From contig CAVZQN010000007.1 of NCBI GenBank assembly GCA_963777505.1, forward strand, positions 64,001-128,000: DNA of 64,000 nt. The letters run 5' to 3'. Each line of letters starts with the position of its first letter. Within the stretch, counting starts at the first letter, position 1. The stretch comes from an uncultured bacterium. Its GTDB lineage: Bacteria; Acidobacteriota; HRBIN11; JAKEFK01. The translations under genes and the position numbers were made by a program. This document shows, piece after piece, positions 1 through 64,000 of this stretch. The notes beneath the pieces were generated by a model. That model did not search any database and was not told the DNA's origin. It was given only the letters and a program-made list of their open reading frames with translations.

Positions 1-249
1 GCATCGATCGGAATGTATATTCTGGCAAGGACGCAAAATCATCCAGCTGCCTTTCTGCTATCGATCGTTGTTTTTTGCGCAATGGTAGCTGCATGCGTCA
101 TCAGCGGAATTTCTGGAGCTCTTGTGCCTCTAACTTTAAAGAAATTTGGTGCTGATCCTGCAACTGCTTCGAGTATCTTTTTGACGACTGCTACAGACGT
201 AGTCAGTATGGGAATGTTGCTTGGGCTCGCATCTTGGATAATTTTATAG
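1..249 (+). CDS. mgtE: Magnesium transporter MgtE, C-terminal membrane part (5' truncated by window)
   Basis: Frame open from base 1; GALVPLTLKKFGADPATASSIFLTTATDVV matches the MgtE integral-membrane motif (P-x6-DPA-x-AS-x-F-x-TT-x2-D). Confidence 0.85.
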   Translation, partial: ASIGMYILARTQNHPAAFLLSIVVFCAMVAACVISGISGALVPLTLKKFGADPATASSIFLTTATDVVSMGMLLGLASWIIL

Positions 250-264
250 ACGAACGAATCTGAC

Positions 265-663
265 CTAAGGAACAACAAATAAATGTGTCAAAATGCCCCG
301 ACCTCTTGGTTTGTCCCGGCCCTTAGGATCCTTTTGAATAAACCCTACATCTTTAAGTATGGAACCCACTGGAACTTCTGAACAATTCATCAACATTTCA
401 CGCGCGTCGAAACATTGAGTCTTCAAGTCAAAATATCCGACAAATTCAAAAACGTCGAACGTCCCTTCCGGTTCATATCTGAAGTGAATTTTTCCTAACA
501 GCTGACCTCGTTCCGTAAAACATTTGTTCCGTCTCGGCGAATTAAAGGTGACTACATTCAATACATCTACTTTCCCAAAAGATCTTCCAAGTAGAAAATC
601 GCAGTCAGCACCCGCAAAACCAACAGAAACAACTACTCCCACTAAGCAAAAGACCTTTTTCAT
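265..663 (-). CDS. Hypothetical exported protein
   Basis: 132-aa ORF with a signal-peptide-like start (MKKVFCLVGVVVSVGFAGA); no recognisable domain. Confidence 0.4.
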   Translation of the reverse strand: MKKVFCLVGVVVSVGFAGADCDFLLGRSFGKVDVLNVVTFNSPRRNKCFTERGQLLGKIHFRYEPEGTFDVFEFVGYFDLKTQCFDAREMLMNCSEVPVGSILKDVGFIQKDPKGRDKPRGRGILTHLFVVP

Positions 664-858
664 GGGTTTTTCTCAACAATATAAGTTCGTGCATTTTGAC
701 TCTAAACGCTAGCTTAATGGTTGCGGAATTTGTAGTTAATTGACCCGAATCCCTGTAGTAATACTTGAAAACTACGCCTCATCACTTAAATTGACTTTGG
801 GGACTTGATCCAAGGGTGTGAAAGTATTTAGAAAAATTTAAGAACTGAGGAGGTTCTA

Positions 859-1308
859 ATGAAACGAGTGCTGATGATTTTTGCAGGAGCTTTACTAGTT
901 TGTGGGCTTGCATTCGCGCAAACCGAACAACAACCAGTACCACCAGCCATAACAGATCCAGGTGTTGCTGGAGCACCGGCAGCCACAACGTTGCAAGGTA
1001 CCGGAACAATCACTAAGATTGATCCAGAGTCGAGAACAATCACATTGAGTGATTTCACGACCACAACGGCTCCTGAGAGCGCAAATACAGAACCAATGCC
1101 TGAAGGCACTGAACAATCAGCCACCAAAGGCGAAACAAAATCATTAAAATATAATGAGAGAACTAACTTTGCATCAGCTAATCCTGAATCAGTTGATGGA
1201 AGGATGAGTGATCTAAAAGTTGGTGACGTTGTTTCGATTCAATTCAATGACAGCGGCTTGATTGTTCGTATTGAAGAAGTTGCGGCGCTACAGTCGTCAC
1301 AACAATAA
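859..1308 (+). CDS. Secreted small OB-fold-like (CusF/DUF5666-like) protein
   Basis: GGAGG RBS, Sec signal (AFA/Q), motifs GTITKIDPESRTITL and SDLKVGDVVSIQF typical of small periplasmic OB-fold beta proteins. Confidence 0.75.
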   Translation: MKRVLMIFAGALLVCGLAFAQTEQQPVPPAITDPGVAGAPAATTLQGTGTITKIDPESRTITLSDFTTTTAPESANTEPMPEGTEQSATKGETKSLKYNERTNFASANPESVDGRMSDLKVGDVVSIQFNDSGLIVRIEEVAALQSSQQ

Positions 1309-1330
1309 CAAATAATTTGGCTTCGTAAAT

Positions 1331-1370
1331 GCAGCCTTTTCTGCCCGAATTAAGGGCAGAAAAAGGCTGC
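1331..1370. terminator. Inverted repeat, likely intrinsic terminator
   Basis: GCAGCCTTTT-CTGCCC-gaattaa-GGGCAG-aAAAAGGCTGC long hairpin just after the 859-1308 stop. Confidence 0.65.
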
Positions 1371-1398
1371 TAGTTGAAACCAAGAGAGGAACTGAGAG

Positions 1399-1575
1399 AT
1401 GAACAGGGACCTAAAAATATTAGAATTCAACGATGAAACGACAGTTGATTCATCACATCCTGAGGAAACGAGACAGGAAATGAACGATCTTAAAGAAGGA
1501 GATCGTGTCACAATTTATTACGACGATCAGAATGTTATTTATCGCGTAGAAGTAGAACCTGACGACGAAAGCTGA
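1399..1575 (+). CDS. 58-aa ORF paralogous to the C-terminal half of 859-1308 (not in ORF track)
   Basis: GAGAGGA RBS; MNRDLKILEFNDETTVDSSHPEETRQEMNDLKEGDRVTIYYDDQNVIYRVEVEPDDES aligns with KSLKYNERTNFASANPESVDGRMSDLKVGDVVSIQFNDSGLIVRIEE. Confidence 0.6.
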   Translation: MNRDLKILEFNDETTVDSSHPEETRQEMNDLKEGDRVTIYYDDQNVIYRVEVEPDDES

Positions 1576-1589
1576 TCGCACAATCAGAA

Positions 1590-1613
1590 GGCGGCCACAA
1601 GGGCCGCCCCTAC
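1590..1613 (-). repeat. GTAG-type REP-like palindrome
   Basis: GGCGGCCACAAGGGCCGCCCCTAC; identical 24-mer at 29611-29634; reads GTAG plus GC-rich palindrome on the minus strand. Confidence 0.75.
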
Positions 1614-1623
1614 AGTTTATGAA

Positions 1624-2640
1624 TTACTTACTATCATGTTTTGAGAGCCATCGAGCTGTCTCGTCAACTGCTGTATCATGATCCGCATTTTTGAAATGGA
1701 TACGCTCTGCATTTAGTTTTTTGCACATCGCATCAAAGCTTTCATCGCGGCTGACAACATCGTCTTTGCCACCGGTAAAGACTCGCACTTTGACATTTTT
1801 TCCAAAGGTAATGTTGTTTAAATCCGTTTGAAATTTTGAAGAAGTACCCATATCCATACCGGGCACGTCACCTGGAATCATCTTACCGACCAATGGACCG
1901 ATTACAGGCGGCTTTAATCCCTGAACAGTATCGACCCAACCGAGCCCGTTGATTGGGCTTGCGACAAGATTCAATTCCACCTTATGACCTTTTAATGCTC
2001 CCTTTTGTTCAAGAATATCCAGTGCCTTAAGCGCTATGCGGCCACCCATTGAATGTGCATCCACCCGTAAGGGGCGTCCCGGATTTGCCTTCAGTTGTTT
2101 CTCAAGGCTGTTCGCAAGATCTTGTGAACTCTTTGTGAGGCGTGCGTTTTGATCATCATACAGAAATGTTTTTACCTTATCTCCAGCTTTTTCAGCACGA
2201 TCTGATAAGGGCTTCACACCTTCTGGACTATTGTTAATTCCATGAACTGTAACTGTCATGGGACGGTCCGCGCGTTCATGCGAATATGGTCCGATTGTGT
2301 AATTCACCAAACGTCCACCTTTTTTTGTGTTCGCACGTTCAGCATCTTCGTTAAATCGTGGATCAGAGAGCGGCTTGTCGTTCACTTTGTGTTCATCAGC
2401 ATCATTAAACCAATTTGAATAATCCTGCTGAACTTCAGCCTGGCGAAGCGACCCTTCCAGTTTTTTCTCTTCTTTTCTTTCACTGGCATGCTGCTTGGAC
2501 GCTTTTGCTGATTTCGGACTTTCCGAAGTGTCTGTCTCTCCCTTTTTGCGTGGCACAGGTGCGTTGTAAAAAGGGTTCACATCCTGCGTTTGCGACTGCG
2601 AAGCCGCCTGAGCATTATTTTGACTAGCAACTTTATTCAT
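1624..2640 (-). CDS. Alpha/beta hydrolase (lipase/esterase-like) with disordered N-terminus
   Basis: VHGIN oxyanion strand, AHSMGG nucleophile elbow, GGKDDVV Asp, ADHD His; about 100-aa S/Q/K-rich N-terminus with no Sec signal. Confidence 0.8.
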   Translation of the reverse strand: MNKVASQNNAQAASQSQTQDVNPFYNAPVPRKKGETDTSESPKSAKASKQHASERKEEKKLEGSLRQAEVQQDYSNWFNDADEHKVNDKPLSDPRFNEDAERANTKKGGRLVNYTIGPYSHERADRPMTVTVHGINNSPEGVKPLSDRAEKAGDKVKTFLYDDQNARLTKSSQDLANSLEKQLKANPGRPLRVDAHSMGGRIALKALDILEQKGALKGHKVELNLVASPINGLGWVDTVQGLKPPVIGPLVGKMIPGDVPGMDMGTSSKFQTDLNNITFGKNVKVRVFTGGKDDVVSRDESFDAMCKKLNAERIHFKNADHDTAVDETARWLSKHDSK

Positions 2641-2705
2641 CGTAGGTCTCCTTAATCTGACCGCTCTTCACTAAAGAAGATGAAATTCAGAACATATTCG
2701 TCAGG

Positions 2706-2733
2706 TTATCGCACGGACGGCGGATAAATACCC
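2706..2733 (-). promoter_or_regulatory. Putative alternative-sigma promoter GGGTAT-N16-CGATAA
   Basis: Same spacing and near-identical boxes as motifs at 20681-20708 and 29549-29576, all upstream of export-substrate-like genes. Confidence 0.45.
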
Positions 2734-2786
2734 ACCTGAATAGGTAGTAATGATTTGAGAGAGGCGGGTTTACGCCCTGTGTAGGC

Positions 2787-3941
2787 TTAGCTCGCCGATG
2801 CCGAGGCAGACTTCATGAGCTGCAAATACAATTCTTCCTGCTGGCGAACCATTTGTCTGATATCGAAATCATGTTGTACCTGGCGCGAAAGATCAGGATC
2901 TACTTCCCAACCTTCTTTCAATGCACGCAAAATCTTTTCCGCAAAATCTTCAGCATTTCGTGGCTCTGCCAGAATTCCATTGCGGCCTTCGAAAATGATT
3001 TCACGATTTCCATCAATATTGCTTGCAACAACTGGAACCCCAGCTATAGTTGCTTCTGGAATGACACGTGGCAGTCCTTCCCATAGTGAAGTGAGGACCA
3101 CAAGATCGAGGTTTGCTAGAATTTCGGGGACGTTTCGTGCCCAGCCGGCATGTTGAAAGTTTTGAGGGTTTCGCATTTTCGATACACGCCGCGCCACAGC
3201 ATCCGCCAATTCACCATCACCAAATAAAAAGAACCGCACGTTTGAATTTTTTCGGCTAACAAGATCAGCAACATCCACAAATGTTAACGGATCCTTCTGT
3301 GACTTTAAGCATGCAATCATCCCAACGGCTTTCCCGTTTCGCGAAAGGCCAAGCTGCTCTCGAAATGCATCACTGCGTTTGGCTTCCAACAACGGCTCAA
3401 TCTCAACACCGCTTCGTATTAGAGATACGCCACAATTTTGAATCAGATCTAGTTCTTCTGCCCACCTAAGATTGTCATTCGATACAAATATCAAATGATT
3501 ACTTCTTCGACAGGCCTCTCGTTCTAAGGCAACATATAGCTTAAAAACTCCAGGATTTTGATATCGATGAAATCCGAATCCATGATATGTATGGATGATC
3601 ACCGGAACATCCTGCGCAGCGGCGGCCAATCTTCCAAGTACTCCAGCTTTAGAACTGTGCGTATGTACGATATCAGGCTTGATCTCCAGCAATAGTTTTC
3701 GAAGCAAGTTGTATGCGTGAAAATCTGCGATTGGACGGATCGCGCGGCTCAAGTCTCCGCAAAAATGCACAGTCACATCCTTCATTTGGACAGCTTCATC
3801 GTCCAGTAAACCTCCAGGCCCTGAAATCAAATGGACGTCAAATAAAGAACGATTGAGATGGGAAACCGTGTAGAGTGTATTCCCTTGTGCGCCCCCCAAT
3901 TCCAATTTTGTAATTACATGAGCGATACGTATTCGCGGCAT
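2787..3941 (-). CDS. Glycosyltransferase family 4
   Basis: ELGGAQ, PDIVHTHSSKAG, SLWEGLPRVIPEA (EX7E) motifs; start set at MPRIRIAHV (3941) because the longer ORF reads through a REP. Confidence 0.9.
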   Translation of the reverse strand: MPRIRIAHVITKLELGGAQGNTLYTVSHLNRSLFDVHLISGPGGLLDDEAVQMKDVTVHFCGDLSRAIRPIADFHAYNLLRKLLLEIKPDIVHTHSSKAGVLGRLAAAAQDVPVIIHTYHGFGFHRYQNPGVFKLYVALEREACRRSNHLIFVSNDNLRWAEELDLIQNCGVSLIRSGVEIEPLLEAKRSDAFREQLGLSRNGKAVGMIACLKSQKDPLTFVDVADLVSRKNSNVRFFLFGDGELADAVARRVSKMRNPQNFQHAGWARNVPEILANLDLVVLTSLWEGLPRVIPEATIAGVPVVASNIDGNREIIFEGRNGILAEPRNAEDFAEKILRALKEGWEVDPDLSRQVQHDFDIRQMVRQQEELYLQLMKSASASAS

Positions 3942-3973
3942 TATTAAAAATTCTAGCACGTATATGCGATCTG

Positions 3974-4027
3974 GTAGGCGCGGTCTTGTGCCCGCCCGTT
4001 TATGGGCAACCACAAGGTCGCCCCTAC
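3974..4027. repeat. Inverted REP doublet (REPIN-like)
   Basis: GTAGGCGCGGTCTTGTGCCCGCCC ... GGGCAACCACAAGGTCGCCCCTAC: two opposed GTAG-type units related to 1590-1613. Confidence 0.7.
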
Positions 4028-4071
4028 AACGTATAAAGACATATAATTAAGGCAATATCTTGGAGGATTTC

Positions 4072-4257
4072 ATGTCAAAAGTATTACGTTGTGCCGATGT
4101 TGGAATGAATTGCTCATTTGAAGTGCGCGGCGAAACTGAAGCAGAAATTTTGCAAAAAGCAGCACCTCACGCAAAAGAAGCTCATCAATTGGAGACTATT
4201 CCACCGGAAGTGCTTCAAAAAATTCGTGAAGCAATCCGTGACGAAAATCCTGTATAA
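4072..4257 (+). CDS. DUF1059-type small metal-binding protein
   Basis: GGAGG RBS; MSKVLRCADVGMNCSFEVRGETEAEIL..HAKEAH pattern (C-x6-C...H-x4-H). Confidence 0.8.
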   Translation: MSKVLRCADVGMNCSFEVRGETEAEILQKAAPHAKEAHQLETIPPEVLQKIREAIRDENPV

Positions 4258-4265
4258 GACTGATC

Positions 4266-4832
4266 TTGTGGTACCGATTCTTCTTGCCATTCATTCTTGC
4301 AGCGGGTTTTGTAATTTCAGATCAAGGAAGTAGCCTGATCGGAACACAGGCACCTGAGTGGAAAAACCAGACCTGGATTAATTCAAAGCCACTTCAGCTT
4401 TCTGAGCTGAAAGGAAGGGTTGTCTTAATCCGTTTCTTTACTGGAACTACTTGTCCCTTTTGCAGTGCTACTGCGCCTGCATTGAACGAATTTCACTCCA
4501 GGTATTCAGAGCGCGGCCTCACTGTTGTGGGCATGTTTACACCAAAACCTGCTCCAGAAGAAGTTCCACTGGATACGATTCGCAGCTTAGTCGCTACATA
4601 CAATTTCCAGTTCCCGATTGCAGTAGACAATGATTGGATGACACTGAAAACATTCTGGCTCGATCGTGTTTCCGACGCAGAATTCACATCGGTCAGTTTC
4701 CTTATTGATAAAGAAGGACTGATCCGGTATGTGCATCCTGGCGGCGAGTACAGTGCGAACAGCGCGGCCTCTGAGTCGCGCAAAGCATACCAGCACATCA
4801 AATTACAGATTGAAAAACTACTAGCAGAATAG
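4266..4832 (+). CDS. Redoxin / TlpA-family thiol-disulfide oxidoreductase
   Basis: WINSKPLQLSELKGRVVLIRF, CPFC active site, FLIDKEGLIRYVH; N-terminal hydrophobic anchor. Confidence 0.85.
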   Translation: MWYRFFLPFILAAGFVISDQGSSLIGTQAPEWKNQTWINSKPLQLSELKGRVVLIRFFTGTTCPFCSATAPALNEFHSRYSERGLTVVGMFTPKPAPEEVPLDTIRSLVATYNFQFPIAVDNDWMTLKTFWLDRVSDAEFTSVSFLIDKEGLIRYVHPGGEYSANSAASESRKAYQHIKLQIEKLLAE

Positions 4833-4835
4833 GGA

Positions 4836-5525
4836 TTACTTCTTCCAACGCTTAGCAGAAAGACCTGGCCATTTTACAGGCGCGTGTATATTCACTTTTT
4901 GATGATGCGACCATGTAGGTTTGCAATGAGGAATAAAGTGACGTGCAGGAATAAAAGAAATTGTTGAATAGAAAGGATAGTATCCGCTGTAGTCAGAAAT
5001 TCCAATTGATGACGGCTGATACCTTTGTGCGTCCTGTTCTTGCGAAGCCCATGCAGGACCTTGCGATCTAGCCTCAACATAAATTGGTTGTGGTGGTTGT
5101 TGTGGATAAATCACTTGCGGCTGTGATTCAGGATCTCGTTTGGGTGGCGGCGGAGGACCCATTCGTCTTCCCTCTTCATCCAAATTTGTCAGCACAACAA
5201 TCTTATTTCCTGCCCTATCGATACCCTCATAGGTTCTAAGGCTATCGTCGATCATTCTAGATTCGCCTTCCTGCGGAGGTAAAAACTCTTTATCTTGAAA
5301 GGACTGCTTCCAAAGATAATCAATCACGCGTTCCGAAAGACCTCGTTCTTTTAGATAAATCACATCTTTCGCATTGATAGGACGATTCATGCCTTCTTTA
5401 TCGATAATCTGGAACACTAATTCGTCGGCTGTACCGAGTTCAGCCAGGCGGCCGAGATCGTCTACCGAAATGCACATACCTGCAACCGGTACCAGGATGA
5501 AGAAAACGCTGGCAAGAAGCTTCAT
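4836..5525 (-). CDS. Hypothetical exported protein with Pro/Gln-rich tail
   Basis: Signal-like MKLLASVFFILVPVAGMC; helical DVIYLKERGLSERVIDYL segment; PPPPP/QPPQP-rich C-terminal part. Confidence 0.6.
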   Translation of the reverse strand: MKLLASVFFILVPVAGMCISVDDLGRLAELGTADELVFQIIDKEGMNRPINAKDVIYLKERGLSERVIDYLWKQSFQDKEFLPPQEGESRMIDDSLRTYEGIDRAGNKIVVLTNLDEEGRRMGPPPPPKRDPESQPQVIYPQQPPQPIYVEARSQGPAWASQEQDAQRYQPSSIGISDYSGYYPFYSTISFIPARHFIPHCKPTWSHHQKVNIHAPVKWPGLSAKRWKK

Positions 5526-5639
5526 AACTAAAAGTATACATCTTCTTGTCACAAACTGACCTGAATTCGTGTAGGACACTTGAAAAGGAAACTTCTTCTC
5601 TTAACTTGAATCATGAGACATACATGTGGAGGGACAACA

Positions 5640-6132
5640 ATGAAGAAAATGCTTGCTTTGCTTGGGATTTCTTTACTGATCGGCGGTTTATCATTTGCAG
5701 AGGATCAAAATCAATCACAAACCAATCCAAATGATGCAAACGAATTGAAACGCCATTCCGGAACAGTCCGAAAGGTCGACGCAAAAGAAAAGACAATCAC
5801 GTTACTGCTTGATCCTTCAACATACAGAGCAAAACAAAGCCGTCACTCAGGAAGTATCAGCCACTACTCAAACACAAACGGCAACAGCGGCCGATAAACT
5901 AAAAGTACTAAGGTTCACAGATAAAACGACGATTGCCGCAATCGAAACCGAGGAAACCCCGTTGACAACGAAGATCACTGATTTGGATTCGGACGATAGA
6001 ATTATTGTGTATGTCGATTCTGATGGATTGATTCACAAGATTGAAATGACAGTCGGACGAAGATTGACAATCGTTAGGAAGAACCGTCTAACCACAAAAT
6101 CGCAGGAGCAACAGGATCGGTGGGTGGACTAA
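5640..6132 (+). CDS. Secreted OB-fold-like protein, paralog of 859-1308, frameshifted near 5820
   Basis: GGAGG RBS, signal MKKMLALLG..SFA; HSGTVRKVDAKEKTITL in one frame continues as KLKVLRFTDKT..ITDLDSDDRIIVYVDSDGLIHKIE in another. Confidence 0.6.
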
Positions 6133-6731
6133 TATGCCACATCTGTGAAAAAAATTTCCAGCCATCATCCTCATGAATAAGTTGAGCAACTCCGGTGGCG
6201 CCTAATGCATTGCCCTTATCATCTGTAAATCCCCCAGCCGTTTCTATGTTCGTAGCAATGACTGCACGGTTTCCCTTTACTTCTATGCGCTTGATTACAA
6301 TCCCATCCATTGAAACATCGGGGATTAACTCATCATAGATACCAGAACTCTCTCCACGTTCATCAAGTTCTTTTAACCGACTGCTTGGAACGAACCGTCT
6401 GAGTTCTTGAGGGTTCGGATTGGCAAGCATTGTCACGTAACTTTGATAAAGCGACCTCAATTGAAGTTCATCGGATGCAGCATTGCGGGCTGGAGTTGAT
6501 GACTCCTGGGGTTGTTGTTTATCGCGACCAATGGAAAGAACTTCGTCGTAACTGAGGGACAACAAAATAGGCAGCGACAGCAAACATAGCGAATGTGAGA
6601 AGGAAGAAACCCAGGGTGATACAAGAACGAGCAGACTTTGCAGTGGCTAAGGATTTTCCTAACGGCTTTTCACAATAAGGACAATTCGCCGCTTGAACCT
6701 TAACCTCATTTCCACAATGTGAACAAAACAT
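6074..6731 (-). CDS. Zinc-ribbon plus TM plus NTF2-like extracytoplasmic domain protein, frameshifted near 6530
   Basis: MFCSHCG..NCPYC zinc ribbon and TM helix (ORF 6519-6773) join ORF 6074-6583, which ends in IEVKGNRAVI..LIHEDDGWKF. Confidence 0.6.
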
Positions 6732-6800
6732 AATAGTCAGTGCTGAGTAATGAGTGCTGAGTATAACACTCATTACTAATTACTCGGCACAAAGGCTCGA

Positions 6801-7865
6801 TTATCGGCTCATTCTGTCGGCTGCCATTTCAGTCCCTAAAATTCGCGAGCGGATCTTTTGAAATGCAATCTGACGTGATGTGGATGTATCATCCCCAAAA
6901 GGAGAAAAGCCACAATCGTCGGTTGTTCCGAGACGCTCTACAGGAATGTATTTTGCGGCTGTGAGAATTTGATCGCGAATCTCTTCCGGTGTCTCTACCC
7001 TTGAATTGATTGGGTCAGTGACCCCAACAAATATCATTTGATCCGGTTTTGAATATTTAGCAATGGCCTCCAGAACTCGAACTCTATCGTTTTCGCTTGC
7101 AAGCTGAATATAAAAATTTCCAGCAGTCAATTGAAAAAGATCCGGCAGTAATTGTAGATAATCAACATCTTCACTGTGCGTAGAATCCTGATCACCACCT
7201 GGACATGTATGCACACCAATTTTCTTCCGTTCTGAATCCGAAAAGCGACTCAGTACTTTGTTATTCAAGCTAATGAATTGCTTTAGCAATCCTTTACTTG
7301 GATCAAGCTTCACGGCAAGCCGCCCTTCGGTGAAATCAATCTGCACGCTATGCGCTCCTTTTTCCAGTGAAGTGCGAATATCCTTTTCATTTTCGTTCAA
7401 CAGATCTTCAAGGAATTGATCTTTTGGATAATCCTGAATCCCGTTTTGCGGATAAAGGAGTGACAAAGCTGATGCAGATATGACCGCTTGTTTAACAGGA
7501 ACATGCGCATATTTTTTTGCTGTTTCCAGATAACGGGAAGCGAACGTTTGATAACGAAACGGTCCTGACCCAAGTGTTGGTAATTGGCGTGAATGTCCGT
7601 CTCTGAAGAGGATTGTAACTCCGCCTGAAGCAAGATTTTTCAGTCCTGCGATAGGGTAGGACACAAAGCTGGGCTTGCTTTGTTCGCCATCTGTTATGAT
7701 CGGAGATCCGGTAGCTTCAAATTCTTCGATTGTGCTTCGTACTTCGGATTCAAAGATCGAGTCCATCTCTGCTTTGGTTAATTCGCCATGCGCAAATGTT
7801 CGCATAGCAGTGATTAATTCATCGCGGCGCGGGATGCTGCCGATTGGCTCACTAGGGACTAACAT
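6801..7865 (-). CDS. Cobalamin-independent methionine synthase II family protein (MetE C-terminal domain only)
   Basis: IGSIPR, ITDGEQ, GVHTC zinc ligands, TTDDCGF. Confidence 0.9.
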   Translation of the reverse strand: MLVPSEPIGSIPRRDELITAMRTFAHGELTKAEMDSIFESEVRSTIEEFEATGSPIITDGEQSKPSFVSYPIAGLKNLASGGVTILFRDGHSRQLPTLGSGPFRYQTFASRYLETAKKYAHVPVKQAVISASALSLLYPQNGIQDYPKDQFLEDLLNENEKDIRTSLEKGAHSVQIDFTEGRLAVKLDPSKGLLKQFISLNNKVLSRFSDSERKKIGVHTCPGGDQDSTHSEDVDYLQLLPDLFQLTAGNFYIQLASENDRVRVLEAIAKYSKPDQMIFVGVTDPINSRVETPEEIRDQILTAAKYIPVERLGTTDDCGFSPFGDDTSTSRQIAFQKIRSRILGTEMAADRMSR

Positions 7866-7990
7866 AGTTCACCTCCGAAGATCACTTTAATTTTATATTC
7901 AACAGCGTGAAAACTTCCAGCGGAGCTAACTAATAACAAAAGGAATGTTTAGCGCTTCTCCCGCCATGTAACGTGTGATTGCATAGTGTT

Positions 7991-8025
7991 CCTCCCCCTT
8001 AGATAAGGGGGAGGTTAGGAGGGGG
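7991..8025. repeat. GC-rich palindromic dispersed-type repeat / possible terminator
   Basis: CCTCCCCCTT-agat-AAGGGGGAGG-ttaggaggggg downstream of the amidohydrolase stop. Confidence 0.5.
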
Positions 8026-8058
8026 TTGAAAATAATTTCCAAACAGAAAAACTCTAAA

Positions 8059-9783
8059 TCATTGTTTCTGATAAACAATCTTGCCGCCAACAATCGTGTA
8101 GAGGACCTGGGTGTTCAGAATTTCTGGAGGTTTCAATTCCAACAGATTTGACGAAAGGACTGTAATATCGGCGAGCTTGCCAACACGAATCGATCCTTTG
8201 ATCTCATCTTCAAAATTTCCATAGGCGGTATTCAAAGTGTATGCACGAATTGCATCTTCAATTGAAATACGTTCATCCGGAAACCAGCCCGCTGCAGGTT
8301 CCCCCTTGATTGTCTGACGAGTAACAGAGGCATAGAGTCCAAGCATTGGATTAATCGGATACTCTGCAGCGGAAGTACCGGGCCAATCGGTTCCAAATGA
8401 TAAAACCGCACCGCTCTTTTGAATACTTTTGAATGCGTATGCTCCTTTGCATCGTTCTGTGCCGATCCGTTCCTCCATCCATCGCATGTCATCGCTCAGA
8501 TGAAAAGGTTGTACTTCTGCAACTACTTTGAGTTCACCAAGTCTTGGAAAATCGCGTGGAGACATGACTTGTGCGTGTACGAGACGAAATCTTCGATCCT
8601 TCGCGCCGTTGATTTTGTTCAGTTCATCCAGATAATTCAACAACAAATGATTTGCTTCATCCCCGATCGCATGCACGGTCAGTTGAAGGTTCGCTTTATC
8701 TGCATCTAACATGTATTTCAGAAATTTACCTTCAACAAAATTACCTTTGTCATCTACCATTAACGGACGCCATCGTCCGCGGTTGGAAGGATCGTGCGAA
8801 TAAGGCTCGAAAAATCGCGCAGTACTGTTGCCCATAATTCCATCAATATGCCCTTTTAATGAACCTAGCCGGATCCACTCATCACCTGAGCCAACTTTAA
8901 TATTCCTTTCAGAAAGCTCATGCCAGCGATCCAGACCATAACGAAAATGCACGCGCACTGTTAACTCACCTTTCTGATGCAACTCGCGATAAATTTCAAG
9001 CTGAACATCATCTGACATATCGCTGACATTCGTGACTCCATATTTCGCAATTTCCGCCAGCGCCTTTTTCGTTTGGTTCAAACGCCGTTCATGCGATTGT
9101 TCTTTCGGAATCACTGAATCAAATGTCTCGGGTACGCTCTTGCCTTTCATGATTCCGGTGAACTTATTTTTATCGTGGATGAATTCAATCCCTTCCTTTT
9201 TTGGATTCGATGGCTCGATTCCGGCTGCCTTTAGAGCAGTTGCGTTTGCAGCAAACTCCGAATCGTCAAACTTACGGATGAATATCGGATAGTTACGTGT
9301 AATTTCAGAAATCAACGATAGATCAGGCGTGAACGCTTCACGGCGCTTACCGCCGGCACTATCTTCCGTCCATTGATCATATGCACCCCAATATCCACCT
9401 GTGATCCATTCACCTTCTGGAAGAGAGGCAATCAACTCTTTTATTCGATTTACAAAATCGGCTTGAGTTGTGACTTTCATGATGTTGAATTCAAGAAACT
9501 TTGCGGCTGAAGCAAAATGAACGTGGTTATCGTTAAATCCAGGGACAACAAAAGCCTTTTGCAAATCGATCTTGCGCGTGCGTTCTCCTTGTCTTGCAAG
9601 AACGGCGCTGTTGGAACCAACTGCTACAATTTTGTCTTTAACAATTGCAACAGCTTCCGCTTTTGGATTTGCAGAATCGACAGTCCAGATCGTTCCGTTA
9701 TAAAGAATGAGATCGGCAGGTTCTTCCGATGCAGATAGAAATGCTGAGAGAAACAAAACGAAGATCGTGATCCAAAATTTCAT
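8059..9783 (-). CDS. Secreted amidohydrolase family 3 (YtcJ-like)
   Basis: Signal peptide; PGFNDNHVH, VHAIGD, RLVHAQ, FGTDWP, GSIRVGKLADITVL. Confidence 0.9.
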   Translation of the reverse strand: MKFWITIFVLFLSAFLSASEEPADLILYNGTIWTVDSANPKAEAVAIVKDKIVAVGSNSAVLARQGERTRKIDLQKAFVVPGFNDNHVHFASAAKFLEFNIMKVTTQADFVNRIKELIASLPEGEWITGGYWGAYDQWTEDSAGGKRREAFTPDLSLISEITRNYPIFIRKFDDSEFAANATALKAAGIEPSNPKKEGIEFIHDKNKFTGIMKGKSVPETFDSVIPKEQSHERRLNQTKKALAEIAKYGVTNVSDMSDDVQLEIYRELHQKGELTVRVHFRYGLDRWHELSERNIKVGSGDEWIRLGSLKGHIDGIMGNSTARFFEPYSHDPSNRGRWRPLMVDDKGNFVEGKFLKYMLDADKANLQLTVHAIGDEANHLLLNYLDELNKINGAKDRRFRLVHAQVMSPRDFPRLGELKVVAEVQPFHLSDDMRWMEERIGTERCKGAYAFKSIQKSGAVLSFGTDWPGTSAAEYPINPMLGLYASVTRQTIKGEPAAGWFPDERISIEDAIRAYTLNTAYGNFEDEIKGSIRVGKLADITVLSSNLLELKPPEILNTQVLYTIVGGKIVYQKQ

Positions 9784-10269
9784 TTGCAGGATTCCTTCGC
9801 ATTGAAAGGCTTTGTATCAGTTCAGTCCCTGATTATACGTCCGAATTGACGCAACTTACGGCCGTCATCTAATATAGCCAATAGCTTTTTGGTTTCAGGA
9901 TATTAAATGGAGGAAATAGGTTCTTCAGACCATTATTGATAACTGTATTTATCTTAGTCTCAGTGTCACTCCTCGTTTCATACGGTGCAACAAACGCAGG
10001 AACGGCTCCTTCCAATTACGGTTTTGATGTTTTCAATTTACCCTGATTCGGCAAAGGAAGGAGTCTTTCAGGCGAAACTTATTATTTCCCAACTTGCAAC
10101 CGGCAAAATTATCGCTGACCAATTAAATCCATTTTCTGAAGCCGAACAAGTCGTTCGAGCGGACAACACCTGCGTATTATTCAGTCTTGCTGCTTGCATT
10201 TAGATTGAAATGGGATTTTACTGACGCCAAAGTTTTTCGGTTAATCGTTTACTCAGACAAGGAGAATAG

Positions 10270-10794
10270 ATGCCTATCACTGCCTTCAACAGTTTCACCG
10301 ACGGCCTCGATCCAAATCGAAGAAGCCGCGAGCACTTTATAGCCAACATTAACTTTGATGATGACCGCCTCTGGGTTCCTTATGCTGATGGTGTGTGGTT
10401 CCAGCCCTGCTGCTTTAATGTCACGTCCGGGGGATTCAGTGTAGTTCTGAAAGGTCTCCCGGGTGCGATGCTAGGGACGCATTACCACGTTGGCACCGTA
10501 CGTGGATATACGATGCGTGGCTATTGGCGATACCTTGAGCATGACTGGGTAGCAAAACCGGGTACGTTTATCTACGAACCCGCGGGCGAGGCCCACACGC
10601 TGGTTATCACTGACGACTCACCTGAACCAGCGGTGATTCTTTTCATGGTTGAGGGCGGACTCATCTATTTGGACAAGGCAGTCAGCGGTGGCTTTGCTGC
10701 CTACGAGGATGGATTCACCGCTCTCGAGCTGAGTCGGAAGTACTATCGCGAGGCCGGTCTCGATGTGCGCCAGTTGGACCTGCTAATTCGCTAA
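10270..10794 (+). CDS. Cupin, 2,4'-dihydroxyacetophenone dioxygenase family
   Basis: HYHVG..GYWRYLEHDW..IYEPAGEAHTL cupin motifs; AAGGAG RBS. Confidence 0.85.
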   Translation: MPITAFNSFTDGLDPNRRSREHFIANINFDDDRLWVPYADGVWFQPCCFNVTSGGFSVVLKGLPGAMLGTHYHVGTVRGYTMRGYWRYLEHDWVAKPGTFIYEPAGEAHTLVITDDSPEPAVILFMVEGGLIYLDKAVSGGFAAYEDGFTALELSRKYYREAGLDVRQLDLLIR

Positions 10795-10880
10795 TTGTTT
10801 CAGGTAAATCTTTTCAAGTACGGTCAGTGCCGGCGTCATAGCATAAACTCTAATCCGTTAGAAGTTATTCTGGAGTAATT

Positions 10881-11506
10881 ATGACGATCAAGAGCAAGTT
10901 CAAAAGGCTGGCCCGCTGGTTTCTATGGGCGATTGCTATTCTGACAGTGACCGTCGGAGCATTGGTCATTTCTGACAGTCTGCATACAAAGACATGTCCG
11001 GATCCAGTTCTAAAAGGAAAGGTTGTACATATACCGGGTGAGCGCATGGAGTTCCTCAATTCCGGAAACGAAGCAGACGGTTATGTGATTTCGATGGATA
11101 CCGTACGAGAGCCTGACAAGCCAGGCTTTCAACTGCGCCGCGAAGCTGGTCATCTTCATCCGCATCAGGAAGAGCGCTTTGAGATTATCGAAGGCAGGCA
11201 CGTTTCCTGATCGGTGATCGGGAAGTAGTACTGGAAGCTGGTCAAGTTGGTGTGGTCACGCCCAATACAGTCCACAATTGGATGGCCCTTGATGGCCAGC
11301 CTGTCCGTGTAAAAGCGCAGTTCAACCCGGCACTGGACACCGGTGCATGGTTCCTAAATTTTCATGGTCATATCGAAAAAGGAGACACGAATCTTCTTCA
11401 GGCAGCCGTGATTTCGAGTGAGTTCGAAAAAGGCAGCCCACTGCCTGCCGATCCTGCGCCAGGGGTGTGGAAGGTATTGGTGAAGATCCTCGCTCCGATT
11501 GGTTGA
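10881..11506 (+). pseudogene. Cupin-domain protein, frameshifted near 11195 and apparently 3' truncated
   Basis: HLHPHQEERFEIIEG (motif 1) in ORF 10881-11210 and VTPNTVHNW (motif 2) in ORF 11252-11506. Confidence 0.6.
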
Positions 11507-11543
11507 AGAGTGAAGACTCAGAGCGTTGACTGATTATTTCAGG

Positions 11544-12737
11544 TTACATCGCGTCGTGTGGGTGAATCCGTTCATACAAACGTGCGCTCATTTCTCTCGC
11601 TTCGGAAGAGATTACTTTTAGCGATTGTTTGTCGCCTGAAAAAACATCAACATATTCGCCATTTTTTTCAATCGCTTCACCCAGTTCAACCGATGTAAGG
11701 AAGACAGGGTCAAATTCAGATACGAACTCCAACAGCTTTTGCAGCTCTATTAATCCTCTCTTCTTGTGAACGCCGGTGTAATTAATTCGATGAGTATCAA
11801 TTACAACAGGGACTCCGGATTTTATTAGGTTTGGAACAAGGCCAGTAGCATGAGCCAAACTCTGCTTTTCTCTGCCATGACCCGGCTCGAACTTGACGGT
11901 GCGAGTCATACAAACAAGCCCTTCCTTAGACCGTTGTCCCATATAATGGGCACGTATCTTTTTTTGCGCGCCGGATCGCTTTAAACAATAGCCCGTTCCT
12001 TGGATGAAACGAATGCCGACTTCTCGCCATGCTCTTTCTGCTTCTTCTGTAAAAATGTAGTGCGGAGCAATCGTGGATTTTGGACTGAAACCGAACTGTC
12101 TTTCAAAAAATGCTGCCGATTCATAAAGATCCTTCAAGATGTCATCGGTTGAAATTGGTTCCCCTGCTTCCCAATCCATGTATTCCGAGTGATATCTCCA
12201 ATTCTGACCTTTGTATAAAGATGCGCCTCCATGATGGCCCGCTTGCAACAGGTCGCGAGAGCCTACAGAATTTTCTTTTAAATCGGAAAGAAAAGCATTT
12301 GTAGCAAGATGTCTTCGCCCATGATATTGCGGATAAAATACAGCTCGCCGAATTCCTTCATTATATTTATCGAAAATTTCCTTCGGTTCTGTTTCATCAA
12401 GGAACTGGTCGTAATATTTTGTAAATCCCGATGCTTCAATCGATTTAAAATCAGCGTTCGCTACAATGAAGTTTGCAGTCATGCATGGCGGGCGATTGTT
12501 TTTACCCTTAAAACGATCCAGAACTTCATAGAGATCTTCAAGATCGGAAGTTGTTTCAAATTCTTCATCAGCCCAGTCACTCGCTATTCCATACTGAGAG
12601 ACCATCGCTGCGCTTTGCTTTCTTTTCATCCCCCAATCGTCACTTTCAATGACGACAACTGGACTCGCACAACGCCAGTGCGACCAATACATAAGTTTTC
12701 TGTCAAGCTTTTTAAAGAAATGTCGAAACCGATCCAC
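11544..12737 (-). CDS. Polysaccharide deacetylase-like protein
   Basis: VVIESDDWG, PQYHGRRH, TIAPHY, IDTHRINY resemble NodB/CE4-fold proteins of polysaccharide loci. Confidence 0.65.
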   Translation of the reverse strand: MDRFRHFFKKLDRKLMYWSHWRCASPVVVIESDDWGMKRKQSAAMVSQYGIASDWADEEFETTSDLEDLYEVLDRFKGKNNRPPCMTANFIVANADFKSIEASGFTKYYDQFLDETEPKEIFDKYNEGIRRAVFYPQYHGRRHLATNAFLSDLKENSVGSRDLLQAGHHGGASLYKGQNWRYHSEYMDWEAGEPISTDDILKDLYESAAFFERQFGFSPKSTIAPHYIFTEEAERAWREVGIRFIQGTGYCLKRSGAQKKIRAHYMGQRSKEGLVCMTRTVKFEPGHGREKQSLAHATGLVPNLIKSGVPVVIDTHRINYTGVHKKRGLIELQKLLEFVSEFDPVFLTSVELGEAIEKNGEYVDVFSGDKQSLKVISSEAREMSARLYERIHPHDAM

Positions 12738-12887
12738 GATTGTAACTACCCCCCGCCCAATGCCTAGAAATCTAAATAGAATCTTATATCATAAAGGGGA
12801 CGAATGGACATAATTTTTTAGAACATGCTTTAAGACATTCTTACCTTGCGGTCGAAACAACTGACTTAGATAAATCCAGGAGAGAAA

Positions 12888-14375
12888 ATGAAACGATCAC
12901 TCTGTTATGTCGTTCTATTCATACTCGGCGTGCATTTGCTTGCATTTGCGGAGTCTGAAGATCGCACACCTATATATAAGGAAGTAAAAAACCGGCACGA
13001 TGAAGCCGTTCAACGGTTACAGGCTTGGATTCGACAGCCATCCATTGCTGCCGAAAAGTTAGGCATGAATGAAGGGTGCGAGCTCATGATGAAAATGCTG
13101 CGAGAAGCGGGTTTTCAGAAAGTTGAACGGATCGAAACAGATGGTCAACCCGCCGTTTTTGGAACTCTGGATGCAGGAGCACCGCGTACAGTTGGAATTT
13201 ATTTTATGTATGACGTAAAACAGGTCGACCCTTCGGAATGGAGCTCGCCACCCTGGGATGCCGCCATCATTGATAAGCCAGACTTTGGAAAGATCGTTAT
13301 GGGTCGCGGCGCCGTAAATCAAAAGGGTCCTCAATCCGCATTGATTGCTGCGCTTCATGCATTCAAAAATGCAGGACACAAATTGCCTGTCAATCTTGTG
13401 CTGCTTGCAGAAGGTGAAGAAGAAATCGGATCACCGCATTTTCATCAAGTCATCAATAAACCACAGGTAACTGAAGCGTTAAAAAAATGTACGGGTGTAT
13501 TTATGCCCAGCGCTGAACAAGATCCTGATGGCTCACTGACAGTGTCGCTTGGAGCAAAAGGTATTGTTGAACTGGAACTTGTTGCGAGCGGAAAGAAATG
13601 GGGACGTGGTCCGGGAAAAGATGTTCATTCGAGTTTGCGCGCAATTCTGGATAGCCCTTCATATCATCTCGTTCAAGCGCTCTCAACACTGGTCACACCG
13701 GATGGCGATCCTGCAATCGAAGGTTTTGCAGATCGTGCATTGCCAGCTTCTGCAGAATATCAGGAGATGCTGGACGTTGCTTCGAAGACTATTGAAGAGG
13801 ATGTTTACAAAAAAATGCTTTCCGCAAATCAATGGGCCCGCGATCTGCCGTGGCGTAAGACTCTAGAACGCCTTTTGTTTACGCCAACTGTAAATATTGA
13901 AGGACTCGTTGCAGGTTATACAGGTCCAGGCGGCAAGACTGTATTGCCGCATCGCGCAGTTGCAAAACTCGATTTGCGTCTTGTGCCAGATATGACGTTT
14001 GATGGCGCTGTTGCTGCGCTCAAAGCTCATCTTGCAAAACGCGGTTTTGGCGATATCGAAGTCAATCCAAGCGGCGGATATGATCCAACACAAACCTCAT
14101 CCAAGGCTCCGTTGATTCAAGCACAACTTTCTGTGTACCGAAAAGCAGGATTAAAACCAATCCTTTGGCCGCGGAATGCTGGCTCGTATCCAGGATATGT
14201 ATTCACAAACAAACCGATTTCTTTACCCGCTGGCCATTTCGGACTCGGCCATGGAAGTGGAGCACATGCACCTGATGAATACTTTGTGATCGAATCTACG
14301 AATCCAAACTTTGGCGGCTACGATGATGCTGTGCGCTCGTTTGTTGATTACTTATTTGAATTGGCTGCAATTTAG
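12888..14375 (+). CDS. Secreted M20/M25/M40 metallopeptidase
   Basis: Signal peptide; YDVK, GRGAVNQKG, EGEEEIGS, HAPDE. Confidence 0.9.
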   Translation: MKRSLCYVVLFILGVHLLAFAESEDRTPIYKEVKNRHDEAVQRLQAWIRQPSIAAEKLGMNEGCELMMKMLREAGFQKVERIETDGQPAVFGTLDAGAPRTVGIYFMYDVKQVDPSEWSSPPWDAAIIDKPDFGKIVMGRGAVNQKGPQSALIAALHAFKNAGHKLPVNLVLLAEGEEEIGSPHFHQVINKPQVTEALKKCTGVFMPSAEQDPDGSLTVSLGAKGIVELELVASGKKWGRGPGKDVHSSLRAILDSPSYHLVQALSTLVTPDGDPAIEGFADRALPASAEYQEMLDVASKTIEEDVYKKMLSANQWARDLPWRKTLERLLFTPTVNIEGLVAGYTGPGGKTVLPHRAVAKLDLRLVPDMTFDGAVAALKAHLAKRGFGDIEVNPSGGYDPTQTSSKAPLIQAQLSVYRKAGLKPILWPRNAGSYPGYVFTNKPISLPAGHFGLGHGSGAHAPDEYFVIESTNPNFGGYDDAVRSFVDYLFELAAI

Positions 14376-14381
14376 GAAGTG

Positions 14382-15329
14382 TTAACGTTGTGATGAGCAT
14401 AAAGGGTTGATGCCTTTAATGCATGGAAGGATACCAGACAGAAGTATCGATCGTGCAACTTTGCCTTTTAGATGATTTTTTTCGATAGGCAAGCATAACC
14501 AATTCGATTGCTTTGGACTGCTCACGTCAGGCTGGTGCAGTCCCAATTTGGATATGCGATAAACTTCATATTCCCAAAGCTTCAATTGCTTATAAAGGTC
14601 AGACGGCTCATATCCGAGGCGCTTCATATGACTTTTCTTCACTTCAAGAATAATGTTTGGACGCACCGATTGGATAAAATGCTCCGCACCTGAAAGTACA
14701 GGAAGTTCATCTCCTTCAACATCTAACGTCATCAATGAAACAGGCAGCATAAGAGTATCCCTTTGTGAGTCAAGGGTTAAGCATTGTACTTCGATTACGG
14801 GGCTTTTAATGTCGGTATGTACATTAACAATGTGACCAATTCCTGAATTCTCATCCGGTGGGATTTCAAATAATCGTCTGCGGTTTTCTTTATCCAGCGC
14901 ATAGTCATACATCAATACATTCTTCTTGTTTCCATTTCCAAATAGGTCTTGCAATATCTGGAAATTATCCGGGAAAGGTTCGTATGCGTAGACATGACCT
15001 GCATCTTTGACAATATCTGAAAAACCGATCGTTTCTGTTCCAATATTCGCACCGACTTCCACAATGGAATCCCCAGGATTGCACAAGACGCGAGCAATCG
15101 AAATGATCCTCCAGTCGTTGTAGCCATGCATACAAAAGAGGTATCCATGGTATTCGCCGATTCGGCCTTTATATAACGACCCTGTTTGTGAAAAGCTTTC
15201 AAAAGAACGATTGTCCGTCCAAGCAAGTTCTATCGGAAAGATCCAATTCCGAATTTGTTGGGCGATGATGGGAGGAAGAAAACGACAAATCCGTTTTGCG
15301 AAGCTAAATCGCAGATCCTCGGTGGTCAT
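14382..15329 (-). CDS. FkbM family methyltransferase
   Basis: VEVGANIG, YAYEP, LDVEGDELPVLSGA. Confidence 0.88.
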   Translation of the reverse strand: MTTEDLRFSFAKRICRFLPPIIAQQIRNWIFPIELAWTDNRSFESFSQTGSLYKGRIGEYHGYLFCMHGYNDWRIISIARVLCNPGDSIVEVGANIGTETIGFSDIVKDAGHVYAYEPFPDNFQILQDLFGNGNKKNVLMYDYALDKENRRRLFEIPPDENSGIGHIVNVHTDIKSPVIEVQCLTLDSQRDTLMLPVSLMTLDVEGDELPVLSGAEHFIQSVRPNIILEVKKSHMKRLGYEPSDLYKQLKLWEYEVYRISKLGLHQPDVSSPKQSNWLCLPIEKNHLKGKVARSILLSGILPCIKGINPLCSSQR

Positions 15330-15464
15330 TTTTCACGACGATATACGCAAATTCTATCGATATTATTTTACCAATTCGGCTGCGAGCCTAATCCCACTTA
15401 AATATATACCCCTTTCGGGAATTGTTTACAGCATGCATAAACAACTTTCGATGATTAAAGGCTG

Positions 15465-16393
15465 TTATCTGCGGTGTCGGGTTTGAGTCTCCTTCTCATC
15501 TTCGGACTTTTGCTCTTCAATGAATATCGTATTGGAAGTGCCATCTTGAATTGATGGCACGCCACTTTGTTGATCCTGCGCCGGGGGAGTTGTTGAATCT
15601 TCCGCAGCCTCTTCTCCAATGAATATCGTATTGGAAGTGCCATCTTGAATTGATGGCACGCCACTTTGTTGATCCTGCGCCGGCGGAGTTGTTGAATCTT
15701 CTGCAGCCTCTTCTCCAATGAATATCGTATTGGAAGTGCCATCTTGAATTGGATGGCACGCCACTTTGTTGATCCTGCGCCGGCGGAGTTGTTGAACCTT
15801 CTGCAGCCTCTTCACCAATGAATATCGTATTGGAAGTGCCATCTTGAATTGGATGGCACGCCACTTTGTTGATCCTGCGCCGGCGGAGTTGTTGAATCTT
15901 CTGCAGCCTCTTCTCCAATGAATATCGTATTGGAAGTTCCATCTTGAATTGGAGGCACGCCACTTTGTTGGTCCTGCGCTGGCGGAGTTGTTGAACCTTC
16001 TGCAGCCTCTTCTCCAATGAATATCGTATTGGAAGTGCCATCTTGAATTGGAGGCACGCCACTTTGTTGGTCCTGCGCCGGCGGAGTTGTTGAACCTTCT
16101 GCAGCCTCTTCTCCAATGAATATCGTATTGGAAGTTCCATCTGCGATTGTTCCGGTAGAATTATTGTTGGCACCAGCCGATGATTGCGCAGTATTTTCGT
16201 TTGATGTAGCGCTTCGAGAGCTCGGATAGGTACGTTCGTTAAATAGAGGGTTTGCTTTCGGAGTTTCAAATTTGCTTTCCGATTCCGCGATTCCTCGCGA
16301 ACTTCGAGCTTTGTTCGAAACAGAAGATTCTGTTTTGCTGGATTCGTCCGCTCCAGTTATATTCGCTTGATTGTCCGCTTTTCTGATTTGCAT
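15465..16393 (-). CDS. Tandem-repeat protein (7 x DGTSNTIFI[G/E]E; about 308 aa after correcting two +1 indels)
   Basis: GGAGG RBS before ATG 16393; ORF pieces 15812-16393, 15517-16269 and 15465-15842 each encode the same 33-aa unit and join if two 100-bp units are restored to 99 bp. Confidence 0.8.
15519..16144. repeat. 99-bp coding tandem repeat, six full units plus a seventh core
   Basis: AATGAATATCGTATTGGAAGT starts at 15519, 15618, 15717, 15817, 15917, 16016, 16115 (spacings 99, 99, 100, 100, 99, 99). Confidence 0.95.
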
Positions 16394-16429
16394 CGCACCC
16401 TCCGTTACTTAGAAAGTCGATCCATGATT

Positions 16430-16446
16430 ATGCAATTCACATACCA
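16430..16446 (-). promoter_or_regulatory. Sigma54 -24/-12 promoter
   Basis: Minus strand TGGTAT-GTGAA-TTGCA: GG-N10-GC, 37 nt upstream of the repeat-protein ATG. Confidence 0.65.
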
Positions 16447-16489
16447 TAAGCTTAGCGAGAATTGAGTGAGGATTGGAAGCACATGAAAC

Positions 16490-16525
16490 GCAACATAAGT
16501 TGCTACTTGAAGAGACACAAGTTGC
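16490..16525. promoter_or_regulatory. Putative enhancer-binding-protein sites
   Basis: Palindrome GCAAC-ATAA-GTTGC (16490-16503) and imperfect copy GAGAC-ACAA-GTTGC 22 bp away, upstream of the sigma54 motif. Confidence 0.45.
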
Positions 16526-16821
16526 CTCTTTGAATAAACTCTCCTCTCACAAATTGATCTCTATCGCATGTTAGAATCTTAATCAGACATGAAAGAATCA
16601 ACCTTCTGGCAAGCACTCGATGTGTATATCAAACTCTCCCCTGTTCTACAGGCAGACAAATTAATGAGCCATTGCTGTTGATTCATGGCGAGATTGATCA
16701 AAACGCCGGACCACGCAAGGCAACTCAATAAGCGTATTTTGGAATGTTTGACTCAGGTCAAAATGACTGATAACTTTCGGACTTCTAGCATTGAACCAAC
16801 TTCATATAAAGAAGGAGCAAA

Positions 16822-17280
16822 ATGAAAACAAAATCGATCGTACTGGCATTGACTTTGTGCATAGCAGCGGTATGTCTGGCAGCGGACATTCAAATGGGAA
16901 CATGGAAGCTGAACGAATCCAAGTCAAAGCTCGATCCTGGAATGGCTAAGCACAACACGATCGTCTATGCTGCTGAGGGCGACAATGTGAAAATCACCGT
17001 TGATGGCGTTGACAGCAAGGGTAATCCGATACATAACGAATGGACTGGCAAGTTCGATGAAAAAGATTACTCCGTCAGCGGAGATCCGAGTTCTGACACG
17101 CGGTCTTATAAAATAGTCAATGATCATACACTGACGATGATTGTGAAAAAGGGTGACAAAGTCATTGCACAAGGAATCATTACTGTGTCATCTGACGGCA
17201 AAACTCGAACCTTCACCCTGAGGCGAACTGACGCGATGGGAAAGGAGATTAGCAGTATCGCCACTTACGACAAACAGTAA
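16822..17280 (+). CDS. Secreted beta-barrel (lipocalin-like) hypothetical protein
   Basis: AAGGAG RBS, signal peptide, GTWKLNESKS and VSSDGKTRT motifs. Confidence 0.75.
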   Translation: MKTKSIVLALTLCIAAVCLAADIQMGTWKLNESKSKLDPGMAKHNTIVYAAEGDNVKITVDGVDSKGNPIHNEWTGKFDEKDYSVSGDPSSDTRSYKIVNDHTLTMIVKKGDKVIAQGIITVSSDGKTRTFTLRRTDAMGKEISSIATYDKQ

Positions 17281-17344
17281 ACTGCTGCTGTTGAGCATCT
17301 TGGATGCGCAGGCCGTTCGCCAAAGTCGCCACACGCACTATATG

Positions 17345-18301
17345 TTACATTCCAGCGTCTGCCGCGCAACGAAAACCGTTGGTCGGGCGACGATCCAATT
17401 TTTCCATTCTTCGTCTGAATGTTGTCCGCATCTCAACCCATGAAGATTGATATGTTCCACCGCGAAGAATGCCGAATGTATCATCCGGTTTTTCAAGCTG
17501 GCCAGCTGGTGAATTGGGATAAGGATACCAGGAATCAGTAACCCACTCCCAAACATTTCCAGCAAGATCAAAAACGCCCATGGGACTCTTGTCTTCAGGA
17601 GCTGAACCGACCGGTCTTGCAACAAGTTCTCCTGAACTCCACTTGGATGCAACGGAAGCATCATTGCCCCACGGAAATCTTCGTCGATCATTCCCACGTG
17701 ACGCATATTCCCATTCCACTTCGGCGGGCAATCGTACTTTTCGCCACCTGCAATACGCAACCGCTTCATACCAGGAAACTCCTTCTACTGGATGATTCTC
17801 TTTTCCGGATGCAAAGGAACCATTTGCCCAGGTCGCCGGCCCGAACTTCCCTGTTGTATCTTTAAAAAGTCTGACTCGATCCATGCCTGTATAATCGGCA
17901 TTTAGATTGGGAGTCACAATCAACTCTTTCCAGAATTCCTTTCGTTCATAACCGCCATCGGAGATGAAGTCTTTATATTCTTGATTCGTTACTTCATACT
18001 TCGAGATTCTAAATGCTCGAACTTTTACCTTGTGATCCGGGCATTCCAAAAAGTACATCCGCGGACTGACGGTTGCATCAGGCGGGTAAAAATCTTTAAC
18101 AACTTGTTCGGCCTCTTCCGTTGAGAGCCCCATAACAAATTCACCTTCAGGAATTAATACAAGATCTTTGCTAATATCTTTTGCCATAATTTCCTCGCTT
18201 TTTATTTTCTGAATTTGTTTCGTCTGTGCTTCAGGATTTGATATACCATCCGAAATGATCCCTGTTGCACAAAAGAACACCAGAAAGATTTTCCACGGCA
18301 T
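17345..18301 (-). CDS. Formylglycine-generating-enzyme (FGE-sulfatase/SUMF1) domain protein, probably exported
   Basis: IPEGEFVMG, KYEVTN, HPVEGVSWYEA, RLPAEVEWEYA, DLAGNVWEW, GFRCA; hydrophobic start MPWKIFLVFFCA 7 nt after the upstream stop. Confidence 0.85.
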   Translation of the reverse strand: MPWKIFLVFFCATGIISDGISNPEAQTKQIQKIKSEEIMAKDISKDLVLIPEGEFVMGLSTEEAEQVVKDFYPPDATVSPRMYFLECPDHKVKVRAFRISKYEVTNQEYKDFISDGGYERKEFWKELIVTPNLNADYTGMDRVRLFKDTTGKFGPATWANGSFASGKENHPVEGVSWYEAVAYCRWRKVRLPAEVEWEYASRGNDRRRFPWGNDASVASKWSSGELVARPVGSAPEDKSPMGVFDLAGNVWEWVTDSWYPYPNSPAGQLEKPDDTFGILRGGTYQSSWVEMRTTFRRRMEKLDRRPTNGFRCAADAGM

Positions 18302-18308
18302 CCGATCA

Positions 18309-20447
18309 TTAATCCGGAACAATAACGCCCCGTACGTGTTTCTTATACTCTTCAACCGTCATGGATTGAATTCCATTGCGCGCATCGTCAGTTCGTACAT
18401 TAGGATTCGTTTGCGTAGTTCCATTCGGACCTACATCGGTTCCTATTCCGGCCTGATCTCCGCCCCACGGATTCCTGAAGTACACGCGTCCATCTCGGAC
18501 TTCAGTGACCTCCACGGCGTGTCCACCGCCCTGCCAGGCAAGACGTGTATGTACCGGACCTTTTCCGTTTGCGAGTTCCGATTTGGTTTTTTCAAGAATA
18601 TCTGTCTTGTCGTCGCGGAAATTCCATGAACCGTCATAGTGGGAATAATTTTTGTTGTGCAATCCTTCCATGACTCTTTCCTGTTCGTCATATACCAGAC
18701 CTGTTTGGCCATCATTGAATCGGCCAGGCTGAGGCAAGTTCGTATATCCCTTACCTGGGCGCGCATAATCCATCAATGCGGATTGCATAAGCCGTTCACT
18801 GTCGCTTCGAGTGCTGGTATCTTGAGCAAAAGCATCAGCTGGAGCCTGAATTGTCTTACCGTTTGCAAGTTTAGATTGTCCTGTTTGGGCAAGATCTGTT
18901 GCAATACGGGCATATTCCGCTGGATTCTTCGATGCCATCGTATGACTCATGCTGGTAACCGTACATGTGTCTCGGTTGGACTGATCTATATAATGATTCG
19001 GATCGCTAACTTCATTCAGCAGGTTCTCAGTGAAACGTTCCTTCGTTGTTCCCGTCATGCGGGTATCGAGAGGATTCATCGCAGCACGATCCAATTGCTC
19101 TAGCAGCGTTCCTGTATTTCCGTACCCACGGCTGGTCAATGCAGGTTGTCCATTAACATCGCGGCTCATGAGGTTCTGTAGAGCGTCTCGACCGCGCGGA
19201 GATGTATTCTCAAAAACATTCAGCATGCGCTTCTGATCTTGAGTTGATAATCCCGCAAAGCGATCATGCTTGATCATGCGATCTAGACTCTGCAAATATG
19301 CCGGGTTCGCTTTGTCCGAAGCTGCCATGTTAAGCACTTGTGTTTTATTCGCATCATCCATGCCGCGGAAATTTGGACTTCCTGAGATATCGCGAAGACT
19401 TTGCGTGTAAGCTGCATCCTCCGGCTTCTTGGCTTGTGCCTTCAAAAGTTGATCTTGATGTGTGCGTGAAAGCTGACCGAAATTAGGATCGGTTGCAAGC
19501 TTACTCAAATTGTCTTTTGCAGCTTGATTTCCATGATGTTTTTCTAATTGTTCAAGAGTTTGCTTTTGAGTATCTGCATTCAGCTTTTTAAAGTTCGCAT
19601 CATTTTCAAGGTTGGCGCGGTCTTTTACTGTGTCTTTTACAGCCTGGGTATGAGTAGCATCCGTTGGATTGGTTTGCAAACGATCCAATGCGGCTTTTTG
19701 CCCTTCAGGAGAAAGCTTTGCGAAGTTAGGATCAGTCGCGACTCCAACTAAATTTGTGCGTGATGCCTGATTTTCCGGTGCGTCCGGTTTACCGGCTTTT
19801 TGTTCGCTGTATTTGCCCATCTGATCCCGGATTTGCTGTTGTGTTTCCGGTTTCAGAGTTTTGAAGTTCGGGTCCGATTCAAGCTTTAAACGGTCTTGCG
19901 TTCTCGCACCCGCATCTCCATCTGCAGTAAGTCCATTTTCCTTTTGAAATTCTTTTACTGCGCCTTTCGTTTCATTACCATATTTACCATCAACTCCGAT
20001 CTGAGCTTTGCCTTGCCCGGCACGAACATCGTTTAACTGATTTTGAAGATTTTCAACTTCCGGACCTTTACTTCCTTCTTTTAATAATTTCGGAGCCGCT
20101 GGGGCAGTGGAAGTTGTAGCTCCCGTACCCGTACCAGTTGTTGGAGGCGGTGTTGAACCGGTTACAGGAGGTCCACCAGAAGGAGGCGTACCCGTGCCTG
20201 TCACAGTCGGTGGAGCCGCTTGTGATTCAATTTGTGCCTGACGCGCTTGTCCTTCGATCGTATGTTCGGCAACTCGTGCTGATCGGCCCTCCGCGGTCAT
20301 CGGTTTCGAAGTTTGCGTTGTTTGTGCCTGACTTTCAGGCGTGGATGTTTGTTTTACACTTTCCTCTTTTGCAACTGGTGTCGTACTTTCGGTCGCAGCA
20401 GGAGCAGGCTGCGGACTCGTTGACCGTGGACCAACTTTATCAACCAT
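18309..20447 (-). CDS. Peptidoglycan-binding domain plus six helical repeats plus C-terminal papain-like cysteine protease
   Basis: LKEGSKGPEVENLQ..VDGKYG..AVKEFQ..LTADG (PG_binding_1); repeats DPNFxxLxxxxQ; DQSNRDTC, GGGHAV, YFRNPWG catalytic-type motifs; S/T/P-rich N-terminus; AGGAGG RBS. Confidence 0.8.
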   Translation of the reverse strand: MVDKVGPRSTSPQPAPAATESTTPVAKEESVKQTSTPESQAQTTQTSKPMTAEGRSARVAEHTIEGQARQAQIESQAAPPTVTGTGTPPSGGPPVTGSTPPPTTGTGTGATTSTAPAAPKLLKEGSKGPEVENLQNQLNDVRAGQGKAQIGVDGKYGNETKGAVKEFQKENGLTADGDAGARTQDRLKLESDPNFKTLKPETQQQIRDQMGKYSEQKAGKPDAPENQASRTNLVGVATDPNFAKLSPEGQKAALDRLQTNPTDATHTQAVKDTVKDRANLENDANFKKLNADTQKQTLEQLEKHHGNQAAKDNLSKLATDPNFGQLSRTHQDQLLKAQAKKPEDAAYTQSLRDISGSPNFRGMDDANKTQVLNMAASDKANPAYLQSLDRMIKHDRFAGLSTQDQKRMLNVFENTSPRGRDALQNLMSRDVNGQPALTSRGYGNTGTLLEQLDRAAMNPLDTRMTGTTKERFTENLLNEVSDPNHYIDQSNRDTCTVTSMSHTMASKNPAEYARIATDLAQTGQSKLANGKTIQAPADAFAQDTSTRSDSERLMQSALMDYARPGKGYTNLPQPGRFNDGQTGLVYDEQERVMEGLHNKNYSHYDGSWNFRDDKTDILEKTKSELANGKGPVHTRLAWQGGGHAVEVTEVRDGRVYFRNPWGGDQAGIGTDVGPNGTTQTNPNVRTDDARNGIQSMTVEEYKKHVRGVIVPD

Positions 20448-20501
20448 AATTCCTCCTAATATTAAGATCTTATCGATAAACGAAAACTATCGGCTATTGA
20501 G

Positions 20502-20530
20502 TTATCGACAAATTGATTGCGCGAGTTGTG
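20502..20530 (-). promoter_or_regulatory. Putative alternative-sigma promoter CACAAC-N17-CGATAA
   Basis: Minus strand GTCGATAA followed by further GCCGATAG and ATCGATAA boxes upstream of 20447; sigma28-like -10. Confidence 0.35.
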
Positions 20531-20680
20531 TCGCTGGCTATTTGCGGATGTTCTTTGTTTCTACCTTCTTGTTATATCACGGAAGATAAGGAAATGTTCA
20601 GGTAATCTTTACGCGTTTCACGTCATGAAATGTAGTTTCACAATGTGAAACTATCGTACAAATCGTGCTGCCGCGCGTTG

Positions 20681-20708
20681 GGGAATTTTTCTGCCAATTG
20701 TGCGTTAT
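20681..20708 (+). promoter_or_regulatory. Putative ECF-type promoter GGGAAT-N16-CGTTAT
   Basis: Matches motifs at 2706-2733 and 29549-29576; lies just upstream of the AGGAGG RBS of 20728. Confidence 0.5.
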
Positions 20709-20727
20709 CAGTAGGAGGAATACCTTA

Positions 20728-21327
20728 ATGGCAGCGGAAATAATTCGGACGCCGGAAACAAAGCGGGCTCTACCTCCCAATATTCAGACCGTTGCCTCGG
20801 GAATTTCTTCGGCCGCGAAATCACAACCGAAAGAATTAATCGATCATGCCATCCAGTCCTTTAAGTCGATTCAGGAAAAGCAGCTTGGAACTGATGAGTT
20901 GTTTAGATTGCTTGGAGATACATCTGCCCAAGCTGCAGGCCATGTAGACCATCCATTAAAGTATTTCACGTACGAATCCGGAATACGAAAACATCCAGAT
21001 CATAATTCGATTGTCTCAATGAATGATGTGCTTTCACGTCTTCGCAATCAAAGTCTGCATTTTCATCAAGGAATTTCTTCCTTTTTGAGATCAGGTGTTC
21101 AGGAATCTCTTGCGAGTCTGAAAATTAGCAGCAATCCAGGCCTGACTCATCCGCCTGTTCCAACGTCACTGGATGAACTGATTTCAACTGAAAAGTTGAG
21201 AAATCCTGATCGTGATGGATTACAAGTATCGTTGCAAATTATGAATGAAATGTTTTCGACGCTTAAAAGCCTGCAAAGCGACGTCACCGATTTGCGTGTA
21301 AACATGATGCGTTCCATTCGAGCATAG
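20728..21327 (+). CDS. Hypothetical helical protein ending RSIRA, candidate type III export substrate
   Basis: AGGAGG RBS before ATG 20728; C-terminal amphipathic helix LQIMNEMFSTLKSLQSDVTDLRVNMMRSIRA; 9 nt upstream of a SycD-like TPR gene. Confidence 0.6.
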   Translation: MAAEIIRTPETKRALPPNIQTVASGISSAAKSQPKELIDHAIQSFKSIQEKQLGTDELFRLLGDTSAQAAGHVDHPLKYFTYESGIRKHPDHNSIVSMNDVLSRLRNQSLHFHQGISSFLRSGVQESLASLKISSNPGLTHPPVPTSLDELISTEKLRNPDRDGLQVSLQIMNEMFSTLKSLQSDVTDLRVNMMRSIRA

Positions 21328-21336
21328 AGGTTAAGA

Positions 21337-21810
21337 ATGCCAGGAATCAATAAAGTCAAATTCGAACAATTTCGAAACGGGGAAATCAAGTTCACTCAAG
21401 TTTTGAATCTTGACGCGAACCAGGTCGCTTCCCTTTTGCTTTGCGGGCATAATTTTTTTTCTCATGGCCGCATGGAGGAAGCCAAAAAGATCTTTGAGGG
21501 ATTATCTCTTTTGGATCCTAATATTCCATATGTTCACTGCATTCTGGGAGCTATTTATCAACACCTGGAAAAATATGATGCAGCAATCCTTCGATATAGC
21601 CGCGCGATAGAACTTTTTCCACAGGATATCCTCTCCTTAACAAATCGAGCCGAAATTTATCTGAACCAGGGAAAGTTCCAGGAAGCGGCACAGGATTTAA
21701 GAAAAGCAATTGAACTGGACCCGGAAAACAACAATCCTTCAGCGAAACGTGCCCGATTATTAGCTGCCATCACGGCAGAAGCATTGCTGTCAGCAAAAGG
21801 AAAACGATAG
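21337..21810 (+). CDS. SycD/LcrH-like small TPR chaperone
   Basis: 157 aa, three TPRs (GHNFFSHGRMEEAKKIFEGLSLLDP..), paralog of 53676-54158. Confidence 0.7.
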   Translation: MPGINKVKFEQFRNGEIKFTQVLNLDANQVASLLLCGHNFFSHGRMEEAKKIFEGLSLLDPNIPYVHCILGAIYQHLEKYDAAILRYSRAIELFPQDILSLTNRAEIYLNQGKFQEAAQDLRKAIELDPENNNPSAKRARLLAAITAEALLSAKGKR

Positions 21811-21864
21811 TATATTTGCGGATAACATTTATGAGGGGTCTTAGACCGCTCATCATACATTGCG

Positions 21865-24800
21865 ATGTCTTCCGAGAATTGGAATCGGATTAATGAACTG
21901 TTTTATGCAGCTCTGGACCGCCCTCCAGAGTTGCGCGCTGCCTTTCTGAAAGATGCATGCGGTTCGGATTCAACACTTCAGCAAGAAGTAGAATCGCTGC
22001 TTGCTGCGTATACTGACTCAGAGAACTTCATTCAATCCCCTGCCAGTAAAAATGCTCTTGAGTTTTTGCAACATCAGGATGTACAGCTAGCTACCGGCGA
22101 TCGGGTTGGCGCATATAATATCGTTCGCGAAATTGGACGCGGTGGAATGGGTGCCGTTTATCTTGGAGCACGCGCCGATGAACGATTCCAAAAATCAGTT
22201 GCAATCAAACTCATAAAGCGCGGAAGAGACACGGATGATGTCTTAAGGCACTTCCGTAATGAGCAACAAATTCTTGCAAACTTTGATCATCCAAACATTG
22301 CCCGTTTAATTGATGCAGGCAGTACCGAAAACGGCCTTCCGTATTTCATTATGGAACACGTTGAAGGTCAGCCGATCGATCAATTTTGCGATGGGCGATC
22401 GCTTTCAATTACGCAGCGTTTAGAGTTATTTCAGCAAGTGTGTGCTGCGGTATCCTATGCGCATCGCAATCTCGTTGTTCATCGGGATATCAAGCCATCC
22501 AATATCCTGGTGAATTCAGCTGGCGTTCCAAAATTACTCGATTTTGGTATCGCCAAAATCCTGCAGTCCGAAACAGGCGAGCGATCCACCGCAACCGGCA
22601 TCCATTTTATGACGCCCGAATATGCGAGTCCCGAGCAAGCGCAAGGAATGCCGGTAACAACTCTGAGTGATGTCTATTCATTGGGCGTTTTGTTGTACGA
22701 ACTTTTAACCGGTCACTCACCTTACCCTTTGGAAAATCGTTCGGCATTAGAGGTTATGCGGACGATTACGGAGACCCAGCCACAATTACCTAGCGCGATC
22801 ATCAATTCAATTAATCCTGAGTCTGTCAGTAAGACTCGCGAAGGCAGTCCGGAAAAGTTGCGCAGGCGATTGCGTGGAGATTTGGACACTATTGTTTTGA
22901 TGGCGATGCGGAAAGAACCTCAACGGCGTTATCAATCCGTTGATCAACTTTCAGAAGACATTCGGCGACACTTGCAAGAGCTTCCGATCACAGCACGCAA
23001 GGATACATTCGCTTACCGAACCGCAAGATTCGTACTCCGAAACAGAGTCACCGTTGCGATTACTATACTGTCCCTTTTAACAATCGCCTTATTCGGTGCT
23101 GTCATGCAATGGAGATCAAACAAGCAAGCGAAGTTGTTTCAGGAATTCGGACAGGAGGTCAGCCGGATCGAAGCGTCCATGCGTTATGTCTACCTTCTTC
23201 CTTTGCATAATATTCAGCGCGATAAACAGAAAGTCGTAAATCGGCTGAACTCCATGAAGAAAAGGATGCAAGAGATGGGCGGCGTTGCTTACGGACCTGG
23301 CTATTATTCGATCGGAAGAGGCTATCTTTCACTTCATCGATTTCAAGATGCCCACGACAACCTGATTCTTGCATGGCAAAAATATCAGTATCAAGAACCG
23401 GCCGCAGCAAATGCACTGGGTTTATCTCTCGCAATGCTCTATCAGGAAAAGCTTCGTGAAGCAGAACAGTTATATAACAAGGAACAATTGAACCGGCGGA
23501 AAAAAGAACTCGAAGAACTGTATGGCGTACCTGCGCAACAATACATTCAAAAAGGATCGAACGCCTCCGAAGCTCCTGAATATGTGCAAGCACTGTTGGC
23601 ATTTCTTGCAAAACAGTATCCTGAAGCGCTAGATAAAGCGCGCGCTGCAGAACAAGAAATTTCCTGGCATTACGAATCGCAAAAACTTCAAGGTGACATT
23701 TTTGCCGCGATGGGCAATGAACAAAGCAGTGTAGGAAAGAATCCTGATGCTTTAGCATTATATGAGAAAGCAAAGGCGGCATATCTAGAAGCAGCAAAGA
23801 AAGGACAAAGCGATCCACAGATCTATGATGCGTTGTGTTCAGTTCACGCTTCAATTCAAGAAATGCTGGTTCAACAAAAAGGAAGTTCGCCCGAGTCAGT
23901 TTTCACGGAAGGGGTGACCTTTTGTGAGAAAGCAATCATGGCAGATTCAAAGGATATCAATGCAAATCTCATTGCTTCCAAAATTTATCTCGGTTGGGCT
24001 TTTTATCAAAATGAACTGGGAATAGACTCATCGCAAATGTTCGACAAATCTGCGGACTTCGCACGCGAAGCGCTTAAGATCGACCCCGAAAGTGGCCTGG
24101 CTCATCTTGCACTTGGCAATACTCTCAGCAACAACGCAAATTTTGATCTTATTCAAGGGAAAGATCCATCTCCATTTCTAGATCTTGCTGAGCCCAGTCT
24201 TATAAAGGCAAGCAAAAAAATGCCTGAAGACCATGAGCTGTTATCAGTTATGGCCAACAATTCTTTGAAGCGCGGTCAATATGAATTCGAAAAAGGAAAA
24301 AATCCACATCAGAGATTCCAAACAACGATCGATCTATTAAAAAAAGCAATTCAGCTTAGTCCTGACAATTCTAGATACTTTGCCATGCTTGGGGCGGCTT
24401 ATTGTCGGAAAGCTAACAATGAGGATTACACTGGGTTAGATCCTCGTGCATCATTGGAAGAGTCGATTCAGCACTCCAAGCGAAGTTTTACGATCAACCC
24501 AAATTATTTAGCCCCATATGTATGGAGTGGACTTGCTTATATGGGATTGGCAAGCTATGAAATCGAGAGGGGCGAGAATCCGAATCAAGCACTTGATGAA
24601 GCCCTGAAGGCATACAACCAATGTATAGCATTACATCCTGGACAATCGTATGCTCACGCAGGTGTTGGTATCGCACTATGGAAGAGAGCGCATGTTTTAC
24701 AGAAAGAAGGAAAGGATCCGACGGCCGATCTGAATAAGTCTCGTGAGGCATTCAAAAAAGCATTGCAGTTAGACAAACAGACAGTCATTACGTATGCATT

Positions 24801-25245
24801 TTTTGCTGAAGTGGGACTTGTTGCAGCACGCGATGCTATATCGAAAAGAAAGTCTCCACAGCCTTTTTTTAACGAATCAGAAGAAATTGTGCGTGCTTGT
24901 TTATCAATCAATCTGGATTCGAATGAATGTCTGGAATCTTTGACTGCTCTCCATTTGTTGCGCGCAGAATATCGTGTTTCCTTGGGAAAATCTCCGGAAA
25001 GCGAAATTCGCATTGGGCTTAGCACCGCCGAGAAAGCTCTCAAAGAGAATCCAAGAAATGCTCTCGAAACGGCATATCGCGGACAATTATTCTTAATACG
25101 CGCTCAATCCTCAACCGGAGAAACACGTCAAAAAGCTGCACGAAAAGCTGCTGAGTCTTTCGATCAGTCATTCAAGATGAAGAGTATTCTCCGCAGGGAG
25201 TACGGGAAAAATTGGGAAGAATCAAAACAACTTGCTAAGAATTAG
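21865..25245 (+). CDS. Membrane Ser/Thr protein kinase with TPR ectodomain
   Basis: GRGGMGAVY, VAIK, HRDIKPSN, DFG, TPEYASPEQ; TM helix near aa 395-415; long TPR C-terminus; N-terminal W-RINELF..ERAAFL-like helix typical of ECF43-associated kinases. Confidence 0.92.
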   Translation: MSSENWNRINELFYAALDRPPELRAAFLKDACGSDSTLQQEVESLLAAYTDSENFIQSPASKNALEFLQHQDVQLATGDRVGAYNIVREIGRGGMGAVYLGARADERFQKSVAIKLIKRGRDTDDVLRHFRNEQQILANFDHPNIARLIDAGSTENGLPYFIMEHVEGQPIDQFCDGRSLSITQRLELFQQVCAAVSYAHRNLVVHRDIKPSNILVNSAGVPKLLDFGIAKILQSETGERSTATGIHFMTPEYASPEQAQGMPVTTLSDVYSLGVLLYELLTGHSPYPLENRSALEVMRTITETQPQLPSAIINSINPESVSKTREGSPEKLRRRLRGDLDTIVLMAMRKEPQRRYQSVDQLSEDIRRHLQELPITARKDTFAYRTARFVLRNRVTVAITILSLLTIALFGAVMQWRSNKQAKLFQEFGQEVSRIEASMRYVYLLPLHNIQRDKQKVVNRLNSMKKRMQEMGGVAYGPGYYSIGRGYLSLHRFQDAHDNLILAWQKYQYQEPAAANALGLSLAMLYQEKLREAEQLYNKEQLNRRKKELEELYGVPAQQYIQKGSNASEAPEYVQALLAFLAKQYPEALDKARAAEQEISWHYESQKLQGDIFAAMGNEQSSVGKNPDALALYEKAKAAYLEAAKKGQSDPQIYDALCSVHASIQEMLVQQKGSSPESVFTEGVTFCEKAIMADSKDINANLIASKIYLGWAFYQNELGIDSSQMFDKSADFAREALKIDPESGLAHLALGNTLSNNANFDLIQGKDPSPFLDLAEPSLIKASKKMPEDHELLSVMANNSLKRGQYEFEKGKNPHQRFQTTIDLLKKAIQLSPDNSRYFAMLGAAYCRKANNEDYTGLDPRASLEESIQHSKRSFTINPNYLAPYVWSGLAYMGLASYEIERGENPNQALDEALKAYNQCIALHPGQSYAHAGVGIALWKRAHVLQKEGKDPTADLNKSREAFKKALQLDKQTVITYAFFAEVGLVAARDAISKRKSPQPFFNESEEIVRACLSINLDSNECLESLTALHLLRAEYRVSLGKSPESEIRIGLSTAEKALKENPRNALETAYRGQLFLIRAQSSTGETRQKAARKAAESFDQSFKMKSILRREYGKNWEESKQLAKN

Positions 25246-25253
25246 AGCTGCAA

Positions 25254-28200
25254 ATGTCATCCGAAAATTGGAATCGGATTAATGAGCTGTTTTACGCAGC
25301 TTTGGAGCATGCTCCGGAGCTGCGTGATTCATTCTTAAAAGATGCATGCGGAACAGATTCAACACTTCAGCAAGAAGTAGAATCGCTGCTTGCTGCGTAT
25401 ACTGACTCAGAAAACTTCATTCAATCCCCTGCCAGTAAAAATGCTCTTGAGTTTTTGCAACATCAGGATGTACAGCTAGCTACCGGCGATCGGGTTGGCG
25501 CATATAATATCGTTCGCGAAATTGGACGCGGTGGAATGGGTGCCGTTTATCTTGGAACACGCGCCGATGAACGATTCCAAAAATCAGTTGCAATCAAACT
25601 CATAAAGCGCGGAAGAGACACGGATGATGTCTTAAGGCACTTCCGTAATGAGCAACAAATTCTTGCAAACTTTGATCATCCAAACATTGCCCGTTTAATT
25701 GATGCAGGCAGTACCGAAAACGGCCTTCCGTATTTCATTATGGAACACGTTGAAGGTCAGCCGATCGATCAATTTTGCGATGGGCGATCGCTTTCAATAT
25801 CACGCAGCGTTTAGAGTTATTTCAGCAAGTGTGTGCAGCGGTATCCTATGCGCACCGCAATCTCGTTGTTCATCGGGACATCAAGCCATCCAATATCCTG
25901 GTATCGAATTCAGCTGGCGTGCCAAAATTACTCGATTTTGGTATCGCCAAAATCCTGCAGTCCGAAACAGGCGAGCGATCCACCGCAACCGGCATCCATT
26001 TTATGACGCCCGAATATGCGAGTCCCGAGCAAGCGCAAGGACTGGCGGTAACAACTCTGAGTGATGTCTATTCATTGGGCGTTTTGTTGTACGAACTTTT
26101 AACCGGTCACTCACCTTACCCTTTGGAAAATCGTTCGGCGTTAGAGGTTATGCGGACGATTACGGAGATACCCAGCCACAATTGCCTAGCGCGAATCATC
26201 AATTCAATTTCTAATCCTGAGTCTGTCAGTAAGACTCGCGAAGGCAGTCCGGAAAAGTTGCGCAGGCGATTGCGTGGAGATTTGGACACTATTGTTTTGA
26301 TGGCGATGCGGAAAGAACCTCAACGGCGTTATCAATCCGTTGATCAACTTTCAGAAGACATTCGGCGACACTTGCAAGGGCTTCCAATCACAGCACGCAA
26401 AGATACTTTTGCATATCGCACTACACGATTTGTGCTGAGAAACAGAATCACCGTTGCGATTACCATACTTTCGCTTTTAACAATTGCTTTGTTTGGTGCA
26501 ATCATGCAATGGAGATCGAATAAGCAAGCCAAGTTATTTCAGGAATTCGGACAGGAGGTCACGCGAATCGAAGCATCTATGCGATATGCGTACCTGCTGC
26601 CTTTACATAACATTCAACCCGATAAAGAGAAAGTCGTTGACCGGTTGGACTACATGAAAAAGAGAATGCAAGAAATGGGAAGTGTTGCATACGGAGCTGG
26701 TTATTATTCGCTGGGAAGAGGCTATCTCTCACTTCATCGATTTCAAGATGCGTATGACAATCTGATTCTGGCCTGGCAAAAGTATCAGTATCAAGAGCCG
26801 GCTGCTGCAAATGCACTGGGGCTGTCACTTGCAATGCTTTATCAGGAAAAGCTTCGTGAAGTAGAACAGTTACGTGATAAGGAACAATTGAATAAGCAAA
26901 AAGCAGAACTCGAAAAACGGTATGGGGTACCTGCACAACAATACATTCAAAAGGGAGCAAATTCGTCTGAAGCTCCTGAATATGTACAAGCACTATTGTC
27001 GTTTCTGGCAAAACAATATCCCGAGGCTTTAAACAAAGCGCAAACAGCTGAGCAAGAAATTTCATGGCATTACGAATCAAAAACACTTCAAGGTGACATT
27101 TTTTCTGCTATGGCAAATGAACAATACCGTGTAGGAAATATTTCTGAAGCTTCCGAACTATATGAAAAAGCAAAGGCTGCATATCTTGAAGCGGCAAAGA
27201 AAGGGCAAAGCGATCCACAGATCTATGAGGCGTTATGTTATGTTCAATCCCAGATTCAAGAAATACAAATAGATCACAAAAGAAAATCATCAGAAGAAGG
27301 TGTTGACGAAGCAATCAACTATTGCAAGAGCGCACTACAGATTGATTCAAAAAACATCAACGCAAATTTAATTGCGTCAAGAGTCTATAAAAATTGGGCT
27401 TATTATCAGTCCGATCATGGTAATGATCCATCCATCCCGGCGGAAAAGTCTGCCAACTTCGCACATGCAGCGCTAAAGATCGATTCAGAAAATGCGTTCG
27501 CGCATATTGCACTCGGTGAGGCATATTCAACACGTTCCAATTGGGAACTCATTCGCGGGCGAGATCCGATTCCATTTCTGGACCGTGCTGATGTCAGTTT
27601 TACAAAAGCAGCACAAAAACTGCCGGACGATTATCAGTTGTTGTTTCTTCTTGCCAACAATTCTATAAAGCGGGCACAAGATAATATTGTTAACGGGAAG
27701 GATCCGCGCCCGGCGCTCGAAAAATCGATCGAATTTACCGGAAAGGCAATCCCGCTCAATCCGCCGCACATTTTTAGGTATTTCACCATGCTCGGCCACG
27801 CATATCATGTGAAGGGGCAATATGAATTTGACATCGGGTTAGATCCACGAGACTCATTTAACAAATCGATTGAACTATCAAAGCAAAGCATTACAGCGAA
27901 TCCCAACTATTTCATACCTTATATATGGTGTGGACACTCCTATTTGGGACTCGCATTTCATCATATTCAAACAGGAAAGGATCCAAATGCGGCATTGGAT
28001 GAAGCACTCAAGTTTTACAAAAGCACTATTACCATGGACCCTGAGAATTCTTATGCATATCTCGGGATTGGTCTTGTGCACTCAAGGAAAGCCGAGGTTT
28101 TGCTGAAAGAGGGAAAGGATGTAACTCACATCATCAAAATGTGGCGCGAAGCGTTTGGGAAAACGTTGCAATTGGATAATTCGTACACCGCCTTTTATTA

Positions 28201-28648
28201 CTATTTTGCAGAAGCCGAACTCATTGCAGCACGAGATGCTGTATTTCGACGTAAGCAACCAGAGCCATTCTTCAAGGAATTGGAACGAATTGTGCGGGAA
28301 TGCCTTTCAATCAATCCACAATCGGCGGAATGTTTGGAATCATCAGCGGCATTCCATTGGTTGCGCACTGAGTATTCTGCTTCTTTAGGGAAATCAACTG
28401 AAAGCGAAATCCGTATCAGCATGAAAGCTGCCGATGACTCTTTGAAAGTGACCCCCAACAATGGTTTAGTACTCGCCTATCGCGGAAAATTACTTTTGAT
28501 CCGGGCCCAATCTTCATCCGGGGCAGAAAGAAAAAAAGCTGCACAAGAAGCGCAGGCCTCATTTGATAAAGCATTCAAGGCGAAAACAACTCTCCGCAAG
28601 GAATACGAAAAATATTGGGAAGAGGCAAAACGGCTGAGTCAAGACTAA
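25254..28648 (+). CDS. Tandem paralog Ser/Thr kinase-TPR, frameshifted near 25800
   Basis: ORFs 25254-25814 and 25775-28648 together reproduce the 21865-25245 architecture; kinase region near-identical at DNA level. Confidence 0.88.
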
Positions 28649-28655
28649 GCTGGCA

Positions 28656-28679
28656 GGCGGGTCTTAGACCCGCCCCTAC
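28656..28679 (-). repeat. GTAG-type REP-like palindrome
   Basis: GGCGGGTCTTAGACCCGCCCCTAC between convergent genes. Confidence 0.65.
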
Positions 28680-28686
28680 AAGGCTA

Positions 28687-29530
28687 TTAATCTTCTTTTG
28701 GGAGGGTCTGATCTAAATGGAAAAGGGACGAATTGTTTTCTTGTTGTGAGAGATTTTCATTCGTCTGAAATTCTTGCCACACTGGCTCTTGTACGATCGC
28801 ATCCATGTTCATGATCTGTTCACGGGCCGGCTGAGCTTCACGTTCCAGTCTCAACTTTTCCTGCTCAATCGATGCAATGGTGGATTGAATTTCGTTATCT
28901 GTACTCTCCAGGTCCGACATGAGTTGATCCGCATTCATCTCATGCTGCACTGCTTTTTTCTCCAACTCAGCTTGAGCCTGTTTTGCCTTAGCTTTGTAAT
29001 CGCCGGATAGTCCAGCAAAAGCTCCCACTAATCCACCTATGATAGGGATAGCAGGTAGACCACCAATGATTCCTAAAATCCCGGCTGAGCCCATTAGTGC
29101 AAGAACTTCCTCTGAAATCGGCTTGTCAGCCTTGATGGAATCCGCTATTTCCTCTTGCGGCCATTTGAGCATTCTTTCCCTCGGTTTTCTGATGCTCGAT
29201 CTGTTTTACAAATTCGAGCCTCTTTTCTTCCAAAGACTTCAACTTGTCATTCAGCTGCGGTAACGTGTTATCGAATTGTGGACTCATTTCGAAAGAACTA
29301 AAAAGAGACGAAGCTTCTACAGTTGTGTCCAGAGTTGTCGGTGGCTGGATCACGTCTGCAGGTTGAGACTGCGGATCAATGAGATACGAATTGTACGTCT
29401 TAGCCGTCTCAAATAAATCGGTATCTTTCGCAACCCCAAAACTGGTCGTGGGTTGAGGTGGAACCTCCGGTTGCGGCTCCTGATTCACTGTCGTAGGAAC
29501 AAAGTTGGATATTCTTCTGATGAAACTCAT
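28687..29530 (-). CDS. Coiled-coil protein with central Gly-rich hydrophobic hairpin (translocator/pore-former-like), +1 frameshift near 29178
   Basis: GGAGG RBS; removing one G from ACCGAGGGAAAGAATG fuses ORFs 29126-29530 and 28687-29172; hydrophobic LMGSAGILGIIGGLPAIPIIGGLVGAFAGL flanked by coiled coils. Confidence 0.65.
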
Positions 29531-29548
29531 TTGTGCTCCTCCATATCA

Positions 29549-29576
29549 GTAACGCACGGGTCTTGTGTAAATCGCC
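29549..29576 (-). promoter_or_regulatory. Putative ECF-type promoter GGCGAT-N16-CGTTAC
   Basis: Same motif as 20681 and 2706; sits between the translocator-like gene and the divergent ECF sigma gene. Confidence 0.5.
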
Positions 29577-29610
29577 CAGAAAAACTTCTTTTCTACCTGG
29601 CAACTAACTG

Positions 29611-29634
29611 GGCGGCCACAAGGGCCGCCCCTAC
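29611..29634 (-). repeat. GTAG-type REP-like palindrome
   Basis: Identical to 1590-1613. Confidence 0.75.
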
Positions 29635-29671
29635 TAGTTCTGCCATGCGCTATAATTTGGATAACGAGAAG

Positions 29672-30256
29672 ATGAAGGAAGAGCAAGATCCGAAAAGCCG
29701 CGAAGATGTTACCAAACTCCTGATCGATTGGGGGAAAGGAGATCGTTCTGCGCTTGATGAAATGCTGCCGCTTGTCTACAGCGAGCTAAAGCGTCTTGCG
29801 TCTTACTATCTCAGTCAGGAGCGCAACGACCACACGTTGCAGACTACCGCATTAGTTCACGAAGCATATATGCGGTTAGTGGATCAACAAAACGTGAATT
29901 GGAAAAATAGGGCGCACTTTCTTGGGGTAGCTGCAGAAATGATGCGCAGGATTCTGGTAAATCATGCACGCGATCGCGCTGCTGCAAAGCGCGGCGGCGG
30001 AGCAAAACGCGTTTCATTAAGCGGCATTGGCGAAGGCGGCGACCAACCCGATATTGATCTGATTGCGCTCGATCAAGCACTCACAGAACTTGCCGTTTTC
30101 GATGCCCGGAAAAGCCGCATCGTGGAACTAAAGTTTTTTGGAGGATTGACCACAGAAGAAACGGCCGAAGTGATGGACATTTCGCACGGTACAGTGGAAA
30201 CCGAATGGAAGATGGCACGCGCCTGGCTCTATCGTGCAATTTCTGGAAATAAATAG
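29672..30256 (+). CDS. ECF sigma factor, kinase-associated ECF43-like (TIGR02999-type)
   Basis: VTKLLIDW..GD, HTLQTTALVHEAYMRL, MRRILVNHAR..AAKRGG, IVELKFFGGLT, WKMARAWL. Confidence 0.9.
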   Translation: MKEEQDPKSREDVTKLLIDWGKGDRSALDEMLPLVYSELKRLASYYLSQERNDHTLQTTALVHEAYMRLVDQQNVNWKNRAHFLGVAAEMMRRILVNHARDRAAAKRGGGAKRVSLSGIGEGGDQPDIDLIALDQALTELAVFDARKSRIVELKFFGGLTTEETAEVMDISHGTVETEWKMARAWLYRAISGNK

Positions 30257-30260
30257 CGTC

Positions 30261-31413
30261 TCAGTTTCTTGCCTTCTGAAAAATTTCCTTTAACCTCTTG
30301 ATCGGAATCGCTTCACTCGTATTCCCTTTAAAGCCACGTACAGTTTTTGCTGCAACCAGGGAGTTATAAACGGCCTCTTCCACAGCTTCCACGGTTGCGA
30401 GAAAAAGTGGATCCATATCATCGTTTCGTAGTTCTGTTGTTTGCAAGTTCTACTGGAGAGCTGCCAGCAGTAATCAGATTTTGAGTTGAAAAGGCTATAA
30501 TAAAATCGCCTGAACCATTACTCATGTAGCTTCCGGTTCGTGCAAGCCCCATAATTGCTCGCTTCGCAATCCGCTCAAGATTGCGTGAAGAAACAGGCGC
30601 ATCAGTTGCAATAACAATCATGCATGAGCCATCGCGATTATTTTCTTTGACCTGTTTGCCTACTTCATTTCCGAAATCAAATACTCCAAGAAGTTCACCA
30701 ACACGGATTCCATCGATCATTAAAACTCCGCCAAAATTGGATTGCACCAAAACACCCAGAGTATGTCCACCCAGTGATTCGGGTAAACGTCTTGAAGCTG
30801 TACCAATTCCGCCTTTCCATCCAAAAGCAGAAGTGCCTGTACCTGCACCGACGGCTCCTTCTTCTACACGGCCTGTAGTTGCGGTGTCGATCGCGGCGAA
30901 AATATCTTCTTGAGTAACATGCATTCCACGAATGTCATTCAGGTACGAATCATTCGTTTCGCCAACAACAGCATTTACAGAACGGATGTTTTCGTGGCCG
31001 GGCTGGTTTAAAGTCCATTGCACAACTGATTCCACTGCTCTTCCAACGTTGAGTGTATTTGTAAGAACAATCGGAGTTTCAATATTTCCAAGCTCCTGGA
31101 CTTGCAAAAACCCAGCAGCCTTACCAAAACCATTTCCCGTGTAAACAGCAGCCGGAGTCTTTTGATTGAACAGATCTCCATCATGCGGCAGAATAGCGGT
31201 CACTCCAGTGCGAATGGATTCCCCTTTCCAGATGGTTCGATGTCCAACACGAACACCACTCACATCCGTGATCGCGTTTAAAGGACCTGGCGAAAAGATT
31301 CCAGGCCGTATTCCAAGGTCGCGTATCCTGACTTGCTGCTCAGCATCCGATAAGCTGCTAAACGCGAATAGGTATGCAATAATGCCTAAAATGAACTTAA
31401 GCTTCATCATCAA
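30261..31413 (-). CDS. P1/S58 family peptidase (DmpA-like), frameshifted near 30445
   Basis: GPLNAITDV, NGFGK, VVGETND, GAVGAGTG, DGSCM, SNGSGD; C-terminus LFLATVEAVEEAVYNSL in ORF 30261-30446. Confidence 0.88.
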
Positions 31414-31453
31414 TCTCCGATTGTTACTATGAATATAGTATTACGATACTAGC

Positions 31454-32519
31454 ATGCCACCAATGGATCATAAAATTCGTCCTTTTGTTAGTATAGCAAT
31501 ACTCCTGTTTGCGCTGGCTGCAGGCTGTAAATCAAAGAGTACCGAAACTTCACCCAAACGCGTCCTGAATCTTTATATATGGTCCGCCTATCTGTCGCCG
31601 CCAATTCTCGAAAAATTTGAAAAGGCGACTGGTATCGAAACCAGATATGACACATACGACTCAAATGAAGCTTTAATGGAAAAACTCCAGGGCGGAGTCT
31701 CAGAATATGATGTGGTTGTTCCTACCAACGATATTGTAGACACCCTTGTCCATATCAATTTACTTCACAAACTCGACTTCAACCTTTTGCCCAATCGAAA
31801 AAATCTGAGTGAACGATTCAAAAATCCAGCTTTCGATCCAAACAACCAACACTCTCTTCCCTTCGTGTGGGGCACAACTGGCATTGCGTACGATAAAACA
31901 AAGGTCACAGATCCGGTTGATTCCTGGTCGATTCTTTGGAATACAAAATATAAAGGCCGAATTTTAATGCTTGATGATCCTTGGGAATCACTGGGAGTTG
32001 CACTTAAATGGAAGGGGTATCCTTTGAACGATAACAATCCAAAGCACCTGGAAGAAGCCAGGGATCTTCTGATTCAACAAAAACCTCTTGTTAAAGTTTA
32101 CAATTCTTCCAATTTTGATGAAGTCCTGCTGAGCGGTGATGTATGGTTAGCACATGGATGGAGTGGACAATTCGCGAAAGCCATCGATCAAAATCCAAAC
32201 CTCGCCTACGTAATACCAAAAGAAGGGTCGGCGGTATGGACAGATTGCCTGACCATTCCAAAATCGGCTCCTCATGTTGAAGAAGCTCACGCTTTCCTCA
32301 ACTTTCTTTTGGACCCGCGAATTGCTGCAGAGATCACAGAAATAACCGGATATGCCACAACAAACGAAACCGCAAAATCTTTCCTGAAGCCTGAACTCCT
32401 TCAAAGTAACGTTCGATATCCCGATGACGTCGACACTTGCCCGATGCGAATGGTTCCTGGCTCGCGGTGAAACAGCCCAGATTATGGATCGTCACTGGGC
32501 TGAAATTAAAGCACGCTAA
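31454..32519 (+). CDS. potD: Spermidine/putrescine ABC transporter substrate-binding lipoprotein, frameshifted near 32430
   Basis: Lipobox LAAGC; YDSNE, WGTTGIAY, PKEGSAVWTD; natural C-terminus TLARCEWF..DRHWAEIKAR* in another frame ending 32519. Confidence 0.82.
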
Positions 32520-32614
32520 TCCATCTGGGCAATTTATCTTATTCAGCTCTACCATATATATAGGAACTCAACCGCCAAGACGCAAAGCTCTCTTGGCGTC
32601 TTTGTGGTTTGAGT

Positions 32615-32911
32615 CTACTGTGATGCTTTATGGATGTCGCCGCCGGTAGAAGTTGCCGAAACGACTTCTTCCCTTTCAAGAATCGTGCGTACAAGTTTAC
32701 CGCTGCCTCGCACAAAAATCGCTCCAAGTCCCGGCATTAGTTTCACTTTGGTTGGCGTTTCGTTGATTGTTTTAGCAGCGATTTGAATGATGTCGTCTTC
32801 CAATTGAGCAATTGCTGTTGAAGGCTGAACAAGGATTACAGCTTCAACTTCACCATCATCACCGGCATCCTCCAGTTCACGTTTCAGTTGCGGATCGATA
32901 TCTGTGATCAT
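32615..32911 (-). CDS. Small protein resembling a subtilase I9 propeptide/inhibitor
   Basis: 98 aa, IDPQLKREL..VEAVILV..LMPGLGAIFVRG..LEREEVVSA beta-alpha pattern; 23 nt downstream of the S8 gene. Confidence 0.5.
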   Translation of the reverse strand: MITDIDPQLKRELEDAGDDGEVEAVILVQPSTAIAQLEDDIIQIAAKTINETPTKVKLMPGLGAIFVRGSGKLVRTILEREEVVSATSTGGDIHKASQ

Positions 32912-32934
32912 AATTATCCCTTAGATAAGATTTT

Positions 32935-34212
32935 CTAACTGCGCTTTCTGGGTTTTGGGGTTTTCTTAATAGTACCAGTTCTTAACTTGATACCAGACAA
33001 TCGTTCAAAGGCAGCAGCCGAGTCCACGAGTCCGTATCCATAGCGATTCGGAGGATCTTCGGAAGAAAGCGGCTGACAAGTTTCGAAAATAGCCTGTTCC
33101 AGTTCTAATACGTTAGTGCCAGGCTTCGCTTCCAGCAAAAGAGCAGCAACACCAGCAACATGCGGAGTTGCCATTGATGTTCCATCCATGGCCTGAATTT
33201 TGTTGCCTGGCCGCGCGGAGATCACATTGACACCCGGTGCTATGACATTCGGTTGATTCGGATCTTCTTCTCTCTGAAAGATCTGACTGCTGGAGAAATC
33301 GGCAACACGATCGGCTTCGTCCATTGCGCCTACGGAAATCGGTTCCGGATAATTTCCTGGCGATCTGCTTGTAGCGATTCCTTCGTTTCCTATTGCGAAC
33401 ACACTAAGAATGCCGCGATCACGAATCCTGCGCACAACCTCCTGGAAAAATGGTGTATATCCACTGAAGCCTAATGACATACTGATCACTTGAACTCCAG
33501 CCGTAATCATCCATTCCAAACCAGCGAGAACACGAAGCGTCGCCTTCCCGCCTTCGATCACCAGAGCGCTATAAAGATCGACCTTCGGCGCAACACCGAT
33601 CTTCAAACCCTGGAATGAACCACCACAAATCGTGCCGGCCGTATGTGTTCCATGATCGTCCGTATCATGCGGACTGCTTTTGGGAACGGGCTCTCCATCG
33701 AAATCAAACTCCTCCCATCCTGCAATACGATTCTTTAAAGCGGGATGCTTCCCATCGATGCCAGTATCAAGATGACCAACTTTGATTCCAGTTCCTGTGA
33801 GTCCTTGTGCCCACAATTTTTCAACATTCAATTTTGAAATGCCCCAAGTTGCCTTTTCAATTACGGCTTTCGCCGGATACTTACGAACGGGACGGATTAA
33901 AAATACCTGTTCCAGTGGAATGACTTCTTGAACTGCAGGTTTTTTCGCCAATGCATTTAAACCAGATTGATCCGTATAACCAACAACAATTCCGAGATTG
34001 GGAAATTCCTTGGTTGCAGATGGTGAAGGCAACATTGTGCCTCGCCTGGTGCGAATTTCGGTTGCAGGTTCTGGCGATGAACGCAGAAGTTCATTTTTCA
34101 CATCATTGATTTGTGAGCGTACGATACGAGTTGACAAACCAGCTGGCTGTCTTAAAACGACAATGACGTTTGCATAGCCAAACTGATGGAAGCATCTCTC
34201 AATCTCATTCAT
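32935..34212 (-). CDS. S8 subtilisin-like serine protease
   Basis: HLDTG, HGTHTAG, GTSMATPHVAG catalytic triad; no clear signal peptide. Confidence 0.93.
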   Translation of the reverse strand: MNEIERCFHQFGYANVIVVLRQPAGLSTRIVRSQINDVKNELLRSSPEPATEIRTRRGTMLPSPSATKEFPNLGIVVGYTDQSGLNALAKKPAVQEVIPLEQVFLIRPVRKYPAKAVIEKATWGISKLNVEKLWAQGLTGTGIKVGHLDTGIDGKHPALKNRIAGWEEFDFDGEPVPKSSPHDTDDHGTHTAGTICGGSFQGLKIGVAPKVDLYSALVIEGGKATLRVLAGLEWMITAGVQVISMSLGFSGYTPFFQEVVRRIRDRGILSVFAIGNEGIATSRSPGNYPEPISVGAMDEADRVADFSSSQIFQREEDPNQPNVIAPGVNVISARPGNKIQAMDGTSMATPHVAGVAALLLEAKPGTNVLELEQAIFETCQPLSSEDPPNRYGYGLVDSAAAFERLSGIKLRTGTIKKTPKPRKRS

Positions 34213-34324
34213 CTGAGTGTCCTTAATTAAACCACGGAGTCACGGAGAACACGGAGTTAAATATTAAAGCTATCTCTTTAATGTTAGCAGATATGAAATT
34301 AGAACAAGAGGCATCAAATTGGAT

Positions 34325-35551
34325 TTATAGACAATGCTTTGCGTCCACTTTGCTGTTCGGATCGATCCAATTGACGATTTGACTCGCTACGACACAGTTC
34401 CCGAGTGCCGTAAAATGTCCGTCTTTCGGGAAAAACAACATACGCCCAGAGTTCGCATCGCGGAAGGCTTTCAATCCAGGCGTAAGATCCAAAACAGGAA
34501 TCTCGTTATTTTTTCCAAACTCAATCAGCCTTTTCGCAGGCTTTTCGAGATCGTACTTTGATGGATCAAGTAGTCCTTTCGTTTTTGCTTGTTCGGTAGG
34601 CTCGATCAGCGGTGAAAATGGAGCAACAACAATCATAAATTTTGCATTGCGCGATTCACTTACGGCTTTCATTTCGCGCAGCAAAACTTCAGTGATCTGC
34701 CATGCGGTTTGCCATTGAGAAGCATCATTGCCTGCGTCAAAAACTCCCCAGGTTAAACGTGGTTGTTCTGTTGTAATGGGTTTAGGGGATTCATGAAAAG
34801 CGGCACTAACCTTCCCTTGAATAAATTGCCGTGTGAAATCGACCGCACGATAAACGACTGAATGCAGTCGCAACCAGGCATTGATATTTTTCGGGAACGA
34901 CAATCTTTTCGGCTCATCGAACGGATCACGATAACCTGACCAGGGCACTTTCTGCAGTTCGTTTAAGCTGTTCAGATCAGTCGTTGAATCTGTTGGCAAA
35001 AAGTGAGGTGCATCCCAGGGCGTTTTGATAATTCCTGAGCGATAGTTATCGGAAACATCATTCCCTGTGAAAAACATGAGCAGCACAATATCGGGTTGCT
35101 TTTTCAGTGGGTAGTTGAGCAGGTTCAAGTATGTTTGATCAATACCCCAGTTGCGCATTCCAAGATTCAAAATATTCCAGTCAGAGCGGAAGCGATGCAT
35201 TTGTTCGGTCCAACGATAATTCAATTCGACTTCCCATGCTGTTACAAATGAATCGCCGACAGCGAGGATCCGTGTTCCAGTTGCTGCTTCCGGAAAATCT
35301 ATGCGCGGATCACGAAATCCCATCGCATTGAATTGGAGCCTTACATCGAATTCGCCAGGTTCGGCGAAGCGCGAATGCGACAACGGCAGCGGCAAACGGC
35401 CAACTTCCTGCGTCAGCTTGATGTAAGACTGAGAAGAACGAACTGGCAAAAGCTTCAACATCCGTCCAGCAATCTCAGCCACAAAGATTGAGAACACAAG
35501 ACTCATCAAGAATGCAAGTAGCTTAATACGCCGCGTTTTCGTCAGTGCCAC
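34325..35551 (-). CDS. SGNH/GDSL hydrolase (AlgX/AlgJ-like), membrane-anchored
   Basis: GDSF, GNDVSDN, DGHF motifs; N-terminal TM helix. Confidence 0.85.
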   Translation of the reverse strand: MALTKTRRIKLLAFLMSLVFSIFVAEIAGRMLKLLPVRSSQSYIKLTQEVGRLPLPLSHSRFAEPGEFDVRLQFNAMGFRDPRIDFPEAATGTRILAVGDSFVTAWEVELNYRWTEQMHRFRSDWNILNLGMRNWGIDQTYLNLLNYPLKKQPDIVLLMFFTGNDVSDNYRSGIIKTPWDAPHFLPTDSTTDLNSLNELQKVPWSGYRDPFDEPKRLSFPKNINAWLRLHSVVYRAVDFTRQFIQGKVSAAFHESPKPITTEQPRLTWGVFDAGNDASQWQTAWQITEVLLREMKAVSESRNAKFMIVVAPFSPLIEPTEQAKTKGLLDPSKYDLEKPAKRLIEFGKNNEIPVLDLTPGLKAFRDANSGRMLFFPKDGHFTALGNCVVASQIVNWIDPNSKVDAKHCL

Positions 35552-35560
35552 AATCGATTC

Positions 35561-36670
35561 CTATCGTCCTTTCGCCGGAAGTTTCCTGCGCCACCGTTTC
35601 TGTAAGCGGACAGCAACAATCGGTGAGCGATAAATTGTGATAGCTCCTGTTTCTCGAATCTCCGATTGAAAGTCCTCTTTGTATTTCTCTAAACCAAACA
35701 ACATATCCAGCTCTTTTAAGCCGAGCTGCAAGGATGAATGGATGATGTTGCCCAGCAATAATCGACCCGGGCTGGCTTTGCGGTAATTCTGGTCGTAACA
35801 TGCAAGCCAATAATATAAACGGCCAGCCCAATGAAAACCGATGTGACCTGCAATCAATTCACCATTCAAGATCATTGCATCAAATCTTAAAGCGCCATAC
35901 GAAGCCATTTCATCTACGATGTAATTGTAAAAGTCACGATGAATCTGGTGGCGCAAAAAGCTTCCCTTTGAAGCGAGCCTGCTCCATTCTCTAACATGCA
36001 GCTCAAAGAATTGCGGCAAAATATTCTTGATCTCTACCGGATCAGTAATGGTTTGAAACTTCAAATCACCTTGAGTATTCAACCAATTCGTTTTGCGGCG
36101 GTGGTGTACACCTTGCAGCACATCATGCGACTTTTGAAAAGCGTTGCCATTGCAAATTGGATGCTCATGACGCGCCTCTTGATAGATCAACCATGAGCCA
36201 AGCTTCAGCCAGTATTGAAGCTTCTGAAGTTTTGTGAGACTTCCATTGTATGGACGTTCGAAGAACTGCAGTAAAGTTGACTGCCCTGGTATCCGGCGAA
36301 GAGTCAAAATCTCCCAACTCGTCTGAGTCTTAAACCAATCAAATACGCACTTCAAGCTTTCGTGATCGCCTGCCGTCAAGATGAAGTTATTGTAGTCGCC
36401 GCGTGGTCTTCCAATGAGTTCCCAATTTTTGGGCGTATGTTTTGATGCTTGAAATGGTGCAATGAGACGCGGAGCCCCTGTCGCATCTTCCAGAACTACA
36501 ATATTCATATTCCGGCTATCTCCATAGGCGCGCCACCATGCACGCGCAAAGCCGGAAGTAGCAAAGAGATCAGGAAAATCACTTTTGCTGAGCAAATGAT
36601 CCCATGCCGAAGATATCTCTACTAACTCATCGTAGTTTTGGATAAGCCGACAGTTTAAAATTGAACTCAT
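35561..36670 (-). CDS. GNAT family acetyltransferase (CelD/BcsL-like)
   Basis: AWDHLL..FARAWW, SPGRLLL, ELDMLFGLEKYK. Confidence 0.85.
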   Translation of the reverse strand: MSSILNCRLIQNYDELVEISSAWDHLLSKSDFPDLFATSGFARAWWRAYGDSRNMNIVVLEDATGAPRLIAPFQASKHTPKNWELIGRPRGDYNNFILTAGDHESLKCVFDWFKTQTSWEILTLRRIPGQSTLLQFFERPYNGSLTKLQKLQYWLKLGSWLIYQEARHEHPICNGNAFQKSHDVLQGVHHRRKTNWLNTQGDLKFQTITDPVEIKNILPQFFELHVREWSRLASKGSFLRHQIHRDFYNYIVDEMASYGALRFDAMILNGELIAGHIGFHWAGRLYYWLACYDQNYRKASPGRLLLGNIIHSSLQLGLKELDMLFGLEKYKEDFQSEIRETGAITIYRSPIVAVRLQKRWRRKLPAKGR

Positions 36671-37758
36671 ACGACGGCTTTCTGTTTCCCACGAGAAGAT
36701 TTCAATTTTGTTGCCAGAGCATGGATTGGGGAACGATGAATCGACAGGATCACATTTTCGCGAAAGTCAGATGTATATTCATTTTTGTGTTGTTGAAGGC
36801 CGCGGCCAAGATCGAATTCAGATATCCCCTCCTCGATTGAACTTTTGATCTGATGGTATCGCAGCATCCGCCCAGGACCGACTCGCGCATACGCAAGATC
36901 AAAACAAGTTATCCATGCATCGATACGATTATTCCACTTGGATACGATTGAAAAGGCGATCGGCTTTTGATTAACGGTAAGCATATCAAGCCGCAGTGTC
37001 CGATATGACTCAATCTCATCAAAAAGGTAAAAATAAAAATTACGCGTTTCCGGTTGGGCAAGCTGACTGACTCTACCGCGTGATTGCCATTCTTCAACAT
37101 GAATTTTACAGAAGCATTCAAAATGGCGTTTCATTTCAATCTTGTCCATAGTCGTTTCGTATGATGTTGTCCCTTCGCGTTTCAAGATATTCAGGCCATA
37201 CCTGTAACTTTTTTTCCTCAGCAGGTCGTCCATTGTGTTCAATGTTCCCTGGCTTATGTATGGGTGATCACGCCTCGAATCCTGCTCCACGAATAGCGAT
37301 CGCGGACGAAGCCAACGATTAAATTTTTGAGCCTTACTCAGTGACGACGAATAATGTAGATTGAAAAAGCGCGAAATTGTCGCTTCCCCTGTTGTTCGAA
37401 GTACTAATTTATTCCAACCCGATTGATGTTTCAGCCAGGTAAACAGAGAACGTAATCCTTCACGATCCTCTGCTTGCATAATGAAAGGGTTGTAGTTGAT
37501 CAGGTTGGTGCCTGCTAATTCCCATCGTTCCGGATTTTTTTTCTCTGCCTGAAACGGAGCGATCACACGCAGCATTCCTGTGTTATCTTCAATGACAGCA
37601 ACATGCATGTCGCGTGTATTTTCATACGCACGCCACCAGGCTCGAGTGAAACCAGAAGTCGAGAAAAAAGCTGTATATTCGCTTTTAGCGACCAAAGCAT
37701 CCCAGGCTGGTGAGATTTCCTTTAGTTCGTCATAACTTCGGATGAATCTCCCTTTCAT
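36667..37758 (-). CDS. GNAT family acetyltransferase (CelD/BcsL-like), tandem paralog
   Basis: AWDALV..FTRAWW, GPGRML, EFDLGRG; 4-nt overlap with the downstream GNAT. Confidence 0.85.
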   Translation of the reverse strand: MKGRFIRSYDELKEISPAWDALVAKSEYTAFFSTSGFTRAWWRAYENTRDMHVAVIEDNTGMLRVIAPFQAEKKNPERWELAGTNLINYNPFIMQAEDREGLRSLFTWLKHQSGWNKLVLRTTGEATISRFFNLHYSSSLSKAQKFNRWLRPRSLFVEQDSRRDHPYISQGTLNTMDDLLRKKSYRYGLNILKREGTTSYETTMDKIEMKRHFECFCKIHVEEWQSRGRVSQLAQPETRNFYFYLFDEIESYRTLRLDMLTVNQKPIAFSIVSKWNNRIDAWITCFDLAYARVGPGRMLRYHQIKSSIEEGISEFDLGRGLQQHKNEYTSDFRENVILSIHRSPIHALATKLKSSRGKQKAVV

Positions 37759-37962
37759 TGACGAACTTGCGGCTTTTTGTGAGCCACCAGGACCTGGCAA
37801 TTTACTTCCCCCCGATTGCTTTTATTATATGCCAACCCAGTTTTTGACAAAAATCTGCGTCCGGTGGTTATGGTCTACATATATAGACTATTAGCCCCAA
37901 AACCGAGCATTAGCCAGCTCATGCAGGATAGTTTGTTATACTGAGACGAGCCGGGGGTAAAT

Positions 37963-38631
37963 ATGAGCAAAATCAGAAATACCGGCGCCGGAATTCCAAC
38001 TCCACCCGGCGGTCCGGATTCAACATCGCCTATCCAAAATTCAAGCGCAGCAAATGAAACAACTCACACCAATTCAGAATCTCCTTCAGCCTCTCAAAAG
38101 CCGGTACCTGGTGACAAGCATGCTGCCGGCGATCTCAAAACAAAAGGTGATCGCTTAAAGTCAAAATTGGATTCAGAACTTCAAAACAAAAACAAAGGGG
38201 TGGATGATAAAGAGCTTGCGTCCCAGGCGGCAAAAGGACAGCAACGATTTGCACCTCCGTATGTGCCTGTCGGACCTGTTGTCATGGGCGATAACATTGG
38301 TGTTCCAGGGCAGACCCAAAAGCCAGCTGAGACTGGACAAACTCCGGAGCAAAAAGCACTAGCTGAAAAGGCGGCAAAAGATCAGGTACGATTCGCGCCT
38401 CCATATGTACCGGTTGGACCTGTCGTGATGGGTGACAACATCAGCACTCCCGGTCACATCAATGCAACTGAGACGAGGCAAATGAACCTGAAAGCGGATC
38501 AGTTCCAGATTAATGATCAAGGCAATCTGGTAATCTCAAACGAAAAACTCGTGGAATATTTTAAGTCCTTGAAAGAAAAAGGTCAGGAAATCTTGCTGGG
38601 AATCACTCCAAAGAAACCAGAGGATAAATAA
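37963..38631 (+). CDS. Candidate RiPP-like precursor / modified substrate with two identical 18-aa cores
   Basis: RFAPPYVPVGPVVMGDNI at 38245-38298 and 38389-38442; 5 nt upstream of a RiPP-type radical SAM gene. Confidence 0.7.
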   Translation: MSKIRNTGAGIPTPPGGPDSTSPIQNSSAANETTHTNSESPSASQKPVPGDKHAAGDLKTKGDRLKSKLDSELQNKNKGVDDKELASQAAKGQQRFAPPYVPVGPVVMGDNIGVPGQTQKPAETGQTPEQKALAEKAAKDQVRFAPPYVPVGPVVMGDNISTPGHINATETRQMNLKADQFQINDQGNLVISNEKLVEYFKSLKEKGQEILLGITPKKPEDK

Positions 38632-38636
38632 TAAAA

Positions 38637-40625
38637 ATGGTCCGTGAAAAACCAGAAGTCATTCTGGTTAATATGCCTTTTCATGGCTACATGCCTTCTC
38701 TTGGATTGAGTTTGCTCAAGTCGTGTCTTTCAGCGAAACAAATCTCAAGCAAGGTGCTGTACTTTGGTCTTCCTTTCGCCGAACGCATCGGCCGTGATTT
38801 GTATCATTGCCTTGCAAATGGCTATCCGCGTCCGATGGATCTGTTGGGCGAATGGATTTTTTCTACATCTTTGTTTGATCGCGAAAATTCGGAATACATC
38901 GAAGAAGTCCTGGTCAAGCGATCGGAAATTTATCCTGACATCGTTGATCACACAATTAACATTCCCGATCGTTTGTTTGAAAAAATCCGTGAGTATCAAT
39001 CGATGGCGCCAGAGTTTGTCGATGACTGTGCGGAAGAAATTTTACGTTACTCGCCCAGAGTCGTCGGGATCGGCAGTGTATTTCATCAGCAAATGGCCTC
39101 GCTTGCTTTGGCGAAACGGCTCAAGGGACTCGCGCCGGAAATTTTGATCGTTCTTGGCGGAGGAAATTGTGAAGGAGTCATGGGTGCCGAAATCGCACGT
39201 CAATTTCCTTTTGTTGATGCGGTTGTCTCCGGCGAAGGTGAATTGGTCTTCCCCGAAATCGTTCAAAAGCATTTACAAAACGAAAGCATTTCCAAATTAA
39301 AAGGCGTCTACACATTTAACAATGCTTCATCCGCATTTGCTTCGAACCAGTTTCCGAATGCTCAAAAAACTCCGCATCTCGATGATCTTCCGTATCCTGA
39401 TTACGATGATTTTTTTGAGCAGCATAACGTAAGCAGCCTGGATTTCGGACGTCAGGTGCTTTTTGAATCCTCACGCGGATGCTGGTGGGGCGAACGAAGT
39501 CATTGCACTTTTTGCGGAATCAGCAGCGAATCAATGAGTTACCGAAGCAAATCTCCTCAACGCGCATTTGAAGAAATCTCTTACCTTTCCGAAAAGTACA
39601 AAAGCAAAAAAGTTCATGTTGTGGATTGCATTCTGGATCTGAAGTATTTCAAGGACTTCCTTCCAAATCTTGCTAAACGTGAAACAAAACTGGATATTTT
39701 TTACGAAGTGAAAGCGAATTTGAAAAAGGATCAGCTTCGCTTGTTACACGATGCAGGTGTTACAACAATCCAACCAGGGATCGAAAGTTTTAGAAACTCG
39801 CTCCTGCAATTGATGGGGAAAGGCGTTACTGCACTGCAGAACATTCAGCTTCTTAAATGGTGCAAGGAGCTGGGAGTACGAGTGTCCTGGAATATTCTCT
39901 GGGGATTTCCAGGAGAGGATCCGGAAGAATATCATCGCATGACTGAACTCATTCCGTACCTTACGCATTTGCCTGCGCCACAAGCAGCTTGTCGAATCCG
40001 GCTTGATCGTTTCAGTCCAAACTATGAGCACGCGAAACAGCTTGGAATCACAAAAGTAAAACCTCATCCGGCTTACTTTTACCTCTATCCTTTTTCAGCG
40101 GAAGTAGTTTCAAACCTTGCATACTTTTTCGATTACGACTACTGCGAAGACCGGGATGTCATGAGTTACACGAATAACTTATGGCATGAAGTGAACAAAT
40201 GGTGGAGTGTTGAAACGGATTCTGATTTATTTTACATGGATAATGGCTCTCACCTCCTTATCTGGGACTTGCGGCCCGTGGCAGTTCAACCGCTCACCGT
40301 CCTAACAGGATTGCAAAAAGTTCTTTACGAAAAATGTCAGGCACCTCAGACGTTAAGCGAATTAAAACGTTCCATTGAAAATAATTGTTCCGATTCGGAT
40401 ATTCAGGTCTTACTGGAACCGGTTATCAATCGCGGGCTGTTAGTTCAAGATCAAAAATCCTATTTGAGTCTTGCGGTTCCATTAGGGGAGTATCAGCCAA
40501 AAGGCGCAGCACTGCAAAAGTTTTGCACGCTTTTGGAGAGACTCGGACAAACTGAAGATATGCAATTTACAATTCCCCAGACAGCTTTCTGTCCGGCGGA
40601 GGAACCGGCATCGGTCGATGTCTGA
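38637..40625 (+). CDS. RiPP maturation radical SAM C-methyltransferase (B12-binding, TIGR03975-like)
   Basis: LVNMPF..PSLGLSLLK, GEWIFS, GGGNCEG B12 domain; ESSRGCWWGERSHCTFCG (CX7CX2C); FYEVKANL, IQPGIES, RLDRFSP; winged-helix-like C-terminus. Confidence 0.92.
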   Translation: MVREKPEVILVNMPFHGYMPSLGLSLLKSCLSAKQISSKVLYFGLPFAERIGRDLYHCLANGYPRPMDLLGEWIFSTSLFDRENSEYIEEVLVKRSEIYPDIVDHTINIPDRLFEKIREYQSMAPEFVDDCAEEILRYSPRVVGIGSVFHQQMASLALAKRLKGLAPEILIVLGGGNCEGVMGAEIARQFPFVDAVVSGEGELVFPEIVQKHLQNESISKLKGVYTFNNASSAFASNQFPNAQKTPHLDDLPYPDYDDFFEQHNVSSLDFGRQVLFESSRGCWWGERSHCTFCGISSESMSYRSKSPQRAFEEISYLSEKYKSKKVHVVDCILDLKYFKDFLPNLAKRETKLDIFYEVKANLKKDQLRLLHDAGVTTIQPGIESFRNSLLQLMGKGVTALQNIQLLKWCKELGVRVSWNILWGFPGEDPEEYHRMTELIPYLTHLPAPQAACRIRLDRFSPNYEHAKQLGITKVKPHPAYFYLYPFSAEVVSNLAYFFDYDYCEDRDVMSYTNNLWHEVNKWWSVETDSDLFYMDNGSHLLIWDLRPVAVQPLTVLTGLQKVLYEKCQAPQTLSELKRSIENNCSDSDIQVLLEPVINRGLLVQDQKSYLSLAVPLGEYQPKGAALQKFCTLLERLGQTEDMQFTIPQTAFCPAEEPASVDV

Positions 40626-41625
40626 TCATTCCGAACAAAAGGATATCGAATATCTGCAACGGCTTTCCATTTCCCATTTTGCTACACGCATCTTGATGTC
40701 CGGTATTCAAATCGGGGTGTTTGAAACGATCGGTGATGGAGAAAAAACAGCGGATGAAATCGCCGAACTCACAGCAAGCTCTGTTCGCGGTGTCCGCATG
40801 CTTTTGGATTGTCTGGTTTCGTTTCATTTACTGACAAAATCAAATCAGCGATACCGGCTTGCTCCAATTTCATTTCGTTATCTCAGAAAAAACAGTCCAG
40901 AGTACATGGCGCATTTGTGGGAAGAGGAGTCGACCCTGGAGTATTGGAATCATTTGAATCAAGTGATCCGTTCAGGTAAGCCCATACGAAAGAAAGGAAG
41001 CCCGGCGGAGGAAGCCGCATCATTTGATGCACTTGCCCGCAGTCTTTATGTAGTGCAATGGAAATCTGCTCAAATAGCAGCGAAGATTCTTTGCTCACCC
41101 AGCGATGTCAAATTGAATGTATTGGATGTTGCGTGTGGATCAGGAGTTTGGGGCATTGCGATTGCGGAAGCCGATCCACATGCCCGAATTGTGGCACATG
41201 ATTTTGCTGAGATTCTGGAAATCACAAAAAACTACGTGACGCAGCATCATGTTGATGAACAATTCACTTATATGGCCGGTGATTTAAGTGCTATAGATTT
41301 TGGCGAAAGCAGATTCGATCTCGCGATCCTTGGAAACATTGTCCATTCTGAAGGCGAACGATCTTCACGCGAATTGTTCACCCGCATTCATCGATCACTC
41401 AAAGATTCAGGAAGAATCGCAATCATCGACATTCTTCCAGATAACGAACGCACAGGGCCTCAATCTTCTTTGATCGTAGCTCTTGCAATGTTACTCGACA
41501 CTGAAGAAGGTGATCTCTTCACACTTTCCGAATATACAGCGTGGTTAACGGAAGCAGGGTTTGTTGGAGTCGAAACCGCCGACATCTCTTATCATTCCCC
41601 GATGATCCTCGCACGCAAAGGATAA
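40618..41625 (+). CDS. SAM-dependent methyltransferase, O-methyltransferase family 2 with dimerisation domain
   Basis: N-terminal wHTH (TADEIAELT), VLDVACGSG, AGDL, GRIAIID, EYTAWLTEAGF; 8-nt overlap with the rSAM gene. Confidence 0.9.
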   Translation: MSDHSEQKDIEYLQRLSISHFATRILMSGIQIGVFETIGDGEKTADEIAELTASSVRGVRMLLDCLVSFHLLTKSNQRYRLAPISFRYLRKNSPEYMAHLWEEESTLEYWNHLNQVIRSGKPIRKKGSPAEEAASFDALARSLYVVQWKSAQIAAKILCSPSDVKLNVLDVACGSGVWGIAIAEADPHARIVAHDFAEILEITKNYVTQHHVDEQFTYMAGDLSAIDFGESRFDLAILGNIVHSEGERSSRELFTRIHRSLKDSGRIAIIDILPDNERTGPQSSLIVALAMLLDTEEGDLFTLSEYTAWLTEAGFVGVETADISYHSPMILARKG

Positions 41626-41630
41626 CGGTG

Positions 41631-42812
41631 CTACTCATTTATCTCCGCCAGAGTGAATAGCCTTCCCCTGTCATAGAGATTAAGGTTTCCCGCAGTCCGG
41701 CCTTCAAGAATATCGATATCCGTGTTCACCTTAGTATTTTTTGTCGGTTCATTTGTTGACTGATACATCGAAGCGGCCTGTTTCAAATCACGAAGAGCGT
41801 TCTCGTCTTCGCCAAGATAGTAGAAGACAATTCCGCGATCGTGATAAAACTCAGCGCGTTTGGGATCGAGTTCGATCGCGCGATTGAAATCTGAAAGCGC
41901 CTCCGGATCATTTTCTAGCTGAAACTGCACACGAGCTCGTGCAGCGTAATAATCTTCAGACTTAACATCACGGATCGCAACCTCAAGATCTGCCAGTGCT
42001 TCTTTAGGTCTTTTCAGCTCCATTAATACAAGTCCACGATGATAGTAAGCCATAGGAAAATCAGAATGTGTTTGAATGGCTTCTGAAAAATCCTGGAGCG
42101 CCGCATCTAGATGTCCATTCAACAAGCATTGACCACCACGATTGTGCAATGCCATAGCAAGCCGCATAGAATCAGATTGACGGCGCAAATCATCAACCAT
42201 TCCGGTATCTTTGAATGATAGATCGCCTGAACAATCTGCGTTGTAGATATCGAAGTATTCAGACGCAATTTTTTGTTTGCCGATCCATAAATCAACGCGA
42301 TAGATTCCTTGAGTCCATTGCCCCATCGTATAACTGTGACTCATATAGGAATATTCCCAGTTCGATTCGATGGAGTGCCTCGAAGAATAGCGATAAAAGA
42401 GTTTGCCACCTCTATACCATTCCGAATCGATCTGGAAGGTAACAATTTGGCCGGGCGCTTTATGCGTCAGATTCAATTCCCAGTTGATATATCGTGACCT
42501 TCGCGCATCGAAACTAATTCGATACTGGCGTTGCTCTTTTGCTGGAGGGTAGTATGGTCCTTCAAAGAATCGAACGGCGTCAATGTTTGCACTAATTGAT
42601 GGAATAGATGGATGAAGAAATGTATGTTTGCGTCTGTTTGGATATTCTGCGTTAGCTGCAGGCCTTTCACCAGTACCAGAATCGTACCCAACACCGTGTC
42701 CGACAATGGCTGAATCGTTTGACTCGCTTAGTTGATTCTGATTAACCTTTCCTTGATCGCATGAACAAAGTGCAATAAGCAAAGTTGCTGCGATCAAGAA
42801 TTGCTTTTGCAT
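41631..42812 (-). CDS. TPR-repeat lipoprotein
   Basis: MQKQFLIAATLLIALCSC lipobox-like start with AGGAG RBS; beta-rich middle domain; about four TPRs (HNRG..DFSEAI, YYHRG, YHDRG). Confidence 0.75.
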   Translation of the reverse strand: MQKQFLIAATLLIALCSCDQGKVNQNQLSESNDSAIVGHGVGYDSGTGERPAANAEYPNRRKHTFLHPSIPSISANIDAVRFFEGPYYPPAKEQRQYRISFDARRSRYINWELNLTHKAPGQIVTFQIDSEWYRGGKLFYRYSSRHSIESNWEYSYMSHSYTMGQWTQGIYRVDLWIGKQKIASEYFDIYNADCSGDLSFKDTGMVDDLRRQSDSMRLAMALHNRGGQCLLNGHLDAALQDFSEAIQTHSDFPMAYYHRGLVLMELKRPKEALADLEVAIRDVKSEDYYAARARVQFQLENDPEALSDFNRAIELDPKRAEFYHDRGIVFYYLGEDENALRDLKQAASMYQSTNEPTKNTKVNTDIDILEGRTAGNLNLYDRGRLFTLAEINE

Positions 42813-42931
42813 TCTCCTATTATATTGAACCTTTGCGGATTCATATGAGCAAATTATGCTGACTCGATTCTCCAAGAAGATTCTGATGACTGTGAACAAT
42901 CTTATAGAGCCAAGAACCATCCGATCCTCTG

Positions 42932-43639
42932 ATGTCTTTTCTGTATCCACCCGTGAAAGTAATGTTCCCGCATCTGAATGGAAACGCAAAGATCCACATG
43001 TCATCCAAATTTGCAGGATGCGGAGAAGAAATCAAAGAATATAAAGTTGACGAATTCAAACAGGCTACCGGCGTTGAATATCTTTCAACTCTGGAGTTTC
43101 AAGATGAGAATACTAGACAGCGCATCAGCGAACAATGTACCCATGCATCACAAAACGGTTACATCGACTCAAAGAGAAAATGGCTTGGAGCTTTATATCA
43201 GGATCAAATCAGAACTCATTACGTCGCAGATGTTTCGATCCGCTGGATTAATGAATCACTGGAATATGGTTTATTCGCGAATCAAAATATCGGCGCATGG
43301 GATTTTATCGGAGAATATACAGGAGTCGTTCGGAGACGTTATCCTATCTTTGGAACAATGAGTGATTACTGCTTTTTATATCCGACCTCCCGATACTTCT
43401 ACGGAAAGCACGTTTTAGACGCCAAAATAAAGGGTAATGAAATCCGTTATGCAAATCACAGCGATGATCCAAACTGCGAAGTCACCGGAATCTTCGGTGA
43501 GGAATTATTTCATTTGATTTTGAGAGCCATCAAGAATATTCCAGCAGGAACGCAATTAACATATGATTATGGCCCACGATACTGGAGATGGAGATCTTGC
43601 TTACCTAATGTTAACGGATCTGAATTCGAAAATATGTAA
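42932..43639 (+). CDS. SET domain protein-lysine methyltransferase (start uncertain, possible frameshift near 43020)
   Basis: YGLFA, FIGEYTG, GNEIRYANHSDDPN, QLTYDYG SET motifs. Confidence 0.85.
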   Translation: MSFLYPPVKVMFPHLNGNAKIHMSSKFAGCGEEIKEYKVDEFKQATGVEYLSTLEFQDENTRQRISEQCTHASQNGYIDSKRKWLGALYQDQIRTHYVADVSIRWINESLEYGLFANQNIGAWDFIGEYTGVVRRRYPIFGTMSDYCFLYPTSRYFYGKHVLDAKIKGNEIRYANHSDDPNCEVTGIFGEELFHLILRAIKNIPAGTQLTYDYGPRYWRWRSCLPNVNGSEFENM

Positions 43640-44316
43640 ACACGTTAGAAACGCGCTTTTTATTGGGATCGCTTTAATCACTTTTTCATGCGGCAATCCA
43701 GATCGGAACTCTACCGCAATTCTCAAAGAACTACTCACGCAATCATTGTGATTCTTCTCGCATCACTGCAAAGAAACGGGAACGCCCGGCGCAATCCTTG
43801 CCGTCGAGAAGTTCATCCCTGCTTTTCCGGATGGGAATAAGATCACCGTGCGCCAACTGCTGCAACACACGACCGGCTTGAAAGATTTTTACTCATATCT
43901 CTATTACCGTCCCGATCGAAATGAAATGATCAAGCTGGTTACAAAACGTTGGAGCCAACCAGAATTGATTGAACTCTCCAGCCGCTTTGGGCTTTGGTTC
44001 GACCCCGGAACTGATTGGGCATACAGCAGCACAAACTATTTCCTTCTTGGTGTCATTATCGAACACGCTAGCGGATTGCAACTTCCTGAAGCCTATCGGC
44101 ATTACATTTATGATCCTCTCAAAATTACACAAACATGGCTTCCTCATCATGAAGAAGATCGTGGAATTTTACCGACAGATTATATGGGAAAAGTTACTCT
44201 GGTACATTCCTGATCGCGATATCACACTCGCGTTATATTTCAACCGAGGTTTTATCGATCAGAGAGCGATCCTACAACAACTATTGACTGTAATCTCAGA
44301 AATGGCAGTTAGATAA
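43632..44316 (+). pseudogene. Degenerate serine hydrolase (beta-lactamase family) remnant
   Basis: ITVRQLLQHTTGL and PGTDWAYSSTNYFLLG present, but the SxxK region and C-terminal motifs are missing; several short fragments. Confidence 0.65.
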
Positions 44317-44369
44317 CTCAACCGCAAAGATGCACAAGAGTTTAGCTGGCTAGGAATGCAAACGCTCTT

Positions 44370-44717
44370 TCAAACGTTTAACAATTCGATTGCTTCAGAT
44401 TCAGAAACAACAATAGGAAAGTATTTATGTAATCCTGAAAGGTTGATCATCTGTTCAACTCTAGGATTCACACCAATTAATACAACCTTACCCCCACTTT
44501 CAATAATTTCATTCCGGGCTTTAATCAGCTCACCGATTCCCGAACCTGAAATTCCTTCAGCCCGCTGAATGTCTAAAATCAGCTTTACTGCTGGCCCCTG
44601 ACATAACCGTTCAAATTCTTTCCCCAATGGAGTAATATGTCCCGCTTCAATATTTCCAGAAATGCTAAGCATTTGAATATTGGATGATGAATTAATAAGT
44701 TTTAAATCTAATTTCAT
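44370..44717 (-). CDS. STAS domain anti-sigma factor antagonist
   Basis: LSISGNI, LILDI..ISGSGIGEL, GKVVL..NPRVEQMINLSGL. Confidence 0.8.
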   Translation of the reverse strand: MKLDLKLINSSSNIQMLSISGNIEAGHITPLGKEFERLCQGPAVKLILDIQRAEGISGSGIGELIKARNEIIESGGKVVLIGVNPRVEQMINLSGLHKYFPIVVSESEAIELLNV

Positions 44718-44864
44718 AGAATACTAATATAAGTTATTTTAACAAAAAGCACGATCTGTTTGCATTTAGCGTGCATTTGTGGGAGAATAAAACGATCAAC
44801 TTACCCGAATTAGGGCGCTCAAGTCCTTCCGTAAACAGCCCCGTCCGCTTGTGTATCGGAACGA

Positions 44865-45128
44865 ATGAAGCAGGAGCATTTTGTGAGAAAAAAATACGAT
44901 GAAGAAATGACCGAAAAACAAGCTGCACGGATCATTGAGACATACGATAATGCCTCCAGGAATGGAGAAGAGTGGGCACATGATGTATTTCTGCATCGTG
45001 GTACTGAGAAATATGAAAGGAGTATCGCTGAGTTAAATGAGGCCTTTCGACTCAAAGAAATCAATAAAACTGTAAAGCAATTACCTGGTATCGTTCCCAC
45101 CATCTCAGCTCGAAGAAGAACGCGCTAG
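44865..45128 (+). CDS. Hypothetical protein
   Basis: 87-aa charged ORF, no recognisable domain. Confidence 0.35.
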   Translation: MKQEHFVRKKYDEEMTEKQAARIIETYDNASRNGEEWAHDVFLHRGTEKYERSIAELNEAFRLKEINKTVKQLPGIVPTISARRRTR

Positions 45129-45334
45129 ACAAGAAAATTTGCTTTATTCCAAGTTTTCCCCTACAATATTCAAAGTCTACAAGTTAAATCTGCTAGACAA
45201 ACACGCTGAAAGCCTTCCGCTCAACAGTTTTTCGGTATTTTATATCTTCTCGGCCTTTCATTCTTGAAATGGGGTCCTAGATAATATTTACGAGAGCCTG
45301 TGCTCGGCCCCTTTCAGTATTATAAGGAGAAGAA

Positions 45335-45649
45335 ATGCAAAAGAAGCTTTATGTAGGCGGTTTGTCCTACAACACAGATGTTGAAGAAGTTCGTGAACTC
45401 TTTGTTCAGGCGGGAGAAGTAATTTCCGCAAACATCATTAAAGATAAGTTCACCAATCAGTCACGCGGTTTTGGTTTTGTCGAAATGGCAACCGAAGAAC
45501 AAGCAGCTGAAGCGATCAAAATGTTTAATGGTAAAGAACTTGGTGGGCGCACCCTTACTGTAAACGAATCCAAGCCTCAGGAAAAACGTAATTTTTCTGG
45601 CGGCGGTGGCAATGGCGGCGGTTACAAAGGAAGAGGTCAGCGCTGGTAA
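45335..45649 (+). CDS. RRM RNA-binding protein with Gly-rich tail
   Basis: LYVGGL (RNP2), RGFGFVEM (RNP1), GGGGNGGGY tail; AAGGAG RBS. Confidence 0.95.
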   Translation: MQKKLYVGGLSYNTDVEEVRELFVQAGEVISANIIKDKFTNQSRGFGFVEMATEEQAAEAIKMFNGKELGGRTLTVNESKPQEKRNFSGGGGNGGGYKGRGQRW

Positions 45650-45669
45650 TCCAGCTCTTTTATACATCG

Positions 45670-45698
45670 AACCCTCCGGCTTTTCCGGAGGGTTTTTT
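45670..45698 (+). terminator. Rho-independent terminator
   Basis: AACCCTCCGG-loop-CCGGAGGGTT followed by a T run. Confidence 0.85.
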
Positions 45699-45761
45699 AT
45701 TTAGAAGATGATGGTCTATTATTAGCGCAGCACTCGGATAGCGAGTAAAACAAGGAGCTTA

Positions 45762-45926
45762 ATGAGACAATATTATAAGAGTGATAAAAAGAGACGCGAA
45801 GACAACCAAAGAAAGAAGAGTGAAGAAAAACGTAACAAACGTTTGAATAAGAGTCCGCAACAAAACAAAACTCAAACCGGACCAGAACCGAAACCAAATC
45901 CTGAACCAATTAGATCTGACAATTGA
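45762..45926 (+). CDS. Small basic protein, 54 aa (not in ORF track)
   Basis: AAGGAG RBS; MRQYYKSDKKRREDNQRKKSEEKRNKRLNKSPQQNKTQTGPEPKPNPEPIRSDN. Confidence 0.55.
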   Translation: MRQYYKSDKKRREDNQRKKSEEKRNKRLNKSPQQNKTQTGPEPKPNPEPIRSDN

Positions 45927-45992
45927 GCCGTAATTCCATAACTAGATAGGAATTCCGGTTGCGCTATACAGCTTTAGTTTAAAGTTTCTATT

Positions 45993-46859
45993 TCACCGAT
46001 CGCGCTTGTTCGTTGAGAAATGTACCGGATCGCGGAAGATCTGTAGCGCACGATAATAAAATAGTGCATTTGGTTTTTTATCTCCGCATCTCAATTTCTT
46101 CAAAAATGCCGCTTCCTCTTCTGCCAGATCGACAGACATCACACGATCCTTTAGAAAATTCGTAAACCCAGGTTGCTCCTCTCCTGATTCGGGTTCTAAT
46201 TCGACAAAGGCAAATCTTCGTAACTGGGCTTCACCGAGCTTTGCGGTTGACTCAACAATCATGTCAAAATTTCGGAGATCGATATCCCAGGACTTAATCA
46301 GTGGTTCGAGAAAATAAATGGAATTCTGCAGCGACAAGTTATAGATGTCGGTATCAAGGAATTCAAGCACAATGACGCGCATCTCCTGAAACTTTTTCTC
46401 ATTAACACGGGCTATTTGACTGAGCCATTTGTCATTACTCCAACCCTGTTTCGTGATCTCTTTTGCAATATCAAGGAGCTTTTGTGTAACGATGCGCTCA
46501 ATTTCTCCAAAAGGTTCCTTTTCGAAAATGTGCCGAAGCTCTTTATGTTTGTCCGCGTTGCATTTACTCAGCACAATCTCACGGACTTCGTCAAACAAAG
46601 GACGCGGTGGATAGTCAAACTTCCGCTTTAGATTTTGCGTTCGTTGTAATTCCGCAAGCTTTGATAAATCTCCCGGCGAAAGCTTCAAGAATTTTTCCAT
46701 CCTTGTATATAGATCAGTCCTGTCCGGCGAAGGCGGCTGCTTTTTTCGTTTAAGCAACTGTGAAATAAAAGAAGGTGTCACTCGGGCGGCATCAGCCAAA
46801 TCCTGCTGCACATAACCCAACTCTTGCAATCGCACACTTACAAGCTCTGCAACATCCAT
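45993..46859 (-). CDS. XRE-family HTH transcriptional regulator with long C-terminal domain
   Basis: LQELGYVQQDLADAARVTPSFISQL HTH. Confidence 0.8.
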   Translation of the reverse strand: MDVAELVSVRLQELGYVQQDLADAARVTPSFISQLLKRKKQPPSPDRTDLYTRMEKFLKLSPGDLSKLAELQRTQNLKRKFDYPPRPLFDEVREIVLSKCNADKHKELRHIFEKEPFGEIERIVTQKLLDIAKEITKQGWSNDKWLSQIARVNEKKFQEMRVIVLEFLDTDIYNLSLQNSIYFLEPLIKSWDIDLRNFDMIVESTAKLGEAQLRRFAFVELEPESGEEQPGFTNFLKDRVMSVDLAEEEAAFLKKLRCGDKKPNALFYYRALQIFRDPVHFSTNKRDR

Positions 46860-47004
46860 ATCTCTTAAGTCTCCAATATTAAGTGATTTTGGTTAATTAT
46901 AGAAAAACCATAACTCCACTGCAAGTGTAACATAATGCAACTCTTATTGGTGATAGGGAAATCTTAGTTAAATACGCAAGCTCGAATTCAAGGAGGACGG
47001 ATCC

Positions 47005-47033
47005 TTGACACGTACGATAAATTAATCTATTCT
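47005..47033 (+). promoter_or_regulatory. Sigma70 promoter
   Basis: TTGACA-N17-TATTCT upstream of 47097. Confidence 0.7.
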
Positions 47034-47096
47034 AGTTAAGTGATTTTTAGGTAGTAAGAGTCTATCTAGATCATGGTCGAAGCAGGAGTTTGGATA

Positions 47097-47417
47097 ATGT
47101 ATGCACGCTTAGTTCACATGAAACTGAAAAAGGATTCAGAGGCAAAGTTTGCCAAGATCTTCGAAAACGAAATCGTTCCGATCTTGTCAAAGCAGGAAGG
47201 TTTTCGCCATGCACTTACGCTATCGGCGAAGGAACGCTCAGAAGTAACCGGAATTACTTTCTGGAACAAAAGACAGAGCGCAGAAAATTATAACGCCGCA
47301 GCATATTCTGAGGTATTGAAAAGCCTGTCTAGTGTCATTGATGGAACGCCGGAAGTTAAGACTTTCGTGGTAACCAGTTCCACTCTGCGTAAAAGTCCGG
47401 CTGGACAACCTACCTAA
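47097..47417 (+). CDS. Antibiotic biosynthesis monooxygenase (ABM) family protein
   Basis: MYARLV..IVPILSKQEGF..ITFW..AENY dimeric alpha/beta barrel pattern; AGGAG RBS. Confidence 0.8.
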   Translation: MYARLVHMKLKKDSEAKFAKIFENEIVPILSKQEGFRHALTLSAKERSEVTGITFWNKRQSAENYNAAAYSEVLKSLSSVIDGTPEVKTFVVTSSTLRKSPAGQPT

Positions 47418-47433
47418 TCATCCCCTTTTTCTT

Positions 47434-47467
47434 AGTTGAGAGAGCGCCGCAAACCGTTCTCTCAACT
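47434..47467 (+). terminator. Hairpin after ABM gene
   Basis: AGTTGAGAGA...TCTCTCAACT inverted repeat. Confidence 0.5.
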
Positions 47468-47761
47468 TATGCATCTCATCAGTTCTTTTTATAAACTTAT
47501 AATGACTTGATCACTTCCACTCTAGTTTCCTGTAAAGCAGCACCATTCCCCTGCCCTTGGACAATCTTCTTCACGTACCACTTCAGCAGCTCATTTCCGA
47601 AATCATGTTCGACATATCACTAACGCAAAGATACTACGGGAACGCGTGGCCTTTTTATGAAAAATCCGAGCCTTACCTCTAAATCGCTACGCGAATCAGT
47701 GGCGACGTTATCCTGCGATTTACTCAAAATTGTAATCAGTTCGCATTACTGGAGGTAAACG

Positions 47762-48827
47762 ATGGTTAAGTATTTGCTTAGCTATACTTTTTTGGTTTTC
47801 GCTTGTCAGTTTTGCCATGGCAGAGGCAACCATTCCAACAGCAGATAAGATAGGAGCCAAGGATAATCCTTCCTTAAAGAGATACGAGGGCTCCTTCATT
47901 GTTGCTTATGAACACAAATCTTTTGATGAATTTGTGTTGCCCCTTTCCAAATTGGAGCAGTTGCCGGGAGATAAAAAAGATTCTAACAACAATCGTGTAT
48001 ACGAACCCAATCAGAAAAAGGCTCTTGAAGGGAACGAACTCGAATCGTATACCTGATTCCGAACGATCGTTCTCCACTGGAGGTCGTACGAAATTACCAG
48101 GAAGAAATTGAAAGAAACGGCGGGAAAGTCTTATTTCAGTGCGAAGCACAAGACTGTGGCGCGGATGCAGGACGAAGTAGTGCCGGAGGCGGAGGAGACA
48201 TGAGCTTATCCATGTTTCTCTACCCGGCGGAGCGGATTCAAGACCCTGACTTTTCTAATGGAAGCTGCGCTCAAACGAGAAGAATTTCCGATCAACGATA
48301 TCTCGCGCAGAATTGCCGGGTGAAAGCGCCCATATTTCGGTATTTGCCTACACTTACATGACGATGACCATTGCAAAGCATTGAATGCCCGAACGATTGC
48401 AGCGGTTGATATTTTGCAAACGAAATCACGCGAGCAGAAAATGGTAACTGTGAATGCATCTGAAATGGCAAAAAAGATTGCAAGCACGGGTAGTGTTGCA
48501 CTTTACGGAATTTACTTTGACTTCAATAAAGCGGATCTGAAGCCGGAATCAAATGCAACGCTCGATCAGATTGCGCAATTGCTGAAAAATGATGCTGCAT
48601 TGAAATTACTCGTTGTGGGACACACCGATAATGTCGGTACCTTTGATTTCAATACGGGATTGTCCCAACGCCGAGCTGCATCTGTTGTTGCTGCACTCAC
48701 CGGAAAATATGGAATCGCAAAAGCGCGTTTGTCACCGATTGGTGTCTCATTTGCCGCGCCTGTCGCCTCTAATAAAACGGATGATGGGCGAGCAAAAAAT
48801 CGGCGTGTTGAACTCGTCGAAAATTAG
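47762..48827 (+). pseudogene. OmpA-family (DUF4892-like plus OmpA_C) protein with multiple frameshifts
   Basis: GAKDNPSLKRYEGSFI N-domain, SPLEVVRNY in another frame, GIYFDFNK..VGHTD..LSQRRA..KNRRVEL C-domain; several frame breaks. Confidence 0.75.
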
Positions 48828-48854
48828 GACTTTCGATGTCCTTCTGAAACAAAT

Positions 48855-49094
48855 TTGGGTGTATCAGTTTCCACTCAGGATATCGAAGACTTACTCCAAC
48901 CGATACTGACTCGAGGTCTTATGCTCAGCGAGAACAACACATACTTAAGTCTGGCGATTCGAGTCGGTTTTTATACATTTGAAGGACTTGTTGAAAGGAA
49001 ATTCAATGAGATCATCAAACAAACAATCGATACAATATCGCTTTACGGAGATGAATTAACTCCCGAAATCACAACCGTGGCAACGACCCTTTAA
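48855..49094 (+). pseudogene. C-terminal remnant of a second RiPP radical SAM paralog
   Basis: DIEDLLQPILTRGLMLSENNTYLSLAIRVGFY versus DIQVLLEPVINRGLLVQDQKSYLSLAVPLGEY of 38637-40625: 15 of 32 identical, ungapped. Confidence 0.7.
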
Positions 49095-49116
49095 TATGCA
49101 AGAAAGATATCGTTAG

Positions 49117-49797
49117 CTATTTTATCAAGTGGTTCCGAAGAGCTTTGGCAACGGCTTCGGATTTGGAATGAACCTGGAGTTTTTCATAGATATGTTTTAG
49201 ATGAAACGATATTGTGTTCACACTCACTCCAAGTTCGGCTGCTGCGGTTTTGTAATTGTGACCTTCTACCAATAATTTTAAAAGTCTGGTTTCATGTGGA
49301 GTCAATTCATAATCTGCATTTACCGGTGGTCTTATTTCACGGAAAATACTGATCACTCTTCGCGCTACTTCCGGAGACATTGGTGCGCCTCCATTCACTG
49401 CTTCCCTGAGGCTTTCCAGCAAACGGGCTGGAGGCGTTTTCTTTAGCAAATATCCGGACGCTCCAGCGCACAAGGCTTCAAAGATTCGTTCATCATCCTC
49501 ATAGACTGAAAGAACAAGCAGAAGCATGTCCGGATGGCTCTTTTTGATCAAACGCATTCCTTCAATGCCCGACATTCCAGACAGTCCAATATCTACTAAC
49601 GCCAGATCGGCATTATCCAAATTGATTCTGGATAAGGCCTGTTCCATCGAATCAAAAGTTCCGCTGCACACAAATCCTTCGGTTCCATTGATTAAAGCAG
49701 CCAATCCTTCTCGAATCTGAGGCTTATCTTCAATGATAATGACTTTAACAGGTGATTGAATTTCCTTTTTCAAATCTTTATCCGTTTTGTCAATCAA
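49117..49797 (-). CDS. NarL/LuxR family response regulator
   Basis: IIED, LVDIGL, GASGYLLK, LTPHE..VSVNTISFHLKHIYEKL. Confidence 0.93.
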   Translation of the reverse strand: MIDKTDKDLKKEIQSPVKVIIIEDKPQIREGLAALINGTEGFVCSGTFDSMEQALSRINLDNADLALVDIGLSGMSGIEGMRLIKKSHPDMLLLVLSVYEDDERIFEALCAGASGYLLKKTPPARLLESLREAVNGGAPMSPEVARRVISIFREIRPPVNADYELTPHETRLLKLLVEGHNYKTAAAELGVSVNTISFHLKHIYEKLQVHSKSEAVAKALRNHLIK

Positions 49798-49869
49798 AAT
49801 ATCACCGTCATAATTATTGTAACCAATGCATAGCTTTGTATCACCACGTAATCATGTAGTTTCGTGTAA

Positions 49870-52869
49870 TCAGTCATTCTTCCTTCCAAACGTAAATTTC
49901 GGAAACAACCTCCTCGAAAGAGGAACATGTAAAGCAATGGTAGTACCGTGACCTGAAGACGACTGAACATTTAAACTTCCGTTCATTTCGGCCGTCCTTT
50001 GACGCATATTCCTGAGGCCGTGACCATGTGTTGTTTCAAGCAAATCAAACCCTTTGCCATTGTCATGAATTTTCATTACTAAAAAATTACCCTCAATTTT
50101 CAAAGAAATTTCTGCGGATGAGCAGTTTGAATGCCGGACCATATTGTTGATTGCTTCTTTAAAAATCAAAAAGACATGACGCTTTACGTCTGGTGGAACT
50201 TTACGTTGCGACTCCGTCATGTCTGATTCAAATTGAAAGATAATTCCTCGTGCCATCAATACATCGCTTACAAAGCGCCGCATGCGTTGAATCAAATCGC
50301 CGAAACGATCTTTCGCTGGATTTACAGCCCAAACAATATCGCTCATGGAATCGACCAATTCGCGAGAAACCCCTGCAATATTTTTCCATTCTTGTACAGC
50401 TTGTAAATCCGCTTGATCAATTCTTCGCCCTGTAACTTCACTCAAGATTGCAATCTGAGACAACCCTGAACCAATATCATCATGCAGATCAGTTGCAATG
50501 CGCGTTCGTACACGTTCAAGTTCGATCACTCTTGAAACTCGATAACGATGGATCAGCCATCCTATAAAAACCACAAATAATGTGCATAACGAATAAAACC
50601 ATCCTGTTTGATAAAAGTGTGGTTGAAGATAGAGAGCGAGCGACACTCCATCTTTATTCCACACTCCGTCCTTATTGCAGGCAGTAACATGGAAGCGATA
50701 TCTTCCTGGTGGAATGTTGGTGTAATAAGCGACTCTCCGCGTGCCCGCATCAATCCAGTCATCATCGAATCCATCAAGCTGGTATTTGAACTTAACTTTT
50801 GATGGAGCCAGAAAGCTAAGCCCTGTGTATTGAAATTCCAATCTGCCTTTGCCAGGTGGGAGTTTAATTATCTGTTTTAGTTTTCCAGCTACTTCAGAAC
50901 GAGATTTGTCATCGAATACAATTTCCTCAATCATCACTAAAGGGGGCTCCTTATTGATCTTGAGATTAGCTGGATCGATCATCACAACTCCTTTGGTTGT
51001 TGGAAACCACAGTCTACCGTCTCTCGTTTTCCATCCTGCGGGTTGAGGACCACCATTGCACTCAGCACTTTTCATTCCATCGTCAACTCCATACGCAATG
51101 GAATGAATTGAACTGATTTTCCCTGCGGCAAAATTTTCAAGCTCATTGATCGATACGGAGAAGATGCCTTTGTTGCAAGACATCCATAAATTCTCTTGTC
51201 CATCTTCCAGGATTTGATATACAAGATCATTAAACAAACCATCTCTGCTGGTGAAACTTGTGAACTTTCCATCTTTGTAACGATTGAGACCTCCATTAGT
51301 CGTACCGATCCACAAATTTTCACGCAAGTCCTGGTACAGGCTGACTATAAATACATCGGAGAGGCCGTCCTTCAGTCCGAAGGTTGTGAATTTCCCATTC
51401 TTGTACAGATTCAAACCATTGCGAGTTCCGATCCAAAGTCCATCTCGTGTTTCTAAGATTGGCCGGATACGGTCATTTGACAGACCATCCTTCGTTGTAA
51501 ATGTAACAAATTTTCCATCATAGTATCTTGTAAGCCCTTCACTAGTTCCGATCCACAGGTTGTCTGCTTTATCCTGATAAAGCGACATAACATTTCCACT
51601 CACAAGGCCATCTTCCTTTTTGTAAACATGAAATTTGCCATTTCTATAATGATTCAGCCCACCTGAGTGTGTTCCAATCCACAAATCCCCGATGCGGGAT
51701 TCCCATAATGAAAAAATCCTGTTGCTGGATAGGCCGTTCTCAGTAGTGAAATGGCTGAACTTTCCAGCTTCATACTTGTTTAATCCGCCTGAGTCTGTGC
51801 CTATCCATAAACTTCCTCTGGAATCTTCATAGATTGACCAAACAATATCGTCAGAAAGACCATGTTTCGTTGTAAAAGATGTGAACTTAGAATCTTTAAG
51901 ACGATTTAATCCACCAACTTGCGTTCCGATCCATAAACTACCATCGGAATCTTCGCAAAGTGAAAGGATCAAATCACTACTTAGGCCATCTTTCTGCGTA
52001 AGTGTTGTCAGCACCCCATCCCTGAATCGTGCAAGACCGCCGCCATCAGTGCCAAGCCAGATCGTTCCGTGGCTGTCACTGATAACGCACCAAATCCGGT
52101 TATTACGAAGACCTTCTTTTTCAGTATACGTGGTGATGTTGTCATTACTAATAATACTAAGGCCTTCTTTTGTACCTAATAAAATATTGCCCTGGTTATC
52201 CTCCGCAATCGTCCTTACTGTTTGTTTGAACAGCCCTTTCGCAGTCATAAAAGGGAGAATCTTGTCATTGCGGATTAAGTTGATTCCTTCACGCGTTCCA
52301 ACCCACAATGTTTCTTTGCTGTCTTCAAACACCGAAAAAATCGAATTATGAGAAAGTCCTTCCCTGGTTGTATAAACTTTAAATTTTCCATCCTTGAAAC
52401 AAACCAATCCACCGCCATCAGTGCCGATCCATACATTTCCCTTTTTGTCTTCGTAAATGGACCAAATCTGATTCACCAACGCTTTTTCTGATGTGAAGGC
52501 TTCGAATTTTTCATCCTTGTACCGCAGGAGCCCGCCCCCCGATGTCCCGATCCATAGATTCTTTTTGCTGTCTTCGAAAAGTGCAGACATCGTTTGACTC
52601 GTAATTTCTTTGGTGTTGGATTTATCGAAAACTTTAAACCGGATACCATCAAAACGAAGCAGACCTTCTGCTGTTGCGAGCCACAGATACCCAGAAGAGG
52701 TTTGGCGAATTGCAAAGATATTATCGTGGGGCACTCCTTGCTCAGATTGCCAAACATCCAGCGTGTACTGATTGATTGCCTTTTTTGGATCCAGAGCAAA
52801 AAGATAAGTAACGTTACAGAATGTAACTATGAAGACTGCGATTCGAAGAAAATATCGCGCGCAATACAA
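49870..52869 (-). CDS. Sensor histidine kinase with double beta-propeller (Reg_prop), YYY and HisKA_3 domains
   Basis: Many EDxxGxLWIGT repeats, YTNIPPGRYRF, RIATDLHDDIGS, KEAINN, HDNGKGF, GHGL. Confidence 0.93.
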   Translation of the reverse strand: MYCARYFLRIAVFIVTFCNVTYLFALDPKKAINQYTLDVWQSEQGVPHDNIFAIRQTSSGYLWLATAEGLLRFDGIRFKVFDKSNTKEITSQTMSALFEDSKKNLWIGTSGGGLLRYKDEKFEAFTSEKALVNQIWSIYEDKKGNVWIGTDGGGLVCFKDGKFKVYTTREGLSHNSIFSVFEDSKETLWVGTREGINLIRNDKILPFMTAKGLFKQTVRTIAEDNQGNILLGTKEGLSIISNDNITTYTEKEGLRNNRIWCVISDSHGTIWLGTDGGGLARFRDGVLTTLTQKDGLSSDLILSLCEDSDGSLWIGTQVGGLNRLKDSKFTSFTTKHGLSDDIVWSIYEDSRGSLWIGTDSGGLNKYEAGKFSHFTTENGLSSNRIFSLWESRIGDLWIGTHSGGLNHYRNGKFHVYKKEDGLVSGNVMSLYQDKADNLWIGTSEGLTRYYDGKFVTFTTKDGLSNDRIRPILETRDGLWIGTRNGLNLYKNGKFTTFGLKDGLSDVFIVSLYQDLRENLWIGTTNGGLNRYKDGKFTSFTSRDGLFNDLVYQILEDGQENLWMSCNKGIFSVSINELENFAAGKISSIHSIAYGVDDGMKSAECNGGPQPAGWKTRDGRLWFPTTKGVVMIDPANLKINKEPPLVMIEEIVFDDKSRSEVAGKLKQIIKLPPGKGRLEFQYTGLSFLAPSKVKFKYQLDGFDDDWIDAGTRRVAYYTNIPPGRYRFHVTACNKDGVWNKDGVSLALYLQPHFYQTGWFYSLCTLFVVFIGWLIHRYRVSRVIELERVRTRIATDLHDDIGSGLSQIAILSEVTGRRIDQADLQAVQEWKNIAGVSRELVDSMSDIVWAVNPAKDRFGDLIQRMRRFVSDVLMARGIIFQFESDMTESQRKVPPDVKRHVFLIFKEAINNMVRHSNCSSAEISLKIEGNFLVMKIHDNGKGFDLLETTHGHGLRNMRQRTAEMNGSLNVQSSSGHGTTIALHVPLSRRLFPKFTFGRKND

Positions 52870-53062
52870 GGTGCAACCCCAAGGATTCTTAGACTCATTT
52901 ATTTTAGCGCATGTGCCCTGCGTATTTCTGTACGAGGCCCTGCGTATTTACGTAGGAAAACTTCTACAAAATAGCCTTCCTGCGTTGCAATACTACAGAA
53001 CTACGTGGCGACAAAACGATGTAATCTGCGAAAACTTTAAATGAGTGTTCGAAGGAGGATTT

Positions 53063-53578
53063 ATGGCAAAGTGCGGCTACTGTAGTTCAACCATAATTTT
53101 TGGCGGTTTGCGAACCAAGGAAACACGGACGCGTTTTTGCAACCAAAAGTGCTACAACAATGCAGTGCTTCTTGAAGTATCGGATAAGATTCCGATAGAT
53201 GTAGTTAATCAACAAGTACGAATGGTCCATCAAGGACTATGTCCGAAGTGTAAAGGATGCGGTCCGATCGATGTACATATAAAATTTCAAGTCTGGTCCG
53301 CATTGCTCGTTACCTCCTGGAGCAACCGTCCTGAGATTTCCTGCCGGGCATGTGGCAGAAAAAACCAATTGATGAGCGCCTTTGGTTCACTGTTATTTGG
53401 TTGGTGGGGATTTCCATGGGGATTCATCATGACTCCCGTACAAGTCACACGAAATGTTGTTGGCATGGTGAAAGGGCCTGATAATCTAAACCCTTCACAG
53501 ATGCTCGAAAAAATGGTGCGATTAGCAATGGCTTCGGAGTTGGTGGATCACACTGCTCTTAAACAAGCTTCGTCTTGA
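53063..53578 (+). CDS. Cys-rich (zinc-finger) membrane hypothetical protein
   Basis: AAGGAGG RBS; CGYC, FCNQKC, CPKC, CRAC; GWWGFPWG TM motif. Confidence 0.75.
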   Translation: MAKCGYCSSTIIFGGLRTKETRTRFCNQKCYNNAVLLEVSDKIPIDVVNQQVRMVHQGLCPKCKGCGPIDVHIKFQVWSALLVTSWSNRPEISCRACGRKNQLMSAFGSLLFGWWGFPWGFIMTPVQVTRNVVGMVKGPDNLNPSQMLEKMVRLAMASELVDHTALKQASS

Positions 53579-53595
53579 TTTAATTTGGGCTTCTT

Positions 53596-53622
53596 GTAGT
53601 ACCCCCGGCTCACGCCGGGGGC
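53596..53622 (+). repeat. GTAG-led palindrome (REP-like or terminator) between convergent genes
   Basis: GTAGTA-CCCCCGGC-tcac-GCCGGGGG. Confidence 0.5.
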
Positions 53623-53675
53623 TAAATTCTTTGACAAGTTGCTTTCAGTACTGTTTTAGGATGCGAGTTTTTCAA

Positions 53676-54158
53676 TTAGCGCTGTACGCCTGCAACTGTG
53701 GAGATTGCGTTTACGGCGTCTTGAGCAAGACCTACCAGCAATCGCGCGCGATTTGCAGCAGGATGTGTTTTGTGAGGGTCAGTCTCCATTGCTTTCACAA
53801 GGTCCGTTAGCGCTTCCTGCAATTTCCCCAGACGCAACAGTATTTCGCCGCGATTTGCCAAACAGTACGTGTCGTCAGGATCCAGCATGAGCGACGTTGT
53901 ATAACGTTCGATAGCTGCTTCGTAATTCCCCTTATTCTGGTAAATCGATCCCAGGAGTGCAAATGCGTAGGACATACTGCCATCCAGAGTAGTCAGGCCT
54001 TCCAAAATTCTTGCAGCATCTTCCAGCCGTCCCTGCGAGTAAAATATGTAGCCCAAGGACAGGAGTGCGACTTTCTGACGCGATGTGACATTCATCACTT
54101 CTGCCAGCGTGATCTCTCCGTTGCCAAACTTTTCGATTTTTTCACTGTTCAATTCCAT
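53676..54158 (-). CDS. SycD/LcrH-like small TPR chaperone
   Basis: 160 aa; F-NGEI..GYIFYSQGRLEDAARILEGL..NRGEI..DP..PAANRARLL, paralog of 21337-21810; GGAGG RBS. Confidence 0.7.
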   Translation of the reverse strand: MELNSEKIEKFGNGEITLAEVMNVTSRQKVALLSLGYIFYSQGRLEDAARILEGLTTLDGSMSYAFALLGSIYQNKGNYEAAIERYTTSLMLDPDDTYCLANRGEILLRLGKLQEALTDLVKAMETDPHKTHPAANRARLLVGLAQDAVNAISTVAGVQR

Positions 54159-54168
54159 AGTGCACCTC

Positions 54169-54723
54169 CTATGCCCGCACGGATCTGTTGAATTGCTGTA
54201 ACTCCTGCTGCAGTTTCAGGTTCCTCATTAACGTTTCCTCCATCTCCTTCAGCGTTCTGTACTCTGGACCAACAATTCCTTTCTCAGACTGGACCCAGAT
54301 TCCCTTTTCCTGAGCGGACTGACCTGGAAGGCCATTGATGATGATTCCTTTTTCCTGGAGTGATTTGAGCAATCCGTCCTGACCGAAAACAGTTTTAGCG
54401 AATGTTGTGAGCTCAGCCTGGTTTGCTTTTTCTAATCCCTTGAACTGACCTTGAAATATTTGTTCTGGCGAAGCAACTCCAGCGGCTTCCGAAATCTTTG
54501 TACCGATCAATGGACCTAACATACTTTGGGCGGTATCGGGTCCTCCAAGTGTCTGAAGCTCAAACTTTCCCATCTCATCCTGAGCCGATGAAGCGATCCC
54601 CATAGATATTGCTGTCTTGAGCCCCTGGGCCACCGCATCAACAGCGCTCTGACTGAGCTGCCCATAACGCTCAACGAGATAATCATGGATCATTGGCATC
54701 TTTTCTTCTAATACAGTTGACAT
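54169..54723 (-). CDS. Hypothetical protein ending RSVRA with three EKGI micro-repeats
   Basis: GGAGG RBS before ATG 54723; LQEKGIIING, AQEKGIWVQS, SEKGIVGPEY; 10 nt upstream of the chaperone gene. Confidence 0.65.
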   Translation of the reverse strand: MSTVLEEKMPMIHDYLVERYGQLSQSAVDAVAQGLKTAISMGIASSAQDEMGKFELQTLGGPDTAQSMLGPLIGTKISEAAGVASPEQIFQGQFKGLEKANQAELTTFAKTVFGQDGLLKSLQEKGIIINGLPGQSAQEKGIWVQSEKGIVGPEYRTLKEMEETLMRNLKLQQELQQFNRSVRA

Positions 54724-54778
54724 AGCAACCTCCATTTGTGACGTCAGCGATTGTGAACCTCTGACGTTCTCTTAGTAA

Positions 54779-54807
54779 TGATCGGACGATGGATCAAAGA
54801 TGTCGCC
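54779..54807 (-). promoter_or_regulatory. Putative promoter GGCGAC-N17-CGATCA
   Basis: Looser match to the motif at 29549, 20681 and 2706, upstream of the second chaperone pair. Confidence 0.35.
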
Positions 54808-54993
54808 ACGTGTTCTTATAGGAATCCTAACGATTTGCCTCTTTGAAGGTCTTTTTACTACGTGAATAGGTAGGTTAACCAAAGTGCGAAGACGTTAGCG
54901 ATATAGCCATCTATCAACTGTCACAATTAAATTTGATACGGCTCAAGATTAGTCGCGCTTTAGCATCATGTCCGTTATAATGTGCACAAATAT

Positions 54994-57792
54994 ATGAGCA
55001 TTTCAGCAAGCCTGATCGGAAAAACAATTTCTCACTATCGCATTTTGGATCTTTTGGGAGGCGGTGGTATGGGAGTCGTATATCGTGCGGAAGATACGAA
55101 ACTCCGGCGAGAAGTTGCATTAAAATTCCTTCCGCATGAATTATCCCAGGACGAGCAGGCATTGGATCGGTTTCAACGCGAGGCTCGCGCTTCATCAGCT
55201 CTGAATCATCCGAACATTTGCACGATTCATGATGTTGATTCCGGAATTCCTTCTGAAAATGGATCGAAATTATCGGATCAGCCGGTCCATTTTATTGTTA
55301 TGGAACTTCTCGAGGGACAAACACTCAAGCACCGGATCGAAGCCGGGCGATTTGAAAGCAAGGAATTATTAGACATTGCGATTCAGATAGCCGATGGTTT
55401 GGATGTTGCGCACTCACGCGGAATCATTCATCGCGATATTAAGCCGGCTAATATTTTTGTCACAAATCGAAGGCAGGCAAAGATTATGGATTTTGGACTT
55501 GCCAAGCTTGTGCAGCATGAGAAACCGAACTCCGGTGATTCCGCACTGCAGACTACGCCACATGACGGATTGACTGGTGCTGGCATGACGTTGGGAACAA
55601 TTGCATATATGTCTCCTGAACAGGCAAAAGCGATCGATCTGGATTCGCGCACAGATTTGTTTTCGTTCGGTGTCGTGCTTTACGAAATGGCAACGGGACG
55701 CCAGCCATTTTCCGGCAGCAGCAACGCTGTAATTTTTGAAGGAATTTTGAATCGTGACCCAGCCAGCCCTTTGAGTTTCAATCCTTCACTTCCATCACAG
55801 TTTGAACAGATCATTTTCAAGGCGTTGGAAAAGGATCGGGAGATCCGATGCCAGACCGCAGGCGAGATCCGCGCAGATTTAAAGCGGCTCAAGCGCGATC
55901 TGGATTCTGGAAAGTCTGCATCCATGGCTGCATTCAGTTCTTCTGCAACAAACGTTTCCGCGGCACTCTCTTCACCTGCGACGCCCCCGCCAGGCAGTTC
56001 AACTACTTCCATAACACCTGCTTCAAGCCGTCGATTCAACCCCTGGATTATTTTTACATTTCTGGCATTGGGTCTCGCGGCAGGAATTTTTTTCTGGAAG
56101 CGCGGCGCATCTACAGTAAATGTGCCTGTTGATTCGCCTCTTGAAATCGCGTTTCAGCAATTGACTGACGAAGAAGGTGTAGAAGAACGTGCGAGCATTT
56201 CACCAGACGGAAAGACGATCGCATATCAAGCGGGATATTTCGGCAAACGTGATATTTTTCTGCGCCGGGTGGGCGGTCGAAACCCCGTGAATCTCACTGA
56301 AAGCAATGATGGAGAAGACATTGAAGCAGCCTTTTCTCCGGATGGCGAACGGATTGCTTTTCGATCATCAAGAGATGGCGGAGGAATTTTTGTAATGGGC
56401 GCAACCGGTGAATCGGTTCGACGACTCACTGATTTCGGATACAGTCCTGCCTGGTCGCCGGATGGAAAGCAGATTGTGTGCGCTACGGAAGGCGTGATCG
56501 ATATCATGGCCAGATCTACTACGAGCCAACTCTGGATCATTGATGTTGAAACCGGCGCGAAGAAAATGCTTTACAAGGGAGATGCTGTACATCCACATTG
56601 GTCGCCGCACGGATCACGAATTGCATTCTGGGGATTGTCAGGGGAAGGCGGACAGCGCGATATCTCATCGGTTTCAGTAAAGGGTGGGGATGCAATCAAG
56701 CTCACAACAAGTCCTGCTGTGGATTGGAGTCCGACCTGGTCTCCAGATGGTAAGTTTGTTTATTTTTCTAGTAGTCGCGGTGGAAGCTTGAACCTCTGGC
56801 GAGTTCCGGTTGATGAAACATCGGGAAAAGCGATGGCAGATCCAACGCCGGTCACAAGTCCTTCTCTTTGGAGCGGATATCTCGCCATTTCTCAAGATGG
56901 AAAATATTTGACCTATACATCTTTGGAGCGTAGATCGAATATTCAGAAACTCGCATTTGATCCGAAAACTGAAGCTATTTCTGGATCGCTTATTCCAGTG
57001 ACGCAAGGCTCAAAGGTGTACGATTTTCCAGAAGTTTCGCCGGATGGACAATGGGTTACGTTTCGATCCGTCGGAAATCAGGAAGATATTTATGTGATCA
57101 GATCCGACGGAAAAGAGCTTCGGAAATTAACCGATGATACATTTCGCGATCGAGGACCGAACTGGTCTTCCGATGGAAAACGGATCGTCTTTTATTCCGA
57201 TCGTACAGGCCGGTACGAGTTCTGGTCTATCAATGCAGATGGGAGCGGATTACAGCAACTGACCAAACTCGCTGGACGTAGTCTCTGGTTTCCCAGGTAT
57301 TCCCCCGACGGCTCGCACCTCCTTGGTTTCAATGAGGCAGATACTGTTGTTTTTGATGTGAGTAAGGCGTCACCATGGACGAACGAAACTACTCTGCCTC
57401 GTCCCGGAGAAAAAGTAGCCTTTCAAGCGAGTTCATGGTCACCTGATGGAAAACAACTCGCAGGAACTGGGGTTCTAATCTCAGATATGTCCGCTACTCC
57501 AGGCATCATGATTTATTCACTGGAATCAAAGCAGTATTCAATTCTCCAAAATGTTATTCCTCAAATGCGTCTAAGTGTAGTGAGGGATGTCATCTTGTGG
57601 TTGAATGACAACCGGCGTTTGCTCTCAATCAATGCTGGAAGAATCTATGTCATCGATGTTCAGGCCAAAAAAGCCCGCCTTATTTATGACACGCCTGGTT
57701 TGTATTGGCTTAGCGTGTCTAAAGACAACCGATGGATTTATCTAAGCCAACAAGCCGATGAAGGTGACGTCTGGCTGGCCACACTGAAGTGA
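54994..57792 (+). CDS. Membrane Ser/Thr kinase with PD40/TolB-like beta-propeller ectodomain
   Basis: [29 protein letters not shown]; TM helix; repeated WSPDGK. Confidence 0.93.
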
Positions 57793-57849
57793 GGCTGGAT
57801 TTAGCAACGCTAATCAAAATTGCGAATTTTGCTATGAAAGTGTATTTGA

Positions 57850-59286
57850 TTATCGATCTGGTTGCGTCAAGTTCAAATAGACACTGATGGTGTGTGATAG
57901 ATAATTTGTAACAGCCAGATCGGCCTTAAGATCACCATTGAAATCGGCCGCAACAATTCGTTTGGGATCGTTACCTGTGTTCAAATTATAAGGTGGGCTG
58001 AAGCGAAGATTCCCTTGATTGATGACAACTGAAAGTTGTCCTGCAGCAAAATTAGAAAAAGCGAGGTCGATTTTGGAATCACCATTGAAGTCACCCGCTG
58101 CGATGTCAAAAAGAAAATCTGCAATACGAATTCTTTTTGGTGCAAAAAAATCTCCATTTCCTTTACCGCGTAGAATCACAATGGAATCCTCGCCGATTGT
58201 GGCTATATCCGGTTTTCCATCACCAGTCAGATCAGCGGCAACAAGATTTTCAATCGAAACTGGAATCCGTTTAAGGCGTTGCTGGTTTAAGCCTGAAGTT
58301 CTGTTGCCTATATATATGGATACTGATGCAACAAAATTGCCGACAATCACATCGTCTAACCCATCGCTATTTAGATCGGCAACCGCGGCCGATTTGGGTG
58401 TATCGCCTGCGGCGAGTGAATGGGCTGGCTGAAACGTTCCGTTACCATTTCCTAAGAGCAATTGAATTCCATTCGTGTCGCGAGTCACGGCTACAAGGTC
58501 AGGCCGGCTGTCACCGTTGAAATCTCCAGAAGCGACAACCCAGGCTGGAGCTGGCAGGGCAACGCGCACGGGATTTCGAAAATTCAACCCGCCAGTCCCA
58601 GCTCTGATGATTATTTCACTCGCATTGCGGTTGCCAAGAGCAAGATCTAGTTTTCCATCGTTGTTGAAATCATTAGAGTTTACCAGTGCCGATGCAAATT
58701 CAGGTTCTCTTAATTTTCGTACTGAACTCAGTTTCCCACCTGGAATCGTGCGGAATAGAAGCGTGTAATAATCCCCATCGGTTCCCACGGCAAGATCTGC
58801 CCGGCCGTCGCCCGTGAAGTCTGCTGCAACAATACCTTCCGGATTAAAAGACCGCGTTGTGTACTGCTTGTTTCCGAAATCAGTCTCTGCTCCCGGAGGC
58901 GGTTCCTCATTCTGACGAATCACCGAAAAGACTGCAGGAAATGATAGAGCTGAAAGACCGATCCGAATGAAACGTGTACCGGAACTCGCCGAAGATGAGA
59001 TCGTGATGGCTGCACGGATTGCGTCCACCTCAACATTGTCGCCGTTTACATTCAGAATCTCGGAAGGAAGAGCCTGAATGTTTTGAACTGTGATGCCTGA
59101 GCCGAAGTTGACTTGAGATGGGGATAGTGCCTCTGGAATCGCAAGTCCCTTGATAACCACCTCCAGTGACTGCCCTGCGGTGCCAACACTGGGAACAGCA
59201 CCAAGCAGAATTGTCACTTGTGCGGTTGCTTGCGAAGCACTCAGAGAAACTAGAAAAAACAAAATCGGCAAGAACTTGTTCATCAA
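57850..59286 (-). CDS. Secreted FG-GAP/VCBS repeat beta-propeller protein
   Basis: Signal peptide, Ig-like N-domain, seven xD(F/L)(N/T)xDxxxD repeats. Confidence 0.88.
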   Translation of the reverse strand: MMNKFLPILFFLVSLSASQATAQVTILLGAVPSVGTAGQSLEVVIKGLAIPEALSPSQVNFGSGITVQNIQALPSEILNVNGDNVEVDAIRAAITISSSASSGTRFIRIGLSALSFPAVFSVIRQNEEPPPGAETDFGNKQYTTRSFNPEGIVAADFTGDGRADLAVGTDGDYYTLLFRTIPGGKLSSVRKLREPEFASALVNSNDFNNDGKLDLALGNRNASEIIIRAGTGGLNFRNPVRVALPAPAWVVASGDFNGDSRPDLVAVTRDTNGIQLLLGNGNGTFQPAHSLAAGDTPKSAAVADLNSDGLDDVIVGNFVASVSIYIGNRTSGLNQQRLKRIPVSIENLVAADLTGDGKPDIATIGEDSIVILRGKGNGDFFAPKRIRIADFLFDIAAGDFNGDSKIDLAFSNFAAGQLSVVINQGNLRFSPPYNLNTGNDPKRIVAADFNGDLKADLAVTNYLSHTISVYLNLTQPDR

Positions 59287-59474
59287 TCTACTCCTATGAA
59301 ATCTAAAATCATTAGCAATCAGAATGCCATCTATAGTTTCGAGTTATGGATTCACTCCTAATTCCAGAAATGTCCATCTGAGGGACATGTTTGTCTAAAT
59401 CTGTCCAGATATCTTCTGAAGTTGACACTTCTTCTTGGCATCGCCGATAATCTCTTGTAGTTTCCGTTGTCTTC

Positions 59475-62366
59475 ATGGATTCAAGACTGAACTCTAAACC
59501 ACCCGACAAAAATTCAGCAGATCAATCAAAGCGGATTCAAGAATTGATTTATAAGACTCAACAGTTCGTCTCTGATTTGGAACAGGAAGAAGATCCGGAG
59601 AATCTTGATTCAACAGCCACTACACACCGGTACGAAATCCAGGGCCTTATTGGTTCCGGAAGCATGGGAAATGTCTTCAAAGCCTACGAGCCAAAATTGC
59701 AACGATTGATTGCTTTGAAGTTTCTTCGAAAAGATGATCCGGAAATGTTGTCGCAATTTCTTCGCGAAGCAAGACTTCAAGCACGTGTTGAGCACGAACA
59801 TGTGTGCCGAGTTTATGAGACGGGAGAGATGAACGGTCAACCCTACATTGCTATGCAGTTTGTAAACGGATTGCAGTTAACAGAAGCCGCATTGAAGATG
59901 ACGCTGGAAGAAAAGCTTCTAGTGATGAAGAAAATTGCGGAAGCAGTTCACGCTGCCCATGCGCAAGGGTTGATTCACAGAGATCTAAAGCCGGCAAATA
60001 TTCTTGCTGAAGATCGAGTGGAAGGCTGGCATCCCTATGTAATGGACTTTGGTCTTGCGCGGGATCAAGAGCATCCAGGCGCAACACGAACTGGCATCAT
60101 TGTTGGATCTCCTTCTTACATGGCGCCTGAACAAGCACGCGGGGAAATACGAAGTCTCGATCGCAGGACAGATGTCTATGCGATGGGTGCAACGCTTTAC
60201 GAATTGCTTAGCGGTGTTCCGCCGTTCCATGGAGCAAGTGGTTCCGAAGTTATAATCAAAATTCTTCAACAAGACGTCGTTCCATTAAGGCGCAAAAATT
60301 CTTCGATCCCTCGCGAAATCGAAACAATCGTGATGAAGTGTTTGGAAAAGGATCCGGCACTCCGCTATCCATCTGCTCGTGCGTTGGGAGAAGATCTCGA
60401 TCGCTACCTAAAAGGAGATCCAATTGCCGCACGCCCGCTTGGCTGGCCGGCCAAACTACACAGAACTGCGCGAAAACATATGCTCGTTACTGCGACTTCA
60501 ACAGTCGCCATTCTGAGCATTGCATTGTTTTCTGGTTTATGGCTCCGCGAAAAATGGCATTCGATTGAGCAAGCGAGGCTAGCGCAATCCTTCGGTCAGG
60601 AGGCAAGTGCTATTAAAAGTATTTTGCGATCCGCATACACATTGCCTTTGCATAACTTGACGAATGAAAAAGCAATCATCTATTCACGAATTAAGGAAAT
60701 GGAGTCAATGATACAGAAATCCGGAGCTCGGGCGCGGGGTCCAGGATTACATGCGATCGGAGAAGGTTTACTGGAGCTGGGCGAATACAAGCAAGCAAGA
60801 ATAAAGTTGGAAGAAACCTGGAAATCAAATTATCAAACTCCAGAAGTTGCTCTGGCTTTGGGCCGCACACTCGGTCATCTGTACGAGATTGAAATGAAAA
60901 AGGCAAATGAACTTAAGGACAGCGAGAGAGAGAAACAGATCCAATTCCTGGAAAAGCAATTTCGTGATCCTGCGCTTCATTATTTAAATTTGTCTGAAGG
61001 TGCAAAAACTGAATCACCTGCGCTATGGAAAGGCTATATAAACTTTTATGATCATCATTATGCGGAAGCTTTAGAAAAAACCCGTCAGTCAATGCAGCAA
61101 GTACCCTGGTTCTATGAGGCATGGATGCTTCAGGGAGATATACAACTGGCTATTGGAATTGAAAATCAACGAAAAGAACTATGGGAACAATCTTTACAAG
61201 ATTTTCATGAAGCTTCAAATGCGTATCGCATCGCCTTAAATATCGCACGCAGTGACCCCCGGCTCTATCAAAGAGATTGCGAACGTGCGATTCAAGTGAT
61301 TGAAGTAAAAACAAAAATTGAAAGGTCTTTTCCAGACATTGGTGAAGTGGAACTAAGCTCCTGCGATCAGATGGCTCTGCTAGATCCGAATTGGTCTGAA
61401 GGTTACTTTCAAAAATCCCGTATTAATTTCAGAATTGCAAGCGCCCGCACAAATCGCGGTTTGGATGCCGATGCATGGTTTTATAAAGCGATCGATTTTG
61501 GAAATGAGGCGATAAAAAGGAATCCTGCAGATTTGAATCTGCTCGACTTCGTTTCTCTCTCTTATGCATGGCTCGCTCACCTGGAAACTGAAAAGGGCCG
61601 GGATCCCACACCAATCCTGAAAAAGTTAATAGAATCTGCACAAAAGCAAAAAGATTTTCATATGACCGCTGTCGCTCATCATCAGATGGGGCGTTATCAA
61701 ATGCAGATCGGAATAAATCCTATGCCTGATTTCAATGCTGCACTAAAAGAATTTGAACAAGCAAAAATGGATAATCCAAACTCCATGGAACACTACAATG
61801 GTCTGGGGCGGGTCAGGACTTCAATGGCTGAATATCTAATTGCTCAAGGAAAAGATCCAAGCGAGCTTATCAAAAAAGCGATCAGCGATTTTGAAAAAGT
61901 AGCCGCCAGCTTTCCGAGATATCCTGATCCCCACAATTACCTAGCCCGCGCATTTAATATTCAAGCGTTGTTTGAAATTTCGCGTGGGACACACGTTGAA
62001 GAATTGATCCAGAATGCGATCTTCCATGCAAACAAGTCAGCAGAACTCGATCCTCATCAGGCCGAAGCTTATCTTGAACTAGGACAGGCATTCATTCTTA
62101 AGGGCAAGACCTCACGCGGAAGCATTGCTACATCAAACTGGACAAAGGCACTGGAAGCGTTAGAGAAGGCAGTTCATGAAAATCCAAATCTAGTGGACGG
62201 ATACTTAAAAGCTGCTGAAACACATTTGCTATTAGCAGAAATGAATGCAGGAAACAAAATACGCTCAGGAGAAGAGCGTTTGCAAGCACAGATTCTGCTG
62301 GAAAAAGTATCTTCCTTAAGTCCCAATCATCCTGAATTGCGTCGCATCAAAACTCGCCTGGAGTGA
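59475..62366 (+). CDS. Membrane Ser/Thr kinase with TPR ectodomain (same family as 21865 and 25254)
   Basis: GSGSMGNVF, HRDLKPAN, DFG, YMAPEQ; TM; FGQEASAIKSILRSAYTLPLHN juxtamembrane motif shared with the other two. Confidence 0.9.
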   Translation: MDSRLNSKPPDKNSADQSKRIQELIYKTQQFVSDLEQEEDPENLDSTATTHRYEIQGLIGSGSMGNVFKAYEPKLQRLIALKFLRKDDPEMLSQFLREARLQARVEHEHVCRVYETGEMNGQPYIAMQFVNGLQLTEAALKMTLEEKLLVMKKIAEAVHAAHAQGLIHRDLKPANILAEDRVEGWHPYVMDFGLARDQEHPGATRTGIIVGSPSYMAPEQARGEIRSLDRRTDVYAMGATLYELLSGVPPFHGASGSEVIIKILQQDVVPLRRKNSSIPREIETIVMKCLEKDPALRYPSARALGEDLDRYLKGDPIAARPLGWPAKLHRTARKHMLVTATSTVAILSIALFSGLWLREKWHSIEQARLAQSFGQEASAIKSILRSAYTLPLHNLTNEKAIIYSRIKEMESMIQKSGARARGPGLHAIGEGLLELGEYKQARIKLEETWKSNYQTPEVALALGRTLGHLYEIEMKKANELKDSEREKQIQFLEKQFRDPALHYLNLSEGAKTESPALWKGYINFYDHHYAEALEKTRQSMQQVPWFYEAWMLQGDIQLAIGIENQRKELWEQSLQDFHEASNAYRIALNIARSDPRLYQRDCERAIQVIEVKTKIERSFPDIGEVELSSCDQMALLDPNWSEGYFQKSRINFRIASARTNRGLDADAWFYKAIDFGNEAIKRNPADLNLLDFVSLSYAWLAHLETEKGRDPTPILKKLIESAQKQKDFHMTAVAHHQMGRYQMQIGINPMPDFNAALKEFEQAKMDNPNSMEHYNGLGRVRTSMAEYLIAQGKDPSELIKKAISDFEKVAASFPRYPDPHNYLARAFNIQALFEISRGTHVEELIQNAIFHANKSAELDPHQAEAYLELGQAFILKGKTSRGSIATSNWTKALEALEKAVHENPNLVDGYLKAAETHLLLAEMNAGNKIRSGEERLQAQILLEKVSSLSPNHPELRRIKTRLE

Positions 62367-62411
62367 GCCCTAACAAAACGCCTTAGCTTCTGATTGTCCA
62401 CTAATGTCCAG

Positions 62412-62438
62412 AAGGATGTCCGGCTGATGGACATCCTT
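62412..62438. promoter_or_regulatory. Perfect inverted repeat (activator site or terminator)
   Basis: AAGGATGTCC-N7-GGACATCCTT, preceded by two more TGTCC copies at roughly 10-11 bp spacing. Confidence 0.45.
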
Positions 62439-62475
62439 GGCCTTTCTTGCAATTGATCACGTGCAGGAAAATCTA

Positions 62476-62491
62476 CGGCATCTGATTTGCA
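62476..62491 (+). promoter_or_regulatory. Sigma54 -24/-12 promoter
   Basis: CGGCAT-CTGAT-TTGCA: GG-N10-GC, 25 nt before the ATG at 62517. Confidence 0.65.
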
Positions 62492-62516
62492 ATCCTGGGA
62501 TCCGGAGGAAAAAACA

Positions 62517-64000
62517 ATGAGCATACCCCCTCTTGGAACCCAGGTAATTCAATTCAATCCGAATGCACCACCGCAAACCGATCCGCATGTAAGCGAGATT
62601 CAGCAGGCGCTGAATGCAATTGCAGGCGAAAGTTTTTTACCGGAAAGTGGAGTCTTCGATCGCGCTACTCAACAAGCTGTCGAAAATTTTCAGCGACAGC
62701 ACCATCTTCCAGCAACCGGGACTATTGATCAGCGGACTTTGGATGCTGTCGAACGCAATCGCATGTCACAAACACAGCAACAATCTCCTGCTCCTGTGCT
62801 GACTCCACAAGAACGAAACCAGAGAACGTCGGAATTTCAATCGCAGGAACAATTGCAGCGGAATCGACTCGAACAGCAGCTTCAAAGTCCTGGTAATGGA
62901 AATCAGAATGTGGACCAACGCGAACAGTTGGCCGAAACAACGGCAGAAAATTTAAGAATGCGGATTGATCCAAGCCAAAGAAGTAGTTTTGATCGAATTG
63001 AAGCAGCAAATAACGAAGCAGAATCGGGTGGCGCATTTGTTACTTCAAGACTTGCAACAACGGCTGGAGAACCAGCTTCCAGAGGTAGAGGTCAAATCCT
63101 GGTGCCTCAACAAGTCGAGGCCACGAGCAACGGACTCACGAATAGAGAAAATCCAGAAGTCCAGCAAACCCTTAGGCAAATTACATCCGTTACTCCCGAG
63201 GCGCTGAATCAAATGAATAATCGCGGAAATGCAGCAATGGCCTGGTACAATCTAACGGCATCAAATAGAGGTGTCAATTCAGTTACGGTTCAGAATAGTG
63301 GACTATCTCAGCAGCAAACGACTCAAATTCGCGAGTTAGCAAGCCAGGGACGAAGTCAAGAAATTCTAAACAATCCGGATCTCGTCCGAACATTTGAAAC
63401 AACAACTGGACTTCCGCGGACAGAATTGCAAACGATGTTAGATTCACGTGGCTTGAATACCAACGCTTATGAAACTGAATACCGTGAAGCTCATAATCGT
63501 TTGAGACCACATCAAAACGAATATACACGCGAGATCCGCCAGACCCAACAAGACCTCATGGGTGAATTCCGCACAGGTCTTAGGGAACACACAAGTGAAC
63601 GAACACAAGCGGCCAGACGGAATCATACAATCGATGAGATGGGACAACGACATCAGGAAATCCAGCAAGTCCTTGACAGAGAGCCAAGCCTTCGCAATCA
63701 ACCCGAACGTCTTTTTCGAGAAGTTGCAGCGTTACGCACTATACGTAATCCTGCTCATCCAGAATTAAATTCGATTCCTGCGGAACCAGGACGAATGGTT
63801 CGCCAACTTGTGCCCGCAGGACCAGGACCAGCTTCCGATAACAATATTGCTTCAGGACTGGTGCGTCACGCAGCAGCTGCGGAAATTACTGCGCGTCATC
63901 CGGATCTTCAATCTCTACTCAATGCACATCCGGAGGCCAGCAATCGTATTCGACTCGGCGACATCGCTGCCTATTCCGAGCATAACCGTATCAATGAAAA
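62517..64000 (+). CDS. Peptidoglycan-binding domain protein, Gln/Arg-rich, 3' truncated (absent from ORF track because it has no stop)
   Basis: GGAGG RBS; MSIPPLGTQ..VSEIQQALNAI..ESGVFDRATQQAVENFQRQHHLPATGTIDQRT (PG_binding_1); I read the frame open to the window end. Confidence 0.8.
   Translation, partial: MSIPPLGTQVIQFNPNAPPQTDPHVSEIQQALNAIAGESFLPESGVFDRATQQAVENFQRQHHLPATGTIDQRTLDAVERNRMSQTQQQSPAPVLTPQERNQRTSEFQSQEQLQRNRLEQQLQSPGNGNQNVDQREQLAETTAENLRMRIDPSQRSSFDRIEAANNEAESGGAFVTSRLATTAGEPASRGRGQILVPQQVEATSNGLTNRENPEVQQTLRQITSVTPEALNQMNNRGNAAMAWYNLTASNRGVNSVTVQNSGLSQQQTTQIRELASQGRSQEILNNPDLVRTFETTTGLPRTELQTMLDSRGLNTNAYETEYREAHNRLRPHQNEYTREIRQTQQDLMGEFRTGLREHTSERTQAARRNHTIDEMGQRHQEIQQVLDREPSLRNQPERLFREVAALRTIRNPAHPELNSIPAEPGRMVRQLVPAGPGPASDNNIASGLVRHAAAAEITARHPDLQSLLNAHPEASNRIRLGDIAAYSEHNRINE

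Follow-up and report, generated by a model that had tools for sequence, protein, structure and literature searches.

Multi-core RiPP precursors, such as those of the cyanobactin PatE type, combine a conserved leader-like N terminus with several copies of a short core. A short conserved motif, IxDGTSNTxxxGE, is the signature of the DUF1559 (PF07596) pseudopilin-like proteins of Planctomycetota. Planctopirus limnophila encodes 68 DUF1559 paralogues (PMC10632474) and Rhodopirellula baltica encodes 74 (PMC2754498), and where these two papers discuss the family its function is given as unknown. Our search of the literature on DUF1559 and its motif found neither an account of motif arrays nor a recognizer of DGTSNT.

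Here, we describe a gene in a 64,000-nucleotide stretch of DNA (the window) from an uncultured soil bacterium of the phylum Acidobacteriota. Its product shares the DUF1559 signature and scores above the family cutoff, but it has neither the prepilin leader nor the hydrophobic helix, covers about 30 of the 268 profile positions, and repeats the motif up to seven times on linkers predicted to be disordered, in a non-planctomycete lineage without true DUF1559 genes. With PatE-type precursors it has a common layout, a leader-like N terminus followed by a repeated core, but its surroundings hold no conserved maturase, protease, or exporter, its cores lack conserved flanks for recognition or cleavage, and its small single-core relatives carry the core near the N terminus rather than the C terminus.

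A seven-core array spread over three frames

Tandem repeat analysis (TRF) placed a 99-nt array at 15514–16142 (6.3 copies, 96% matches, score 1128). The seven IxDGTSNTIFIGE cores of the original prediction were all found on the minus strand, with the first Asp of each at window positions 16141, 16042, 15943, 15843, 15743, 15644, and 15545. A six-frame search of the whole 5.23-Mb host genome with the expression DG[TS]S[NR]T returned these seven sites and one chance site riddled with stops, and no further DGTSNT site; the seven-core array is far beyond chance. The gene and its surroundings comprise the following features:

14382..15329, minus strand: FkbM-family methyltransferase, downstream neighbor (PF05050, E 1.7e-19; TIGR01444)
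15465..15545, minus strand: partial last unit with core 7 (IQDGTSNTIFIEE), a charged 13-residue tail, and stop
15546..15644, minus strand: repeat unit 6, 99 nt
15645..15743, minus strand: repeat unit 5, 99 nt
15744..15843, minus strand: repeat unit 4, 100 nt, legible only in the third frame
15746..15757, minus strand: second frame break, at an identical GCCATCCAATTC junction
15812..16393, minus strand: ORF as assembled, 193 aa, comprising the N-terminal module, cores 1–3, 12 out-of-frame residues, and stop (PF07596, E 3.5e-10)
15844..15943, minus strand: repeat unit 3, 100 nt, with one surplus base at the 3′ junction
15846..15857, minus strand: first frame break, at a GCCATCCAATTC junction that is a hybrid of the unit 1–2 and unit 5–6 junction variants
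15944..16042, minus strand: repeat unit 2, 99 nt
16043..16141, minus strand: repeat unit 1, 99 nt, core plus linker
16142..16393, minus strand: hydrophilic Ser/Ala/Asn-rich N terminus of 84 residues that defines the family
16241..16297, minus strand: residues 33–51 (RGIAESESKFETPKANPLF), the most conserved stretch of the N-terminal module and a candidate docking motif (invariant G34–E43, L50, and F51)
16398..16403, minus strand: Shine-Dalgarno-like GGAGGG, 4 nt 5′ of the ATG at 16393, as read from the sequence

No longer N terminus is possible, since an in-frame TAA lies 18 nt 5′ of the ATG. The 84 residues ahead of core 1 (S 19%, A 13%, N 12%) agree with the Ser/Asn-rich region of about 80 aa originally described, and the 33-aa unit was written correctly for units 1, 2, 5, and 6. 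Units 3 and 4 are 100 nt rather than 99 nt long; this spreads the cores over three frames and leaves an open stretch of 193 aa only. Positions 15465–16393 had been read as one protein, through two +1 breaks, although they span 929 nt, which is not divisible by 3, and hold more than one ORF. Cores 1–3 lie in the ORF at 15812–16393, which stops at 15812; core 4 is legible only in the frame of the ORF at 15517–16269; and cores 5–7 lie in the ORF at 15465–15842. The frame breaks and the conservation of the N-terminal module had both been overlooked.

Base composition around the gene (GC 0.41–0.50) shows no island-like deviation. No Rfam family matched over 14000–18000 at E ≤ 0.1, and a promoter and terminator scan gave one promoter-like site against 2.8 expected.

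Assembly error and decay as sources of the frame breaks

The junctions of units 3 and 4 read ...gtgccatccaattcaagat, compared with gtgcctccaattcaagat in units 1 and 2 and gtgccatcaattcaagat in units 5 and 6. The two broken junctions are thus exact hybrids of both in-frame variants and sit between them in the array, an arrangement that a consensus caller can produce from mixed or misplaced reads. Read in the DGTSNT frame, all seven units are free of stop codons. Frame splits, detected as collinear tblastn HSPs in two frames, also affect 11 of the 96 kinase-domain loci of the genome, which makes consensus indel error and true decay equally likely causes. One such locus is in the window itself (25254–25814 and 25775–28648, covering Pkinase profile positions 1–90 and 99–233), and by our reading of the sequence its break falls at a run of T.

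Against chance assembly error, random breaks at the genome's average rate, about one in 7 kb of kinase-domain sequence, would give fewer than the two identical ones found in 929 nt. Family member P0007 carries a frameshift too when compared with the intact homolog L001, and its C terminus matches the alternative frame (64% identity, E 2e-24); together with the two breaks in the window, this could mean weak selection on the family. A single study supplied reads, in two soil-metagenome runs (word shares 0.06 and 0.04), each of which yielded one 151-nt contig that covers 16256–16406 only, leaving the repeats uncovered. On balance, we lean slightly toward mis-assembly of the window copy over a genuine break after core 3; if the break is real, the product would be a 193-aa protein with three cores, and if every unit is in truth 99 nt long, it would be a 309-aa protein with seven.

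Programmed frameshifting was considered and rejected as the main reading, given that the P0007 break lies elsewhere in the gene and no slippery or stimulatory signal was seen at the junctions. The candidate four-letter-codon words TCCA, CCAT, AATT, and TCAA each also occur in frame elsewhere in the gene.

The array retains the central motif of DUF1559

Identification of the core as a DUF1559 hallmark in the original prediction was upheld by profile search; a core without a DUF1559 match, one of the two outcomes that the prediction had set against itself, was not what we observed. PF07596 matched the two main ORF pieces with E values of 3.5e-10 and 2.1e-12, and their scores (40.8 and 48.1 bits; gathering cutoff 23.3) pass the cutoff only by summing three short matches per piece, all on the same roughly 30 profile positions (~157–190 of 268). 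What these stretches contain is the central DGTSNT...GE motif in seven copies. The rest of the domain is absent, as had been claimed: the prepilin-type hydrophobic helix (PF07596 positions ~1–70) and every other part of the profile gave no match in the window protein, and the C-terminal H-X9-DG element (TIGR04294) was not found in it. TIGR04294 was also unmatched genome-wide, a weak absence because the search had no positive control.

The missing parts are visible in some relatives. In P0114, an intact homolog from a sister genus, residues 112–230 are collinear with PF07596 positions 144–261, a span bounded by a DGTSNT core and, where H-X9-DG would stand, a DGSVRT element; DGSVRT or DGSSRT elements occur in P0114, P0014, P0010, and P0005. 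True DUF1559 genes were not found in the host genome (no PF07596 match), and in the phylum PF07596 matched in 7 of 121 genomes, with the match limited to the N-terminal pilin part in five of them.

Predicted disorder and lack of an export signal

AlphaFold2 modeling with the family alignment gave pLDDT 43.1, pTM 0.16, and no secondary structure, a disorder call made from a seven-sequence alignment, a depth at which AlphaFold2 often fails anyway. The only local rise in pLDDT (block mean 63) was at residues 33–51. A solenoid, which the original prediction named as an outcome that would count against it, is therefore not what the model (pLDDT 43) suggests. Complex prediction with four copies of residues 80–181 scored 0.02 and 0.01, below the mark and too low to speak for or against self-association, and a query of the ESM Atlas with the N-terminal 70 residues gave no usable match.

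The protein is hydrophilic (GRAVY −0.7 to −1.1) and the array is acidic (pI 4.05). Because the maximum 19-residue Kyte-Doolittle mean is 0.15, it has no hydrophobic segment that could serve as a signal peptide or transmembrane helix. Flagellar or type III export through the Ser/Asn-rich N terminus was rejected as a candidate, with no FlhA family match in the genome and a control that was positive in 4 of 14 genomes.

Exported proteins that share the core

Among 113 core matches, 88 were signal-peptide proteins with three to five cores at 27- to 33-residue spacing and a hydrophobic or PEP-CTERM tail (Group B). Group B proteins (e.g., P0013 and, from the same phylum, L031:1512–2138) share with the window protein the I-x-DGTSNTI-x-x-GE core with its flanks and a period of about 27–33 residues. 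They also have a signal peptide, conserved Cys-bearing structured spacers, a C-terminal sorting tail, and a predicted fold, all missing from the window protein. Terminal hydropathy reflects this: −0.6 (N) and 0.2 (C) in the window protein versus more than 1.8 and more than 1.5 in the 88 Group B matches. PF07589 and TIGR02595 did not match the window protein.

The Group B model is all-beta (pLDDT 81.8, pTM 0.72), with the DG of repeat 1 between strands 38–43 and 46–51 and strands following the DG in repeats 2 and 4. For this five-repeat fold, Foldseek against the PDB gave no match at E ≤ 1e-3, a profile search of PDB sequences gave none at E ≤ 10, and the highest Z in a wide VIA-align search was 4.4, within noise, as were OspA/OspB-type sheets (Z 4.1–4.2). 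No family name for Group B was found.

The closest architectural analogs are the secreted proteins P0116, P0117, and P0118, in which four to seven near-identical tandem cores sit on low-complexity linkers amid folded domains. These proteins differ in having a signal peptide or lipoprotein start, a folded N-terminal domain of about 300 residues, and a C-terminal domain that contains Cys; they have Pro/Thr-rich linkers in place of the acidic, Gln/Ser-rich ones of the window protein, and they lack the KGIAESESKFE module. All folded or Pro/Thr-linked relatives are exported; the window protein has no secretion signal.

A small family with a conserved N-terminal module

A phmmer search with the N terminus (64 aa) against 1.84 billion representative sequences returned nine proteins at E ≤ 1e-3, with the window protein at the top. 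Among 401 genomes of the phylum, an HMM of the N-terminal module matched two, both of genus g1. The family (Group A) has a module of about 60 aa (KGIAESESKFE..LF) followed by one to seven cores on variable linkers; the window protein is 44%–54% identical to six members and shares 21 invariant N-terminal columns. Complete, intact members are encoded at L001:5998–6879 (293 aa) and L009:299–868 (189 aa). A seven-sequence alignment leaves D118, G119, T120, S121, N122, T123, G127, E128, and P147 as the repeat region's invariant columns, so that, the single Pro aside, invariance is confined to the core; linkers as conserved as the core, which the original prediction had named together with the solenoid, were not seen. 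Across 35 distinct cores from 11 sequences, position −2 is Ile (29) or Val (6), +9 is Gly in 30, and +10 is Glu in 27, with D-to-D spacing of 12–103 residues.

Linkers drift among members while the cores are kept at the protein level, and DGTSNT codons differ synonymously (GGA ACT TCC AAT ACG in the window versus GGC ACA TCC/TCG AAC ACA in L001). Comparison among members shows the cores to be under selection. A PP[SA]QDQxxG[TV]P element recurs in the linkers of several members, so these are not wholly free. The metagenome locus scan gave one relative only, so repeat numbers and neighborhoods, a comparison that had been proposed, could be made across three loci (the window, L001, and L009), and the gene neighborhoods all differ. 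The FkbM gene was rejected as a conserved partner; the sister genome G041 retains the gene described here but holds nothing that matches FkbM, and no FkbM gene lies beside the L001 and L009 homologs. NCBIfam, PADLOC, and PHROGs returned nothing meaningful for the window protein or its homologs. The best reading is that the gene is a real, lineage-restricted, protein-coding gene.

Interpretation

Our preferred reading, to which we give a probability of about 40%, is a disordered beads-on-a-string protein that displays beta-strand stickers on spacers in multivalent form. The hydrophilic N-terminal module of about 60 residues, centered on KGIAESESKFE..LF, would act as a docking or targeting motif. 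Behind it, tandem cores of 13–15 residues, [TP]-I-x-D-G-T-S-N-T-I-hydrophobic-hydrophobic-G-E, are separated by acidic, Q/S/T/P-rich spacers of unconstrained length. Each core probably corresponds to a strand-turn-strand element of the DUF1559 pseudopilin-like beta sheet, the same element that appears to build folded PEP-CTERM proteins of four to five repeats, and in the window protein it would be freed from any fold. The cores may then pair with one another or with the exposed sheet edge of a partner, with copy number setting valency. The sticker mechanism, the role of the N-terminal module, and the cellular location are all inferred from sequence and prediction.

Alternatively, the locus could be a decaying or neutral remnant, a DUF1559 fragment acquired from outside the lineage that lost its fold, expanded by slippage, and is now drifting, with the window copy a pseudogene. 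Two breaks here and one in P0007, the collinearity of P0114 with the C-terminal half of PF07596, the scarcity of true DUF1559 genes in the phylum and their lack in the host, the tiny and patchy family, and units 96% identical, as expected of recent expansion, all fit this. Yet intact full-length members exist in two other sources, cores and N-terminal module have been kept although the sequences diverge by about 45% overall and synonymous codons turn over, the DGTSNT frame is free of stops in all seven units, and similar single-base breaks interrupt many otherwise good kinase domains in the assembly; we consider a remnant unlikely. Somewhat more doubtful is the multi-core peptide precursor of the original prediction, a RiPP-type protein whose N-terminal leader would recruit a maturase and whose DGTSNTIFIGE cores would undergo modification (methylation by the neighboring FkbM enzyme, for instance) before being excised and released. 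Near-identical cores on variable spacers behind a leader-like conserved N terminus without a signal peptide invite the comparison, as do the FkbM gene 136 nt downstream on the same strand and, in G041, a single-core ORF (L017:9384–9731, one of three small ones) directly after a PhyH dioxygenase gene and a B12-binding radical SAM gene. The three family neighborhoods have no modifying enzyme, protease, or exporter in common, however, and FkbM is unmatched in G041; that radical SAM protein falls under every RiPP family cutoff, and G000 has neither its ortholog nor the small-ORF family. No conserved cleavage motif was found beside the 35 cores of the 11 sequences, and in 88 exported proteins the core is plainly a structural repeat.

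Kinases are abundant in the genome (96 kinase-domain loci), and the Ser/Thr-rich protein could be a multisite substrate or ligand of TPR-containing Ser/Thr kinases, with the T-S-N-T cores as acceptor or recognition sites. The L001 homolog divergently adjoins a 1,092-aa kinase-TPR gene, a small single-core ORF in G041 is flanked by a 1,007-aa kinase gene and the gene that follows it, and two kinase-TPR genes are 5.5–9 kb from the window gene. Such a phospho-scaffold is improbable, given that adjacency holds in two of five inspected loci in genomes crowded with kinases, that the same core occurs in exported proteins beyond the reach of cytoplasmic kinases, and that the locus has no linked phospho-reader, FHA or otherwise. 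The decoy or mimic also proposed originally, an array presenting a DUF1559 epitope to titrate a motif-recognizing factor of the host's own pilin machinery or of neighboring Planctomycetota, fares worst and is very improbable. Display of the motif without the rest of the domain, in a genome with no other DGTSNT site or PF07596 match, would suit it, but there is no signal peptide, no FlhA-type export gate in the genome, no evident target or known recognizer, and in the sole confident model (Group B) the motif is buried beta structure.

The stickers-on-spacers reading can be extended, more speculatively, to the motif at large: the DGTSNT core might be a portable, self-complementing beta-hairpin module used independently of the pilin fold, and the disordered array a scaffold of tunable valency, an extension that we regard as unlikely. 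Single cores in small hydrophilic proteins, folded five-repeat PEP-CTERM surface proteins, Pro/Thr-linked arrays in secreted enzymes or adhesins, and the leaderless disordered array would then be uses of one element. A private docking module would precede the array, and units of 99 or 100 nt would let changes in copy number switch the frame of distal cores. If true, this would provide a first handle on what the signature motif of DUF1559, among the largest bacterial families of unknown function, binds.

The motif is kept under selection without the rest of its domain, and outside Planctomycetota at least four unrelated architectures make use of it; this survival and recurrence mark out these 13 residues as the part of DUF1559 that carries its function. 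Pared down to a soluble, multivalent form, the motif would lend itself well to a search for its binding target. For annotation, Pfam labels such proteins DUF1559 above threshold despite only about 30 common profile positions.

Gene start and repeat array

The gene lies on the minus strand, where an in-frame TAA 18 nt upstream of the ATG means that no N-terminal extension is possible. Residues 1–84 are Ser/Ala/Asn-rich (S 19%, A 13%, N 12%; GRAVY −1.09), in agreement with the Ser/Asn-rich N terminus of about 80 amino acids in the original prediction. The array units were delimited by cutting at every GATGG[A/C]ACTTCCAATACG, giving six full units of 99, 99, 100, 100, 99, and 99 nt (units 1–6) and an 81-nt final unit that runs to the stop codon. 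Each translated in its own frame, the full units read DGTSNTIFIGEEAAE[G/D]STTPPAQDQQSGVP[P/S]IQ and the last reads DGTSNTIFIEEQKSEDEKETQTRHRR; all seven cores claimed from the sequence are present. The single reading frame proposed for 15465–16393 did not hold up: the length of the span, 929 nt, is not divisible by 3, and the cores are spread over three ORFs:

16393, minus strand: ATG start codon, opening a hydrophilic reading frame
4 nt upstream of the ATG at 16393, minus strand: GGAGGG
15514–16142, minus strand: tandem array (Tandem Repeats Finder: period 99, 6.3 copies, 96% matches, score 1128)
15812–16393, minus strand: ORF of 193 aa holding cores 1–3
15517–16269, minus strand: ORF in the sole frame carrying core 4
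15465–15842, minus strand: ORF holding cores 5–7

Origin of the frame breaks

Units 3 and 4 each carry one surplus base at the 3′ junction. The broken junction (units 3–4, CCATCCAATT) represents an exact hybrid between two in-frame variants (units 1–2, CCTCCAATT; units 5–6, CCATCAATT) and is positioned between them along the array. This arrangement fits a genuine evolutionary intermediate (+A, then −C), and it also fits a consensus-caller product from mixed or mis-placed reads. Consensus error is slightly favored by a kinase-domain tblastn search of the whole host genome, in which 11 of 96 loci gave collinear HSPs in two frames; this frequency suggests either a single-base indel roughly every 7 kb of coding sequence or an unusual abundance of kinase pseudogenes, and it matters for any "frameshift" reported from the same assembly. 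Against assembly error, P0007, a homologous protein from an independent metagenome, is likewise frame-shifted relative to the intact gene at locus L001: the shift falls after its first core, and its last ~70 residues match an alternative-frame ORF of L001 (64% identity, E = 2e-24). Overall, we put the probability of an assembly artifact as the source of the breaks at roughly 55–60%. The only public runs located each yielded a single 151-nt contig, which covers just the N-terminal module.

One of the 11 frame-switching loci is in the window; its single frame break falls within the kinase domain and, by reading of the sequence, at a short poly-T stretch near 25815:

25254–25814 and 25775–28648, plus strand: split Ser/Thr kinase–TPR gene, matching the Pkinase profile at 1–90 and 99–233

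A beta-lactamase-family gene (43563–44316, plus strand) is present only as fragments in several frames, with a PF00144 match solely at 43848–44213 (profile positions 96–191 of 329).

The core is the DUF1559 signature

The proposed identity of the core was supported by a PF07596 (DUF1559) profile search, which matched both main ORF pieces (E = 3.5e-10, 40.8 bits; E = 2.1e-12, 48.1 bits), with three stretches per piece that always fell at profile positions ~157–190 of 268. As anticipated, the pilin helix and the rest of the domain are missing: the pilin-helix part of the profile was unmatched, no H-X9-DG end is present, and the top 19-residue hydropathy window averages only 0.15. The profile search of the host genome (5.23 Mb, 14 contigs, 95.9% complete) gave no match, whereas the same search was positive elsewhere (for example, 7.9e-30 in the unpublished genome G049). 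A six-frame DG[TS]S[NR]T regex over the host genome recovered the seven cores and nothing else except one chance site full of stops. Seven of 121 sampled phylum genomes, G049 included, had PF07596 matches, five of them confined to the profile's N-terminal pilin region. At the DNA level, hits to a back-translated DGTSNT pattern stayed at background (0–3, as with the pattern reversed as a control) with 3 exceptions among 401 phylum genomes, a sample that takes in the unpublished G049 and G152; the exceptions were the host genome, its congener G041, which has 6 sites, and G146, in which 4 sites are clustered.

Motif arrays were not described in the literature retrieved with DUF1559, DGTSNT, H-X9-DG, and HX9DG, and sections of two papers give DUF1559 function as unknown (PMC10632474, PMC2754498). 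The window protein is a fresh architecture made from a known, uncharacterized motif and not a new kind of system.

A small family shares the N-terminal module

A word-indexed protein search (E ≤ 0.01) returned 113 proteins, which were sorted by simple criteria into three sets: Group A (7 proteins), with a common N terminus and without hydrophobic ends; Group B (88 proteins); and 18 fragments or other forms. When the 64-aa N terminus was searched with phmmer against 1.84 billion representatives, nine proteins were found at E ≤ 1e-3. The module HMM matched 2 of 401 phylum genomes, both of genus g1, and the genome-collection and metagenome scans each added one further Group A locus. Two members are intact and complete:

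L001:5998–6879: 293 aa (record CAWINI010000001.1)
L009:299–868: 189 aa

In the Group A alignment, the N-terminal module has 18 invariant columns centered on GIAESESKFE and LF, and the invariant columns of the repeat region are core D, G, T, S, N, T, G, and E plus one Pro. The 35 distinct cores give the consensus [T/P]-[T]-I-T-D-G-T-S-N-T-I-[V/F/I]-[V/I]-G-E-Q, with D-to-D spacings of 12 to 103 residues. Core codons differ synonymously between the window gene and L001, and the core is therefore under selection at the protein level. Linkers vary far more freely than cores yet are non-random: a PP[SA]QDQxxG[TV]P element is found repeatedly, and DGSVRT or DGSSRT elements occur in several members. 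Residues 112–230 of the homologue P0114 are collinear with PF07596 positions 144–261, which suggests that Group A descends from the C-terminal half of a DUF1559 domain. In P0009 (329 aa), the two DUF1559 motifs are fused in one short repeat, with five 41-aa units in which a DGTSNTIFIGE core is joined directly to a DGSVRQV element.

Exported relatives and structure predictions

Group B proteins have a signal-peptide-like N terminus, 3–5 cores at 27–33-residue spacing, and a hydrophobic C terminus, with [VI]PEP near the C-terminal end in 31 of the 88; precomputed PF07589 hits exist for 12 of the 113 proteins. NCBIfam holds no model either for Group A or for the Group B repeat. P0013 and 87 similar proteins, with L031:1512–2138 (in G146, of the same phylum) as a further example, make up a sizeable unnamed exported family of ~210–240 aa with five I-x-DGTSNTI-x-FGE repeats followed by a conserved Cys, and a PEP-CTERM-type tail.

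AlphaFold2 predicted no secondary structure for the 193-aa product (pLDDT 43.1, pTM 0.16), with a small confidence bump at residues 41–50 of the N-terminal module; the model fits a disordered protein, with the caveat of a shallow, 7-sequence family alignment. P0013, modeled from 41 sequences, was predicted as an all-beta domain (pLDDT 81.8, pTM 0.72) with no similar solved structure in PDB searches. Its repeat 1 places DG between strands 38–43 and 46–51, and repeats 2 and 4 have a strand after DG. Longer relatives (P0116, P0117, and P0118) have exported folded domains with 4–7 cores on the intervening Pro/Thr linkers. The core thus behaves as a strand-turn-strand building block, usable within a fold or strung on linkers.

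Possible function and genomic context

We propose that the window protein could be a "stickers on spacers" chain, in which a private N-terminal docking motif would head the chain, acidic low-complexity spacers would keep the cores apart, and the short beta-prone cores would pair mutually or with an exposed sheet edge. The anatomy, the selection on the cores, the lack of a predicted fold, and the structural role of the core in other proteins are observed; the pairing, its partner, and the compartment are what we infer. The weakest point is the absent export signal because all structured relatives are exported; an FlhA-type export gate was not found in the host genome either.

The multi-core peptide precursor originally suggested would make the protein a RiPP substrate, consistent with its leader-then-cores layout, with an FkbM-family methyltransferase gene 136 nt downstream, and with one small single-core ORF of the congener that adjoins PhyH and B12-radical-SAM genes. 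Comparison of neighborhoods, as the prediction had advised, argues against it. Genes flanking the window gene encode an M20 peptidase, a small exported protein, and a protein with an FGE-sulfatase domain; at L001 the homologue has a kinase–TPR gene on one side and a GH53-like gene on the other, and at L009 its neighbors are an ankyrin-repeat gene and one for a small exported protein. A search of the congener found nothing matching the FkbM protein. There is thus no conserved partner gene, enzyme or otherwise. Base composition around the window gene is unremarkable. A kinase-linked phospho-scaffold is suggested by kinase adjacency in 2 of 5 loci, but these genomes are kinase-rich. The frame breaks would fit neutral decay after acquisition of a DUF1559 fragment, which leaves the conserved module, the synonymous turnover, and the intact homologues unexplained. 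The decoy or mimic array of the original prediction has neither an export route nor an evident target.

Small ORFs in the congener and host genomes

Three paralogous small hydrophilic ORFs lie within ~50 kb on contig C1 of the congener (L017:9384–9731, L018:9286–9687, and L001:10221–10490; pairwise E 1e-13 to 1e-16). Each has an MKVKxxQN start and a single DGTSNT core followed by PFxKDSFE[ST]; no counterpart was found in the host genome. At L017:7125–10815, the small ORF belongs to a same-strand run in which it comes third, after genes for a PhyH dioxygenase and then a B12-binding radical SAM protein, the latter gene perhaps itself split (7964–8263/8166–9362), and before the gene for a Cys-rich protein of 355 aa that belongs to no known family and has three paralogues in the host genome (52%, 37%, and 30% identity). 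The closest of these, together with a kinase gene, adjoins a 156-aa hydrophilic ORF (host C1:117894–118364, minus strand), which has three ARTAKG.AY.KM repeats and in which KDTFETPKEKNAF may bear a weak resemblance to the window-protein stretch ESKFETPKANPLF.

Follow-up and report, generated by a model that had tools for sequence, protein, structure and literature searches.

A candidate RiPP-like operon pairing a two-core protein with a B12-binding radical SAM C-methyltransferase

The three-gene operon at positions 37963 to 41625 of the window (the whole 64,000-nt stretch of DNA analyzed here) is, on balance, probably a RiPP-like system of post-translational methylation, with a short core peptide in the product of its first gene, gene A, as the substrate. 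The peptide is nearly unchanged across many phyla, and this sequence constancy suggests a family of enzyme-modified peptides that has yet to be described.

Gene A encodes two identical cores and a small C-terminal domain

All three genes of the operon are on the plus strand of the open reading frame list: gene A (37963 to 38631; 222 aa), a radical SAM (rSAM) gene (38637 to 40625; 662 aa), and a methyltransferase gene (40618 to 41625; 335 aa). The tight coupling described in the first-pass annotation was confirmed, with 5 nt separating gene A from the rSAM gene and an 8-nt overlap (ATGTCTGA) between the rSAM and methyltransferase genes. Shine-Dalgarno-like sequences, GAGGA and GGAGGA, lie 12 to 14 nt ahead of the second and third start codons.

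The putative substrate protein encoded by gene A carries two cores; its N-terminal half is predicted to be disordered, and it ends in a small domain. The two 18-residue cores share one sequence (RFAPPYVPVGPVVMGDNI) and sit 48 aa apart, at residues 95 to 112 (38245 to 38298, plus strand) and 143 to 160 (38389 to 38442, plus strand); within them, APPYVPVGP.V does not vary among 17 aligned family members. The pattern K-x-L-A-x2-A-A-K-x-Q precedes both copies and x-x-P-G follows both, as had been read from the DNA at the outset. The two pre-core stretches, KELASQAAKGQQ (38209 to 38244, plus strand) and KALAEKAAKDQV (38353 to 38388, plus strand), may each form a short helix, and AlphaFold2 (AF2) placed low-confidence helices at residues 84 to 88 and 128 to 136. 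We found about 48 full-length homologs of gene A, 150 to 250 aa long, with one to three cores each.

AF2 folded no part of gene A except the C-terminus, where MNLKADQFQINDQGNLVISNEKLVEYF is found. Its strands (residues 181 to 183 and 189 to 191) and helix (194 to 205) were predicted with a block pLDDT of 82 to 83, the mean for the whole protein being 56. The resulting β-hairpin-plus-helix domain, approximately residues 172 to 210 (38476 to 38592, plus strand; pLDDT about 80), is a candidate follower or recognition element. Its invariant columns among the aligned gene A homologs are L176, D179, Q180, F181, I183, G187, N188, L189, I191, N193, L196, F200, K201, and L203. A profile search found no relative of this domain in the PDB.

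Gene A matched no NHLP, Nif11, or other family in Pfam or NCBIfam at E≤0.01, in agreement with the original failure to recognize a leader. The first-pass annotation had also described a disordered, export-like N-terminus; the disorder stood, as an AF2 prediction, but no export signal was found.

The operon encodes a TIGR03975 enzyme and a family 2 methyltransferase

The second gene encodes a B12-binding rSAM C-methyltransferase of TIGR03975 (plus strand). The match scored 651.1 bits against a cutoff of 281.85 and spanned the full model (positions 1 to 606 of 606), which upheld the enzyme's initial assignment as a B12-type CX7CX2C C-methyltransferase. In Pfam it matched PF04055 (68.8 bits) and, borderline, PF02310 (32.3 bits against a cutoff of 32.1), the latter marking a B12-binding domain at residues 126 to 208 (39012 to 39260, plus strand). 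The three cysteines of the CX7CX2C iron-sulfur cluster motif (CWWGERSHCTFC; C282, C290, and C293; 39480 to 39515, plus strand) are invariant in 20 aligned homologs. In sections of three papers, the motif is associated with PoyC, the bottromycin methyltransferases, and MpcB, each a peptide C-methylase (PMC5682303, PMC11285071, PMC10849626). The enzyme is the sole TIGR03975 member in the genome, and a Pfam search of its C-terminus (residues 501 to 662) detected no RRE even at E≤10.

The third gene encodes a class I SAM methyltransferase (plus strand) with the O-methyltransferase family 2 architecture: PF00891 at 63.5 bits and the PF08100 dimerization domain at 45.1 bits. Its nearest solved relatives are 2r3s (E 1.8e-36), RedM, MfnG, and hydroxyindole O-methyltransferase.

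No peptidase or transporter is encoded within the three-gene operon, just as first noted. We scanned nine proteins in and around it: the rSAM enzyme, the methyltransferase, two PF13480 proteins, ALGX-like, S8, TPR, and SET proteins, and the gene A product, which matched no family. The S8 peptidase gene lies 3.7 kb upstream of the operon on the opposite strand.

NHLP had no match in the genome. No other adjacent candidate substrate was seen there, which we counted in favor of gene A as the partner of the rSAM enzyme. Nif11 gave one sub-threshold match, on another contig. A PoyD-type epimerase was sought with TIGR04517 at E≤1e-5 without a match, the control genomes being equally silent. The genome, which is 95.9% complete, holds ten B12-binding domains; CobS was not found in it, so cobalamin would need to be imported.

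Purifying selection acts on the core

The two cores lie within an old internal DNA duplication (38202 to 38456, plus strand), which a DNA-level repeat comparison resolved into two 111-nt copies, 71% identical and 144 nt apart; TRF called no repeat there. Seven of the 18 core codons are identical between copies and 11 are synonymous, differing at the third position in every case; none is nonsynonymous. The ratio is reversed in the flanks, where most codons differ nonsynonymously: the 20 codons upstream of the cores comprise 5 that are the same, 2 that are synonymous, and 13 that are nonsynonymous, and the 8 codons downstream comprise 0, 2, and 6, respectively. When 11 random substitutions were simulated, all were synonymous in 0 of 200,000 trials, or in 5,473 of 200,000 when substitutions were limited to third positions. 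Purifying selection acts on the gene A core, as the codon differences had first suggested.

The gene triad is conserved in close relatives

The gene A-rSAM-methyltransferase triad was present in all four sufficiently long loci, namely, the window, L099 (genome G001), L130 (G003), and L170. Another locus, L129, ends after the rSAM gene and so does not cover the methyltransferase position. We read 30 rSAM loci from a 301-genome sample of the phylum, looking within 1.5 kb for a gene encoding the core motif (a motif gene). Four had one, exactly those whose rSAM enzymes are 81 to 100% identical, and at the 26 loci with rSAM enzymes ≤50% identical it was absent within 1.5 kb throughout. The first-pass annotation had named the lack of such an upstream gene beside close rSAM homologs as grounds for abandoning its proposal; every close locus has the gene. 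In a big protein collection, the clade of rSAM enzymes with ≥72% identity (19 nonself clusters) was separated by a sharp break from the rest at ≤55%, and 12 of the 19 clusters agree with a gene A homolog in the length of their longest contig, an indirect sign of co-occurrence. The upstream flank of the window had no tblastx match in the relatives' loci. The linkage of the triad is conserved, with the putative precursor gene beside the enzyme genes as in RiPP systems.

The core motif is widespread and associated with a second B12-rSAM family

The core is not private to this operon, a point missed at first: it is one instance of a very widespread, nearly invariant motif, found mostly with another B12-rSAM family. 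A FAPPYVPVGPV profile identified 353 protein clusters (50% identity level) carrying the motif, from about eight phyla by the taxonomy in record titles, and an alignment of 56 tails, likewise drawn from about eight phyla, showed no variation in it. Its scaffolds are unrelated to one another and include a domain of 220 to 290 aa, NHLP-like Gly-Gly leaders, Tat signals, LysM, and, in one gene, a fusion to a PAAR-like domain. The widespread type has one core, near the C-terminus, and an N-terminal domain of 200 to 260 aa (AF2 pTM 0.82) that is conserved with the tail and had no clear fold match in the PDB. P0064 and L194 have NHLP-clan-like leaders ending in VVGG ahead of the core (sub-threshold, E 2e-6 to 9e-4). 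Motif genes adjoin DUF2169 genes at 7 of 151 loci. A cultured Roseibium has a compact locus of rSAM, motif gene, methyltransferase, and PhyH-type dioxygenase. A literature search found no paper on the motif.

Of 119 genome blocks of 8 kb, 56 encode the second B12-rSAM enzyme (CX3CX2C, ~470 aa) near the motif gene; in 49 of these the two genes share a strand, and the rSAM gene most often lies directly downstream. No B12-rSAM gene was found in 63 of the 119, many blocks being incomplete; one was present in 14 of the 20 blocks that reach 3 kb or more in both directions. The frequency differed by tail, with a B12-rSAM gene in 18 of 21 loci of the AGPRFG-tail type but in only 16 of 48 of the PGHLxx-end type and 12 of 44 of the PGGF-end type. 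A cluster-2-like rSAM was not found at E≤1e-40 in three of five whole genomes, which are MAGs and possibly incomplete. CX3CX2C was present in 49 of 59 partner rSAM open reading frames. At 93 to 111 bits against TIGR03975, the partner enzyme is not a member of that family; its best sub-threshold NCBIfam matches were ApyD, BchE, HpnJ, and MJ_1487. A methyltransferase of the same PF00891 and PF08100 architecture as that of the operon was encoded in 14 of the 119 blocks. The motif is associated with B12-rSAM genes.

These tail proteins share with the operon the identical invariant core, the order motif gene then B12-rSAM gene, and often a nearby PF00891/PF08100 methyltransferase. They differ in their 200- to 260-aa N-terminal domain, single core, and ~470-aa CX3CX2C enzyme outside TIGR03975.

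Discussion

In our proposal, gene A yields a largely disordered protein that displays two identical Pro/Val-rich cores. The co-translated TIGR03975 enzyme would recognize this protein, probably through the conserved hairpin-helix domain, the short pre-core helix, or both, and would move a methyl group from methylcobalamin onto unactivated side-chain carbons of core residues, C-methylation having precedent on Val, Pro, and Phe. The family 2 O-methyltransferase-like enzyme may then add a heteroatom methyl, candidate sites being the invariant Tyr hydroxyl and the Asp/Asn of GDN. The peptide segment would become more hydrophobic and protease resistant. With neither a protease nor an exporter encoded in the operon, the product would either be kept as a modified protein or be released by unlinked factors. 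Elsewhere the core stands behind Gly-Gly leaders and Tat signals or with LysM and PAAR-like domains; by analogy, it therefore probably acts outside the cytoplasm. Against methylation we counted the blocks and whole genomes in which no such rSAM gene was found, the length of gene A (222 aa) in an operon with no protease or transporter, the lack of a Pfam-detectable RRE in the rSAM C-terminus, and the failure to find CobS. A core nearly invariant across phyla is also atypical for RiPP antibiotics.

Three known systems invite comparison. The proteusins (PoyA with PoyB/PoyC; aeronamide) likewise use a TIGR03975 B12-rSAM enzyme with CX7CX2C, PoyC being described in sections of PMC11285071 and PMC5682303 as methylating the β-carbons of Val and Ile. 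They also have an additional class I methyltransferase (PoyE, which N-methylates Asn), and versions of the present core with NHLP-like leaders exist in other organisms. In contrast to the proteusins, gene A lacks an NHLP or Nif11 leader, the operon has no dehydratase, protease, or exporter, and the 222-aa precursor carries two identical cores that are near-invariant across phyla rather than variable. The bottromycin pathway (BotRMT1-3, BotOMT) replaces the leader with a C-terminal follower, for which the C-terminal domain of gene A is a candidate counterpart. According to sections of PMC11285071 and PMC5682303, its CX7CX2C B12-rSAM enzymes methylate Phe, Val, and Pro and its O-methyltransferase esterifies Asp; the first three are precisely the residues that abound in our core, which is followed by Asp. 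The differences are that no YcaO, amidohydrolase, or P450 was among the nine proteins scanned around the operon, that the core is internal and duplicated rather than N-terminal, that the candidate follower is modeled as a folded mini-domain, and that the host is not an actinomycete. The clavusporins (mpc: MpcA, MpcB, and the DUF5825 protein MpcC) share a CX7CX2C B12-rSAM enzyme and a hydrophobic core. Sections of PMC10849626 describe hypermethylation of a Pro/Val/Ile-rich core by this enzyme, some precursors with followers, and clusters in which a DUF5825 partner, an S9 peptidase, and a transporter accompany it; the precursors are ~39 aa and, in those sections, reported only from Actinobacteria. 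By contrast, Pfam identified no DUF5825, S9 peptidase, or MFS transporter in the operon or its neighbors, and the core sequence is unrelated. The clavusporin product works through a physical effect, being a surfactant and not an antibiotic (sections of PMC10849626), which by analogy is a plausible functional model for the product of this operon.

The pairing of enzyme and core could also serve another chemistry, the B12-rSAM enzyme making a cross-link, cyclization, or rearrangement on the core and the class I enzyme being the sole methylase. Cobalamin-dependent rSAM reactions include ring formations, ring contractions, and thioether formation (PMC13331322), the sub-threshold matches of the partner enzyme outside TIGR03975 include non-methylases, and two families acting alike on one core need not share methylation. 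We nevertheless think this unlikely, given that the window enzyme is a full-length TIGR03975 member with a CX7CX2C motif so far tied only to peptide C-methylases and that the core lacks Cys and contains just one aromatic pair. It is likewise improbable that the motif is itself a binding, targeting, or assembly element, that gene A is not the (main) substrate, and that adjacency reflects regulation, chaperoning, or chance. The blocks and whole genomes in which no such rSAM was found fit this idea, and the DUF2169 neighbors and PAAR-like fusion suggest roles in secretion machinery. However, the operon is translationally coupled, the triad is conserved, the rSAM gene is directly downstream in the modal arrangement, and the surroundings of the window's rSAM gene hold no alternative precursor; two unrelated B12-rSAM families tied to one motif are hard to explain without an enzyme-substrate relation.

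Invariance of this degree is typical of cofactor precursors, not antibiotics, and PqqA, the source of PQQ, and MftA, the source of mycofactocin, offer parallels. The core might give rise to a small conserved cofactor or signal molecule, with the scaffolds as mere carriers, as its invariance in the 56 aligned tails, its presence in 353 clusters, its variable copy number, and the dioxygenase of the Roseibium locus would allow. We regard this as quite unlikely: neither peptidase genes nor additional tailoring genes are conserved alongside the core, the window operon has two methylases only, many carriers have secretion features, and a folded scaffold is conserved together with the tail.

We advance a broader idea tentatively, as possible but rather doubtful. 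FAPPYVPVGPV(V/I/L)xG might be a pan-bacterial, portable peptide module whose maturation requires a B12-rSAM enzyme, with two unrelated rSAM families (CX7CX2C TIGR03975 here, a CX3CX2C family elsewhere) recruited to the one core. The core would be grafted onto carriers with different export routes, of which there are at least six kinds (Gly-Gly NHLP-like leader, Tat, LysM, PAAR-like/DUF2169, scaffold domain, and the gene A multi-core follower protein), following the logic of polymorphic effectors with a constant, enzyme-hardened warhead or ligand. It would then form an unrecognized class with one conserved target or physical function.

There are not many B12-dependent rSAM enzymes that methylate peptides, and they are difficult to work with; new chemistry has come with every substrate class added, from polytheonamides to bottromycins and clavusporins. 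What is new here is a precursor type that matches no Pfam or NCBIfam model or published account in our searches and whose core is extremely constrained in about eight phyla. Two unrelated B12-rSAM families appear to converge on this core, a natural experiment in substrate recognition, and through the compact locus of a cultured Roseibium the hypothesis can be put to a direct genetic and mass-spectrometric test. Should the modified core serve a single conserved function, for example in surface activity, in membrane insertion, or in binding a universal target, then a widespread part of bacterial biology would at present be annotated only as "hypothetical protein."

Organization of the operon and its repeated core

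The three ORFs claimed in the first-pass annotation were present as described, all on the forward strand: gene A (37963-38631), encoding a putative substrate of 222 aa; the gene of a radical SAM enzyme of the B12-dependent type (rSAM; 38637-40625, 662 aa); and a gene for a class I SAM methyltransferase (MT; 40618-41625, 335 aa). The gene A stop codon lies 5 nt from the rSAM start, which is preceded by GAGGA at ~12 nt, and the rSAM stop and MT start overlap within ATGTCTGA, with GGAGGA ~14 nt before the MT start. Such a layout is typical of translational coupling. Promoter and terminator consensus scans around the operon gave nothing above shuffled sequence.

The peptide RFAPPYVPVGPVVMGDNI occurs twice in gene A, at residues 95-112 and 143-160. 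Between copies 1 and 2, 7 core codons are identical and the other 11 show third-position differences alone, without a single residue change. Non-synonymous differences were found at 13 of the 20 codons upstream of the cores and at 6 of the 8 codons downstream. When 11 random substitutions were simulated, the peptide stayed intact in 0 of 200,000 runs; with substitutions at third positions only, it stayed intact in 5,473 of 200,000. The strong selection on the core peptide that had been suggested earlier is thus borne out, and it is purifying. The DNA duplication beneath the cores (111 nt, 71% identity, spacing 144 nt) is old, and TRF reported no tandem repeats.

The gene A protein and its partner enzymes

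Gene A matched no family in Pfam or NCBIfam, its profile had no match among PDB sequences, and the ESM Atlas held no usable match for it. At E ≤ 10, the only Pfam match to its C terminus was a single lectin hit at chance level. AlphaFold2, run on a 17-sequence alignment, returned a mean pLDDT of 56, and only residues ~170-210 folded, as a β-hairpin plus helix (pLDDT ~80). Across the 17 aligned members, APPYVPVGP.V was invariant, as were the positions L..DQF.I...GNL.I.N..L...FK.L of the C-terminal domain. We found ~48 full-length homologues in metagenomes, 150-250 aa long with 1, 2, or 3 cores each; in a few, a LysM domain replaces the disordered N terminus. That N terminus had been called export-like, but no export signal was found in gene A, and so the label is unsupported.

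The TIGR03975 model ("RiPP maturation radical SAM C-methyltransferase") confirmed the rSAM as a full-length member, at 651 bits against a cutoff of 282. The enzyme has a B12-binding domain (PF02310, barely over its cutoff) and a radical SAM domain, and the three cysteines of its CX7CX2C cluster motif were invariant in 20 homologues. In the available text of three papers, this unconventional motif is common to PoyC, the bottromycin C-methylases, and MpcB of clavusporin (PMC5682303, PMC11285071, PMC10849626). The closest solved structure was only TokK (E 6e-8). No PqqD/RRE domain was detected in rSAM residues 501-662 by Pfam at E ≤ 10, and a predicted complex of rSAM with gene A residues 125-222 scored 0.28 (mark, 0.32), which we count neither for nor against binding.

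The MT has an O-methyltransferase family 2 fold and a dimerization domain; its closest solved relatives are 2r3s, RedM, MfnG, and a hydroxyindole O-methyltransferase. Judging from these relatives, the MT could plausibly O-methylate the phenolic group of the invariant Tyr. By analogy with BotOMT and PoyE, its target might instead be the Asp or Asn of GDN.

The genome from which the window comes has one TIGR03975 gene and ten genes with B12-binding domains, and the motif FAPPYVPVGPV, the invariant stretch of the core, occurs in it in gene A alone. CobS (PF02654) was not found in this genome (completeness, 95.9%), and the host organism may depend on imported corrinoids.

Conservation of the three-gene module

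The order gene A, rSAM, MT was found in the window, in two other genomes (G001, locus L099; G003, locus L130), and on a metagenome contig (L170; rSAM 84% and MT 72% identical). In another genome (G005), the contig stops after the rSAM gene. A search of 301 same-phylum genomes with the rSAM found a homologue at E ≤ 1e-40 in 25. The motif lay within 1.5 kb in only 4 of the 30 rSAM loci read, all with an rSAM identity of at least 81%; the next-nearest rSAMs (46 to 50% identity) had no motif within 1.5 kb. A collection of 5.8 billion proteins showed a sharp break in the rSAM clade between a group at ≥72% identity and a group at ≤55%. The upper group comprises 19 non-self clusters, and in 12 of them the longest contig was exactly as long as that of a gene A homologue, an indirect sign that the two lie on the same contig. 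One partial rSAM, 77% identical, carries the depositor's label Acidobacteriota. The first-pass annotation had tied its proposal to the presence of such an upstream gene beside close rSAM homologues. All four rSAMs of at least 81% identity have the motif, and this, with the clade break and the matching contigs, leaves the proposal standing on that point.

One metagenome protein of 754 aa, P0141, had looked like an rSAM-MT fusion from its Pfam list. We rejected this reading, as rSAM residues 1-470 are joined in frame to MT residues 58-335; P0141 arose either by a natural deletion or by misassembly and is not a clean fusion. Its contig is 42,030 nt long and, judging by equal contig size, also carries the three-core homologue P0005.

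When the flanks were compared with the relatives' loci by tblastx, no shared genes were found except one SET-domain gene, and the module is therefore self-contained. The SET-domain gene (42932-43639, + strand; PF00856, 68.7 bits) matched a region of G001 at 63% identity (L099:6792-7373), a few kilobases downstream of the G001 triad, and was the sole flank similarity found between window and relatives. Upstream of gene A lies a divergent block (32935-37800, − strand) encoding an S8 subtilase, an SGNH/AlgX-like protein, and two paralogous acetyltransferases in tandem (PF13480, FemAB/GNAT-like). We rejected these genes as parts of the system because the flanks are not common to the relatives; with no tblastx match in the relatives' loci, the block is probably a separate system.

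Spread of the core motif

The weaker matches of the gene A homologue search were unrelated proteins of 219-290 aa ending in ...GKGP(I/V)P(T/S)FAPPYVPVGPVVMGDNIxxPGHLxx. Screening species-representative genomes with a degenerate DNA pattern for FAPPYVPVGPV gave at least 119 stretches. Among the matches listed, record titles placed the motif in Myxococcota, Acidobacteriota, Verrucomicrobiota, Lentisphaerota, Gemmatimonadota, Pseudomonadota (including cultured Roseibium), Armatimonadota, Desulfobacterota, and Binatia, and nearly all copies started 24-36 residues before the C terminus. In a 36-column profile of the region, 12 columns were invariant across 56 sequences. A search of 1.84 billion representatives with this profile gave, at the level of 50% identity, 353 clusters with E ≤ 0.001, of which 82 had E ≤ 1e-10.

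The carriers are diverse. Scaffolds of 200-260 aa hold the core near the C terminus and were modeled confidently by AlphaFold2, at a pLDDT of 83 and a pTM of 0.82. Family searches assigned the scaffold to no family, and Foldseek found nothing in the PDB at E ≤ 0.001. A wide fold search (VIA) gave a best Z score of 6.6, within what the tool describes as noise; the scaffold profile had no relevant match among PDB sequences (single match, E 0.15), and the ESM Atlas returned only "hypothetical protein" clusters for a 290-aa scaffold. A 219-aa "MDW..." type has an extra AGPRFG tail. Two proteins with an N-terminal LQRLAGNRAV, P0102 with two cores and P0053 with three, had no family by Pfam or NCBIfam; LQRLAGNRAV is a motif of DUF4157-type toxin N termini. 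Other N termini resemble NHLP-clan leaders below threshold (P0064 and L194:353-778(+); E 2e-6 to 9e-4). These two proteins are 142-148 aa long, with a VVGG double-glycine site ~10-15 residues upstream of the core, and on sequence grounds represent the classical leader type among precursors of the motif.

In one scaffold family (MPxxxxIKP..., 280-295 aa), another Pro-rich motif is conserved as well, VPGLPWYPAFAAFPGPMAPPxPNVP (examples in L013-L126, such as L023:3883-4944, and P0057, P0074, and P0087). AlphaFold2 modeled this family confidently (pTM 0.82), and no fold in the PDB clearly matched the model. Several paralogous genes often stand in tandem (among the matches listed, ORF cluster 0 has 235 ORFs from 113 loci). 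DUF2169 genes adjoin a subset of motif proteins with PGHLxx ends, in 7 of 151 loci (L183:6134-8422(−), L186:2914-5217(+), L032, L058, L089, L095, and L172), and a single protein, P0307, fuses an N-terminal Tox-PAAR-like domain to scaffold and motif. Both DUF2169 and PAAR-like families have ties to type VI secretion. Scaffold and motif also follow Tat signals (P0068, P0114, P0244, P0259, and P0270). Three of these versions (591-640 aa) continue for ~350-400 residues beyond the motif in a domain without a Pfam match, and in secreted proteins the motif can therefore have an internal position. P0244, P0259, and P0270 had been considered as substrate-rSAM fusions and were rejected; they have no rSAM domain and are Tat-signal proteins with a C-terminal extension.

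A second B12-rSAM family accompanies the motif

The motif loci were read as arbitrary 8-kb blocks, so many neighborhoods are incomplete. Of the 119 blocks among the matches listed, 56 contained a B12-rSAM by tblastn, as did 14 of the 20 in which each side of the motif had 3 kb or more. Motif and enzyme shared a strand in 49 of the 56 positive blocks, the commonest rSAM start being just past the motif gene. ORF clustering agreed, with 59 ORFs from 57 loci, among the matches listed, in one group (cluster 2). By tail type, a B12-rSAM was present in 18/21 blocks for AGPRFG, 16/48 for PGHLxx ends, 12/44 for PGGF ends, 2/2 for gene A, and 21/32 for others. Methyltransferases with PF00891 and PF08100 occurred in 14 of 119 blocks among the matches listed.

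The cluster 2 enzymes are ~470 aa long with PF02310 and PF04055, score only 93-111 bits against TIGR03975, and, judged by their sequences, are a different family from the window's rSAM. Canonical CX3CX2C was present in 49 of the 59 ORFs, and 9 of the remainder were fragments; the lone CX7CX2C ORF was the G001 orthologue of the window's rSAM. In a complete Roseibium genome (G301, L160:9269-13165), a CX3CX2C B12-rSAM gene is followed by a motif gene whose 358-aa product has an N terminus of low complexity. This compact locus also encodes, in convergent orientation, a class I methyltransferase (PF13489) and a PhyH-type dioxygenase, and housekeeping genes flank it.

Interpretation

We lean toward the simplest reading, in which the core is the substrate of a RiPP-like methylation system. 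Characterized members of the rSAM's family C-methylate peptide side chains, and the core consists of residue types that bottromycin (Phe, Val, Pro) and polytheonamide (Val, Ile) carry in methylated form, according to PMC5682303 and PMC11285071. Leader-type precursors with Gly-Gly sites carry the core elsewhere, and this too speaks for the core as a methylation substrate. That the B12-rSAM instead carries out a non-methylating radical reaction seems to us unlikely. The core may alternatively be the precursor of a cofactor or signal, like PqqA or MftA, which we regard as slightly less probable still.

It could also be that the motif works by itself and that gene A is not the substrate of the rSAM. 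Of five genomes with an rSAM-less motif block, a cluster-2-like enzyme was found (E ≤ 1e-40) in no more than two, in one case ~11.5 kb from the motif on the same contig; the other three are evidence against an obligatory motif-rSAM link. The linkage of gene A to its rSAM is tight and specific, and a second, unrelated B12-rSAM family also goes with the core; both observations favor the core as substrate, and we give a motif acting by itself little credence. The gene A C-terminal mini-domain occurs only alongside the TIGR03975 enzyme, and the other scaffolds occur alongside the CX3CX2C enzyme, a pairing that would fit carrier-specific recognition of one common core.

TIGR03975 is named in the literature, mining surveys included, and the enzymology is of a known type. 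Literature searches on the mining of B12-rSAM RiPPs turned up clavusporins, proteusins, and bottromycin but nothing with this core, and those for the motif itself brought up no relevant paper, although subscription journals and supplements may hold some. New here are the family of precursors, the putative follower mini-domain, the invariant core shared across phyla, and its partnership with two kinds of enzyme. As far as the text of PMC10849626 extends, clavusporin clusters are actinobacterial only, and the clavusporins it describes show that hypermethylated Pro/Val-rich peptides can be surfactants; polytheonamides are membrane channels, according to the available portion of PMC11285071. That the core is nearly invariant from phylum to phylum speaks against an arms-race antibiotic and in favor of a single conserved physical role or target.
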